Of a stretch of DNA of 64,000 nucleotides, positions 1 to 64,000 are shown one piece after another; the first letter of the stretch is position 1, and each line of letters opens with the position of its first letter. A program made the position numbers and the translations under genes. The notes under the pieces were generated by a model. It worked only from the letters and a program-made list of their open reading frames with translations, searched no databases and had not been told where the DNA came from. The stretch is from Dimorphilus gyrociliatus (taxonomy: Eukaryota; Animalia; Annelida), in assembly GCA_904063045.1 (NCBI GenBank), contig CAJFCJ010000002.1:1324422-1388421 (forward strand), given 5' to 3'.

Positions 1-106
1 TTTGAACGTCAAGTGAATCTGAAAAAATTGTAGGTTAAATATTGGTTTTGATAAAAAAAAAACACACGAACAAACACTTACCGACATACACAATTTTATT
101 CGCCAT
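1..106 (-). CDS. 5' end of an unidentified minus-strand gene continuing past the left edge (MANKIVYV|DSLDVQ...)
   Basis: ATG at 106-104 and a 25-nt exon (106-82) ending at a strong GTAAGT donor. A short intron ends in TTTTTTCAG, and exon 2 starts at 18 in compatible phase 1. Too short to identify. Confidence 0.45.
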
Positions 107-1232
107 TTCAGAAATATAAAACCTGTTTCATAGCCATTACCAACGCCAACCGATAGGTTAATCGATCGTCAATCAATCACTGCAGGGAAAAGAGAAGGTT
201 ACAAACGGGTCAGAAATGATTATCCCGCCAAAATAGTCAGTCGTCATGGTAAAAATCTAACCTTGTCCGAGTCTATTGCTATCTGTTGAAATTAATTTAT
301 TAAATAGATAAGGCGATTATATATCGTATTAATAATAAATGCATGAAGGATAGAGGATTAACGATATATCGCCATTTTGAATCTGCTTGGCGACAACGTA
401 TCTTTGGTAATAAAGTTAACGTTCAATAAAAAAAAATCGAGGAGTGTATAGTAAGGTTTCTTTTGGGAATATTGTTGTTAAAAGCTAATTAAGGCGGTTA
501 CAAAATTAATTGCCCTTTGTTCTGTCTTTTCAAATCCAATTACGAACCGCAAGACGCACCAAATCAAAGAGAAGACCTATTACATAATCTTTTTAACACT
601 GTTCTTTGAAGGAACCGCTGTCAAAATGACGAAACGCCCCTTACATAGATCTATATCTAGTTTTCAATAATTCATACAAACTATGTTTGTATTAGCCCAC
701 ATAAAGTACTACAAACGAGTTTAATCACGTTTTATTCCTAAGTTTTAATGATTTTTTTTAATCTTGTTTATGTTCTTTTTAATATCGATAGTTATTGTTC
801 TCTAAATAGGTCGACTTTCGTTATCTATCTTTATCCCTTGAAAAAAATCTAATATTTTCTTTTTTGTTATAAGAAAAAGAAAGAAAGGAAAAACAAACAC
901 TCAATGACGAAAGTAGGGAGGAGCAAAGCTTTGAAAGTTTCCCCACTGAGCTATTCATTCAACGAATGAGTTTTTGGGGGCTGGCTAACGTTAAGTGCTT
1001 TCGAAACGAACGTACTGAACATTTTCACCGATTTTCTGCGCACTCGCCTCTGACCTTTCACTGTTACATGTAACACTCAATTCACTGATACTTTCGGTTG
1101 GCAGGCCCGTCAAGCGATTTCAACGCAAGCCGAGCTGCTTCATATTTAAACGTATCAGCCACAATCGGTCACCAGTCACATACCTGACGTTCTCTCATAC
1201 GCATCTATCTCACGAGGAAAATAAGATTAATT

Positions 1233-1817
1233 ATGGATGTAAATTCGACTCTGTTAAGACTTCATAAGAGATTACAAGAAAAGAGGATGAGAAGAAGATT
1301 GAAGAGATGTAAAGATTCTCCGATGTCTGATATATTCAGATCTCCAATCACGCCTCCTTCTTGCGTGAAACTTCCTCCTCATGAACTGTCTGCCTATCTC
1401 TCTGATTCTCAATATTCTATAACACCTGAGCCATCTCCAAAGACTCCTAAGTCTATTGGAATTCGACGTACCTATACAGTCTCATCGGAAGTTGGTCCTA
1501 TACCTTTTAAAGCATTCGAAGATGAGAAAAAGCCTGGTAGCAACTCGTTCTTAGCCTTATTCCGCCATAAAATGAGAAGTCGCCGAAATCCATCAGGAAG
1601 CGATGTTAGCTTCAGTACAACTAGGACTTCTACAACGACAACAGTCCTGGACAACTCATCAGTATTAGGTGACTTTAAAAATGATAAAGAAAAGAAAAAA
1701 GGCATATTAAGAAAGCTTCGAAGAGTAGGTCGACAATTACGCAAAGCGTCTTCCACAAGGCATTCGACGCCTAAAAAATCTAACGAAGAAAATGTTGTAT
1801 ACCTTGGAGTAGTTTAG
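1233..1817 (+). CDS. Intronless 194-aa basic, Ser/Thr/Pro-rich protein of unknown function
   Basis: ATG-to-stop ORF with protein-like composition in AT-rich flanks. It has basic NLS-like clusters and several SP/TP sites. No family recognised. Confidence 0.65.
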   Translation: MDVNSTLLRLHKRLQEKRMRRRLKRCKDSPMSDIFRSPITPPSCVKLPPHELSAYLSDSQYSITPEPSPKTPKSIGIRRTYTVSSEVGPIPFKAFEDEKKPGSNSFLALFRHKMRSRRNPSGSDVSFSTTRTSTTTTVLDNSSVLGDFKNDKEKKKGILRKLRRVGRQLRKASSTRHSTPKKSNEENVVYLGVV

Positions 1818-2276
1818 TAAGATTGTTAATTTTTTTATACTTTTTTTATTGTTTGTTAATTGCTTTTTACTGCCAATGAAATTTGTTTTTTTTTCAAGTG
1901 AATAAAAAGTTGTTATCTATATACTATAGATGGCGTTTTATATCAAATATATGTCTCCATCTGATGGAAGGAGTTTTAGATCTCGCTACTCATTTACATT
2001 TATCTAATAGGCTCGTGTTTATAGATGCTATACGATCCGAAAGCACTCAAGATAATACTATGTTAAAGCTGATGATTTCTTAAGTCCTTTGATAGTCATC
2101 TAGGTGTTCAGGTCTATGGAGTGTACGTTTGCCTTCGTATCGCAATTTTTCCCGCTCTTCTTATGCAAAGATCTGATGATGTAAAAACGCATTTAAGTAG
2201 TTTACTGTTTAATGATAATATATTTAATGAATAAGCAATATGATAAACTTTTTGTGAAAACATTATAAACCGAATT

Positions 2277-2465
2277 TCATATATAGAACATTACGATCGC
2301 GATAATGTACCCAACCACAGCGTTGGTTCTTGCACAACCAAGATTCGCCATTGTGGGTTCAAGATGGCTGCCGGCTATTAAGTTTCGAATTCCATGTGAT
2401 TTGCGTTCATCGAAAGGTAAACTTTCGTTTTCGTTTGGTTTTATCCTATCGGTAAACTTTTCCAT
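2277..2465 (-). CDS. Small ~62-aa ORF with C-terminal hydrophobic segment (possible tail-anchored microprotein)
   Basis: ATG at 2465-2463. A hydrophilic N-half is followed by NAVVGYIIAIVMFYI-stop. GC is higher than in the flanks; no homolog recognised. Confidence 0.35.
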   Translation of the reverse strand: MEKFTDRIKPNENESLPFDERKSHGIRNLIAGSHLEPTMANLGCARTNAVVGYIIAIVMFYI

Positions 2466-2855
2466 CACATTTTAAAGCCATATTGGACTTTATAAAACTT
2501 CTAAATTCGGTGATAGAACGATATGTCCTTAATTAGGCATTGTTGACAACGTTAAATTTTTTTGTCTCATTTTCGTATATTGTTTGTCTCAAATCTTCTC
2601 TTTAATTTTCAAATTAAATCGGACTAAGAAAGAAGAAAATATATGATATGACTATTTGGAATTATTAACAAACTGAATGGTATTAACCTATGTGAGAAAT
2701 TGATTGTATAAAATTGCATTGTGTATTTGAAACAAAATATCCTCAGCTAAATTTACATACGTTATTTAGTAGAAGGAGAAATTTTTTCTTTCTTTCTTTC
2801 CATTATCTAGAATTTCTTTATCTAACTATCTCTTCAATCATTATATCTACCTTTC

Positions 2856-2858
<3 letters not shown>

Positions 2859-2904
<46 letters not shown>
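2859..2904. repeat. (CT)n microsatellite
   Basis: Direct read of a perfect CT dinucleotide run. Confidence 0.95.
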
Positions 2905-2906
<2 letters not shown>

Positions 2907-3418
2907 TTTTTAATTGATATTTTGCATATTTCATAAATATTTTAACCTAGTTTTACAGTATTTATTTTCAAAAAGTCATGACTGTTGTGAATGGGTGTGT
3001 ACATGTATAAACGTGTTGATTATATATACTACGTATATAATAGTTTGTATGGTTTGTTAAAATTTTACCGACTAACATATTTTTAATATTTACCGAGATT
3101 GACCTTAATATTTTAAAAGGGAGAAAGAAAAACACGTTGCATACCGAATTTAGTACAAACTAATCATTAGACTCTGCTAATATCTATTATATAGTTTTCT
3201 TTTTTTAATCATTAATATCTTACTAATTTTACTAATTTCCCTAACATCTTTTCCTTCTAATCGACCTACTAAATCATCATTTAAAAAGACAACTATACAC
3301 ACGCAAATAAAAAACAAAAACAACAAGGATTTTAATGGAAAAAATTATCACGACTTCCAATGGACAAACAAACTACTTAACAAAAAAATGAAGCAAAATT
3401 TTGTGTATTTTTTGGCAG

Positions 3419-4549
3419 ATGGAACAGTTTCGTCAATTAAAAAGATTCAGCGAAGAATTTGAAAACTTTATGGGAGAGTTACAAGTTGTACCATTAGTTT
3501 CAAACGCTAAAAAGAGGAAGATTGAAGAAAAGCCGCTAGAAATTAAGAAACCATTGTATGATCAGGATAATGAGTATAATTACAGCTTTCTTCCTAAGGA
3601 AATTGTCTTGAAGATTTTCTCTCACCTTAACTCGAAAGATCTTGCTATTGCTGGTCAAACTTGTTCTTTGTGGAGATCGTTAAGTAAAGATGAATCATTG
3701 AGAAGATGCGTTGTAATCCGTGACAGAATAGATTGCGAAAACGAGTTTAGGGGAAGCCTATTCCAAAAAGAACTTTTGTTATGGAACGGAATAATTAGTT
3801 CTTCCGTATTAACCTCACTTGACTTTCAACCCTTCGCTAATAATTTAACTCGTGTATATATTAGAGAAAGAAGTATGAACGTATCAGAATTGGCTACTTG
3901 GATTCGAATTTGCTCGAATATTCGTATACTAAGTTTGCGTGATATCTCTATATTGCCAAGCGAATCTTACAATTTACCCGAAAATACTCATTTGACTACT
4001 TTGTTTTTGGACCGTGTTCTCATTGATAATAATGCTAAGAACTTTTTTAAACACCTACTGAAGATTTGTAAAAAGCTAAAATCTGCATTTATCAACAATA
4101 TAAAATGTAAAAGATTCCTTAATCTCATCTTTCCGTGTTCATCGACCATAGAACAACTCAATTTGGCAGGCTTCCGAAACGAATTCGACGATGACCTGGC
4201 GTGGGAAATATGCAAAACAAACTTGGAAAGTTTAAGAGAGTTAGATATAAGCGAAGCGACCGATCTGACAGAAGAAGGATTCTCTTTGCTATGTAAAAGA
4301 ACAAAGAATCTGGAAGTTCTCAACATCAGCAGGTGTTGTCTGATAACAACAAAAGTTCTAACTGCGAATTTAGATTATTTGCCGAATTTGAAGCGACTAT
4401 ACGCCTTTCAAACGTATACTGAAAGAGCTCTCAAAATGCTGATCTATTTCCTCGAAAGACGAAAGATTTGGTTCAAACCCAATGGTCGTTTGTACCGGAT
4501 TGCAGATTGTCCTCTGCCGCAGTGTGAAAGGGTCGAAATGCGAGTTTAG
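3419..4549 (+). CDS. F-box/LRR protein, SKP2 (FBXL1)-like, single exon
   Basis: F-box (LPKEIVLKIFSHLNSKDLAIAGQTCSLWRSLSKDESL) followed by LRRs. TIEQLNLAGFRNEF, LRELDISEA and LNISRC parallel SKP2 TITQLNLSGYRKNL, LVHLDLSDS and LSLSRC. First true ATG is at 3419; the track's 3401 start is TTG. Confidence 0.8.
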   Translation: MEQFRQLKRFSEEFENFMGELQVVPLVSNAKKRKIEEKPLEIKKPLYDQDNEYNYSFLPKEIVLKIFSHLNSKDLAIAGQTCSLWRSLSKDESLRRCVVIRDRIDCENEFRGSLFQKELLLWNGIISSSVLTSLDFQPFANNLTRVYIRERSMNVSELATWIRICSNIRILSLRDISILPSESYNLPENTHLTTLFLDRVLIDNNAKNFFKHLLKICKKLKSAFINNIKCKRFLNLIFPCSSTIEQLNLAGFRNEFDDDLAWEICKTNLESLRELDISEATDLTEEGFSLLCKRTKNLEVLNISRCCLITTKVLTANLDYLPNLKRLYAFQTYTERALKMLIYFLERRKIWFKPNGRLYRIADCPLPQCERVEMRV

Positions 4550-7500
4550 ATTATTTGCAACAAACAACCGCTATTAATGAAAAAATTTCGACAAACTACG
4601 CGTACAGACTCATTTATTTCCAGATTACAGACCACCTTATCGCTACACACGTTCATTAAAGTGACAAACAACCGAATGTCAGCTGTGTCCGACTTGTCAA
4701 CAGCGACCTATTTTTCCTTGTAGCATTCCTAATTATATATATATATATATATATCTACATCTACAATACGCTACACATATAACTATTCTGTTATGTACTA
4801 TGCATGCATGTATGTTGTAAAATATACAGGGCCGCATATAATGCACGGCATGTTTATCGGTTTGTCCGCCGCCGGCGTAGAATGAATAAAAACAATAGGC
4901 GCAAACGATATGGCTTATCGGGAAATTTTGCATACTATTTGTTTATATTCGCCTTAGGCCTATGGCTTATTCTTTTTTGCCTTTCCAAGGTCCGATTTCT
5001 ACCGTGTCGGATATCCCACCTCCGTAGTCGACGTCCAAGGAATGATTATCTAAATGCGATTCAATAAAGTTATGGAAGAAGCGATGGAAGCTGAGGAGGA
5101 AATTGCGGTTAGTAAATAAAGTAGAAAGAGAGAGCCATGTATATATATATATATAGTCAATGTACAAATATATACATATATATATATATATGTATATACA
5201 GTATATACTGTATATATTCATATATATATGTATTAGTATATTCCTATAAGCATATACATTGATAGGGGATTAAGAAGATTATAAACCATACGCTGTGCAC
5301 ATATATATAAAGACATGTTTGCATCTTTGTATACACATATCCTCCACCATCACTCATACAAAGAAAACTACTTTAATATTATGATTTATATCATTATTAT
5401 GCTAAAGAAATCGTGACCGATGTTTCGTGTTCATCATTGTAAATCACGACTTTTTAACAATTTTGTGCGCTCTTTCAAAATTAATCTTTGCCAATTTCTT
5501 CATCTTGTTATTGTATCGCGAGTTGTAATGAAGGATTTTGAGAACTCGTTGCACCATGGATAACAATATAGGCCTGGTAGGTCTTCGCTTCTTGTCGTGA
5601 ACCAATTTTCGGCAGATGGCATAATATTTTCTTTCTTAGAACGGTAGATGGCGTTAACAGTTATACATTTGAGCCTAAAGAAGTAATTGAATAAGGGCGG
5701 TAAAAATTTTACAGTAGAGTTTGAAATTTGCTTTATTACCAGAAAATAGCTCGATCTTGATTACATCATTTGTTATAGAGAGTTAAATTATTGAGCAAAG
5801 CCTGCTTCAAATAAATGTCAGGCGAATACGAGGCACGTTGCGAGCAGGTGTCACAGGTGAGGGTCATTGATTAAGGTTAAAGGTTATAGTGAGCGCGACT
5901 TTTCGACACTGGTCAGAATTTTGCCATAAGCAAGAGAGAAGAGTTGAGATTAAGAAACGAATTGAATGCACGGTACGGAATAAAAATATTAAGACGCGCA
6001 TCTGCAAACTTCCGTTCCTCCGCCAGCTATTTGTCGTCGGTTGTTGAAGGGAAAGTGCTATGCATTGATTACGTCACATCGGCCCTGCCCCGATCGATTC
6101 GTCGTCTAATCGTCCATTATATTGTTCACGTTCTCGCGCGTAGGTGTAGGAGAGAGTAGAATTACCACAGCTCGTGGAAGAGAGAAAAAGGAATGACGTG
6201 CCGCGTCATTCGGGCTGTTAAATGAACGTCGTCGAATTACCAAACCTTTTAACGATTCAACCCCGGCGCCAGCGCCCTTGGAAATCCATCCGATCGCCTT
6301 GTTTGTAAGGAAAAACCGTTTGCTAGGCCGCCGACCAACAATAGGACTCTTCTACCGTTACAATAAACTTTAAAAAAAATGCACGGACAGAGCGAGAAAA
6401 AAAAGTTGCCCGTTCAATCGTCGGGACGCGTGCGTCGACTCACGCACCTTGTATTCGGTTTCGTCCACTTCAAAGTGACCGCCCGTCATCGCCATGGCGA
6501 TGGTCAACTTCAATCCAGCTAATCTTCTAGTTTACATTGAACGCTCTCAACGACTCGCGCTGATTGCGTAATGCGCAGGTGCCTTAATGAGTGGGGCGTT
6601 GAATGCCTACTTTTATATCACTTCCTCTAATGACGCCCTGGGGCTTAACCAACTTGTCATATTGATAATTTCCAGCCTACTCCGATGTTTATATAACTAT
6701 AAATATATGCAGTAGTATTTACTGTGTGCACTGTACACAATGTTTGTCCAATAAGAAAAAAGAAAGGAGGAGATGGAAAAAAGAGAATTTTTCGTTTTTC
6801 CGAACGAACGAGGCGTAAATCGATACAAATTAAATTGATTGATGGCGGGTGAAAGCGTTTAATGAGCGATAAAACCACTTAGCGAATACAAACGTATCGT
6901 TCTTCCGTTATCGAACGTTATCGCCTTCAAAGGAACGCCGATTGAAGGGCAAGATATACAAAGTTTGGAAACGCGTATATCATTGGGAAATCGAGCCGAG
7001 AAATAGGGCGATTATGAACGGACGAAAGGAAGAATATAGGCAAGTGCCTCCTTAACTGACCAGTCGCTGTCAAGTATTCCGACATCCGAAACCATTCTAA
7101 AAGCCGCACGCTGACCGCATTGACCAGATCGAGTGACGCTTCTCTTAAAACGTCTTCAAACGATACCGATGTGGCCTTTTTTCCTTCTCTCTATCTCTTT
7201 CCCTTTTTTCCTGCTCTACCGACAGGTGTGCTTATGGATAACTAATTGGCAAGCATAGTGGCGGCGGTAACTTTCTTTCCAGAAGTTCCGAGAGGGCGCT
7301 GCCTGTTACAGCGTAAAAAATTCGACGGAGGAGGGCAATCAATCGCTAATTACAGCATCCGATACGTAAATCGATAAAGTTCCGAGAGCGTTCGTCATTT
7401 ATCATTTATAGCCTTATTACGAATCGTCGGCTGCTATATAGGCTTAAGATGTTTACTCGCCATTGATTACTTAATCCCCATTGATTTTTTCGTCCGCGGC

Positions 7501-9445
7501 AAACGCCTAATCGGATCGAAATCCGGTTGATGTTGGACAATAGTTGGGTCAGAGGTGAGCGTTTTAAGAGCGTCTAAGACTAATGAACTCATCACACCCC
7601 ACCTTTGTTTGTCGGAAGCCGATTCTATATATTATGCATAAGCGTCCCAATCCCCAGAGGAAGACCGCGATTCAACAGCCCCCATGACTCTCTTTTTTTT
7701 TAGAGAGATGGTGTTTATTCAATATTTGCTCGAAAGGCCTTTGTCATCGAGGCGGAAGGGTTCGTCCTCCTCGGCAGGAGGTTGTCACATTTTGCGTGGT
7801 CGGCCACCATCTGGCTCCCGCCCGAAATTGTCATACGTTTACAATTGTTGCGCAACCTATTCCACCTAAAGGAAAGTTTCTGATTTTCTCACGGCAAAAA
7901 CGGTTTGGTAAAGAATCACATATTTTTATCTGCGGTTTGCCTAAGCCATCTGCCGAGAATCAAACCTCTTCAATCGTTTCGTTCTGTTTATCGACGTCGT
8001 TCCGTATTTTGATTAGCAGAGCAGGAAAAAAATGCAACCGCCGGCTATTTCGTTGTGATGTAATACGAGTTTGTTTTCAACGTTCGCTAGACAAACCGGT
8101 GACAATCGCTTCGAGCGCGAATATATGTAGGTTTTATTAAGGAAAGTGGCGAACTTGTGAAATTTGATATGGCGAAAGCTTTCTGTTGTATAATTCGCGT
8201 TGCTTTTATGTCATTATTAATATATAGAAGGGGAAGAAGGGAGGTTATAAAGGGTATGAAGGGGGAGGAAAATTCGCATCTTTAACATTTTTTCTTATTC
8301 CTTTCACTCTTTTGTAAATAGTAATAATCGTAGATGATTATTTAACTTGTATTATAGGCATTTAAGTCGTACATTCTGTCGTTGACATTACCACTGACGT
8401 TGAAATCCGGGCCCTGAGGGCCCTTGCGGAGAAAATGACTATAATCGCGAAAAGAAAAGGCTTTTTACATAATAGACGCTTGACGCCGAAAGTGACGTCA
8501 CACGTGAGTTGGTGTACAAAGGCGTCATTCGATTCCTGACGTGTTTTGGCTGTGTGCTCACTCCATTAAGCGAATGCGTGATGAGAAAAATTCGATTTTC
8601 GAAATTTTATCAATTGCAGCTGTACCGCCGATTAAACGGCTTCGGCGTCGCTTTTTCCTCTCTTCCTGTCATCTTCTCACAGAGACGCACCATAATATCG
8701 CAGCCTCAGTGATTGCACTAATGAGAAGCAAGTGCCGAGATAAGATCAACTCACGCAAAGGGCGGCGGGAGCATCTACTGACGGGGGGGAAATGTTCGTT
8801 AATGAACGTCTGTGCTACTCATAATGTGATCCGAGATCGGCGCCTGCAGAGACGCTTCCAATCTTGACCCACTTCCTGCAGCGTCTCATCTTACGGCTGC
8901 TAGTCACGTGATAGTGACGCTCCGCCTTTTGTTTGCTCTTGCTTGCTCCTGCGCTTCATTCGGTTTTATACAGGCTACTTGTTATTCATTATTACTACCT
9001 TTTTAAATCACCGATGCGAAAGAAAAGTAAACGTTAGTAACTATATAGCGCGTCGCTTTTAGTTAGAGACGTCGGTTTTTTTAATCAAAGTGCGCATGCG
9101 CGACGCAGGTGTTATAAAGAGCGCCCTCTGTTAGGCAGGTATGTGGGCATTAAACGAGTTAAGGCTGTCCAACCAACTTTGATTTATCGGGAATAAAATA
9201 GGCGTGAAAACTGTTCGACTTAATTCTCCTCGCATAAAATCTGGCAGGTATATATTTTCTAATAGATGTTATGGTTTCTTTTACCTTTATACTATTATAG
9301 TCTTTATGGATTTGTCTTTTTATATAAAATTAACATGCGTATTTATATATATATATATTATGACATTATAGCATATATATATATATATTAAAAAATGTAG
9401 ACATCTATATATCTATAGTTCTAATTGTATTAAAGTATTATATTA

Positions 9446-9483
<38 letters not shown>

Positions 9484-9936
9484 GTATATGTATTTATATA
9501 TGCATATAGATCTATATATATATGTGTGTGTATACATCTATAAGGATGTATACGCTATATACATTTTTATTAACATGACAATGCTTGCAGTGTACACTAA
9601 GTATACTCCTTGCTTCTCATTTATATATATATATGTATGAATGTGAATGTTTTTTTTACATACCAGACATATATATATATATATATCCATTCACTATATA
9701 GTACCACTAGCTATATATATACATATATATATATACAGTATATGCGGTATATCTAGTTTTTTTTATACGAAGTTGTCATTTTATTCTATTTGTACCTATA
9801 AATTTATTCTCTCAATTGAGATTCGTGTACTATGTATTTATATGTTACATAGTATTTAAATCCATATAAAATTTATATACATTAACATCTAAGTATCAGG
9901 TATATAAGAGGCTGCATAGTTTATAATAATACATGC

Positions 9937-9938
<2 letters not shown>

Positions 9939-9986
<48 letters not shown>
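9939..9986. repeat. (AT)n microsatellite, one of many in the window
   Basis: Direct read. Similar TA runs occur near 4735, 9460, 10485, 25155 and 31620. Confidence 0.9.
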
Positions 9987-9994
<8 letters not shown>

Positions 9995-12948
9995 TAATAT
10001 AAAATGGAAGAAGAAGTTGTGTTGTGACTGATAATGAACTTTTTGTCGTCGATGTTGACTCGGGTAAATAACGTTTGTAGACTTGGCGAGTATTTTTGTT
10101 GTGGTTGAGACGGTCGGCCTGCTTTGTGTCTTCGGGGCCTCTCCTCTATAAATGTCTCTAGTTGATCAAAGCTTTTTTTTTAAATCCCGTTGTTCATCGT
10201 CGTTTGATGGGAAAATTGGCGGCGGCGATTTTTCGCTCTTTGTTGCGCCGTAGAGTGCTATGTATGCAAAGGCAAAATCGACGTGTAGCAATAATAGAGT
10301 TGGAGAATGTAAACTATTTATCGGACGTTGTCGACCGTGAAATATGAAGTGAAGGCTGGTTAAAGATTCAACAACAGTCAAACGTAAAGCTTAGGGTACA
10401 GTGTATATATTTATTTATACACGCACACAATATACGAAAGAGTATTCTGGGCATCGCCGTCATATTAATAAATCTTGATTTATATATATATATATATATA
10501 TGCTATATGGAGTTATTATGTGCGTATATATACGTGAGAATATATCGATCTATTCGCATCTTTTATAAAACGACGGCAGCTGCAGTAAATAGGAAAATTT
10601 TTTTAAACACACAGTCTACTGATTTATTGAGACGATTAGCTGGCGCCCACAGTAGGGGAAACGCTACTGGTGACGCTTGGAGGGAGTTTCTTTGATATTC
10701 GAGTGTCGTTGACTGGGCGATGCTGTTTTTACGATTTTATTCCAACAAATTGCTAAGAGGGTGGAGAGTCCGTCTATAATTCCTTGTTCAAATTCGCAAA
10801 TCTAGCTGCTAATATTGACCGTATTTTAAACTGAACAAAAACTGCATTTAACTCATCGAGTGCTTATTGGCGTCTGTTCGTCTGGAAATGCAATGTAGAA
10901 GAAAATCTAAATATAATTATGCCAACATCGTTTCTTCTTGTATACCGTTGTGATTTTGGGAGGGGGCCGAATTGTGGACAGTAGTGATTGCCGTCTTTTT
11001 TGCGTCTATTTGATGTTTGGATGAACGTTTGTGTACTTTCACTTTATGCGCATCTGACTTGCTTTCGAAAGAGGGAAAATTAAATGCTTTATAAACTTAC
11101 TGTTGTTCCCTGAACTTGTTCTTCTCTCTATCATGTTTTATTAGCCCTTCGTAGTTTTGTAGTATTATACAGATGTACTTCGACGAAGTACCTAAATGCA
11201 ACTATTCCTCTAACAACGTTTGATGCCCTTATATATGTATAGGCGTTAACGCACGAAAGCATTTCTCTCTTCTTTCTATTTTTTTTTTCAAATTTTCTAA
11301 TTTATTCTCCCAGCATTCGGTTACACAGTTTCTAATGAGACGCCAAGTTATTCATGTTGTCTATATGAGATAGAATCGCCTCCTAATTGAAATTACACCT
11401 CTTGTATAGAAAGAGGCGATGCCATAAATACTCTTTATATACGTCGGTCGTAAATCACTTGTCGACAAAGTGTGTGCCCTATGGAAAATTAAAAAAAATG
11501 AACGAGGTTGGGGGAGAAAATAATCGAATAGTTACGGGTCAGCGCTTTGAATAATCGTTATGATGGTGGAGAAAGCGAAACGTCAACGTAAAAAGCGTCC
11601 ATGCCGTAACTCACCTTTATCATAACGACATCTCGTTCGGACGTCACCTTATGTAATCGATGTTTGAACAGATAATGTCTTTTTCTTTTCGTTCGAAACT
11701 CCCCTAATCGAAAACAATAAATATGTATACAAGAGGCAAGTTGTTCAAATATTTTCACTGTAGAGAAAAGCTCTGCCTGCCAACTCTGTTGACTCGACGT
11801 CATCATAAACTTCAGTAGCTGCGTGTTTACCTGTTTGTCGAAGTGATTTAAGGGAAAGTTTCCAGCTCTCTCCACCTCCACCCCTCATCCCTTAAAGCCT
11901 ATATTTTTCTGGGTGGGCATTCCACCACCTTTCACACCAATTATCGCAAGTTTCGACGGGTGGCAGTTGTGACAAAATGGCGCAGATTTTCAGAACAGAA
12001 TTTTGCTTTAGGGCTTTTTTTTAACTGATAACAATCTAAGGATTGAACTCTCCCTCTTTTTCCCTCTTTTTCTTTCTCCTTTGCGTTCATATTGAAATTC
12101 TACAATATACTCCACCGCGTATTAGCTTCTTTATACGCGCATTCTGTCTAATAAAGCAACAATTACCAACGCTACCACCACCATCTCATTTCTACATTTT
12201 TCCCTATTATTCTCTCTTCCTCCCTCTCCTTAACCAATAAACTATTAAGGAATTCTCTAATGCCATTCAACGTAACGTAATGAGCGGAAAAAAGAGGAAA
12301 AAAAGGGCGGTAAAAGGTGAAAAATGCGTGTCGGCGGGGCGTCTCTGCGCGAGGTTGCGTTTAAAAACGCGCGCGAGTAAAATGGTTTTGAACAGCTGCG
12401 AATTGTTGTGTATGGGAAGACCCGCTGTGCGCCCCACTTTTTTTCATTTTCGATTGTTTATGTTTCTTAAATAGCCTCGCCAATCGTCCTAATCGATTCT
12501 CTATATTGTAACTTCTGTAGTGTATATATACAGTATATACGTGTATATGTTGTAGAAAAAACGGATTACGCGTTCAAACTTGTAAAGACAGAGTAGGCAG
12601 GATTTACAGCGTTGTGTAAATATGATGAGTAAATGCGTTTTAAAACGCTCCATAAATATAAACGGACGAACGTTATTTTTTTTCGCACGATGCACGTCGT
12701 TCTGTACAAAAGAGGTTAATTAGTGCTAATTACAGACGGAGCTGACCTGCAAGCGCTCGACGTGCTAGCATTGTTCACTTTATCTCTGCCGCACCTGTGC
12801 GCAACTCTGTTTTTTTTTCTCTCTTTCTCTTTTTTCTCTCTCCCCCTCTCATTCACTCACTCACTCTCTTTGCTCCCTTTTCTCTATCTACCTTTACTTC
12901 TTCTCCACCCACCTTTATCTGTATCCTCTTTCTCCCTTTGTTTTGCAG

Positions 12949-15900
12949 TCGGTGCCCTTTTCAGATAAAGGGCGATTTTCACACGACTACGCCAACAGCA
13001 AACAAAGCTTGCGATAAGGCGGCAGAGATGAAAGTCTGACCACGCAGTGACCAGAAGAACGGTCTAAAAAGCCGAGTTTGTGTTTTGTTTAGAAGGTTAT
13101 GTGCGCAGCCAGACACTTTCGCTCTTTTCGATAAGAGGGGAATTTTGTCAGTCCTTAGCCAGAGCTCGTTGATATGACGACTTACTATATAGAAACAGTT
13201 AAAAAACACCTTAATAAATTCGACGTTATATGGTTTAATCAACAGGTGGACAAAGCCAAGTTCGAATCGGAAAATAACAATACTGATTATCATACGAGAT
13301 CAACGACTGCCAGTCCTTGTTTGTCGGTTGGGTAAGTAAATGTTTTCTTTTTATTTTCTCTTTATTTTTTAACCTCTTTATTTTTTTCTCTACTTTTTTT
13401 TTCTTTTTTCTTTTTTACCATTTAATCTAAGTATCTTTGTTCTATCCTCTCTTCCTTAGACTTTTTTTCTATCTCTTAATGTACGCAAGTTGCCGATGAC
13501 GCCCAGACGTCTCTTAAAGGCGTCTATTGGCTTAGATGAAAGAAGCGTTTCCTGTCTCGCTTCTTCGTCCTTACCTTATTAAGGCTTAGGCCTATAAATG
13601 TTGCTTTTATTGTTTACTCTTCGAAAAAACACCAAGCTCCTCTTCTTTATAGATCGAATAGCTACCAATTATAAGGAGAGTTACTTACGTAATAAATATG
13701 CGTCAAAATGAGACGAAGATTACGGGAGAGCCTACCCCTCTTTCCTTTTCTCTAATTATCCCTTTGTTAAGCATAGTGTTACTGTTTAATTCTTACAATT
13801 ATTAAAACTGACGGCAATTAAATAATTACACGTACACTTACCACGTAGGCGTGCATAAGTGCATCTATACCGCAGACTGATATAATGGTTTCTATATCTA
13901 AGAAATGTAGGGCGTACACGTTTCTTTATACGATTTAACAATGAAAATGGGCATATACATATATAAATAAGACGGAAAATGTAGAAAAAATTTACTAAGA
14001 TGTACAGATAAGACCCTTTTATTATTGTTGTTATGATTATCATTAAAAGCTTATAACTACCATACAAAAATTCTAAAAAAAAGTCAGTCAGTTAGCTATT
14101 TTAGAAAGGTTTTGTTTTTTACTATTACCTTTTCTTTTCTTCTCTTTTTTGAGGGGAAAAATTATGCAAAGAATTCCAGAACTAACATTCAAGCAAAACC
14201 GTTCAACAAACAGTTCGTGTATATGCATAACAAATCCCAACTTAGACCTATCGGAGTGTGTTTGTCAAGCATTTTATAGATGTCTTTTTGTTTGCTAACG
14301 TTCCAAGTTCATCTATTATTTACTTGTGGGTCGCTATTCAATTTGTATTCTGATTTTTTTCTTTTTTGTTCAAAATTGTTCTTTTATTATCTTTATCATT
14401 CTTCTCCTTTCTCGTATCCTTTTATTCGCTTCTCTTTCTTCTTCCTATTTTGTCCCTTTTCATTCATCTCTTTTTGTTTAATTGTGAAATATGTTTTCTT
14501 TCTCTTAATAGAATCTTTTTTTATTATTTATTTCTTTCCACAGGAAAAACGAATTACTAAGCCCATCAAAATTTGAATCGGAATCACCAAAGTCTCATAT
14601 AGAATTACAAACATGCCCCCTACCGGCAGTTGCGAACACACACGATGATGGTTGGTAGACGTCAATTTATTGTTCAAAAATTGTTCAACATTTAGGCATT
14701 AGTGACGTGAACGTTTCTGCTAAATGTCAGCAGCTTGTCAGACTATGACGTCACGCCTCTTGCTTACGTCAAATCTGTGAGTTACGTCAGCACATTTCCC
14801 GTCTTGTACCATGCTATTATGGAAAACATGTGTCGCTCACGCTATCAGCATGGGCAGGTTGTGGTCGTAGTTTTTTTTGACTATTTATTTAATTTACCGC
14901 ACGATTTATTTAGAAAATATGTAATCAAGCTAGTATTACACACCGACCTGCGTCGCTGACCTTGTATGAATACGTAATTAATATAGGGGAAAATATGATT
15001 GAATCTCATTAACGTAATTAGTTAATCTCACCTTACACTTCTCCCTAATCATTTCTAAAACTCTGACAGTTTGCTGGCCGTTAATGACTACGTGACGTCG
15101 TGTGTGAGTTAATGATTGTGTATATAATGAGCAGCACCTTCAACGTTCCGAACGTCTGAAAGATCAGTTTTCATCTTCCAATGTCGAGCGATCGACGTCC
15201 TCTTTCAACAGTTAATTGAGTTCTCGAAGACTATCGATAGTTTGTTGAAAGAGAGATAGGGAAAGAATTATAAATGACGGCCTTCGTCTGCCAGTCGCTA
15301 TTTAGTAACTTCTTTGTTCGCGTATATGTATTGTGTAGAAACAAGACGAAGTTTGACAAACAATTCGTGCTCGTTACTTCCGTTCCGACGCCCTGAATGT
15401 TTATTGTATATATTTTTTACGGTTTCCATATAATTTCTTTATTAAATAAGAGATAAAACGAAAAATCATAACCGCTAAGCGCACGAGCGCCGACACCCCT
15501 ATGTAATCAGGCCTTAACCCCAGGGCTAGTTGTCACCCTTCACCGATTTTTTTTTAATTAAAAGTATATACAATACTATTATACTAAGCATATAGTAAAA
15601 TATATATATNNNNNNNNNNNNNNNNNNNNNNNNNNNNNNNNNNNNNNNNNNNNNNNNNNNNNNNNNNNNNNNNNNNNNNNNNNNNNNNNNNNNNNNNNNN
15701 NNNNNNNNNNNNNNNNNNNNNNNNNNNNNNNNNNNNNNNNNNNNNNNNNNNNNNNNNNNNNNNNNNNNNNNNNNNNNNNNNNNNNNNNNNNNNNNNNNNN
15801 NNNNNNNNNNNNNNNNNNNNNNNNNNNNNNNNNNNNNNNNNNNNNNNNNNNNNNNNNNNNNNNNNNNNNNNNNNNNNNNNNNNNNNNNNNNNNNNNNNNN

Positions 15901-18900
15901 NNNNNNNNNNNNNNNNNNNNNNNNNNNNNNNNNNNNNNNNNNNNNNNNNNNNNNNNNNNNNNNNNNNNNNNNNNNNNNNNNNNNNNNNNNNNNNNNNNNN
16001 NNNNNNNNNNNNNNNNNNNNNNNNNNACATTTATATTAACTTATAACATAAAAATCAGAATTTGCATACACTGACCCAGATGTCTGCCATCGCTAGAAAC
16101 AATAGGCATTGTTTGTACAGCTGCAGCACGTTGTTTGTCACAAGTAAAGGTCTCCTAAATCATCTCACTATACAGCCGCCTCTCCAACCGTAAAACGTTT
16201 GCCGTTTTATAGAGATATTACGAAAAGTTGCTTTTTGTGTCGTTACCATAAATTCATAGCCCGCTTCGTCTCTTATTTCTTGTTTTGCGATTGTTTTAAT
16301 TATTGTTTTATGTCCCAATTGTTGTAATGTTTCTCTATTGTATTTTTTCCCTTTTTTAAAGATAACACTGACGTGACTGGGACCGTGAAGAACACGCACG
16401 AAAATACATTCTCTACCACAACTAACGACACTTGGACTGGTAAGTAGCAACAGTACCGCCATCTGGCGGCTGCTTAAAGATTATATTTTTATTTTTTCCT
16501 ACCGTACTAGTCATTGCTAGTTTACCATTAATTTAAAATAGTTAGCGAGTTCGTGTTGAGATAAAAAGATAAAAATCTCACGGGAGTTGAAAAGCTATTA
16601 ACTAGTAAGAAAACAAAAACACTGTTTGCTGCACGTTGTAAAAGTTGTTTGTTTTCGTTTGTCAGAGTTTGTAGCGGCGTGTAAAATGCTCTAAGTGGTT
16701 TGGGGACGAGGGGCATGATTTTCGATACTTTTCGTAGCCTTTTATCTCGCCAATGTTTAGTAGTTGCTAATTGTCCCCAACTTTGTGACGTCAGTTTTAT
16801 ATACAAATTGTTTATTTGTATTAAAACTTTCGCTCATCTAAGTAACTTGGCGGAAAAGTGTCTGATGCGTTTGAGTGTACATGTACAGTTTTATTCGGGT
16901 GCAGTATGCCTGCGTGCATGCGTGTCTACATTAGCCCCCAACTGCGTTTAAGTCTCCCCGCAGCCATTTGTAAATCTTTTTGTGTTTATTATTACGTCAT
17001 TCCCTTCATTATCCTTCATTTCTGTTTATATTCAACACAGATAGCGCATACGCAACTCGTACTAAGCATGATAAAAATCTGTATATTAGTACATGCGTAT
17101 GTAAATAAATGGGTGAGTGTGTAGATAGAGGGGAAGGAATGCGTGTTGACGATTCTTTAGCGAATGATGGTGGGTAATCGAGAGGAAAGTGTTTATTTTG
17201 TACAACTCCTCAGAAGGCTACCAGCTGAGAATCGACTATATGGACTCGTTTGCAGATGTCGGCCTTTCCCTTGCATCTCTTGAGAATGTTTTAATAGAAT
17301 ATAGAGCGTATATATGTATATACAAAATGCACTTGTCTACTTGTGTGTACATATATATATATATGTATAAATCATTCACAGAAAGATAGGTTTTTGCTCT
17401 TTTCAAGTTTTTTTTGACCTTTCATTTCTAACTAAATGCACTTTTAACACAAGAACGGTTAGACCATAAATGCAGAAGATATATATATATATATTTCAAT
17501 TTAAAAGAGTCGCCCGATAAAGTAAGATACACAGTTTTTTTTTATACAAATAAGGTTTTTTTTTTTCAACGTAAATCCCCATTTTGTATATTTACTGACG
17601 TTTTTTCTTAATATTCGTTAAATACTGTAGTTTGCTAATGAATAGTTATTGGTATTAAATCCTTAGAAAAGTTAAATCAGGAAAATGTCATCTAAATATG
17701 ACACACAATATATAATTAAATATTAGGCGTTCTAAAAAGCAAGTGACTAGTGAACGATGAAGGATCGGCAAAGGCGTCTTTTCTCTAAGTTGTCAGTCAA
17801 GTAGATAAGCTCCTCCCACTGTAGCCATACACAACTCGTCGTTTAGAGTGGAGACTCCGCCCAGTACTGTTCACAGCCAATCAGTGTCCAATCTGGGCGT
17901 AGACTGGAGGGGAAAGAGGAAAGTAATTGATTGTGTGGAGTATAGTGAGTTGAGGCATGCTGCTCACTCAAGGTACAGTTTGGCCATTCGAGTCGCAAAC
18001 TCGCTCTAATTTTCGTAATCCAACACTGCGATTATGGATTAAGGCTTACATTTATTGCCGTGTTTGTGTTTTTACTGGATTATATTTTATACGTTTCTTC
18101 AACTTTTCCTACGACTTTTAAATCTGCATATGTTCGCTGGTTTGCAAGTTTTGTTTCAACGCGGGCAGGCATATCATGTTCATCATTAGATAATGATACT
18201 TTATTTATAGCTTATATTCGATATAACGTACTCGATATAATATATATTACCGATATGAAAAAATTTTATAGATTAATGTTTTCTTCTCGCTCTCCTACGT
18301 ATAAAAATCTTCTGCGAATTCTGCTAATTGCATCGTGATGTAAACTTAGATTATAAAAAATTTGTTTTAAGCGTGATGGATGTTAGCGCGAGTAGTCTTT
18401 TCCTTTTGCTTTCATTCGTGTAATTAAAAAAACTTAAGCATCTACGCATATATAGAGAATTTGTTTGACATCTAATTTTACTTATGTATTTTTTTTGCAG
18501 TGAAAAGTGAACCGGTTGAATCGCATTTTGCGTCGTCGGTGTACGCAAACACAGGTTAGTGTCTTCTTATTGTTTCTAACTAATTCTTGCAAGGGGATTA
18601 GGGAAAGATTGATAGATGCTTTATCGTATTTACCAAATCTGATTAATCCTTTGCTCGCTGTGCGCAGGGCATTATGTAAATTTGGGTAAATAAAAAGGGA
18701 GGATCTGCGGGCGCATTACGGTTTTCTTGAGTGTTAGAATCTTTAGATTTTATACAAAGCTTATTGTTAAAAAATAACACAAAAAGAGAAAAAAATCATT
18801 TTATTGTCGTAACCTTTTGACCCGACTTTGGATTCGCCGGTCTAAATGGAAAGGTTGTTGAAAGAAAATTGTAGTATAGTTTGTTGATTAAACAGACATT

Positions 18901-21900
18901 TGTCACCAGTTTTACTTCGACTTTCGCACAAAAGAAGTCAGACCGAGAGTAAATAATGTTGTATGTTGGTCAACAAGCGACTTTGGGGGTCGGAGACGCG
19001 GCCAATTTCTATTCAAAACGACACGTTTCGTTTGCAATCTAGAAAAAAATTCGACACTAAACTATATACAATATATAAATAAAAACTTTTAAAAGAAAAT
19101 GAGGAATATTCACATTTTATTCCATTATCTTTTTTTTTCTTTCTTTCCAACAGATTGTACGAATACCAATTCAGGTGTTGCATCCCCACCGTCTTATCCC
19201 TACTTTAACAGGTTCGTTTGATGTTTATACACGCGCGATGCACGAATGCGTGCACGAAAGAGAAGAGAAATCCGTTTTGTCCTAAGCAGGGCAGCCGCAA
19301 TTCCCTTAGGAACGACGGCTGCCACTTGCAATCCGAGATAGAGATTTTTATCCCTTAAACCATTACATACCGTATATAAACGTATAGGTAGAAAGAGTAG
19401 GGTTATTGGGAATATTCCCCCTTTTCTTCGCATATCGGCTAGTACATTCGATACGGTCGACGTGTGTTTCTCGATACGCTATATCCAACCGGATGTGTAA
19501 TAGTAAACGATCGAATATGACCACACCTTATATTATTTTTTGTCCTATAGTTCCTTCTGTTTATTACAAAATAATAACAGTCTGTAAACAAGTGAGTTAG
19601 TGCAGAAAAACTTATATTTACGTAAACAGATAAGTTAAAATTGAGTATGCAAATCGGAAAAATACATACAAGAGCGTAAATATACTTTCTTTAATGCACA
19701 TTTATATATAAGTATGCGTCTATTTTATATGTATATAGCACGTTTTATATACTATATATATATATATATATTAAGATATATTTATATATATTTATATGGA
19801 AGCCAGAAAAAAGGGGCGGCTGATGCGCGTTTGTTGTAGAGAATCTCTTGAGGGATTTGGCGGGCGTCTATTTATTCTTGAAATGTGTTTGCTTTATAGA
19901 TTTTAACGCCGACGTCGATATTGGCGTCGATAAGAGCTTCGTAGCTTGCGGCGCAATACGGCCGTTATACTCATTTACTATTGTATAGCTTGACAGTCGA
20001 TGAAACTTGTTGATTCTATTATCGGGCGCTTTAGTCGTTTGAAGTGAACGGCTAATTGATTCTTCATAGAGCCGCTACCATTTAGTGTAAATTAGTGTTG
20101 AATGCAGGGCGTGAGCGATTTGCCTATAGTTGTCGGAATGCTCGTCGGCGTCTCCCTCTGAAAGCGTCATTTGATCCGTGCGTCCAGATGAGTTTGTGAA
20201 TTTGCACGGTCTCTCGACAAATTAGATTGAGCGAGGAAAGAAGAACGAGAGACGTTTGTCGCGACACCTATATATATATATATATATACCAATATATATG
20301 GATTTCTCTACTCTTAATAGTCTATTGAACTGTTGAATAATTGATTGCTTTTGCTTATAAAACAGTAATTCGAGTAGTCCTGCAACGAATACAGCAAATT
20401 ACTTAGGAGAAAGTACTCCAAACGACGGAGACATAAACGATTCTGCGGCGACCACAACGTCGACTACGACGTCAAACGATACTGCAATGCAGGCCTACCA
20501 TAATGCGGCGTCATTCGGCGTCCAAGGATCCCCTTATTACCAGACGCAAGGACTCTATGGAAGTCTTAATCCGTCTGCCTACACTACTGACACGGGTGAG
20601 GGTAAATTTTGATATTTGTATTATGTATATATTTGCATAGGAGATAATATATATACATTTTGTATATTTAGAACAGTATTTAAAATAAAATTGCATGTAT
20701 TTGTTAAATTGCATGATTTGTGGGTTTTAATAACCGACTAACACAGGTGTAGCTTTGACGCGTGTCTTGTTATTTAACAGCTAAGCAATTAAAAGGCCAA
20801 TCATCAAGTACGACTAATGGTCAAGCTACTAATTATGGCTCGTATTTTCCATCAAGCTACTATGGTAATATTTTTAGCAATATATAATTATACGCTTGTA
20901 ACGCGATGCTCGTGTAGTATATAGAACGTTTATGAAAATAGATCGTATTTTTTTTTATTGAACTTGTCGAAATCGAAAACAGGTGCATACGCCAACAACG
21001 GTCAGAATGCGGCAGCCTTTGCGGCAGGACAAACGACGGTTAGTAAATAAGATTTGCATTTTTCTTATTAAGAAGGGTTTCTTTTTTTTGGAGAATGATT
21101 AATCCGTTTTTAAATGAAAGTTGAACAACTTTAACTTAAGATTTATTTAGATAAAAGATATAAATATTTCTTGATGAACATTTTGTAAAAACACGACATA
21201 TCCAGGGTATAGAAACTATTTGCCATAGTAATAATATTGTGTACACTGTATGCAGTATCTGTGCTCTTAGAAGATCAGGGTATAATAATACTAACAAAAA
21301 AAATGAGGGGGAAAAACGAAAAAAATCGGGTCGAGACCCCTTTCTCGGCGTTGAAGAGATCGTCGTCACGCCGCGTGAGTTGTCATAGGAATTTATGGAC
21401 ATAGATTTTTAATATTCGGCGGTTAATTATAAAAAGGGACGTAGCAGGTGTGCACTTACTAAACAATGCCTTTGGCGGCAAATTGAATAAAAAAGCAGTC
21501 GCAGTTGCCTTTTCAATTTCAAAGTCGTCGCATCAGTATCAAATTTCTGAATTGACCGAGATCTTCCTTTTTTTTTTTCATCGAACAGGCGTCTGCCGAT
21601 TATTGTTCCTACTACTACAGCCAAGCTCAAAATCCTTACTACTATTCCTACTTAAACGCCACGTCGAACGCAACTACAACGCCGACAACGCAAACTTATC
21701 AGCTACTACCTCCCACTTCCACCGACGTATCGTTCGCTGCTGGCCTTCCCACCAGTCCTTCACCTCCGCCTGCCAAAGAAGGTACTTATAGTAGTAGAGT
21801 TACCGGATACGGTCGCCTCGCTCCAAGCGTCATTTTCTCGACAGGCGAGAATGGCAGTTAAGAGACGTCACCTTCAGCAGACGTCTTGCATTTAATTCTG

Positions 21901-24523
21901 CATGTCGTGTTTATACGCTCTCACACGCGCGCATAGATTAGAGTGAATTATGCAAACGACTGCGGCCTGATAAGAGATAAACAATGATTAGTTTGGCAGT
22001 CACGTCACACTGAGCATCAATTTGACCCGCGACCCGTTGATTTAGGTCGGCGCATGCCTATTTGCCGGCGCAGGTTAGGTTTCACTTGACCTTCACCCCC
22101 GAATGGTTAGGAGTTTTTTCCACGCTAACTCTAAATCCTTCTACTTTATCTTTACCTATAACTTTTTTGCCGTGTAGTTTTTTTTTACTTACAACTTCTA
22201 ACGTTAATGTTTTTTATTCTCTTTTCAATGAAATCAGCGTCGAGAAACAGAAGTAGGACTAGGAGAACGAATAATCCATCACCATCACCCGAAAACGATT
22301 TGGAACGTGTGTTCGTTTGGGATTTGGACGAGACGATTATTATATTCCATACACTGCTTACTGGTTCATTTGCTCAGCGATATCAAAAGGTGAGTGCAAG
22401 CTTCTCAGCTTGATACGTCATTCATCTTCGCTTATCTCTATCGCGCGTCTTCCACTTCTCATTGAAAATATAAAGAAAGAAGAAAAGGGTGCGAACTGCC
22501 TGCCATAGCGCACGATAAACACGCTTCAAGCGGCGCATAACGGCATAGAATGTTTTCGCGATTCTTGTCTATATATACTATATACACATTATATATCTAT
22601 AAGTTCCTTATTGCGTAACCATTGTATGGGATTATTCGCATTTTTATACATTTATAAGACTAAAAACCGATTGCATGGTATACAAGAAGGAGAAGTGACG
22701 TCAGGCGTCGACTAATTACGCCTTGCCGTATTCGCTTACTCGCTTGATTAGATTGCGGTATAGCGTCTACGTTGAATTCGTCCGTTGCGTCAGTCCTTCA
22801 TTCCGCGCGCATCAGCGGCGAGTGTAAACAGCATCCTGTCACTCTTCACTCATCGCCGCCGAACGGAGTCGGTGCCGAACTGATAAGTAGCGGTCCTCCG
22901 GGATTCGATTCTAGTGTCGGTGATGGACTCCGTCTTCGGTTTTTCGACAAAAAGCGCTCGGCACGCACCTCCTGCGTATATAACCTACTTTATACAACTG
23001 CTAGTCATCATCTCTAAAAGCAAAATATCCCCCTGCTCATATTTTCGCCAATTTTACACTTCCCCGACCGCGACGAACGTGTTTTCAAATGTTTTCTCCA
23101 TTTTTTTTTTTTATTTAACTTATTTTTTTTAACACGCTTTTCAGGACGCGCAAGCATCCGTAGCGTTAGGCCTGAGGATGGAAGAAATGATCTTCAGTTT
23201 GGCCGACAACAGCCTCTTCTTCAACGATTTGGAGGTAAGTTGTTTTACGGCACGTTTTTCGTTTTTCGCTCCGATTCGTTTTACGTAAGCGTTTGCGGAA
23301 CGCTCCGATAAAGCACGGACTGGAAACAACAGGTGGCCCAAGGTTTTCTTATTAAGGCGGAAAAAAAACAGGCCGACGAATTGGATATAAACGAAATATT
23401 ACTATTCCGTTTTTCTTATCTCTTATCGAACCTACGTCGAAATTTTGGCAGTAGCGAACTACGCGCGTGTCACGAGACCGAGACCGCTACTGATAAGAGT
23501 ACGCTTGTTGTTTTCAAATTTTTGCGCTTTTTTCTCTTAGTTCCGTTTGAGATGTTTGCATTTTTTTTCATTTCAAGTGCGCGAATGTTTGGCATAAAAT
23601 TTGTTGTTGTTATTTGTTATGCGGGACGTTAACGTTTTCCTTTTCATTATCTTCTTAAGGACTGTGACCAAGTTCACATCGATGATGTCAGTTCGGATGA
23701 TAACGGGCAAGATTTATCTAATTACAACTTCGCTCAGGATGGCTTCCACGCAGCTGCATCAAACGCTAACCTATGTTTAGCGACAGGCGTTCGTGGAGGC
23801 GTCGATTGGATGCGAAAATTGGCGTTCAGGTATCGAAGAATAAAGGAATTGTATAATACGTACAGAAGCAATGTCGGAGGTAGGTCGCCTACTAGCTAGT
23901 TTGTCCGCTAAATCACCCTTCTCGTACACTATCTATATTCACGAGTGTCGCCATCTAACAGGTATGCTGGGACCGCAAAAGCGGGATCAATGGTTGCAGT
24001 TGAGGGCCGAAATTGAGACAATGACTGATAATTGGTTGACTTTGGCACTTCGTTCACTCAACATTGTTCATGAGAGGTCAAACTGCGTGAATGTACTAGT
24101 CACGACGACTCAACTTGTGCCCGCCTTAGCCAAGGTCTTGCTCTACGGATTGGGAGGCGTTTTCAACATAGAGAACATTTATAGCGCCACCAAAATCGGT
24201 TCGTCACTCTTAATTAAATCCTATCGAAAACCTTCTTTTATTACAAACAAAATAAATTTTTTTTTCTCCCTAAAATAGGAAAAGACAGCTGCTTCGAACG
24301 AATACAATCGCGCTTCGGTCGCAAATGTACTTACGTAGTTATTGGCGATGGAAGAGACGAGGAAACCGCAGCTAAAAAGGTTTTTTTCTTTTATTCTATT
24401 TATTTAGTAAACTAATTCGTTGCCTATTTTATTTCCAAGCAGGTCAATTGGCCGTTCTGGCGAGTTTGTCAACATAACGATTTAGCCGCTCTCCACCACG
24501 CCTTAGATTTAGGCTATTTGTAG
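12949..24523 (+). CDS. eya: Eyes absent (Eya) HAD-family tyrosine phosphatase / Six co-activator, long isoform
   Basis: Phase-consistent exons: 12949-13033, 13246-13331, 14544-14650, 18501-18554, 19154-19211, 20366-20595, 20781-20864, 20983-21038, 21589-21781, 22238-22389, 23145-23234, 23660-23879, 23962-24198, 24279-24379, 24443-24523 (TAG). The Eya domain is unmistakable ([48 protein letters not shown]). The three most 5' exons are less certain. Confidence 0.95.
15610..16026. other. Assembly gap (N run) inside an eya intron
   Basis: Contiguous Ns, preceded by a TA run. Confidence 1.
17857..17892 (+). promoter_or_regulatory. Probable internal eya promoter (GC box plus two CCAAT boxes)
   Basis: CCGCCC at 17857-17862 and CCAAT at 17877-17881 and 17888-17892, ~65 nt upstream of the ATG at 17957. 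Confidence 0.5.
17957..17972 (+). CDS. eya: Alternative first coding exon of eya (MLLTQ, spliced to VKSEP...)
   Basis: ATG CTG CTC ACT CAA G|GTACAG. The phase-1 donor joins the 18501 exon (G+TG = Val) in frame. Confidence 0.6.
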
Positions 24524-24729
24524 TCGCGGTGCAGATTATACTCGAAAAAAAAATGGAAAGAAAATTCTGTATACGAACTATTAAAAATTCTCTTAAAATT
24601 TTCTTCTCTTTTTTTTTTTTCATATATCGCTTTTACAGATATACCATATACTTTTACGTTTATGCTATTATATTACTTTGTCCGTTGTGCTTGTCGACAA
24701 TTTGTAAAAAGTTCATATATATATATATC

Positions 24730-24760
<31 letters not shown>

Positions 24761-24802
24761 TAAACAAGTATATACGTATAAATATATAAATAGTAAAAGA
24801 TG

Positions 24803-24834
<32 letters not shown>

Positions 24835-25145
24835 GTAATACATCTTTTATTTTTAATGATATATCAAGGAAAAACAATGATTGTTGTACACGAGTTGTTC
24901 AATGCTGATAGGCATCTTTATTTTTTAAAAATTCTCTGTTTTCTTCTTTTTTTTTCCTATCAAAAGAAAGAAAAAAAAACAATCATCATTCGCCAACATA
25001 TTAATTGTGCAATGTCAGTATTATATACGTACTCTTAGTATATAAATTATGGCGCTGATGATGTTTTTATTTAAATAATAAAGTTGAGAAGGAAAAAAAT
25101 ATTTAGTAAGCCTATATTTCATGGAAGTTTCTTTTTTTTTATTAA

Positions 25146-25188
<43 letters not shown>

Positions 25189-26605
25189 AAAAAGACATAA
25201 AAAAATACATAAATCGTGATACCTTTATGTATAGATTATTACTGTTTTTAAACTATTATAATAGAAAATTAATAAGCGTCTTTTATTCAATTAAAGTTAT
25301 TATCTATCTGTCTATATATATATATATATATATTTATATATAGACACTCCAAATTAGAACTTATTCACGCTTGTTTTTTAAGAATTTCATTCTTTTATTA
25401 CGATAAATAGGATAAAGGAAAAGCAAGTGTGTAGACTGTAGCTATTCAAATGGAATATTTGCGGTTAAAAGTCAATATACGATAATAATTATAATATAAA
25501 AAGAAGGATAAAAAGCTAAAGAAAGAGACGAGAATAGATAGCTAGAAATGCAGCTCTCTCTCTCTCTCGATGAATTTACTTAAAAAATAGAGAGACTAAA
25601 CGGAATTAGACAAAAGAAAATTAAGTGAAATATTTAAGAATTGTAAAGAGGTAAATACTTTTTCTCTGCATGAAAAAGGAAAAAAAAAAAAGCATAGCTG
25701 GCGTTACCAGTGTTAAATTACACCTTTGTTAACGGCATTAATGAAGTAAGTTGATAACTTTGCCGTAATTATCGAGGGAAAGAATGGTAAAGCCTTAGAA
25801 GTTTGGAACCAACAAGAATTTTAAAAGGGAAAAAAGAAATAATCTTAATATAAGATTTGCCCTCCTTCTGTTTTTCTTATCCTAGAGGGAAAGTTTATCA
25901 GTCAACAGATACACCACTAATGTAGGCCTGATCATTTTACTTGTCACTTAAATGTAAAACAGTTTCAAAACTTTTAAGTGCACACAGTAAAAGGTGATAC
26001 TTGACGGTCACGCAGGGTTCGCTCTAATACTTTACAAAGAATGGCGGAACAACAGGGTACTTAATGGACCTACGATCAATCAATCTATCCTCAAAAGAAG
26101 GTAAAAACAAAGCACTATATCGACTTTTGCTCATGTACTCTATATCTTATATACTTAAAAATTTAAAATTGACAATAGAGAATCATTGGGTAAAAAAATA
26201 CTAGTACACCCTGAAAAGAATCAATTGTTGTGAGGAGAGAGAGAGATAATGCAAAAGTTATTCTTTTCTTCCTACAGATTTATATACAAAAATATAGTAA
26301 ACTATGAAATTATCTGTTGTTTTTGCTTTTTATTTTAATCCAACAAACAAGTAATAGTAAACATCACATCAGCAATACGAAAAAAAAGGAATAAAACGGA
26401 GCAAGACTTTTAAAGTTTGAGTAAAATATCAAAATACCAAGTGTCCCCTGCATATATATATATATATATGTATAATGTGGACGGATAAGGTGGATCAAGA
26501 AGATATAAAACGATGAAAAAGAGAGACAGATCAAGCGAGCGAGACAGAGATATAGTGAAATAAAAAAAAAATGACTGATTAAAAAACAAACAATTGCAAG
26601 GTAGT

Positions 26606-29220
26606 TCACATTTGTTTAGTAATTAAACTTCTTAAGGCTTCTACCGTTGAATCGTAACAAAAACAGTATTGATCTTTGGTTTGAATCATTCCTTGTCGTT
26701 GCTTACGCAGTTCTTGAACTATTTCTTCCAGATCAATTTCCATGTCAAGCCGGATACATTCTAAAATAGTATCGATTACAATATAAGCACCTGTCCTACC
26801 AATTCCCGCGCTACAATGGATGACAACGGGTGCATTTGTAGTTCTTAGTAAATTAACTAGACGTATATACTAAAAAACGGGGAGATTAAGTGAAAATGAA
26901 TCAAGTAGAAGATATTCAATATACCTTTAAAAACGGTTCCGCTGAATGAGGGGCAGTATTGTCTGCCCAAGACGTAAAATTTATTTGCTTTATAATCTTT
27001 ACTTCCCTGGTATGTAAATCTTCAATATCGATTTGTCTAACAATAGAATTTTGTAACACTTGTACCCTTGATAAGCGTATTTCATACCTGTTGATGATCA
27101 ACAGAAGAGGATTATATTTTGTAGATATAATGTATATATATATATACAGTATAGGGATATTCGTTGGAGGATTTGTTGAAATAGGAGGAATTAATATTGT
27201 TATAGGTAAAAGTACTAACCGATCAAATATCGTAAACGGCTGGGCAACATTGGGCGGCCAATAAGCATGACATTTTATTTTACCACCTTCTGTATCATTA
27301 GTAACCATGGCTACGCATTCGACATTATTTTCTAGTATCATCTTCCAGAAGTCGGCGGTCGTGCGTGGAAGAGGCCCCTGGGCGGCTATATAATGTAGGG
27401 TATGGTTTTCGTTTACTTTTACCCGAATATGAGAGGCATTTATGTAGTCGTCAGGGGTTGTTGAAGAGAGTTTAACGCGATTGAAATCGTCTAAAAGAAG
27501 AAAGAACACCATATAAATAAACAGGGCAACAGAATTAATTGCCATAATCTATCCCTAACACATACATGGTATAACGTTCCTGAATCTGTTCTTTGGCTTG
27601 TTTTCCAACCGTGTTCCTTCTATACAGGAATCTGATAATTTTGTATTCCTTAAAAGTTTATACTCATCCACAATTTCGTTCGAATCGATTTTCCGTTGGA
27701 AACTATCAATAACCGCCTCCAACCGTTCCCCAGTATATCGACTACCGATATATCCGTCTATTATAGGAACATTTTTCAACCAACTATCAGTTACTTTCTC
27801 TGGAACGAAGATTTTCGATTTCTTAGCAAGTAAACTACCAATTTCCTTAGCTTCCGTATCGGCGCCAATATTCTTCATTACAACAGAATCTATATCGCTA
27901 TCGGTTTCGTCCGACGGAAGTGAAGGAGTCGTAAACGTTCCATTTAATGATTGCTTAGGAGTTGCGCTCTTCCTTATAGGCTTATCTGGCGCCCTATTTA
28001 ATTTGTCGTTGTTGTTTTTTTTTTGGTTAGGAGAGAAAAAAAAGCATAAAGTATAAATTTTGCTATTAATTTGTTTTTTTAAAAAAAAACAAAAAGACAA
28101 GATTGAAAATATATACGACAGAAAGGTTATGAGGATGCATTCTCGAAGCGGTATTTTACATGATCAACAACTAAACGGTTAAGCAAGCCACTTATAAGTA
28201 TTTATGAATATATATATATATATATATATATAAAATAGAACTCACATCACATTTATATCATCTTCAACCCTAAATAACCGTTATCGTTTTAGAAAAATCG
28301 AAAAAAAACATGTCAAACTGATAATATAAAGCATTTTGTTTGTTTGTTTGTTATGTTATCTTTTTTTTTATCTTTTTTTGTTATAACCTTACCGTGAAAT
28401 AGTTAATTTCAATAATTTTGGCGAATCTTTTATTAGTTCAACAGCTTGGGCGTGACTTAAGTCTAATATTGATATATCGTTCACTTCGACGATTCTATCA
28501 CCTCTTTGCAGTTTGTCATTCTTATCCTCTTTAACGATTAAGGCAGGTTTTCCGTTCCTCTCCGCTCTCTCTAATATTAATCCGAGAGAACCGCTATCCG
28601 GCTTCATTAATTCAATTACTAATAATCTCTGTCAAAGGAAAAGAGACCGCTCATCAAAAGGTCCTGGAAAAAAACATTCCGGGGGTGAAATAGAACTTAC
28701 TTTCGTGGGCAGTTGTTGAGGTATTATGTCATCTTCTGGCGTAACATCAGTGAGGGAAGTTGTTGATTCGCTTCTAGGTTTTTCCGCAGCGTTGCTTATA
28801 GGCTTGATTAGCATTTTGGATTTTTCAAATTTCCCTATAATGTCTTTAATGGGTTTTTTTACTAGTGACGATTGAGATGACTCATTCGACGTTGCTTGAA
28901 GTAAGCGGAGTGTACAAACAATAGCTGTCTGTCTTAAAAACGTGACGGCCTCATCGTGAGCCAAACCTCTCATATCAACTCCATTAACCTTTAAGAAAGA
29001 ATACTTGTTGTAATAGTTTGTTTGCTTGTTTCGTAAATATTATAAAATTATTAACTCGAATAAGTTTGTCTCCAGCTTTCAGTTGTTTACAAGAAATTGC
29101 TGGCTCGTGTAAAATATCTTTAATGTAGCAAAAGCCAGTAGTTTTTCGTCCACCGGCTACAGTAAATCCTAGCCCATGATCCCCTTTAGTCAATGTCACT
29201 TCGTATTCCTGAATATAAAC

Positions 29221-29256
<36 letters not shown>

Positions 29257-31615
29257 TATATATGCGTAAAAGATAATATAAGTATGAAATTATATCCAAA
29301 GAGAAAATGGTTTTCTCGTAACATACGCCTTGCTTAAAGCCTTCATCCTCCGATAAAAGGCCAGCATCTTTCTCGAAGTTTAAAACAGCAGAGGGTGTTG
29401 CCGAGGGAACGATTGGCATGATATTATTTTCTTCGTAGTTATTGTTTTTAATCTCGAATGCTGTTAAATATAAATACAAAACGCAATTAGTGAAAAGAGA
29501 CTAGATAGATAGATGGCTTACTTTGATTGAGGCTAATATCATTTTTTAACGTCTCCTCCATAATACCCCTTTCCATCAGTAAGCTTAGTTCTCGTTTATC
29601 TCGTATCATATGCTTTATAAACTCTTCGCTCTTATCCATAACTGCTTCACCATTTACTTCTAAGATAATATCTCTAATTTTCATCTTTTTACTCATTTGA
29701 GCTGGCCCTTTATCTATAATATCTTTGATTAATACTCTTTTCTGGCCACTAAACGAGTTATGCATCTGTGTATGTCAAATACAAATAATTAAATAGTAAA
29801 GACTCTTTAAAGTGGAATTTTTTCTTTTTTGAAAGACTTACTTCGGCTGTAAATCCAAAACCTAACTTGCTCACTCTTTTTATGTTAACAAAGTAAATAT
29901 CCCCCGGTGTAAGGTCGTCTATGTATTCATTAACGAAAATTGAAGGTGAGGAATCATCTACCAACTCACTGTCAATGAAAACTGATTCTTTGTCATTTGA
30001 TAAAAGGGATTCTTGTTCTTCTTCTTTCTGTTCATGTTTTTGCTCTTGTTCATGCTTCTGCTCCTCCACTACTTTCTCTACTTTTATAGATCGTGTTGAA
30101 CTTTTTCGACTTATATCTGAAGTCTTTGTCTCGCTCTTTCTACTGGAAGTACGCCTTAAAACATTCTCAACTTCAACGTCAGTTCCAAATATGGAATCTT
30201 CGACTGCTTTATCGGTTTGTACGCATTTGCTTTCTTTCAATTCATCGTCGGTTTGCAAACCCTGAGAATGGAGGTGTTGGTCAACGCTAACCTGTTGACT
30301 TACACTATCTACGTGAACATCTGCTAAGATTTGAAGATTGTCCCGAGGCATTAAATCACCGTGAACGTTCATGTTTTGTGATAGGAGTAACTGGAGAGGA
30401 TTAGACCCATTGGATATGATCTTAAATATCCTTTCCATTTTCAACCCTTCTACACTCTGACCATTAATTGCTAAAAGTTTGTCACCAACTTTTATTCTAC
30501 CGTTTTTAACGGCGGGGCCATCTGGTTCCATAGCTTCTATGAAAATACCATTTTCTCTTGTATTTAAAGTCATTCCTATACCATGGACAGCGTCCTTTGT
30601 AACTTGAACAACAGAAATTTTTCTCTCGTTAAACAAACTATCTACGTCGCTATGATGACGTTTGAAGCTAGTAAATGTCGCCTGATCTCTGTAACGTTTA
30701 GTCTCTTTTTCCGGGCTTCTTGTTACGTCAATCTCCTCTTGTTCCCCCCTACTTCTAAAAGGTGAAAATTAATGAAATAACATTAGAATAGCTATAAAAT
30801 AAAAAAATTGATAGGGTATATTTTTACAACATTCTATCGTAGAAAAGAGCACTTTCGTCGGTTGTTTCGCTTCTATATTTATGTGAAGATTCATTGTTTT
30901 CCTGAGCATTAGTAGGTTGAAAATATCCCGAATCTAATTGATCGTCGTTAGTTGAGAAATAGGTACCTTTACAGAATAAGAAAACAGTAGTTGATAATCG
31001 TTTATAAATGAATAATCTTGGATTACCGCTATCACTTTGATTGATAATTGAAGTTGGAGATAAATCTGTAGCTATCATTTTCATTCTAATATCGAAATGA
31101 TGTTGACTTCTACCAAGTTCAACGAGATATTGACTCCTATTAAATAAAAGAGAGATAATGATATTGAAGTGATGTAGAGAAATAAAAAGATTAATCACTT
31201 ATTGTGGCTTTCAGTAATAAAATTCATCTTTGTTGCTCTTGTACCAACATCAGTTTTAGGCGAGATGCTAAATCTTTTCTTACTAAACGATATCTTATCG
31301 ACAAAAGCCCATGAAAATCTCTAAAAGAGATGACATAAAAGAAAAATGGAGGAAATTAAATACAAATACTATAACGTATAATAGATTAGTATGTGAGTAG
31401 GTGAATATATACATTTATAATAGACTTTCGATACATTCTCTCCTCCCCAAGAGCAATTCCGTGTAAACCGATGCCAACGTAGAAATATTTACTTAATTCT
31501 TTCTTGCTCCTATAAACTTTATAGAAATGCAAACCGTATTCAGGCAATTGTTGAACATGCTGGGCATAAATAGTAAAAGACAAATATTAAAATATTATTA
31601 TAGAATTTGCTATTG

Positions 31616-31668
<53 letters not shown>

Positions 31669-33659
31669 TATATACAGTATATACAGTATATACAGTATAC
31701 AGTATATATATACAAATTTTAACACCTTTATAAACTTTAATTCGGCCTCTAAATACGATAGATCATTTAGTTTTCTATATTGTTCAATAATATTCGTTTT
31801 AACGTTGGATTTCGAATGTTGTCTTAATAGGTTGGAACATATATAATGTTCACTATGGAAGTTATGCTTCTTTAAATCGAAATCACCGTATTCGGCTTTT
31901 AATGCAAACGCAGAAGCTTCTATAGCTTCTTCCAAATTACAACTGGTTCTTTCGTATAGCAAATCTTGTCGTAGTTGTAGATAGAACATGTGAGCGGTAA
32001 AATCGTGTCTGAAATATAATAGATTACTATTTTAAAGAATTAATTGATCATTATATCTTTCTAGGAACCTTATTAAGTCTGTATTATCGACGTAAAATTT
32101 AACTCTAAAGTATAAAATTAAAGTATAAGGAACAAATTTTTGAGATTCATCTTTCCAAAGTCGACTATCCATTTTTCCGAACGACTCCTCAAATTCCAAG
32201 AAAAATTGTTCGTTATCTATGAAAGAGTAAGGAGGAAAATACTATATATGTTACTATTTATTAATATTCTTTTACCTTTGACCCTCATCAATCCAAAAAA
32301 GTATGGTTCGGGTACTTTAGTTAATTTAACAATAAATTCAAAAACCTCCTTAACAATAGTCTTTGGCGAGAGCATTATTTCAAGAATTCGTCCATTTAAT
32401 AAAACAATTTGTATTCTTCTTAAATAATTAGTTTCGTACGAACTGCATTGCGGTAGCGTATATTTCATAACTGATTTTTTACCATTTTCTATAAATTCCA
32501 CGCCGTTGGCTGCCTATTTACAAAAACAAGCGTGTAAAGTTAGATAAAAAATTTTCTACAGGCGTACCTTCTTGATAAAATCAACTTTGCTTTCCGAAGA
32601 TTTGTGTAATCTTCTTGAACGTCTATTCTCAGGAATAGGTAATCTGGGGGGAACGTTTACCCTTCTCTTAGATTGCATAATATTACCGCTCTGATCTCCG
32701 TTTAATTCCGTATCAGAGGCCGTAAACCTATTAAGAAATCTTCTTCCACGCGAATTAGATTTTTCATCGTCTTCGCTATCGCTCCAATCTGAACTAACGT
32801 TACGCAATAGTCTTAATCTATTACGGCGTTTTTTTATTCGTTTATAAGATTGCGTATACAGGGAGGACCTTTCGGAACGCGCATCGTAAACTACCTCCTC
32901 CGAACCCATAGTTGTGTTAAACGACGCTAAACTATCGTCTTCGTCCGAAAAGAAATCGTAATCAGACTCGTTGCCTAGAACCGTCTCGTACATGTCTAAT
33001 AGAATTTCCGAAGGTTTTTTCTCGGTCAGATGGTGGGCGGCAATCTAAAGTATTGAACGAATTATATAAGAAATGAACAAAGCAATTGTAAATATGAAAG
33101 ATTAACTTACGCGCTTTATTCTTAATAGAGTTGGTCGATGTTGGGGCATGTCTGAACACATTCGACTAAGAAGAGAGTCTAAGTCTTCCGAGACTTTTAA
33201 TTCCTTTTATTTTTTAAAAAAGAAAATATACGTTAATCGAAAGAATCATATAAAAGAATAAGATGCAAAAAATACAAAATAGGCCTAGCAGACCTGAGAT
33301 TCGTTTAGACCAAAATCAGCTGAATTATAGGCCGTCATTCCTAAAGAATAAACTAATGTTTTCTCAATATTATCGGCATTATTGCTTGAAGAACCATTGG
33401 ATTCTGGAGGAAGAAAATCGTCTATTTTTTCTAGATTTTGATCTTTAGATATGTCTATGCTTCCGGTTTTTTTGATGCAAATTGTATCAGGAGTTATGGG
33501 CGAGAGGTGATAGATCGTTTCCCCTAAACTTAACTTTTTTTGCAGCTTTTTCGCTCCGCCGTAAAGGATCGCCCATATTTGATTATCTTCCAGAGGAGTT
33601 TGTCGAACTTGAAGATATTCACGTAGAGAAATCGTTAAAATTTTATTCCGACGCATCAT
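26606..33659 (-). CDS. PTPN13: PTPN13 (FAP-1/PTP-BAS) ortholog: KIND - FERM - 4 PDZ - PTP
   Basis: KIND exon 33659-33294 (ISLREYLQVRQTPLEDNQIWAIL...YSLGMT), then 33203-33111 and 33044-32568. FERM starts at 32513 (RRIQIVLLNGRILE, YLQLRQDLL, LPEYGLHF). PDZs lie at ~30620-28392. PTP domain: YINASHI, YIAAQGPL, HCSAGIGRTG (26818-26795), QRQGMIQTKDQY. TGA at 26608-26606. Confidence 0.93.
31661..31706. repeat. Short tandem repeat of TATATACAG adjoining a TA run, intronic
   Basis: Direct read: about four 9-nt units plus a partial one, in a PTPN13 intron. Confidence 0.75.
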
Positions 33660-36600
33660 CTGGTTGAATTTTGCATGCTTTATATTTCGCACGTGCTTTT
33701 GCGATAATGTTTCAATGACGTAATTTCTTTGAACATTTGATTGACATCAACCTTGAATTGAAGTTTGAAAGCTGATAATCCTTATATCCGATGTCGTGAA
33801 ATCTTTTAATTTTTTATTAAAACTTAATTAGTCAACAACAGAAGGCAGCCATATTTGTTTACGATCAATGAATTTAAAAGAGAGGCGCCATCTACGGTAT
33901 TTAAACGGAACTAGTGACATCTAAAGAGGTAATTAATTAACAAGGGATTTATTTCTTAATAAACTTTCAAGAAATATATTTGACAAGAAGTGGAAGAAGA
34001 AGAAGAAGAAGAAGAGCAAGAGAGAGAGATGGACAGGAATATAGAGAAAGTAATAAAGTAAAATTTATATGCGAATAGTCGTTGTTAATTCATTAGAAAA
34101 ATTTAAATATTGATTAATTTTATACAATTTCATTAAATTAATCTCATTAGCATAATGGTACTCGTTTACAATATCATCTACATTAACGAAGTACCTTTCA
34201 ATATGTGCATATCAATCTAATTATTCATTCATTCATATTACTTAATACTTCGTTACTTGTATACTGTCTATTGGTAAAATCTAAGAAGAACTGTAAAGGT
34301 GAAACACAGCCTATAGGTTATTTATTTCCGTTTATTAATGTAAGAACATGAACACGATAGAGGAAGGAATGCAATACAGTTTATACATATTTTAGCATAT
34401 TTATCAATTTAAAACCCGCCACAACCAAACCAAATATACATACAACTAATTCTTTTGATCCTATCCTTGAGAGGATGAAAAGGATGATGTTGATAATGCA
34501 TATTTTAGTGATAAAGAAAAGAAAATAATAATTACTTGAGTGGGTGGAGACGAAACTATACTTCTTCTTCTTCTTCTTCTTCTTCTTTTCCTTACCTATA
34601 CAGCTTTCATAAAGTTAATAAATACAATTTATTTGCGAGTTTGTCACCTTTAGTCACCTACACAGACAAGTCTTTATATACGATAGCATATTAAAATGTA
34701 ATAGAATGGAAAAGAAAGCCCCTTTTTTACCCTAAGGACATTAACCTTACGCCTTATAAATAAACAAAACCCAACGATAGAGTCTTTAATCAACCAGGTT
34801 ATAGATACATATTTTCAATAAGGTTTCCTCTATCAATACAAGTACAAAAGGTCGTTAACAGTCAAAAGTACAGATAATCTAAATAAATATATTGTCGTTA
34901 TGTTTGTTTTTTTTTAATTTTTGACAAACGGAGGAGAGGTAGGTTTAGTTTTGCTTCTAAGAAAATTAATGTATCTTAAGCTTATATGTTTAATAAAAAA
35001 TAAAATATAAACTTTCCTTTTAAGAATTGTCTATTGACATATTAAAAATTGACTAAGAGACAAATTAGATATTAATAACTACAGTAGAATATACAAAGGA
35101 AAGAAAACTAAAGACAGAGAGAGAGAGAGATAGAGAGAGAAGAAAGAGAAAACATGTATAAATGGGCGTTTCTATTGTATGATTATTATTAGTAGTATAT
35201 TTTTAACATGATATAAAGTTTCTAACTTATTACGTAATGTACATTGATGTTTACAGTATATATATATATATATCATTAAATATACCGTTTGATAGAAAGT
35301 CTAAATGGAATTATAATGCGTTTCTTTTTAATAAATGTGATCATTAGGATATGTAAAATATATCTTACTCTCTAGTTTTGTACAGAATATTACCGTGAGT
35401 GAGAGAGAGAGAGAGAGAGAAACTTCAGTGTTTAATAGCTGAACAATTGTATCACATAACATTCAATTCTTTCATATTAAATCTACTCTTTTATTTAACA
35501 CAACAAAGATGCTTTTTGAACTATATATATACTGTATATACAGAATATATAGATTTAATAGAATATTTATAATATATATTACTATAAGAAATTAATAAGA
35601 TTTCTTTTATAAGTAATGATTTTATTAGGAAATAATTATTTTTTTATAAAATAAACCACGACAAAAAATTTGATACCATTCTGTTCTTTTAATAAGTATC
35701 ATTTGATATAATTAAATTGATAAAAGACTAAATGATTAATGAATAAGATGCTCTTTCTATTTTAATTAATTATTTAACAGAAAAAACAAGAAAAACAACT
35801 GCATAAAGAATTGTTTAAATTAATAAATGTACTGATTTTTTCTGTTTTTTTTTTGTTTTAGCAGACTGTTCATTAAACCGTCGTTATATGTTTTATTACT
35901 GTATATTTCTCAAAACTACCTGCTCTTTTTAAAGGAAATCGTAACGGAATCATAGGAACTGAAAAATTACTTTGTAATGTCTCTCTTTTCCTCCGTCCCA
36001 ACATGTAGATGTCATTTAGGTGTTCTGTTACCAATGCTCTCTTCTCTCGTCGATGATTTCACCGACTTTGTCAGCTAAAGGATTAATTATATTTCGTAGT
36101 ATAAAGAATTTTATCCCATTCTATTTATCTTTCTTTCCATCTCCTTTACGTCCTATGTAATATATTGTATACTATATATTATTTATATACAATTCATTCA
36201 TTCATTTATAGACGTTTTTTTCTTATACAACCAGGTTAAAATTGTCAAGAATCATTATAACTTTTCAAAAGGTAACCATAACATTACAGTTTTAAAAACA
36301 TTTTCATTGTTTAAGCGACATCTGTAGTTTATAAATGTTATTAAAAACAAGAAAATATTAACCGATATATTAGTATATATAATGTATATGGAGCATATTT
36401 AATGCAAGTTTCATAAAGTGTATTTATCTCTAATTACCCGCAATATTATTGATTAGCATAATGAGCTGTAAAAACGAACAAGTTGTTTTGTAATTACACT
36501 TGGTTGAGCGCTATATTTCCAACTAAAATTCTACAATAGGAAAGAGAAAGATGATAAATCAAGCTTTGTAAAATTGTTCGAATTTATAAATGAAAGTCTC

Positions 36601-37336
36601 TGTCTCTCTGTCTCTCTCTCTCTAGCTACTACTGTCGTTGAAAGAATAGAAAAGAGCGAATAAAGGAAACAATGGATGCGGGAGGAAAGAATAGAAAATA
36701 GGGGAATAGAACTTTTACAAACAATGTTTATAATTGCTCTTATCTAATTCTTGGACAATTTTTTTCCCTCAATAATTATTAGCTGATGTTTTATAGGTTA
36801 GACTAATTTGTTTGTTTCCCTATTTGTAGTTTATCTTCAGGAAGATAGACCAGAAGTAAAAGAAGAGAATGACAAAAGCGTTTTCTGGTTGAGGCATTGT
36901 TTAAGAATTGAATAGAGCGAGGGAGAAAACTATATGTGGATTATTTTAGACTCAATGCAATCACTAGGATAATAAAAGCTTTCCGGGGTCTATAGTATCT
37001 AAATATCACTATTTCTAGGGTATTTATTGGAATAATTGTCATTCTATTCTTAAAAGTAAATATCAAAACAGTTTACTAAGATGGTTTCCCATTTCTAGGA
37101 CACAGGCAGAAAAAAGACTTTGGCCTACAATTTCGAATAAGTAATTATAATTGTATTGATTATTTATTGATTATCTTTACTAACAAGAAAATAGAATATA
37201 AATTAACGAAAATTGGAATACTTTTTAAATAGAAATTTGTTTAAATTTAAACTCTTTAAACTGATAGAATAAATTTATAAACTTTTCTCTTCATTTTATC
37301 TTCCATCTATTTCTCTATATCTAGCATAATTTTTAT

Positions 37337-39000
37337 TTATAAACCTCTCTCTTTCATTAATTTCCCAGTTTCGGAAGCTAGACGACATGCCGGCGCGAGC
37401 TGACCTTCGAATACTACGAATAGGAGGCACTGGTTAGTTTTAACTACGGCGCAACCTATTTGTGTAGCTTCGTCTATTGAGTAGAGAGCTTCTCCTTCGT
37501 CGTAACTTCCAGGAGTAATATTTGGTAGATTACAACCTAGAGAGATTCCATGTTCTATTAGATTTTCAGGCTTACCCTGAAAGCCTTCAATTACGTATTG
37601 AATTCCTGCAAAAGTCGTTAAAAATCTTTTATATTCAATTGAAACATTAAAATAACAAATAAACAAAAGAAAACCTTCTCTATTAGGCACAAATTCATCA
37701 GGAAAATTAACTCTTATCTGACCAGACGGGAAGCTAACAATACAACAGCTTTTAACCATTTCACTTTCAACAATGTATTCCATAAGAATAGCTCTTTCCT
37801 CTTCAAAGTCATTACCGTCTTTTTCTTTTTTAATTTCCTCTGGCACCTCCGCCTCTGACTGTAGATAATGATTAATAAATAAAATTGAGAAGAATTCATA
37901 TTGTTAAATGATCATTCATCATACAATAAGCTCTATTAGACAGTTGTTAATTATATAAATGACACAAATTTGTTGAGTATATAGATGTCATTGCAGTATT
38001 TATCTATAAGAAAGTTAATATTGCTTTTCAAGATAATATTCGATGAAAAATGCATAATTTAAACGATTGTTCTAATCGTATGAGTAATATTTTTCAAAGC
38101 TTATATAGACATTACCTCTAGAGTGTCATATGTCTGTAATAATCACAAGTGAAAACCAATTGAACAGTTTATATGCTATGATAAATCAATAGAAATGGCT
38201 ATGCATATGTTTTTTTTAACACCTACCTTTATACAACTGCAACATTTACCCATATCCTCTTCTTGTTCTTGTTCTGGTTCTTGTTCTGGTTCTTGTTCTT
38301 GTTCTTGTTCTGGTTCCTGTTGTTGCTCTTCCTCTTGTTCTTCTATTATAGCTTCCTCTTTTACAACTTTTGGTTTTTCTTCTTCTGATTTCACTTCTTC
38401 TTTTACCTCTACTTTCTCTTCTTCTTTTTCTTTAATCTTTTCTTCCTTCACTTCTTCTATCTCTTCTTCTCTTTCTTCACTCTTTTCTTCCTTCACTTTT
38501 TCAACCTCTTCTTTTTTCTCTGCTTCTTTTTCTTCTTCCGCCTCTTTCTCTCCTTTTACCTCTGTTAATATCTTCTCTTTTGTCTCTTTCACCGCTTCTT
38601 CGGTCTCCTTCCTTTCTGCGTTCTCTTCCTGTTTTATCTCTTGGTGAACTTTATCGGGAGCTTCCTTTTCACTCACTGCCTCTTCGACCTCACCTTTTGC
38701 AGCACCTTCCTCCTCAACTTTTATATCTAAAGCACACGAATTCATACTTTTATATAATGTTTCATAATTTTTTTGCCCATATGATTCTGACTAATAATTA
38801 AATAATTACTACTCTCATTTTCTGCTTCCTTTTCATCTGCCTTTTCCTTATCATCCTTACTCAAATCGCTAATTTTACGCTTTAAATCAGCAATAAAAGA
38901 TAACATTTTTTTTTCCATGTTTCAATAAAACTTACAAACTAATTTTTTGTCTCACTACATAAATCCTTAAAAAGCAAACTAACGGCTGTTCTATGTCCAT
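37337..39000 (-). CDS. Glu/Lys-rich acidic protein with a C-terminal profilin-like domain
   Basis: Phase-compatible exons: ~39000-38936 (tentative), ~38868-38814, 38726-38227 (E/K-rich), 38133-38116 (18-nt microexon TYDTLE), 37858-37675 and 37605-37337, with a 69-nt in-frame intron between the last two. The C-terminus GCAVVKTNQCLLFVVFEGQLAPACRLASETGKLMKERGL matches the profilin pattern G(V/C)xxVKTNQAxLxxxY...L.DYL...G. The start codon is uncertain. Confidence 0.65.
38263..38330 (-). repeat. Coding tandem repeat (EPEQEQ units)
   Basis: GAACCAGAACAAGAACAA-type repeats within the acidic exon. Confidence 0.8.
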
Positions 39001-39499
39001 AAGAAAATTTCAATAATTCTAATTGGAAGATCTAAGTGGGGTTTCTTTATTACAAATTGAATTAATTCTAACACTATATATATTTATAATTTATTCATAA
39101 ATCTAATAGAAATTATATAATAGAGAAATAATCTTTAATATTTATCAATTGTCTTTTATCGTAAATAAAACTAATCATTCTGGTAGTTTTAGTCCCCACT
39201 TTCTCTAATATTCAAAACTCATCTAACAGCTGCAAAAACTGTACTATATGTTTCTGTAAAAATTAAAAAAAAAAGAAAAAAGAAACAATAGGCCTAATAA
39301 TTGTAATAACATCTTGTCTAAACATTATCATCTTGAAACACCGTTATATACATTAAGCTATTATTATTACTATTATACTGTATATGCATATAACTTTTTG
39401 CATTATACAAGAGAAAATCGTTGTATAAGTTTATATAAACCAAAGTAAAAATCGGTTAGTACAATCCGATGAAAATGTACAAGAATTGATTTGCTACTT

Positions 39500-39504
<5 letters not shown>

Positions 39505-39550
<46 letters not shown>
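39505..39550. repeat. (CT)n microsatellite
   Basis: Direct read. Confidence 0.95.
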
Positions 39551-39556
<6 letters not shown>

Positions 39557-40657
39557 TTACTTTAGCAAAGGATTTGCTAAAGAGAGCGTAGGGAGAGAAT
39601 TTTACTATAAAAAACAAGACAAAAAGAGAGAGAAAGAGATAGAGAGAGAATTAATAGGAAAATAATAGTTATACTTACTAAACCGGTCTGAACGAGTTGA
39701 TTAACAACCCAAATAAAAAAAGAGAATAAAAAGGAAAAAGCGAACGAATTAAGGATAATTACATATGTCGCCCACTTTATTCTATACGCTTTTTTTTTTA
39801 TTCACTCATTTATTCATTCATTCAACAGTTTTAGTTATAAAGTTATCATTTTTTTATTATATATACCATTTATTAAATGATATACCACATCTACTATATC
39901 TATAATACTCCCTTTAATAATAACGTACAAAATTATAGACGTATTATCCCTTGATAGAATGATACATTGTTCTAATTTGCGAGTGCTAGATATTTTCAAA
40001 TGTTTGTGGTTTTGTTTGTCTTTATTAGGTACAATTAATTAAGGCCTAAACCTCGTAAATAATTAAAGAAAATTACCTATTTTTTCCCCTTTTTTTCCCC
40101 AATTTAGCAAAATAGTGTGATCAACTTAATTTAATATATATTAACTACAAAAAACATAACAATCAGTATGTATCATCTATATATTAGAGATAGAGTATAT
40201 ACATTATATTCAATATATTGAATGTGCATCCATTTAAATAAATACATGCACCACAAGTGTATTAAAAATATTATCAACAACGAAAGCAACGACAGATTTA
40301 TACAACGCGGACGGAGAATGTTAACTGCATAACTGGAGACAAATTAATATCACAGGATCACATCAAGGGTAAAATGATGAACATTGTAATAATAAAACAA
40401 TAGAAAATAAAGAAAGAAAGAAAGAAAGAAAGAAAATGAATGAAAATACTGATTCTTCTTAATTTTAAAATATCTATATATTTATCACTTGCAAAGTCAC
40501 CTTTTCATTTTGCACTCTTTTTCATACGCACAAACTAACTTATACAGAGAGAGAAACTATTACTATTTTACTTCTTTTCTACTCTCTGTCTCTTTGTCTC
40601 TCACGCGCTCTCTCTCTTTGATTACTCCTTTGAGTTATCTTTTATTTTTATCTTTTT

Positions 40658-43600
40658 CTACAAAATTGTACAGACAGTGCACCGCGGAATATGAACTTGT
40701 TCAACTTGTCTTCTATTGCCAACTTCTGAACTGTTTCTAAACTCTTCGGCATTATATAGGTTTACCCTCCTGGACGGACGGCGATATTCTTGAATGAGAA
40801 CTTTCGAATGAGGTACATCAATGTCTTGATCCTCTTCCATTGGTGGTGGAGAACGTATATGTGATGGTAGAGCGTGTCTGGAAATTCTTTGAACAATTTC
40901 TCGATATTTTTCCTCTAAATCAGCGTGAACTCCGCATCCACCGTGTCCTCCTATTCCCTCAAGGTCTATATATACTAGTTGAGCTAGGAGTAGAGCCATC
41001 GAGCCTGGCGGTGGCCAAGGTACTGAACGAATTAAGACAGGTACGATAGGTTTTCGAAGGAGATCGGCCAAATTTAATTCTCTTTGGCAATAGTGAGAAA
41101 CGATAAACCTTGGCGAAATGCAGGCAAGAACAACTTTGCAATTACGTATACCTCTATCAATTTTAGCGTATAATTGATCGCCTCCCCCCATCTGACCAAT
41201 ATCCATCCAGCAGGAAAAGCCACACTTTTCGAGACGATCCCTTATTGCTTTGACGTCGTCCTGGGATTCCCATTCATAACTTATGAACACTTGTGGTGAA
41301 GGACTATCATTTTCTATTAGTGAAGGGGAAGAAAAGACTCATAAATTAGGAATAAATGATTCTAATTGAAACGCATCATAGGGAGAAATCCCATATCGAT
41401 CAGCTTACCTTGTCCTTTATGAATGATATCTACAATATCATCTCTTTTCATTTGCTCTAAGCAAGATACGATCATGTCAACTGATAAAGCTGTATTTCCC
41501 GAACTTATTAACCAGTCTAATAGCAAAGCAAGGCCGGGGTTTAAGTCATCATTAAAACGATCCATTTTGGATCTTTTATATCCCAATCTCTTGCCGAGCG
41601 ACGACCAGTCTTGTCCTTCACCTCCTCCGTTTAATAATTTTGCAGCACTCTTTACCCATTGAGGAACTTCAGTGTTTTTAGCTTCACTATGCTTCTTTAA
41701 TAATTCATAATCTTGAGTTATAGACTTTGATAAAATTGGTCCCATACGCTCTTCAACAATAGCTGGAAACCACTTTCGAAATTGACCAGTCTTTATACGA
41801 CGATGTTCACACGATACAACTTTTGACGCTAGACATTCGTCTAAATCAAGGAAATGCATGCATTGTACCTGTTTACAACGCGAATCCCCATGATAATAGC
41901 ATGGTTTATCACACGGACATTGAACGACACATCTGTAACTTAATCTTCTTAACCAAGTACCTTTTATCTCGGACAATGTAGTTTCCAAGAAATTTCTTAC
42001 TTTTGCATTAGCCGTTGACTTTGGTTGTAAAATGGTCTTTTGTCTTTCGGCGCTCTCCTCTGCGTCCATTGTTCTAATAACAGCAATAGTAATTCTTGAA
42101 GGATTTTCACTGTTGGGCATTTCTAGGCAAAAATCATGTTCACTATCTAAGTATAATCTAGCTTGGCGACGAAAGAGTTTCGGTGAGTATGAGCTGGATG
42201 ATTGAGACCAACGAATTGATCTAACTAATATGCGATTAAAAACACTTTCCGGTAGAAATCCATTAAAGTCGTAATAAAACCGAACGTCATTGGTAGATAC
42301 TGGATTATATAATTTACTGTTACTCAATGGTAACTTACAAGGAACTATATACGATTTCCCTATTTTAACACTATCGCCGTTTAACTGTTTTTTTAATAAA
42401 ACACAGGAATTAATTAATAAAACTCATTATCAATTAAATCATATTATTTTAATTACCGATGCAGCCTTTGATGGAACACTTCTACAAATCAGATCAAATT
42501 TCTCTAATAAACCCAACAAAGCAGGTATTTGCTGGCTAACATCTTGCGCAACTTCACTTATTAGGCGTTCGTCTAAAACACCCTGATTTTCAAGTTTTGC
42601 AGCGTATTGTTCATTAGCATCTGACACGTAGGCGTTACAGTCGATCAAGCGTTCAAACATATCGATAAGCCATTGAGGTTGTAGAATTATAATAGAATTT
42701 AGAGTAGAATCTAGCGATGTCAGCGAACCGAAATACAAAATAGAGCCAACATCGTGTAAAAAATGTAGTAGAGTGTAAAGTTCTTCAACACTCTCGACGT
42801 CGTATTCGTTAGCCAACCGTTTCATTTGTTCAAACGTTATAAAATATATACCCTCCTCCACCTTTTCGTATAATTGACTTTCAATTTTTAACCAACGACT
42901 GGGCGTCTCTTCCCCCATATACTCTTCATTTAAAGCAACTTTCTCTATATGCTTTTTCAGGTTGCCGATCTGTTTTAAAAATAGTAATTATTGATCGCTA
43001 CTAGGGTAACGCCGACGTCATTTACCTCTTTGTCGTTTGCTAGATCGTTGTCGACGGCATAATATTTTGGCACAATGTGGTTGGCGTAATGTTTACTTTG
43101 AACCATTTCCTCAATTCTACCGAATTCCTCGTCGGCCTATAACGAAAGGTCAAATAAATAAGGACACAGTCGGTCGTAAATCTTCCGAGATTAAATACTA
43201 CGTAATGGAAAAAATAGTCCTTCAGTTTATGCATTCTTACGAAAAGGAAAGCCTATATAAACCTAGCTTATCAATCGATAAGAATCGATCTACTTAAAAA
43301 CAAGAGGGAATGAGGGAAAGATAGATAGAGAGAAGGAGGAAAAGAAAATATTTTTGATTTTTAAACTTACAAGTTTTATTCTTTTCGTTCCGTCATCGTC
43401 TAACTGATTCCTATGAGTTCCAACAATAAATACTGGAGGGGATAAAGATGAATCGCCTGTCTTTGAATTTTCCGCCGTGTACAAATGTATCATTCTTAGC
43501 CAGTAATCAACGGAAGCCTGTTCACAAAAAAAAAGAAAAAAATCAATCATTCAGGGTTTTTTTTTTTAATTCAACATTTCGATTCTTTCTGTTCTTCAAT

Positions 43601-45054
43601 AAGTAATAGAAAATCTTTTTCCCACTTACATTTACTTTCTGTCTATCCTTTTCATTATCGACTAGTTTGCAAACGACAATATACACTGCTCTCGGAGTAA
43701 GAAATATCTACAATTAACACCATAAACACTTATTAGATCCAATACAAGAATTTGCTAATATTAATTTACTTGATGAGATGCGTAATACGTATTTCCTCCA
43801 GCAAAGTCCCATATGTTTAGAACTACGTCGTCCTCATCTACATCGTCGTTCTTCTCCTCCGTCCTACCACTTTCGGCCAATAAACGCTCTACCAAAGTGG
43901 CAACTCTCTCTGTTACATCCGTTAATAGTGCAGATGTTTCGACATCGTCCAAATAGGACGATTGAGTATTTTTTGTATCCTCTAAATGTTTATCTTGACC
44001 CTTATCCCTATTAGACTCACTGATTAACTGTTCATTTAGACGTCGTTTGAATATTAGTTCTTGGACGATATTCGAAGCAATAGCATAATTATACTCCTCT
44101 TCTAATATTTCCGTCGGTGTTATTTTCCTGGGTGAAGGTGAGTGAGGTGACTGAAGCCAAGGTTTGCCTTTCGATATGGCCAGTTTCCAAGAAGAACCCT
44201 CCCGTAGCGAAAAGGAGCATGATGCCGACAAATCGATTCCATGCGTTCTTTCTTCTCTTGAGCTATGCCTATTGTAATGAAAAGAGAGAAGAAAATTACA
44301 TGCATATATGTATATAGAATATTTTCAAGTTGCCCTGGTAACATTTTTTTTTCTTACAAGCTGTCTGTGTATATTATTAACGTATTTTTTTACTGAATAC
44401 TTACTTTATACCAAGTAAGGAATTCTTTAAACTCGTCTTTCCTACTCCCTCACCTCCCACTATCATTAATCTCGTCCTATACACCGCTTCGGTGCCATCT
44501 TCGCAAGCAGAATGAAATTGTTGAATTGCGTCTGGTCCCCTAGCCACTATTTCTGCAGGTGCCTCCTCTCCACTTTGAAATTCCAAACCAATAACATCAC
44601 CAAATAATTCAAATATCATCCACATAGATCTGCTACTTGGTAGCTTAGCCAAAAGAGAACCTTTGTGTAGTCCACCGACCATATAATGTAGAACTCCCCT
44701 AGAATTTACATAAAATGTTACTGTGTCGAACGTTCTTGTATTTGTTGGCGGTAAGGCTTTCATCCAAAAACCTTCTTTGTTCGATAAATTAGGACACGAA
44801 AACTTTGGTAGATTTTCAGCTCGAAGAGTTTTCGGATCATGAATAGTTAATCCAACACGAAGAGTTCCAACAGATTTTAAGTTCGTTCTTATTAATCTTA
44901 ATCGAATCCTTTGACCAATATTTATTGGATGTGACGTAAAAACTATACCGTGACCCAATTGATTAATATCTCTCTCAACGATCGAATAATTCTGCTTTGA
45001 ATAGACGGCCGACGAATGTACATGATGAAAACGCATGCCGGCCGTCAACTTCAT
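40658..45054 (-). CDS. ROCO-family protein: Neuralized (NHR) - Roc GTPase - COR - Death domain - TIR - CaaX
   Basis: Exons: 45054-44405, 44268-43770, a short exon near 43710-43635, ~43518-43372, ~43136-43027, ~42972-42462, ~42380-41409 and 41313-40658. Motifs: NHR (FHHVH, GIVFTSHPI, LRVGLTIHDP, FWMKALP), P-loop GGEGVGKTS, THGID, WDFAG, GTHRN, COR (PSRWLKIE, LHFLHDVGSILYF, LQPQWLI, YIVPCKL), Death (DWSSLGKRLG...LLLDW...DIVDII), TIR (VFISY, WMDI, YCQREL..A), terminal CTIL. Confidence 0.88.
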
Positions 45055-46250
45055 ATTCTTTGGTGATTATTTCAACTATATCTACTTTCAAGGTAAAATC
45101 AACATTCTTCTTAACCTCACTCTCTCATTCGCATTAACCGCTACACCATTTCATTTATCGATCAGTTTACGACTAGCGACACCTGCGGTAGAGACGCAGT
45201 ACACTGCAACAATTAGGCCTATAAGTACCTTATTTCTTTCAAAAGTTTATTTAATATATATATATAGATATAGATATATATATACTGTATAAATTGTGTG
45301 AATGTGTGTGTGTGTACGTGTGCGTGTGAATATGCGGGTATTCAACTGGTGTTAATAATTTATCTTAAGGCTGTTGTTGTTGTTATTGTTATTGTCATTG
45401 TTTAAGAATTTATACTATTAAAAAATAAACAATAAGGTAAAGCATATTTTATTAATTATTGTATTTATCATTTTATTAATGTTATCAGGAAAAAAAGAGT
45501 GATAAACAACTTGTTGTAAATATTTGTAGGGATAATAAAAAGAGCGAAATTTTACATAAACAAACACAATTATCTTTTAATAATTTTATGTATAGGACTT
45601 CAAAGGAAGCTTATGCTAAATGTAATGAAGAAAGGGCGAGAGCGAAGTGTGTGGGGAGGAGGATGATGAGGAGAATGAGGACAGAGTGAAGGGGAAAGGG
45701 AATAGGAAGAGAGAGAGAGAGAGAATAAGTAATATTGAATAAATCAACATTATTGAAGTTAAATAGTTTATAAATATTAAAATATAAAAAATTGTATAAT
45801 CTTTTAGGATTATAAAAATTAGAATGTGAAATTTAATCAATAGTTTACAACCTAATTACGTGTCATGTTCCTTAAATTTTAATTAAAAATATCGATCTTT
45901 CATTCTATCCTACATTCAGATCTTGAATTAAAAGCTCTAATAAATATCTCTATATATTATTATTATTGTATAAATAGTATACGTTATTACATACTGTATA
46001 TTTATATAGAATGTTATCGCCCATAATAAAAATGTATAATTGATAAAGACTTCTCTCACTGCTTACGCATTTTCAAATTTCTATATAAATATTCAAATGT
46101 TTCTTTTATATCTCTTTTTCATATTTTGAATTATTAATGTAAAGAATGAGTTGTTAGAATTTTAATAATACTTGGCATAAATAGATTAATTTCTTCATTC
46201 AATTCAAGATATCTATCTATATACATATATATAATAATATTATTTTCTTA

Positions 46251-47026
46251 ATGGGACATTTTCAAAGATTTATATATCGTTATTTAAAGAAAGGTGATTT
46301 ATACGCCTTCTTCGTATTATGATTAATATAACTGTAAAACAAAATATAACAGTACTAACAACTGAAGAATATGAAACGTGAGTTTTTAAATTGACGTACT
46401 ATTTGATATTTTCTCCATTCTTTAATTGTCAAGAAAGAGAAAGAATCATACTTATTAGGCACGTGAAATGAAATTTTTTTTTCTTTTTTCTAGTTATTGA
46501 CTTTTCTAAGAAATTAAAAAAAAACCTCTTAATAACTTCCTTGTATATACTACGCTTCTTTGAAATGACAAATGACACAAATCTTAATACGTTATAATCG
46601 TCTATTAATCATTAGTTAGCAAAAATTTTTTCCTTTTTTAATTTTAGGAACGTTTTAGAGCCTACAAAGCTTCTAATAATAGTCATCGTCGTTCTTGGAT
46701 CGATATTTATGGTCTTGTGCATTTGCTTTATATGGAAATTAGACGCCTGCTGTCACCTTTATGAAAAAGACTGCGGTAGAGGATTTTTTCAAACACGTCA
46801 TCATTTTCCTACACACAAGTCTGGACATCAGTCTCGCTTCATCTCTGATTCGAACTTTGATACTATTAACAATGGAAAACAAGTTACAGTTTTTGAGGAA
46901 AACTGGCAAACCAATCAATTTATAGAACCATCGAAACGTCAAATAAAACGTCAGAAATCCGATGAAAGAACAATTAGCAGTCGCGAACCTTCGTGGCCTA
47001 CTGTTGTTGTTGTGAAACTAAAATAA
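46251..47026 (+). CDS. Small single-pass membrane protein (~148 aa), unknown family
   Basis: Phase-consistent exons 46251-46293, 46353-46377 and 46648-47026 give MGHFQRFIYRYLKKVLTTEEYETNVLEPTK-LLIIVIVVLGSIFMVLCICFIW-KLDACCHL... The terminal exon with the TM helix is the best supported. Confidence 0.55.
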
Positions 47027-47287
47027 ATCATCACCTTCCGGATATTATTTAAATGATTTAATTGCTTTTATTTATTTCTTCGATTTGAAGATTGTTTTTT
47101 TTGTTTTTGTTTATCAATAATCTTTCATTTTGTAAATAACGAGAATTTTTTAAATCGTTTGAAGATTGTGTTGTTTAAATAATTATCTTGCTATCTGCAT
47201 ATCTATATTCCAATTACCATGGCAGCTTAATGATTATTTGGAAATATTCGAAACTATTCTAGAACATTTAAGAATAAGCAACATAAA

Positions 47288-50200
47288 TTACAAAAATGGA
47301 TTGAGCGAAGTTTTTGAGCACTGAATATGCGATATCGCACCATTCGGAAAACGAACGCAGGTTGGCTCATCAAATATCCTGTTGCAGACGTCGCAAACTC
47401 TGAAAAACGAAATAAAAAAGGCAAATTAGAAATGTTAAACAAACTTAAAAAAAAAACAAATATGCATATGCATGAATAATCTTTTTGGTTGTTTTTTTTT
47501 TTACTTCAACTAACTGATTATCTGATATAGTGATTGAAGTTTGTTGTTCGTGGAAAACTCTTGATTTTACTTGTAGATGTTGCCTCCTAGCCAACATTCT
47601 ATGAATTCTGGACGTTCTACTCCCATGCAAATGTCGCCTTATAGAACTCGACAAAAAGGATGATATAAGACCTATAGACAAATTTTCCGGTAATTGTTGT
47701 AAAACTCGAACAGGATCAAACTCTGCAGGATGCTTGTTAAGTAACGATATTGTCGGTCCAATTAAATTATCAATTTTCCTATGGAAAAATATATATTTCT
47801 GTACAGTTTCTTGAATGGAAAATCAAAGCGCTTACTCATATTTAGCATCTAAATATACTTGGAGTAGTGAATGAAAGAGATAACGTCTAGATTCAATATC
47901 TCGACCTTTTGCATACATTTCACAATATTCTTCAGCAGCTACAAAATCTCTCTGCTTGTGAACTAGTAGCTTTAAAGCTCTTTCGTGCTCCTCTAGCTGT
48001 TTGTTAATGTAAGAAAAAAGGGTAACAGTTTTTTAATTTCTCTAAAAGAAAATAGATATTTTACCTTTCCATATAAAATTGCCATTTCAGTATACATATC
48101 GGTATTTTTTAATTTTCCAAGGATTAAATGAACACGAAAGAGACTGGATTCTCGTAATATTCTTTGAAAATCTTTTCTATTTTTAAATATATGTATATAA
48201 TATTGTTCAAGAATAATTTTTATTTTATAATATTTACCTAGCGCTTACTAATTCTGTATTTGTTGATAATTTATAAGTTGATGTCTCGGTCGAGTCACCT
48301 CTGATCTTCAAAACTCTCTCGAGATATAAAGCCGCTAAATGGGTATGATACCTCTCTTCCTAAGTACATAAAAAGGATTTAAGAGAGATTAATTTTTACA
48401 ATTTCAAAAGAGGTAAATCCTACTTTCGTTTCTTGCTTAAATACTAAATGCTCTAAATATGTGGTAACAGCTCGATTATACGGTAGAAGGAGATCAATTA
48501 TAGAATCTGCCAAAAATAAATCAGATTGTGGATACTTTTCTTGTCGTTGAATGATAATCTAAAAATTTTATGCAAATTATTTGATTATGTTATATAACAA
48601 TTGATCTCTTTAAACTACTTTAACAGCCGAAATTGGATCTTTCTTCAAAGCCCATTCAAGGTAACTCCATACTAGTTCGTCTCCTTCAATCCTGAATAGG
48701 GAGGAAATGATAATATTAAATGAGAAGTGAAAGAAAATAAAACAAACTTTAATAAACAGTCTAAAACATATTCAATACCAGGAAACATTTCGTCTTCTAA
48801 TTCTCCATCCGCTATTCTGCGAAGGTTAAATGAAATGCGAAATTATATAAGAGGATAAATACTAAAGAAGAACATTAAAAGTAAATTACTTTGTCCAAAT
48901 ATCAAGGGCACTTGTCCAATTATTTTTTATACCGTATAAAAGTCCTAATGCGTAGTGTCTATTCCTATTCCTCAGCCAATCTATGCACTCATCGTGAAGC
49001 TGACGATTAGAGTTATCTAAAAATTTTATTAATTCTTCATAATTATTCTTTGCGTAGACTTTCAAAAGAGCAGTATCAGATTCCTATACAAAAGAAAGGT
49101 TATATTCAATTCAAGTACAAATTGTTAATTAATTATTTAACTAAATTAATATACCATTTTATATTGTTTATTAGAATCGTTCAATTCCATTGCGGTTAAT
49201 ATTTTACATAGAAATTCCTCATATAAGGAAATTTTTTCTGCATCTCCTTTACATAGTTGTAAAATGTCGGCAATTTCGTGAAGAGGTGGAATTGAACGAG
49301 AAAATTCATTGTCGGACGGTAAAAGATTTGGAAAAAGTATAATAAGCTATAGGTGAATAGTAAATAAAAATACAATTAAAGCATATGGTTCAATTTCACT
49401 AGTCTACCTCGCGACAATCCAATTTCGATTTCAAAAAGTATTTTGTTGAGTTTTCAAAATTCATGTTCGCAAATTCAATAAAACCAGCCATCAAAAGTAC
49501 TTTTTTCATTAACTGTAAGTATGGATAGTTTTAAGTTATTTTAACATCTCAATTTCATCTACGGCGACTGAGTAGTAAAATTCTTACTTTATGATATTTT
49601 TCCCCTGGTAATTGAACTTTTCCCATTACGCTCGTCAACTCCAAAGCTTCTTCTACTCTTCGATCACTTAACAGATCTTGGACCTTTAAACATTAAGGTT
49701 TTATTATCATTTATTAAACATATTATTTGTTTTTTTTTCTCATATATGCTAACCTGAGTCTCTAATGAAATAGGAACTAGAGCGAAAATTTGATAGTGGG
49801 TTGAAACCAAAATTTTGTCACCAAATTCTGCTATAAATTGACCTCCTTGAAAGGGTATACTCTGTTTTTGTTGTTGATCTAGAATACTAATTGTTAGGGA
49901 AAAAAGAAATAATGAATCTCATAATAGTGCTACTCAAAAGAAATATATTAACCTATGAATAGTAATAAATTCATCATTTAGAGCAAGAACGTATGGATAA
50001 GAACATACTACTGAAATAAGCGATTCACTCCACTGAAGAGGAGGTCTTTGTGACATTCCAGCCGTTGTAACAAACACTCCCAAGGCATTTGGACCATTTA
50101 TAAGGTATTCGTTCTAAAAGAAAGTCGCTTCGTTAAATATCAGCAATCGTATTTGTTTTAATAAGTTACATTTTTTATTAAAGTGATTAGCGGGTTTGTT

Positions 50201-51107
50201 CTTTCGTTTTGATAGGGGAATAAGTCTTGAACGGTAGAAGTTTCAGTGTTCATCATTATATACTGATCTTGAAGAGCAGCGCATATGTAGCTTGCATTCA
50301 TCGACTGAAAAATCATTGAATTCTACTTTTTTTATAATTCTCAATATTACATCCTATACTTACAATATACACAGAAGGCTGTTGTGTTGTAATTTCTTTT
50401 GTAACAAACACCCTATCTTCAGTTAGAGTATACACTTGTACCACTCTTTTCTTAAGTGCAATACATAGCTGTCAATGGATAGTTATTATACTTAAAGATT
50501 TAGAGTTAGATGAAAAATATACCTCGATACTGAAAGGATTCTTTCTAACGGGATTTGGATTTATACAAAAGCTGACAACACTCTTTATTTTACCCATTCC
50601 AACAACGGGTTCTAGAGGAAGCATATTCAACATCAACAAAGATTCATCACATAATACAAGTAATCTCTTCAGAGCCTTTGCTACATTCAGCTTTTCTATT
50701 GGCTTTTTCTGAAAGCAATTAACTATAATTAATAATTCCCCCTAAATTATTGATTATTACCAGGCCCAAGTATTTGTGTTCATGGCGTTCACTTTTAAAA
50801 GAGAGCCGGTTGTTTCTTCCTTTCACTTCTTCCAATAGATAATGTATAACATAGCTGTTTTAGATAAATCATTTAAAATAAGTCCTGAAATACATTATAT
50901 TTTTGTATTTACCAATCGTTAGTTCCTATAAATAAATTTTTATCACTGCATTCAATACATTCGATCTGCAATATTTTACGGATATAAGAATGCAAACGAA
51001 ATCATAAACAAATGGCATATATTGATGCAAACCTTGGATTTTGCTTTGTCAGATGCCGAGTTGAGTTTCTCTAGAGCAGGGTATATGTCATAAACTTTTA
51101 AACTCAT
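47288..51107 (-). CDS. TGFBRAP1: TGF-beta receptor-associated protein 1 (Vps3-like CORVET subunit; CNH, CHCR and Vps39_2/zinc-finger regions)
   Basis: The N-terminus MSLKVYDIYPALEK...K|IECIECSDKNLFIGTNDC and C-terminus VCDVCNRIFDEPTCVRFPNGAISHIQC match TGFBRAP1 (IECVECCGRDLYVGTNDC; CQICQNPFCEPVFVRYPNGGLVHTHC). Many short exons, too small for the ORF track. Confidence 0.88.
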
Positions 51108-51404
51108 CCTCTGGCTCTTTAACCCAGGATAATTTGTTATTTCTCTAAACTTGAGAAGTGGGCTGCTCTATTGTGAAAACTGGTAAATACAAGAGTATTT
51201 TTCAATATTTTGCTAATAATAGGCTTACGACATTCTACACATGTCAAACTTGTAATTAACTTTTTTATCTAAATGAAAAGCCAATCTACTGCAATTCAAA
51301 GAGGATAAATAAATAAAAATCAAGTATTATTTGTTAGTTAATCAAGCTATTAGGATAAATTTGGTAAATTTTGAAGAGAGTATATAGAAGAGAACGATAA
51401 TAAA

Positions 51405-54170
51405 ATGAAGTTGAAATTTAATTTTATCCGTGATCAACTAAAAGATGTGGAATTCCGTATGAACAAAGAATTAATACATATCATATTTAAGGCCGTAAAA
51501 AAGGACGGAAGATCATTATTTCAAAAATTTCTTGATAGTAAATACTTTAAAGCCATTGCCCTTGCTGTCACGTCTTATATCGCTATAAGAATTACTGTGA
51601 ATATCAATAAAAGAGTTAAACTTGCGGGTAAAAGAAAACGTAAGAGAGCTAAATTATCTTATGATATCAACAATCTTGAAAAACAATTAAATTTTCTATT
51701 GGATCAACAATCTGGAGTTAGTATAATTCTTTATAATACAGTATATAAAAGTTATTGTCGATAGAAATATTATTAAGGGTATATTTTCAGTTAAAAGACC
51801 GTCTGGAAGAAATAAGACTTTTACCACCTACGGAACTAATAAATGAAATGAAAACTGGAACTATTCAACCAACTGAAGCCCTCATAGCATATCAATTAGC
51901 TGTCAGTTTTTTTTACCCATCTGTAAACGTTTTTTTAATCAATTAAACATTGCTTCCCATTTGATATAGGCTATAGAAACACATAAAAATTATAATGTAT
52001 TAACTGATATTTTGGATGCTGCTGAGGTACGATTTCAATTTCAGAACGTTTGATCAATCATTTATAAATTGACTGTTAAATCTTTAGAAATATGCTCAAG
52101 AACTCACTTCTATGCCAATTAACGAACGAAAAGAGTCAGGTGGCAAATTATTTGGTCTACCAATAAGTCTATCTGAACACTTTACTATTAAAGTATTTAT
52201 AAACGATTTCAAAATTTTTATTTAGAAATGTATTAAATCATATTTTAGGAATATGACTCTACACTCGGACTAGCAGATTTGTTAGAAAATCCATCAGAAT
52301 CCAATTGTTCCCTTGTAGAAGTAAGAAATCATCAATTTTAACGAATCTATTATGATTACATATAATATGATATCATTTCTCTAGCTTCTTATTAAAGAAG
52401 GCGCCGTACCATTTGTAAAAACTAATGTTTCGCAATTGTTAATGAGGTAAGTCTAAATAGAATTCGATAACTTGTTTAAAAATTCTTCTCTTTTCTGTAT
52501 AGTATTGTATCAGACAATCCCATTTATGGATCAACCGAGAATCCTATGCGAAAAAATTTCGTTTGCGGAGCAGAGTCTTGTTTAGTATCAAGCAATGCAT
52601 CACCGATTGGTATTGTTACTGGATTCGGTTGCCATTCAAATGTATCAGCTCATTTCTCTGGTTTATATGGTTTGAAATTTTCATCATCCAGATGCCCGTA
52701 AGTATTTCTAAAATAAGATAATCACAATTGTATATATTTCATTAACAATAGTATGAAAGGACTTTCCTCCTACGGACGAGGTCAAATATTCTGTAAGGAA
52801 ATATTTTATAATTATGATATAATATAGTTAAATTAATATCTTTTATTATATAATTAACTTATAGCACCTTTGTCGGCTTGTATTGTCGGGAGAGATTTCA
52901 ATACCATTTTAAATTCCAGTCAAGCTATTATTGGTTCTGCTTCGCACTTAAACGATTATTCGTGTCCACCCATTCAATTTAAGCATGAGGTAAAGAAAAA
53001 GTTGTTCAATTTTTTAAATATATATCAGCTGTATTTGATACAGGTTGTAACCAGTGAAGAAAAGCTCACTATTGGATATTATACTTACGATGGATTATCT
53101 GTGGCTGACCCAGCAACTGAAAGAGCTATACTCCAAGTGAAAAAACTCTTAGAAGACAGAGGTCATAAATTGGTTTCATTTAATCCTTATAGAATTGATG
53201 AAGCGGCTATAGATTTGGAGTTATTAGCAATTTCAGGAGATGGTGGTTCCCGTTTGCGCAAGCTACTGTAAATATAAATACACTTTCTATTCGAAGATTA
53301 AATAACAAATGAAATATTTTATTTTCCTAAAATATCCAGATCTGGAGAAAGTGTATCCATGTATAATATGTCTGCCTATTTCGCTGCTTTTATGCCGCAA
53401 TTCATTAAGAAAGCAGTATATCAATTCTTTTACTGCCTAGGAGTATGTAGAAAGAACTTTGGAATAAATCATGTAACTTTTTAATCTATTTTTTTACAGA
53501 GGAAATACGAAAGTCGAGTAATGAAAGTTCTCCAAGGCTGCGAGTAAGAAGACCATTGAAATTTCAAAGTCTACATATTTAATAATTATTTATTTTTCAG
53601 GGATATTGAAAGCTATATTTGTAGAAGTGAAGAAGTTAAGGTTAGATATTTTATTACTAATTCTTAGTGAAAGAGATGTATTCAAGTTTGAAAAAATGAA
53701 ACTTTTGCAGATATTCAGAGAGAAATTTCAAAGTTATTTTCAATCCAAAAATCTGGATTGTTGCATATGTCCTACGTTTGCCTCTCCTGCACTCCCTCGC
53801 AAATATATTAGAGATATGTCATGTAAGAGACGTTAAATACTTCATACTCATCTAATAATAATCTATTTCAGATGTCAACAGTTTCTCAGCTCTCTATAGT
53901 GTATTAGATTGGCCAGCAGGCGTGGTACCAGTTACTAAAGTTAATGAAAAAGACATTGCCGAATTGAGCGATAATCCCCCGTCACCAACTTTTCATATAG
54001 CATCGAAAAAACGATTACGAAAGGCATTAAAAGAAACGAATGAATTGCCGATATGCATTCAATGTGTAGCTCCAAAGTACGAAGACGAAGTTGTATTACG
54101 ATTGATGAAAGAGATTGATGCAGGTTTAAAACTTGGCGCATATACCAATGAGCAGAGAATAGATAGTTAA
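51405..54170 (+). CDS. Fatty-acid amide hydrolase (FAAH1)-like amidase-signature protein, catalytic residues degenerate
   Basis: Multi-exon, with frame intact across the junctions checked. N-terminal TM segment (AIALAVTSYIAIRITV), GLPISLSEHF, DSTLG, GAVPFVKTNV, NPIYG..ENP, GLYGLK, IGYYTYD, LDWPAGVVPVTKV and LPICIQCVA all parallel FAAH1. The start may be 51405 or 51459. Confidence 0.85.
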
Positions 54171-54219
54171 ATTGTTGACTTTGTTTGAATATCGTCAAGA
54201 TCAAAAATAAATAAAATTA

Positions 54220-54873
54220 TCATCGACCTTTTTTCTCTTCTTTCCGCTTTCTTTCCTTTTGAGCTCGGTAATGAAGACTTATTTGAGTTACGGATCGCAT
54301 ACTCAGCGGCCATCTTTCTCGTATAGATTTTATTTTAGGTTTTTCAATAGGGGGTAAGAGAGTGAAAGAATTTTTATCGTACACCATTCCAGAGTACTTA
54401 TCTTGTTCAGATAACTTTAAAACAGGCTTACCATAGGCGTCAAGTATCGTCGTAACATATTCTTCTTCTGGAGGCTCGTAATATGAAAAATATAAACGTA
54501 GAGGAGTATGATCAGAGGCCAGATAAACTCGCCTTCGACACCATTTATTCCTTTCAGTCGTTGTACTACTATATAGGGGTTTCCTAACAGGTATCGGGGT
54601 GTCTACATTTATACGACACTTTTCTACCTGTTTTTTCTTCTTGAAACGACGCCATGCCAGACACGGCATTATAGTTTTTTGCAATGAAACTTTTGAAGGA
54701 ATTTGCGACCGCCTTTCCATAGATTTTTCTTTCGTGAACTTTGTCGAATCTGACGAAGGTGGCGGAGGATCGTCTAAGCGTACTTTTTCCTGAAAGGCAC
54801 TAACATCCTTATCTAACAATTCAGTATATTGCTTGTATTGACTAAAAGTTAAATTTGAATCGTATTTCTTCAT
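54220..54873 (-). CDS. Intronless basic ~217-aa protein of unknown function
   Basis: Long open frame with first ATG at 54873-54871 (the track's start is TTG) and protein-like composition. No family recognised. Confidence 0.55.
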   Translation of the reverse strand: MKKYDSNLTFSQYKQYTELLDKDVSAFQEKVRLDDPPPPSSDSTKFTKEKSMERRSQIPSKVSLQKTIMPCLAWRRFKKKKQVEKCRINVDTPIPVRKPLYSSTTTERNKWCRRRVYLASDHTPLRLYFSYYEPPEEEYVTTILDAYGKPVLKLSEQDKYSGMVYDKNSFTLLPPIEKPKIKSIRERWPLSMRSVTQISLHYRAQKERKRKEEKKGR

Positions 54874-55012
54874 CCTAGGCAACGCGTCGATTCAAACTGA
54901 ACACACGCGGTTAGGAACACTTCACTAATTGATTCATTTAAAGTCAATCCCTAACGGTTTTTTCCACTAATTAATAGTTTTAAAAAAACAATGCTTTGGT
55001 AATAAAATTAGT

Positions 55013-55028
55013 GGCCCTGAAAAGGGCC
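55013..55028 (-). terminator. Histone 3' stem-loop of H3
   Basis: Minus strand reads AAAAAC GGCCCTTTTCAGGGCC ACTAA, with purine-rich CCAAAG ~13 nt downstream (HDE-like). Confidence 0.95.
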
Positions 55029-55058
55029 GTTTTTTGTTTTTGTTGAAGTTGTAGTAGT

Positions 55059-55535
<477 letters not shown>

Positions 55536-55566
55536 CTACTTTTATGCTCAGTTTTGGCGCCAAAAG

Positions 55567-55626
55567 GTCACGTGACGTAGCGTCCTGCATGCTGATTGGT
55601 TATTCGGGAGAGCAAGATACCGACGA
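55567..55626. promoter_or_regulatory. Histone promoter module upstream of H3 (CACGTGAC - ATTGG - AGATACCGACGA)
   Basis: Motifs at 55569-55576, 55595-55599 and 55615-55626. The same module occurs upstream of H4 and between H2B and H2A. Confidence 0.75.
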
Positions 55627-56066
55627 GCAAATTTTTTGTAGCACGTTTTTTGAGGCATTGGGGTGACGACACTTAATTCTAGATTTTTGGCGCAATAATC
55701 AGTCATTAAACAATGTACACAATATATATACGTTTATATATTATTTAATAATTTAAATCACGTGATTAGACGCCCCGATATTATGAACGATACCTTAACC
55801 TTAAGGTAATAGCAACTGAAGAGTATAGCTTAGATATACTACTATAATAATGGCGGTCATTTTGTAATAGTACTTTTAATATAATATGAAAATTGAACAG
55901 GTATGATTTCTTTTATGATCAGTTTATTCAATCAGCTTAAAATTAACCAGTAACAAAGTTTTGAACATAATAGCATAAAAAATTTCAGTGTGAGTTTAAG
56001 ATGTTTACATGTTTAATAAATGTAAAATGGTTGTTTTTAGTTTAACATCTTTGGCAAAGATATGGT

Positions 56067-56082
56067 GGCCCTCAAAAGGGCC
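56067..56082 (-). terminator. Histone 3' stem-loop of H4
   Basis: Minus strand reads AAAAAC GGCCCTTTTGAGGGCC ACCATA, followed by CCAAAG ~12 nt downstream. Confidence 0.93.
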
Positions 56083-56115
56083 GTTTTTGTATATTCTTTA
56101 AAAGCAGGAACACAT

Positions 56116-56436
<321 letters not shown>

Positions 56437-56582
56437 TTATACCACAGTCGACGTTTACACTTCGAATGATGAGACCTGAGTGGTTTAGCCCAGTATTTAT
56501 AAGCAATCGAGAGCGCCAAATTGCGACCAATCAGAGACGTTACAATTTTACAACGGATTGTAAAGCTTCTCATTGGCTCGAT

Positions 56583-56641
56583 GTCACGTGACTTTTATCG
56601 CAACCCCTATTGGTCAATTCGCGAGAAGGAGATACAGACGA
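56583..56641. promoter_or_regulatory. Histone promoter module upstream of H4
   Basis: CACGTGAC 56585-56592, ATTGG 56609-56613, AGATACAGACGA 56630-56641. Confidence 0.75.
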
Positions 56642-57618
56642 GGTATGTTTAACGGAAACTTTCCCGATCAAACAAAGAAAGAGAAAATTCAAATGGTTAT
56701 AATAGAAAAAGTCGCATAACGCATGACTTTCCAAAGATAGTGGGTCTAATAAGAATCAGCAAACATTATAAAATATCCCAATAATAAAATAAACAAATTT
56801 CATTTTAATCGTAATTAATATTTTTATTAAAATTAAAGCATTACTATAAAATTAGGCATTATTATAATTACAGATGAAGGAATTTTAAAGATGCTTTACA
56901 TAAACGTAATTACGTAGGCTAAATCATAAATGTAAGATAAATCTCAGACTAAAATTCCTTTATTAAAAAGAAGTAGTTATCGCAAAAAAATGTGTGAAAC
57001 TAGTTGAGTATATTCTATGACACTGCTATAGATGGCACAATAGCATCAGTCGAAAGTTGAGAAAAAAGCGGTTACAAAATCTTTGTGTGCATTGTATGAT
57101 GTACAGTATATACAGTATATCCATATATTTTGAATATACAGTATTCTTTACGTAAATCAGAATAATATCTTACATGCTCAATAGGCCTAAAATGTTTAAA
57201 ATACAATATTATCTTGAGCTTTTATAGGACTAATTCCCAATTAGGATTTTATTGTATGTATAATCAACTGTTAATTCCATTTGCAAAAAATGTCTATCTG
57301 TCTGTCTGGTTTTGAATTAAAAGCTTATGAAGAAGATATGCAGTTTTTTTTAGACTATCGTCCTTATGTATATGTCTGTGTTTTAAGATATAGGACTAGT
57401 AAAATATTTCTCTTTATAAATGATTTATTAGTTTGTCACAATTCGTTATTATATGATACTAATATTTTAATATGAACATTTTACACTTGAATATGATATA
57501 TGCGAAATAAAAAGTACAATTTTAAAGGAATAATTGCAATTTTGTTCTATCATATTTGAAATTACAAAATGTCTGAATTATTATTCATTTTATCTTCTTA
57601 TCGTTTTTCTTTTGGGTT

Positions 57619-58002
57619 CTATTTAGCTGCGCTTGTATACTTGGTAACAGCCTTAGTACCTTCGGATACGGCATGCTTTGCTAATTCTCCAGGTAGAAGA
57701 AGACGAACTGCTGTCTGAATTTCTCTAGAGGTTATCGTGGATCTTTTATTATAATGGGCCAGTCTGGAGGCTTCGGCGGCAATTCTTTCGAAAATATCGT
57801 TCACGAACGAATTCATAATCGACATTGCCTTTGACGAAATACCCGTATCTGGATGAACTTGCTTAAGAACTTTATAAATGTAAATTGCATAAGATTCCTT
57901 TCTCTTTCTCTTCTTCTTCTTGTCGACGCTTTGTCTTGATTGACTCTTAGCTTTGGAGACGGCCTTTTTTGAGCCCTTCATAGCAACGGCTTTTGGCGGC
58001 AT
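57619..58002 (-). CDS. H2B: Histone H2B (divergent tail, no stem-loop)
   Basis: H2B fold ([26 protein letters not shown]...AVTKYTS). No stem-loop after the stop; AATAAA on the minus strand at 57429-57424. Confidence 0.98.
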
Positions 58003-58094
58003 AGTTGTTTAATTAATTAGCGATAATTTAATAATTTTACGTAATAGAGCAATATGCTGCTATGACAAAGCTATTTTCTTTTATTTTACGATTT

Positions 58095-58294
58095 ATGCAA
58101 ATTAGTTGTCTAAGTGTTCTCCAGTAATTTTCAACGCTTCTGATTGGCTGCCATAAGCGGCTCAATCATTCGCTACAGCCAGCCGGACGCTGATTGGCTG
58201 AAATTGTAAATTCAAAAGAAAAAAGAAATTTATTTACCACGTGACCAAATTAAAGGGCTCTTATTGGCTGAGTGGGAGGGAAAGATACAGACGA
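58095..58294. promoter_or_regulatory. Bidirectional H2B/H2A promoter: octamer, CCAAT boxes and shared histone module
   Basis: ATGCAAAT at 58095-58102; ATTGG near 58143, 58194 and 58263; CACGTGAC at 58238-58245; AGATACAGACGA at 58283-58294. Confidence 0.75.
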
Positions 58295-58369
58295 CGCTAG
58301 CGATAAAAGACTAGCATTCAGTTAGTCGATTTATTTTGAATTCACATCTCACCCTGAAAGTAAGAAAAC

Positions 58370-58741
58370 ATGTCTGGACGTGGAAAAGGTGGAAAAGCTA
58401 AGACCAAGAGCAAGACTCGTTCATCGAGAGCTGGGCTACAGTTTCCAGTCGGAAGAGTGCATCGTCATTTAAGAAAAGGAAATTATGCACAGAGAATTGG
58501 ATCTGGAGCACCCGTTTATCTATCAGCCGTCATGGAATACTTGGCCGCTGAAGTGTTGGAATTGGCGGGAAACGCAGCCAGAGACAACAAGAAATCTAGA
58601 ATCATCCCTAGACATCTCCAACTTGCAATCAGGAACGACGAAGAATTAAACAAGCTACTTAATGGTGTAACCATCGCTCAAGGAGGAGTACTACCCAACA
58701 TCCAAGCAGTCTTATTGCCCAAGAAAACCACAAAAGAATAA
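58370..58741 (+). CDS. H2A: Histone H2A (variant-like, no stem-loop)
   Basis: H2A fold ([12 protein letters not shown]...KGNY...[15 protein letters not shown]). No SQ(E/D) motif and no stem-loop; AATAAA at 58862-58867. Confidence 0.98.
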
Positions 58742-58888
58742 AGAATATTTTGTCAAGATTAACATTAAAAAGTTTAAAACTGTTTAATTTATAAGACAAT
58801 AGTCATTTTTTATATGTAAATATTGTAAATACTGCTTGATCATTCTCTCTTTTTTTATATCAATAAATTAAAGAAAAACACAGAATTA

Positions 58889-61432
58889 CTATTTATCGTC
58901 AATTGCCGCTCTAATAGCGTTCTCTACAATCGTTAGCCAATTCAGTTTTTCGTCCGGAGACGACGTTTGACAATACCAGTTTCTATTGGGGGAGTGCATC
59001 CTAAAGCAGTCGCGCGTCACTGAAAGCATAGTCAAAATCATTAAAAAAAAAGTAAACCGATTAATAGTTAAATGTAACTAACGCTTTGAATCCGGTACAT
59101 CCTCTAAACGTAATCTTTTCAGAGAGGAGCAAGCTACGAATCTGTACGTATATTCCACTCTTCTCTCGTAGGGAAAGTGTCTGCTGGTTCGCTTTGTTAC
59201 AACAACGGCGTCGTTAAATAAAAACAAACCCAAGTCTTCAACGTGTTGGTAAGTTCTATTATTGTTATAATTTATTTATTTGTTTTTTAAAAAAAAAATA
59301 CTTGTATATTTAGAAATAATATATTTATTACTAACTTTAATTCACTTGCCACTGCCGTTGCGTTTGCTTTTAATAACGGCGCTTTTAAATGGGCCACGTC
59401 CAATTGCTTTATAAAATATCGGTTAGCCTCCATCAAACTCTATAGTTTTGTTTGATTAACTTATAAGTAAATATGTAAATTAGATTAAAGAAGAAATAAT
59501 TAATATTACCGGACAATTTAAAATTGTTTTCTGTAAGGAAATAATTTGTTGTTCCCTATCGCATCTCGTTTTCTGTTCAGTTATTAATTTCGATAATTCT
59601 TTAATAAGCTTCAGAGCCAAAGCTAGATCGCTGCGATCAGCGTGATCTTTGGGTGTATGCCTCTCGAACCAGGTCAAAAGTGTTACATAATCTAATATTC
59701 TTCTGGAAGGTAGTAATAAGATTTCTTGGATTCTCAGCATTTTTGTTGCAGGTGTTTTATCAGATCTGCTTAAAAATGCTCTAAAGGACGGTATTTGTTC
59801 GACGCTTTTCTCTATACAATGGAGTATCATGGAATAGTTTTGAAAAAAGTTTGTATAAACTTTTAATTGACCGCAAAATTTAACAAATAGATCTCCAAGA
59901 CAACTATGCGAATTCCAATCTTCTAGTCTTTTACGTAAATCATCTAAAAGATTCCTACTCAAATCTAGGATATTCATGGCATCGGCAAAGATCATTTGTA
60001 GATTATGGGCGCTTAGTATAGCCCTGAAAAAAAGGGAGGATTAGTTTACGCTTTAGTTCCTTTTTATTTAGAAATCCTTACTTATTATTAGACAGTGCGC
60101 TCTTTAAAGGTAATAAATACACTTTCTTTAGAGCGCCGAATGTCCGTCTGTAATCAGTTTCGGAAGAGAGAATCTCTTTAGCAACTGCAGTTCTCTTATC
60201 AGCAATTGATGCTAATACTTCGGGCGTCTAGTAATAGTTTTGAAAGGAAACGTTTATAGATTATATTGCTGTGCAGAGTTATACACTTATTTTTATTTAC
60301 CATTTTGATTGGTGGTCTTTGATTGTGTACACTTTTTGATAAAAGGGGTTCCCCTTCGGATGGCAAAGGACTATAGCTATTATCAAAGTTTTCACTCAGG
60401 GTGCTGTTAACGGGCTTAAAGGCACCAGTTTTCTTTACTGCAATTTGAGTAAGAGTATTGCCAGGCATATCCGTATCTAAAACTTCTGTACATTGTGTAT
60501 AGTTTTAGTAAGATAACGATATGATGGATTTGTTAAGATAGAAACCTTGAACATCATCACTTATATCATCTTTGATATCTTCGTCAACTTCAGATTCATC
60601 TTGATCGATGTCTTTTGTCTTCTTTTCAAAATTTTGGTAATTCTTTTTTTCCTTTTCATTTTCCTCTCCGTCGCCTACGCTTATGTCATCTTCTTTGCCA
60701 GTTGCATCGGAATAAATGTCATCCTCTTGAATAGTGTCTTTCAAAATTTCCGCTTTCATTGTCATGGCGGGCTTTAGAGTTCCGCCTGGTGGCTATAGAA
60801 AGAACAAACAGAGTAGGTCAAAGGTCGAAATGCCTATCGGCGTGAGGTTTTCTTTCATATACATAAAATAAAAAAAAAACTAATTAACTTACTGTCATGG
60901 ATTGTGCCAATTGTATATCCGCTTCCTTTACATTACTACGCCTAAGTAAGTATCTTCCTAGAAATTCCAATGAATTATTCTATTAAAAAACGATAGAAAG
61001 CTTTAATTTTACTGATATATTATAATATTAAATTGTAATTAACCGGTTCCTCTTGGCTTATTTGGTAGAGGCCATCTTGCAACGCGTTGCAAATCTCTTC
61101 AAATTTACCAACATGTAAGAGACCAGTAGAATCGTATAGAATTTGACCTAGAGGTCAAGGTCAGTTTGAATGACATAAAAGAGCTAAGAAAAGAGGGCGA
61201 ATTGTTTTTCTCTATCTTACCTGTTATTTGGGAACAAATATCTTTGTTCTGCCGTTCTAAATAAGAAGATAAGATCTTTTTGGTTCTTAGTGAACCTTCT
61301 GCTACTTGATCGGCAACGTTGGCCCATATTGACAATTTTTCGCTGCAGAAGTATAAACAAGGCTGTTTTTCCGATTCAGGTGAGGTTAGCCATTCAGAGT
61401 TCACTGCGTTGTTTGTTTATAGATCAATATAC

Positions 61433-61466
<34 letters not shown>

Positions 61467-64000
61467 CTTCTTAGTGTTTATTAGAGAACGAACCATGATT
61501 GTAATTTCCAATTAAGCCTGTAGGTGTTGTACATATAGTTCCGGTAATGGAGGAGAGTTTCGTCATTATCTCTATTCCATCCTCTAATTGTATAATTAAT
61601 GATAAACATTTTTCTATGAAAATATAAATTAGTTAACTAACCGCTTGCTGCTAATGGAGTGAAAATGTCCAAATGACCTTTCTGTTCTGGGGTTAGAATG
61701 TTTGTTGCCAAAGTCTTTAGGAAATCAGCTATGTCTGCGTCTTCTATTGTACGCTTTGTAACGGTTGCTCCTAATACAAGGTTTAATTTTTGAATGTCGG
61801 TATTGTGGACGAATAGGCCTATACTCCTTTATAAAAATTAATTAAAAAAGATTTAGACAAGATAAACAGAGAAAAGAATAGTTGGAAGTTTACTGTGCGC
61901 ATCTTCCAGATAAATAGGATGTCAATCGGTCAGTCAAAGCCTCTAAAGATGTTCCCTCGTATTCGTACACAATAGGTATAACGCCAAATAGAATAGCATC
62001 AACTAGTAAATCAGCTGCCGGTACCCTTGAGCTTATAAAAATAACTCGAGGATTTTCGTCTTGAGGGAATGTTTTGCTGATTGGCTTATCCGTATTTAGT
62101 CTTGTCCTTGCGGATTTTAGAAGGGGATAATTTCCACCTCCTGTTAAATTTGTGCCCGTTTTAATGGGATGTGTTACAGGTACGGGAGGTTCCCATGGCT
62201 GCTGCACTAATTCCATCATACGCTTTTCTTTGAAAGATTCAATTTCTAAAGATTGGGATAGCGGAACTCTCTGCGATCTTTGACTAAAATCATATTCTTC
62301 TTCAGACTGAAATATACATAAACAATCAAGCATTAATTATGAATGGTGAGCATAATTTATCTTTCTATAAAAGTTAGTACGGTTTTTATTCTATTCTCCG
62401 ATTTACGTGATTCACTACGAAGACCGTAGTCAATAAGTTTTGTTGTTGATGGAAGAGATTGAGTCAGCTTGTTTAATTCTATACCAAATTTATTATGATG
62501 CAACGTTAACGATTGGGGTATCTAAAAATAATTTGTAATTAGCTAAAAAATTTCCTAAATGTTCCATATTTACGTTAGGATCATTAGGATTAAAGTCATG
62601 TAGCATAGCTTTGGCTGTAGATTCCAAATCTTTTGGAACAACGTCTGGAGGATACCAAGGTGGTCTTGTATTTAATACTTCATCTATTAAAAAAGTCGTA
62701 AAAATTGAATATTATATATATATTTATATATATATATATATATTCACTACCGTAGTTCCTATACGTTTGGCTGACGCTTTTCCTCAAATCAGTTTTTTGC
62801 CTTTTAAGGAAGTTTGTCCCATCTCCGAATCTTCCATAAATTCTCTCCATAGACTAAAATAATTATTATAAAAAAAGCAAAGAATGTATCAATTACTTAT
62901 GGAAAAAGAAGAGAAAGAGAGAATAACTGAAAGATTCCTTTTAAAATATTCATCATAAAAAGTAAATCATTGCTCTCTTTTTGTTTGTTTTAATTAATTA
63001 ATAAATTGTTGGATTATTAATAATCAAACAAGATAAATCAATCTAGGTTCTCTTGGGTATCCATCTCTAAGGAATTGCTGGGAAAAGGGTAATAACTATA
63101 ACAATAGAAATCAAAATGCCATAATAAAAATCAATTTGTATAGCTTTTTATTCCTTTTATCTATACAAACTGGATATAAATGGCTTATCACTTTCATTAG
63201 ACTTTCGTGCGTTATCTAGATAAGTTTGTTTGTAAGAGAATACCGAAAAATTAAGTTGTACTGTTTAAAACTACTAACCGGTCCGTCCATATCTAAAGTC
63301 GATATACAACATATGTAGTGCATTTTCCAAGCTGCATTCTCGTTGTTTGAAGGAGTATAAGGTAGATACCATCCTCTCTTTACGCATTTTCCAACCCATA
63401 ATTCGTCATGTTCCGTTAAATACTTCCAATGCCAGCAAACTTGCGCAGCCCTTGAAAGAGATCGAGGATCGAGAAAGGAGAAGATATAGAGAGATAAGAA
63501 TTTCGGTAGTAAATTTGTAAAATCAACATGTTTTAGAGGCACTCTTAGCTGTTGAAAATGGCAGATATGGAATGATTAGATAGTTTTTTACTACGAGTAC
63601 TATCATATTTGCTGACACTTACATCAAACCAATTTTGTATAAAATGGAGTTGGGGCCTTTCGCATTGGCTGAGGATTCTATCAAGAAACTTTTTCCTTTG
63701 AGCATCAGTCCATAGATCAAACTATAAGAATTACAATTCGGGTTAGAAAATTCGAAGGAAAGAGAGAGGGAGAAAAAAGACGATAAGATAAAGAGATAAT
63801 AAACAAAATGAACAGATACTGATAAAGGGATAGACAGATAGAGTTTTTCACAAAGAAATTTTCTCACCCAATTTGATACTAATTCTTTTCTCTCCAAGAA
63901 TATCTGCGTTTTATAGAACGTTTATAGTTTTTCTTTTAGCATAAAAACTGGTGTGACTGCCCTCCTAGAATACTATACCTGTTCGTTTGATGGTTTGTGA
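58889..64000 (-). CDS. ECT2L: ECT2-like protein (F-box, central domain, DH-PH RhoGEF); 5' end beyond the right edge
   Basis: HKPSNEQ|IFLERKELVSNW, F-box VDFTNLLPKFLSLYIFSFLDPRSL, WYLPYTPSNNENAAWKMHYI, FISSRVPA, DH (KRTAVAKEILSSE...FCGQLKVYTNFF...LLLPSRR) and PH (LGLFLFNDA...KLNWL) all parallel human ECT2L. TAG at 58891-58889. Confidence 0.92.

What the first reader, a model, noticed from the sequence alone, without database searches (positions are those of the whole stretch)
40658..45054. ROCO protein with an unusual NHR-Roc-COR-Death-TIR-CaaX architecture: candidate GTP-gated innate-immune/cell-death signalling module
Seen: one spliced ORF carries a Neuralized homology repeat, a Roc GTPase with a ~150-aa insert between THGID and WDFAG, COR, a death domain (~41670-41409), a TIR domain (~41290-40930) and a terminal CTIL. 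Established: characterised ROCOs (LRRK1/2, DAPK1, MFHAS1, Dictyostelium Roco) use LRR/ankyrin sensors and usually a kinase output; NHR is a peptide-binding module; death and TIR domains nucleate signalling assemblies. Inference: NHR is the sensor, Roc-COR is a dimerisation switch, and Death+TIR replace the kinase as output, giving a kinase-free immune ROCO. I know of no characterised protein with this architecture, though uncharacterised relatives may exist in other invertebrates.
Basis: partly seen in the sequence, partly recalled or inferred. Interest (0 to 1): 0.88.

Follow-up and report, generated by a model that had tools for sequence, protein, structure and literature searches.

The report
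Conserved NHR-ROCO-Death-TIR prenylated signalling gene
This is a real, transcribed gene for a 1209-residue GTPase-switch protein that carries a death domain, a TIR domain and a lipid-anchor motif; it belongs to an ancient invertebrate family that nobody has studied at the bench, so it is a good lead but not a new kind of protein.

Summary
An 8-exon gene on the minus strand (45054-40658, all introns GT..AG) encodes 1209 aa. The domain order is Neuralized-homology repeat, Roc with a ~135-aa insert between switch I and G3, COR-A/COR-B, a p75NTR-like death domain, a TIR_2 domain, and C-terminal CTVCTIL. One spliced RNA contig crosses at least six of the seven introns, so the NHR and TIR parts lie on one transcript. 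A close marine variant differs at 31 synonymous and 2 non-synonymous sites.

The architecture is not unique. At least 60 proteins show the same domain order, from nemerteans, annelids, molluscs, rotifers, flatworms, priapulids, myriapods, chelicerates, echinoderms, hemichordates and amphioxus. Their tree roughly follows the species tree. Among the named hits I saw no vertebrate, insect, nematode or cnidarian member. The CxxCaaL end is present in 17 of the 18 family proteins listed that have a complete C-terminus.

Two immunome surveys (2016, 2022) noted the architecture in passing. I found no functional study.

Best reading: a prenyl-anchored, nucleotide-gated Death+TIR signalling scaffold. 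Whether the TIR cleaves NAD+ is open. Verdict: new member of a known but uncharacterised kind. The scan did not report this family on other DNA, although the same genome has other ROCO-TIR genes.

The parts
44405..45054 (-). Coding exon 1. Start ATG is at 45054; a second ATG at 45036 matches where orthologues start (MRFH). Encodes the NHR, the pre-Roc linker helix and the Roc P-loop.
   Evidence: alignment; RNA contig
45055..45205 (-). 5' UTR part of exon 1. Stops occur in all three frames and there are several short uORFs. The acceptor lies at about 45205.
   Evidence: read directly; RNA contig piece 44404-45205
46759..46788 (-). 3' end of an upstream non-coding exon, spliced to 45205. It lies about 530 nt downstream of the stop of the Vps39-like gene.
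   Evidence: loose end of the X3 contig, located in the window
44584..45030 (-). Neuralized homology repeat (aa 9-157).
   Evidence: Pfam PF07177 1.9e-28; Drosophila Neuralized NHR1 2yue 8e-23
44431..44457 (-). Roc G1 / P-loop, GGEGVGKTS (aa 200-208).
43770..44268 (-). Coding exon 2. Contains switch I THGID (44232-44246), the ~135-aa interswitch insert (43827-44231) and G3 DFAG (43797-43808).
   Evidence: Roc hit
43630..43707 (-). Coding exon 3 (Roc).
   Evidence: joint 43707/43770
43371..43517 (-). Coding exon 4 (Roc). G4 reads THRN at 43407-43418, with Asn446 where LRRK2 has Asp.
   Evidence: weak alignment of the Tubulanus orthologue P0001 to LRRK2 VGTHLD
43026..43136 (-). Coding exon 5 (end of Roc).
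42457..42969 (-). Coding exon 6. COR-A is aa 518-661 (42472-42903).
   Evidence: Pfam PF16095 5.8e-21
41409..42384 (-). Coding exon 7. Contains COR-B (about 41755-42384), a conserved Cys/His cluster (41803-41919) and the death domain (41419-41637).
40658..41313 (-). Coding exon 8. Contains the TIR_2 domain (40958-41287), invariant Glu1070 (41078-41080), the GGHGGCG motif (40931-40951), a low-complexity tail, CTVCTIL (40661-40681) and the stop (40658-40660).
40449..40657 (-). 3' UTR, at least this far.
   Evidence: RNA contig piece 40449-41313

Best explanation
This is the orthologue, in a spiralian animal, of an ancient bilaterian gene that has never been studied at the bench. The protein order is NHR, Roc-COR, death domain, TIR, then a CxxCaaL end.

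Shown: it is one transcribed gene under purifying selection, all domains are present, and the family and its lipid-anchor motif are conserved across phyla.

Inferred mechanism:
1. The C-terminal CaaX (X = Leu) is geranylgeranylated and the nearby Cys may be palmitoylated. This would hold the TIR end on a membrane.
2. Roc-COR acts, as in other ROCO proteins, as a nucleotide-dependent dimerisation and conformation switch.
3. The switch state would control whether the adjacent death and TIR domains can oligomerise and recruit death-domain and TIR partners. The protein would then be a switchable, membrane-bound adaptor, not an enzyme cascade.
4. The N-terminal NHR binds a short peptide motif, either in the cytoplasmic tail of a membrane partner (the input) or on the protein's own Roc domain (autoregulation).
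For: Gene and transcript:
- Splice model.
- One RNA contig spliced at the predicted introns from exon 1 to exon 8.
- 31 synonymous against 2 non-synonymous differences to a close variant.

Domains:
- Pfam.
- NHR matches Neuralized NHR1 at 8e-23.
- Roc-COR of the Tubulanus orthologue P0001 matches M. barkeri and C. tepidum Roco and LRRK2, including the pre-Roc EIV.(Q/R)G helix.
- The exon-7 model has pLDDT 86. Its COR-B part matches the C. tepidum COR domain and LRRK1/2. Its death domain matches NRADD/p75NTR at rmsd 1.6 A. DAPK1 matches across both parts.
- The TIR model core has pLDDT above 90 and matches TIR structures.

Family:
- The same architecture appears in more than 60 proteins from about ten phyla.
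- The tree roughly follows the species tree, with a Spiralia clade at 99/98 support.
- 17 of the 18 family proteins listed that have a complete C-terminus end in C-x-x-C-a-a-[L/I/V]; the related ROCO outgroups do not.
- TIR is the most conserved part, at 55-69% identity.

Partner logic: NEURL4 NHR domains bind the LRRK2 ROC domain in a way that is sensitive to nucleotide state (PMC4565672).
Against: - No functional datum exists for any family member.
- The G4 position that reads the guanine base is Asn, not Asp, in the window protein and most orthologues. GTP binding is therefore not certain.
- Some orthologues have a degenerate P-loop: Sinanodonta has VEKTS and Parasteatoda has GPPD-GKKA.
- The TIR is closer in sequence to NAD-cleaving bacterial TIRs than to the MyD88/TLR adaptor TIRs. 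A purely scaffolding role is therefore not the only reading.
- Prenylation is predicted from the motif alone.
- An immune role rests on domain types. The only expression hint is one transcript isoform annotated 'neuralized pats1' that went down in clam QPX lesions (PMC4769524).
Confidence: 0.5

Rival explanations
1. NADase executioner. The TIR domain is an enzyme that cleaves NAD+, as in SARM1, bacterial AbTir and SPARTA. Roc-COR, with death-domain clustering at the membrane, gates its self-association. The protein would then be a GTPase-controlled NAD+-depletion or cyclic-ADPR signalling switch, not an adaptor.
For: - The best PDB sequence matches of the TIR exon are bacterial NADase TIRs: 7uxr at 6e-8, PdTIR 3h16, and AbTir 7uwg/8g83.
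- Glu1070 (QRELN) aligns with the Glu of AbTir NYELD and is invariant in 18 of 18 family TIRs.
- The BB-loop is of the W.D....GGD.L type, not the RDxxPG of TLR/MyD88.
- The top Foldseek hits are SARM1, the SPARTA TIR and AbTir.
- The Pfam model that fits is TIR_2, not TIR.
Against: - The aromatic residue four positions before the Glu is not conserved. It is Trp in AbTir and, from my own knowledge, in SARM1 and plant TIRs. Here it is Tyr in the window protein and Ile, His, Leu, Ser or Val in orthologues.
- The Foldseek E-values for the non-enzymatic TIRs (Hydra TRR-2, TLR15, MyD88) are within about one order of magnitude of SARM1.
- The conserved Glu also occurs in TLR TIRs that are not enzymes (my own knowledge).
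Confidence: 0.25
2. Not primarily immune. The protein may be a neuronal, developmental or trafficking regulator. The NHR would bind Delta-like or Bearded-like tails, as in Neuralized. The death domain is of the p75NTR/NRADD type. The ROCO core would work on endomembranes, as LRRK2 does with NEURL4 and HERC2.
For: - The NHR is closest to Drosophila Neuralized NHR1.
- The death domain is closest to p75NTR/NRADD, not to MyD88 or IRAK.
- The LRRK2-NEURL4 axis regulates Delta trafficking (PMC4565672).
- The gene tree roughly follows the species tree, with mostly one protein per species among the hits. That pattern suits a housekeeping signalling gene better than an expanding immune receptor family.
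Against: - Death plus TIR together are otherwise a hallmark of innate-immune adaptors.
- The family is missing from the named hits of vertebrates, insects and nematodes, which is unusual for a core developmental gene.
- There are no expression data by tissue.
Confidence: 0.2
3. Gene-model artefact. The NHR-Roc part and the Death-TIR part would be separate neighbouring genes, joined only by prediction or by a chimeric assembly.
For: The same RNA contig also runs on into the upstream Vps39-like gene. Contigs of this run can therefore join neighbouring transcripts.
Against: - Every junction from exon 1 to exon 8 is a canonical in-frame splice with no stop.
- Six of the seven are listed in the RNA contig; the seventh falls among rows the tool did not print.
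- The identical domain order is annotated independently in more than 60 proteins of about ten phyla.
- By contrast, the Vps39 link passes through stops in all frames and is not syntenic elsewhere.
Confidence: 0.02

Closest known systems
Uncharacterised invertebrate NHR-Roc-COR-Death-TIR proteins. Examples: Tubulanus XP_074643355, Saccoglossus 'neuralized PATS1', and Aplysia LOC101861518, which PMC9334734 calls a MyD88-like protein with a ROCO domain.
   Same: - Same domain order from end to end.
- 40-52% identity overall, and 55-69% in the TIR.
- Same Roc insert, same Cys/His cluster and same CxxCaaL end.
   Different: Nothing qualitative. The window protein has six extra residues before the shared MRFH start, Gly instead of Gln after DFAG, and a shorter tail.
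DAPK1 (death-associated protein kinase 1)
   Same: Roc-COR followed directly by a death domain. DAPK1 is the only Swiss-Prot fold hit that covers both COR-B and the death domain of the exon-7 model.
   Different: - This protein has no kinase, calmodulin-binding or ankyrin region.
- It has an NHR in front, and a TIR plus CaaX behind.
- Identity is only about 14% in the structural alignment.
MyD88
   Same: A death domain followed by a TIR domain in the same order. Both are interaction modules that could nucleate assemblies.
   Different: - The death domain is closest to p75NTR/NRADD.
- The TIR fits TIR_2 and bacterial TIRs.
- The BB-loop lacks RDxxPG.
- The module hangs on a ROCO GTPase and a lipid anchor.
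SARM1 and bacterial TIR NADases (AbTir, PdTIR, SPARTA TIR)
   Same: - They are the nearest TIR sequences and folds.
- The catalytic-position Glu is invariant.
- The WP.P loop after strand D resembles SARM1 WPEP (the SARM1 motif is from my own knowledge).
   Different: - There are no ARM or SAM domains.
- The Trp four residues before the Glu is not kept.
- A family-specific GGHGG(S/C)G loop follows strand E.
LRRK2 with NEURL4
   Same: A Roc domain and NHR domains work together. In mammals they bind in trans, and binding depends on the nucleotide state of Roc (PMC4565672).
   Different: Here the two are fused in one chain. The protein has no LRR, kinase or WD40 domains. Whether this NHR touches this Roc is not tested.

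Membership tests
ROCO proteins | Roc GTPase domain immediately followed by COR | tested here: met
   - COR-A scores 5.8e-21 on the window exon.
- Roc scores up to 2.4e-16 in full-length orthologues.
- The COR-B fold matches the C. tepidum Roco COR domain and LRRK1/2.
- Roc-COR of the Tubulanus orthologue P0001 matches M. barkeri Roco2 at 5.5e-19.
ROCO proteins | Intact nucleotide-binding motifs: G1 GxxxxGK[ST], G3 DxxG, G4 THxD | tested here: inconclusive
   G1 (GGEGVGKTS) and G3 (DFAG) are intact. G4 reads THRN, with Asn where LRRK2 has Asp. The G4 alignment itself is sub-threshold.
DAPK1 family | N-terminal Ca/calmodulin-regulated kinase and ankyrin repeats before Roc-COR-Death | tested here: not met
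   No kinase or ankyrin hit appears on any exon or in any orthologue. Only the Roc-COR-Death order is shared.
MyD88 | MyD88-type death domain, and a TIR with the Box 2 RDxxPG motif | tested here: not met
   - The best death-domain matches are p75NTR/NRADD.
- The BB-loop reads DIGQMGGGD.
- The TIR fits PF13676 at 2e-25 but PF01582 only at 1e-3.
TIR NADases (SARM1 / AbTir type) | Catalytic glutamate in helix C | tested here: met
   Glu1070 aligns with the Glu of AbTir NYELD and is invariant in 18 of 18 family members.
TIR NADases (SARM1 / AbTir type) | Conserved aromatic (Trp) four residues before the glutamate | tested here: not met
   The residue is Tyr1066 in the window protein and Ile, His, Leu, Ser or Val in orthologues.
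TIR NADases (SARM1 / AbTir type) | NAD+ hydrolase or cyclase activity | not testable with these tools
   This needs an enzyme assay.
Neuralized E3 ligases | NHR domain(s) plus a C-terminal RING finger | tested here: not met
   The NHR is present. No RING hit appears on any exon or orthologue.
CaaX-prenylated proteins | Cys four residues from the C-terminus, with aliphatic a-a and X = Leu for GGTase-I | tested here: met
   The protein ends CTIL then a stop. C-x-x-C-a-a-[L/I/V] is present in 17 of the 18 family proteins listed that have a complete C-terminus. The modification itself is not testable here.
ecTIR-DC classes of Gerdol et al. 2017 | Assignment to one of the published conserved TIR-domain-containing classes | not tested
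   The paper is not in the held library. Papers that cite it describe such classes as widespread in invertebrates and absent from vertebrates.

The most novel reading that the evidence does not exclude
The family is a lipid-anchored ROCO switch that gates an enzymatically active TIR. It would be a GTPase-controlled NAD+-cleaving death or signalling module, functionally parallel to SARM1. It would date to the bilaterian ancestor and would have been lost in vertebrates, insects and nematodes. Its Roc domain may also have altered base specificity, because the G4 Asp is naturally Asn. In Ras-like GTPases that change is known to shift preference from guanine towards xanthine nucleotides.
Probability: 0.18. 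Interest if true: 0.8.

Novelty: new member of a known kind. Interest (0 to 1): 0.5.

Why it matters
ROCO proteins (LRRK2, DAPK1) and TIR/death-domain adaptors (MyD88, SARM1) are central to Parkinson's disease, cell death and innate immunity. Here the two systems are fused in one chain, and the fusion has been kept for more than half a billion years across most invertebrate phyla.

I found no member in the standard genetic models (vertebrates, flies, nematodes). That probably explains why the family has never been studied.

This analysis adds several concrete handles for a first functional study:
- a near-invariant CxxCaaL lipid-anchor motif;
- a structured insert between the Roc switches;
- a conserved Cys/His cluster in COR-B;
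- an invariant catalytic-position Glu in the TIR;
- a GGHGG(S/C)G loop after the TIR core;
- a natural Asn at the G4 position.

The cis fusion of NHR and Roc also supports the reported NEURL4-LRRK2 interaction, in the manner of a Rosetta-stone fusion.

Tried and rejected
- The spliced 1209-aa protein has no reference, so I could not hand it to the search, fold or family tools. I searched domains exon by exon and on orthologues. The full protein was used only inside scripts.
- One search failed on the residue limit. One search failed on the wrong frame. Both were corrected and re-sent.
- A PDB search with the 49-aa exon 4 gave only noise. The G4 alignment to LRRK2 came from a sub-threshold second segment and is weak.
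- Gerdol et al. 2017 (the ecTIR-DC classification) is not held, so I could not check the class assignment.
- I tested the idea that the upstream Vps39-like gene is a conserved partner. It is absent from the flanks in Tubulanus and Didymodactylos, so I rejected the idea.
- A Vps39-ROCO fusion protein is rejected. All three frames are closed between 45205 and 45055, and Vps39 has its own stop at 47288-47290.
- Reads could be laid only once (cap). The region above 45400 was therefore not examined with reads, and the true 5' end is open.
- No inter-domain contacts could be read from the models, because only pLDDT and secondary structure are returned.
Full report
**1. What is in the sequence**

On the minus strand, six large open frames between 45054 and 40658 carry the expected domains. 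Pfam gives Neuralized 1.9e-28, a Roc fragment, COR-A 5.8e-21, COR-B (weak) plus Death 1.7e-8 (34.9 bits against a gathering score of 22.6), and TIR_2 2e-25.

Reading the strand and joining the frames by script gives eight coding exons:
- 45054-44405
- 44268-43770
- 43707-43630
- 43517-43371
- 43136-43026
- 42969-42457
- 42384-41409
- 41313-40658

Every intron is GT..AG. The phases fit. The product is 1209 aa with a single terminal stop.

THGID is aa 225-229 and WDFAG is aa 370-374. The protein ends CTVCTIL.

**2. Is it one transcript, and is it under selection?**

Three public runs hold the locus. In run X3, a 7199-nt contig lies on the locus in pieces. Their ends coincide with the predicted exon ends at 41313/41409, 42384/42457, 42969/43026, 43135/43370, 43707/43770 and 44267/44404. 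The joint for the remaining intron (43629-43518) is not in the listed output, because the tool withheld five piece rows. The NHR exon and the TIR exon are thus on the same spliced molecule, as far as a contig can show.

A metatranscriptome (X1) holds a variant that is 95-99% identical. Of its 33 differences inside the CDS, 31 are synonymous and 2 are conservative replacements, over 1965 coding nt. This is strong purifying selection and confirms the frame in five exons.

The X3 contig continues 5' of the start codon. Exon 1 extends to about 45205 and is spliced to an exon that ends at 46759. About 3.1 kb more contig follows.

That upstream region is a separate gene on the same strand, about 51100 to 47288. 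It has CNH, Vps39_1 and zf-Vps39_C hits and its own stop at 47288-47290. Between 45205 and 45055 all three frames are closed and there are short uORFs. No fusion protein is made.

Three explanations remain for the link: overlapping UTRs, read-through, or an operon-like transcript. Vps39 is not a neighbour of the orthologues in Tubulanus or Didymodactylos.

**3. Relatives**

I ran an exhaustive HMMER search with exon 7 (COR-B plus Death). It found 21 proteins below 1e-30, most of them 1000-1300 aa long.

Pfam scans show the same Neuralized, Roc, COR-A, Death, TIR_2 order in essentially all complete ones.

Names and a second search with the Tubulanus protein place them in these groups:
- nemerteans (Tubulanus, Lineus)
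- annelids (Owenia, Paralvinella)
- many molluscs
- a rotifer (Didymodactylos)
- a flatworm (Macrostomum)
- Priapulus
- myriapods (Strigamia, Chamberlinius)
- chelicerates (ticks, mites, spiders, Limulus)
- echinoderms
- hemichordates (Saccoglossus, where RefSeq calls it 'neuralized PATS1', and Ptychodera)
- amphioxus

Every name is 'uncharacterized' or automatic. None of the named hits is from a vertebrate, tunicate, insect, crustacean or nematode. The only cnidarian hit (Porites) is a weak match to a ROCO with a different architecture. This is absence from a hit list, not proof of loss.

A maximum-likelihood tree of 19 family members and 6 other invertebrate ROCOs broadly follows the species tree. 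It shows a Spiralia clade that contains the window protein (99/98 support), an arthropod clade, an echinoderm branch, and amphioxus next to the outgroups. The gene is therefore an orthologue inherited from the bilaterian ancestor, and the window comes from a spiralian.

**4. Anatomy from the family alignment**

Identity to the window protein by region:

| Region | Identity |
|---|---|
| TIR | 55-69% |
| Death | 34-75% |
| Roc (C-terminal half) / COR | 24-45% |
| NHR | 25-39% |
| Roc insert | 18-33% |

Features that stand out:

(a) The C-terminus is C-x-x-C-a-a-[L/I/V] in 17 of the 18 family proteins listed that have a complete C-terminus. The outgroup ROCOs lack it. With X = Leu this is the GGTase-I type of CaaX (established knowledge). 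The second Cys is a candidate palmitoylation site (inference).

(b) The insert between switch I and G3 is about 135 aa. It is present in all members and also in the related invertebrate ROCOs, where the P-loop to DxxG distance is about 150-200 residues. Prokaryotic Roco and LRRK2 lack it. Inside it, an EEEY..A..NIV.E motif and a P.RVV..V motif are conserved.

(c) The helix before Roc (EIVARGP.A...F) aligns with the LRR-Roc linker of prokaryotic Roco.

(d) G1 and G3 are intact in the window protein. G4 reads THRN, with Asn at the position of the LRRK2 THLD Asp, in the window protein and most orthologues. Asp remains in Physella and Ornithodoros. The alignment of this short segment is weak.

(e) A Cys/His cluster, C-P-C-x3-C-x2-H-x4-C-x4-C-x-H-x6-C-x7-C-x-H (aa 822-860), is nearly invariant and also present in the outgroups. 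It lies inside a confidently modelled part of COR-B (pLDDT about 89-96). Zinc binding is an inference.

(f) In the TIR, these residues are invariant: F, S, Y and W of strand A; CWMD; the GGD of the BB-loop; Glu1070; WPPPG; and a GGHGG(S/C)G loop after strand E. That last loop is modelled with low confidence and I have no explanation for it.

**5. Domain identities against solved and predicted structures**

- NHR: Drosophila Neuralized NHR1, 8e-23.
- Roc-COR (tested with the Tubulanus orthologue P0001): M. barkeri Roco2, C. tepidum Roco, LRRK2 and LRRK1.
- Exon-7 model (pLDDT 86): residues 1-210 match COR domains of C. tepidum Roco, LRRK1/2, MFHAS1 and Dictyostelium Rocos. Residues 240-324 match NRADD/p75NTR death domains at rmsd 1.6-2.7 A. 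Human and C. elegans DAPK1 are the only Swiss-Prot entries aligned across both parts. By sequence, too, the death domain is nearest to p75NTR/NRADD, not MyD88.
- TIR by sequence: the nearest solved chains are bacterial NADase TIRs (7uxr, PdTIR, AbTir, Cat1). Glu1070 lies on the AbTir NYELD glutamate.
- TIR by fold: SARM1, the SPARTA TIR, Hydra TRR-2 and AbTir lead. TLR15 and MyD88 are close behind.

**6. How it most likely works**

Shown: a conserved single chain that joins a peptide-binding NHR, a ROCO switch, two oligomerising signalling domains and a lipid-anchor motif.

Inferred:
- The CaaX end tethers the TIR to a membrane.
- Roc-COR changes dimer or conformation state with its nucleotide, as in other ROCOs.
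- That change licenses death-domain and TIR assembly.
- The NHR supplies the input. It could bind a tail motif of a membrane protein, as Neuralized NHR1 binds Delta (cited in PMC4565672). Or it could bind the Roc domain itself. NEURL4 NHR3-4 binds the LRRK2 ROC domain, and more strongly in GTPase-impaired mutants (PMC4565672).

The main rival is that the TIR is an NADase. In favour are the nearest relatives, the invariant Glu and the BB-loop type. Against is the loss of the Trp four residues upstream.

A non-immune role (neuronal or trafficking) cannot be excluded. The gene tree roughly follows the species tree with mostly one protein per species among the hits, which is unlike expanding immune receptor families.

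**7. What is already known**

- PMC5094078 (2016) noted, from the Pfam architecture tables, a 'neuralized' domain with Death and TIR_2 in Strigamia and Crassostrea.
- PMC9334734 (2022) figured Aplysia TIR-and-COR proteins in a legend that lists NHR, ROC, COR, Death and TIR. It grouped one of them with MyD88-like proteins and suggested a novel GTPase-TLR cascade.
- PMC6321704 and PMC8662601 refer to conserved invertebrate-only TIR classes defined by Gerdol et al. 2017, which I could not read.
- A clam RNA-seq study lists a 'neuralized pats1' transcript isoform as strongly down in QPX lesions (PMC4769524).
- I found no biochemical, cellular or genetic study.

**8. Verdict**

It misses the DAPK1-like Roc-COR-Death logic and the possibility that the NHR regulates Roc.

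The gene is a new member of a known but uncharacterised family. Its value lies in the family as a whole: an old fusion of ROCO, Death and TIR that I did not find in the model organisms, now with concrete conserved features to test.

Two earlier notes of this scan report other ROCO-TIR genes in the same genome, one of them also ending in CaaX. I did not examine them.

Noticed in passing
window 47288-51100, minus strand: A Vps39/Vam6-like gene lies directly upstream on the same strand. It has CNH, Vps39_1 and zf-Vps39_C hits. Its stop is at 47288-47290.
   Followed up: yes
window 45205-46759, minus strand: The RNA contig of run X3 joins the ROCO gene to the region just downstream of Vps39 through a 1553-nt GT..AG intron. 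The link could be overlapping UTRs, read-through or an operon-like transcript. It could not be resolved because reads could be laid only once.
   Followed up: partly
window 45055-45205, minus strand: The 5' UTR carries several short upstream ORFs. ATGs at 45154 and 45149 are each followed within a few codons by a stop, and there are two more further on. An in-frame TAA lies 15 nt before the start codon.
   Followed up: no
window 40931-40951, minus strand (aa 1113-1119): A GGHGG(S/C)G glycine-rich loop just after the TIR core is almost invariant across phyla but modelled with low confidence. It has no counterpart that I know of in other TIR families.
   Followed up: partly
window 41803-41919, minus strand (aa 822-860): A conserved Cys/His cluster sits inside COR-B and is shared with other invertebrate ROCOs. 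It may be a zinc site. Many short database fragments match just this stretch.
   Followed up: partly
window 55059-58741: A histone quartet: H3 (55059-55475, minus), H4 (56116-56427, minus), H2B (57619-58002, minus) and H2A (58370-58741, plus).
   Followed up: no
window 39486-39665 and 45690-45720: (GA)n/(CT)n microsatellites flank the gene. The intergenic DNA is very AT-rich (22-30% G+C), against 35-40% in the exons.
   Followed up: no
window 41177-41209: Run X3 has a second contig that matches only about 30 nt inside the TIR exon and then runs on unlike sequence on both sides. It may come from a paralogous TIR gene of the same organism.
   Followed up: no
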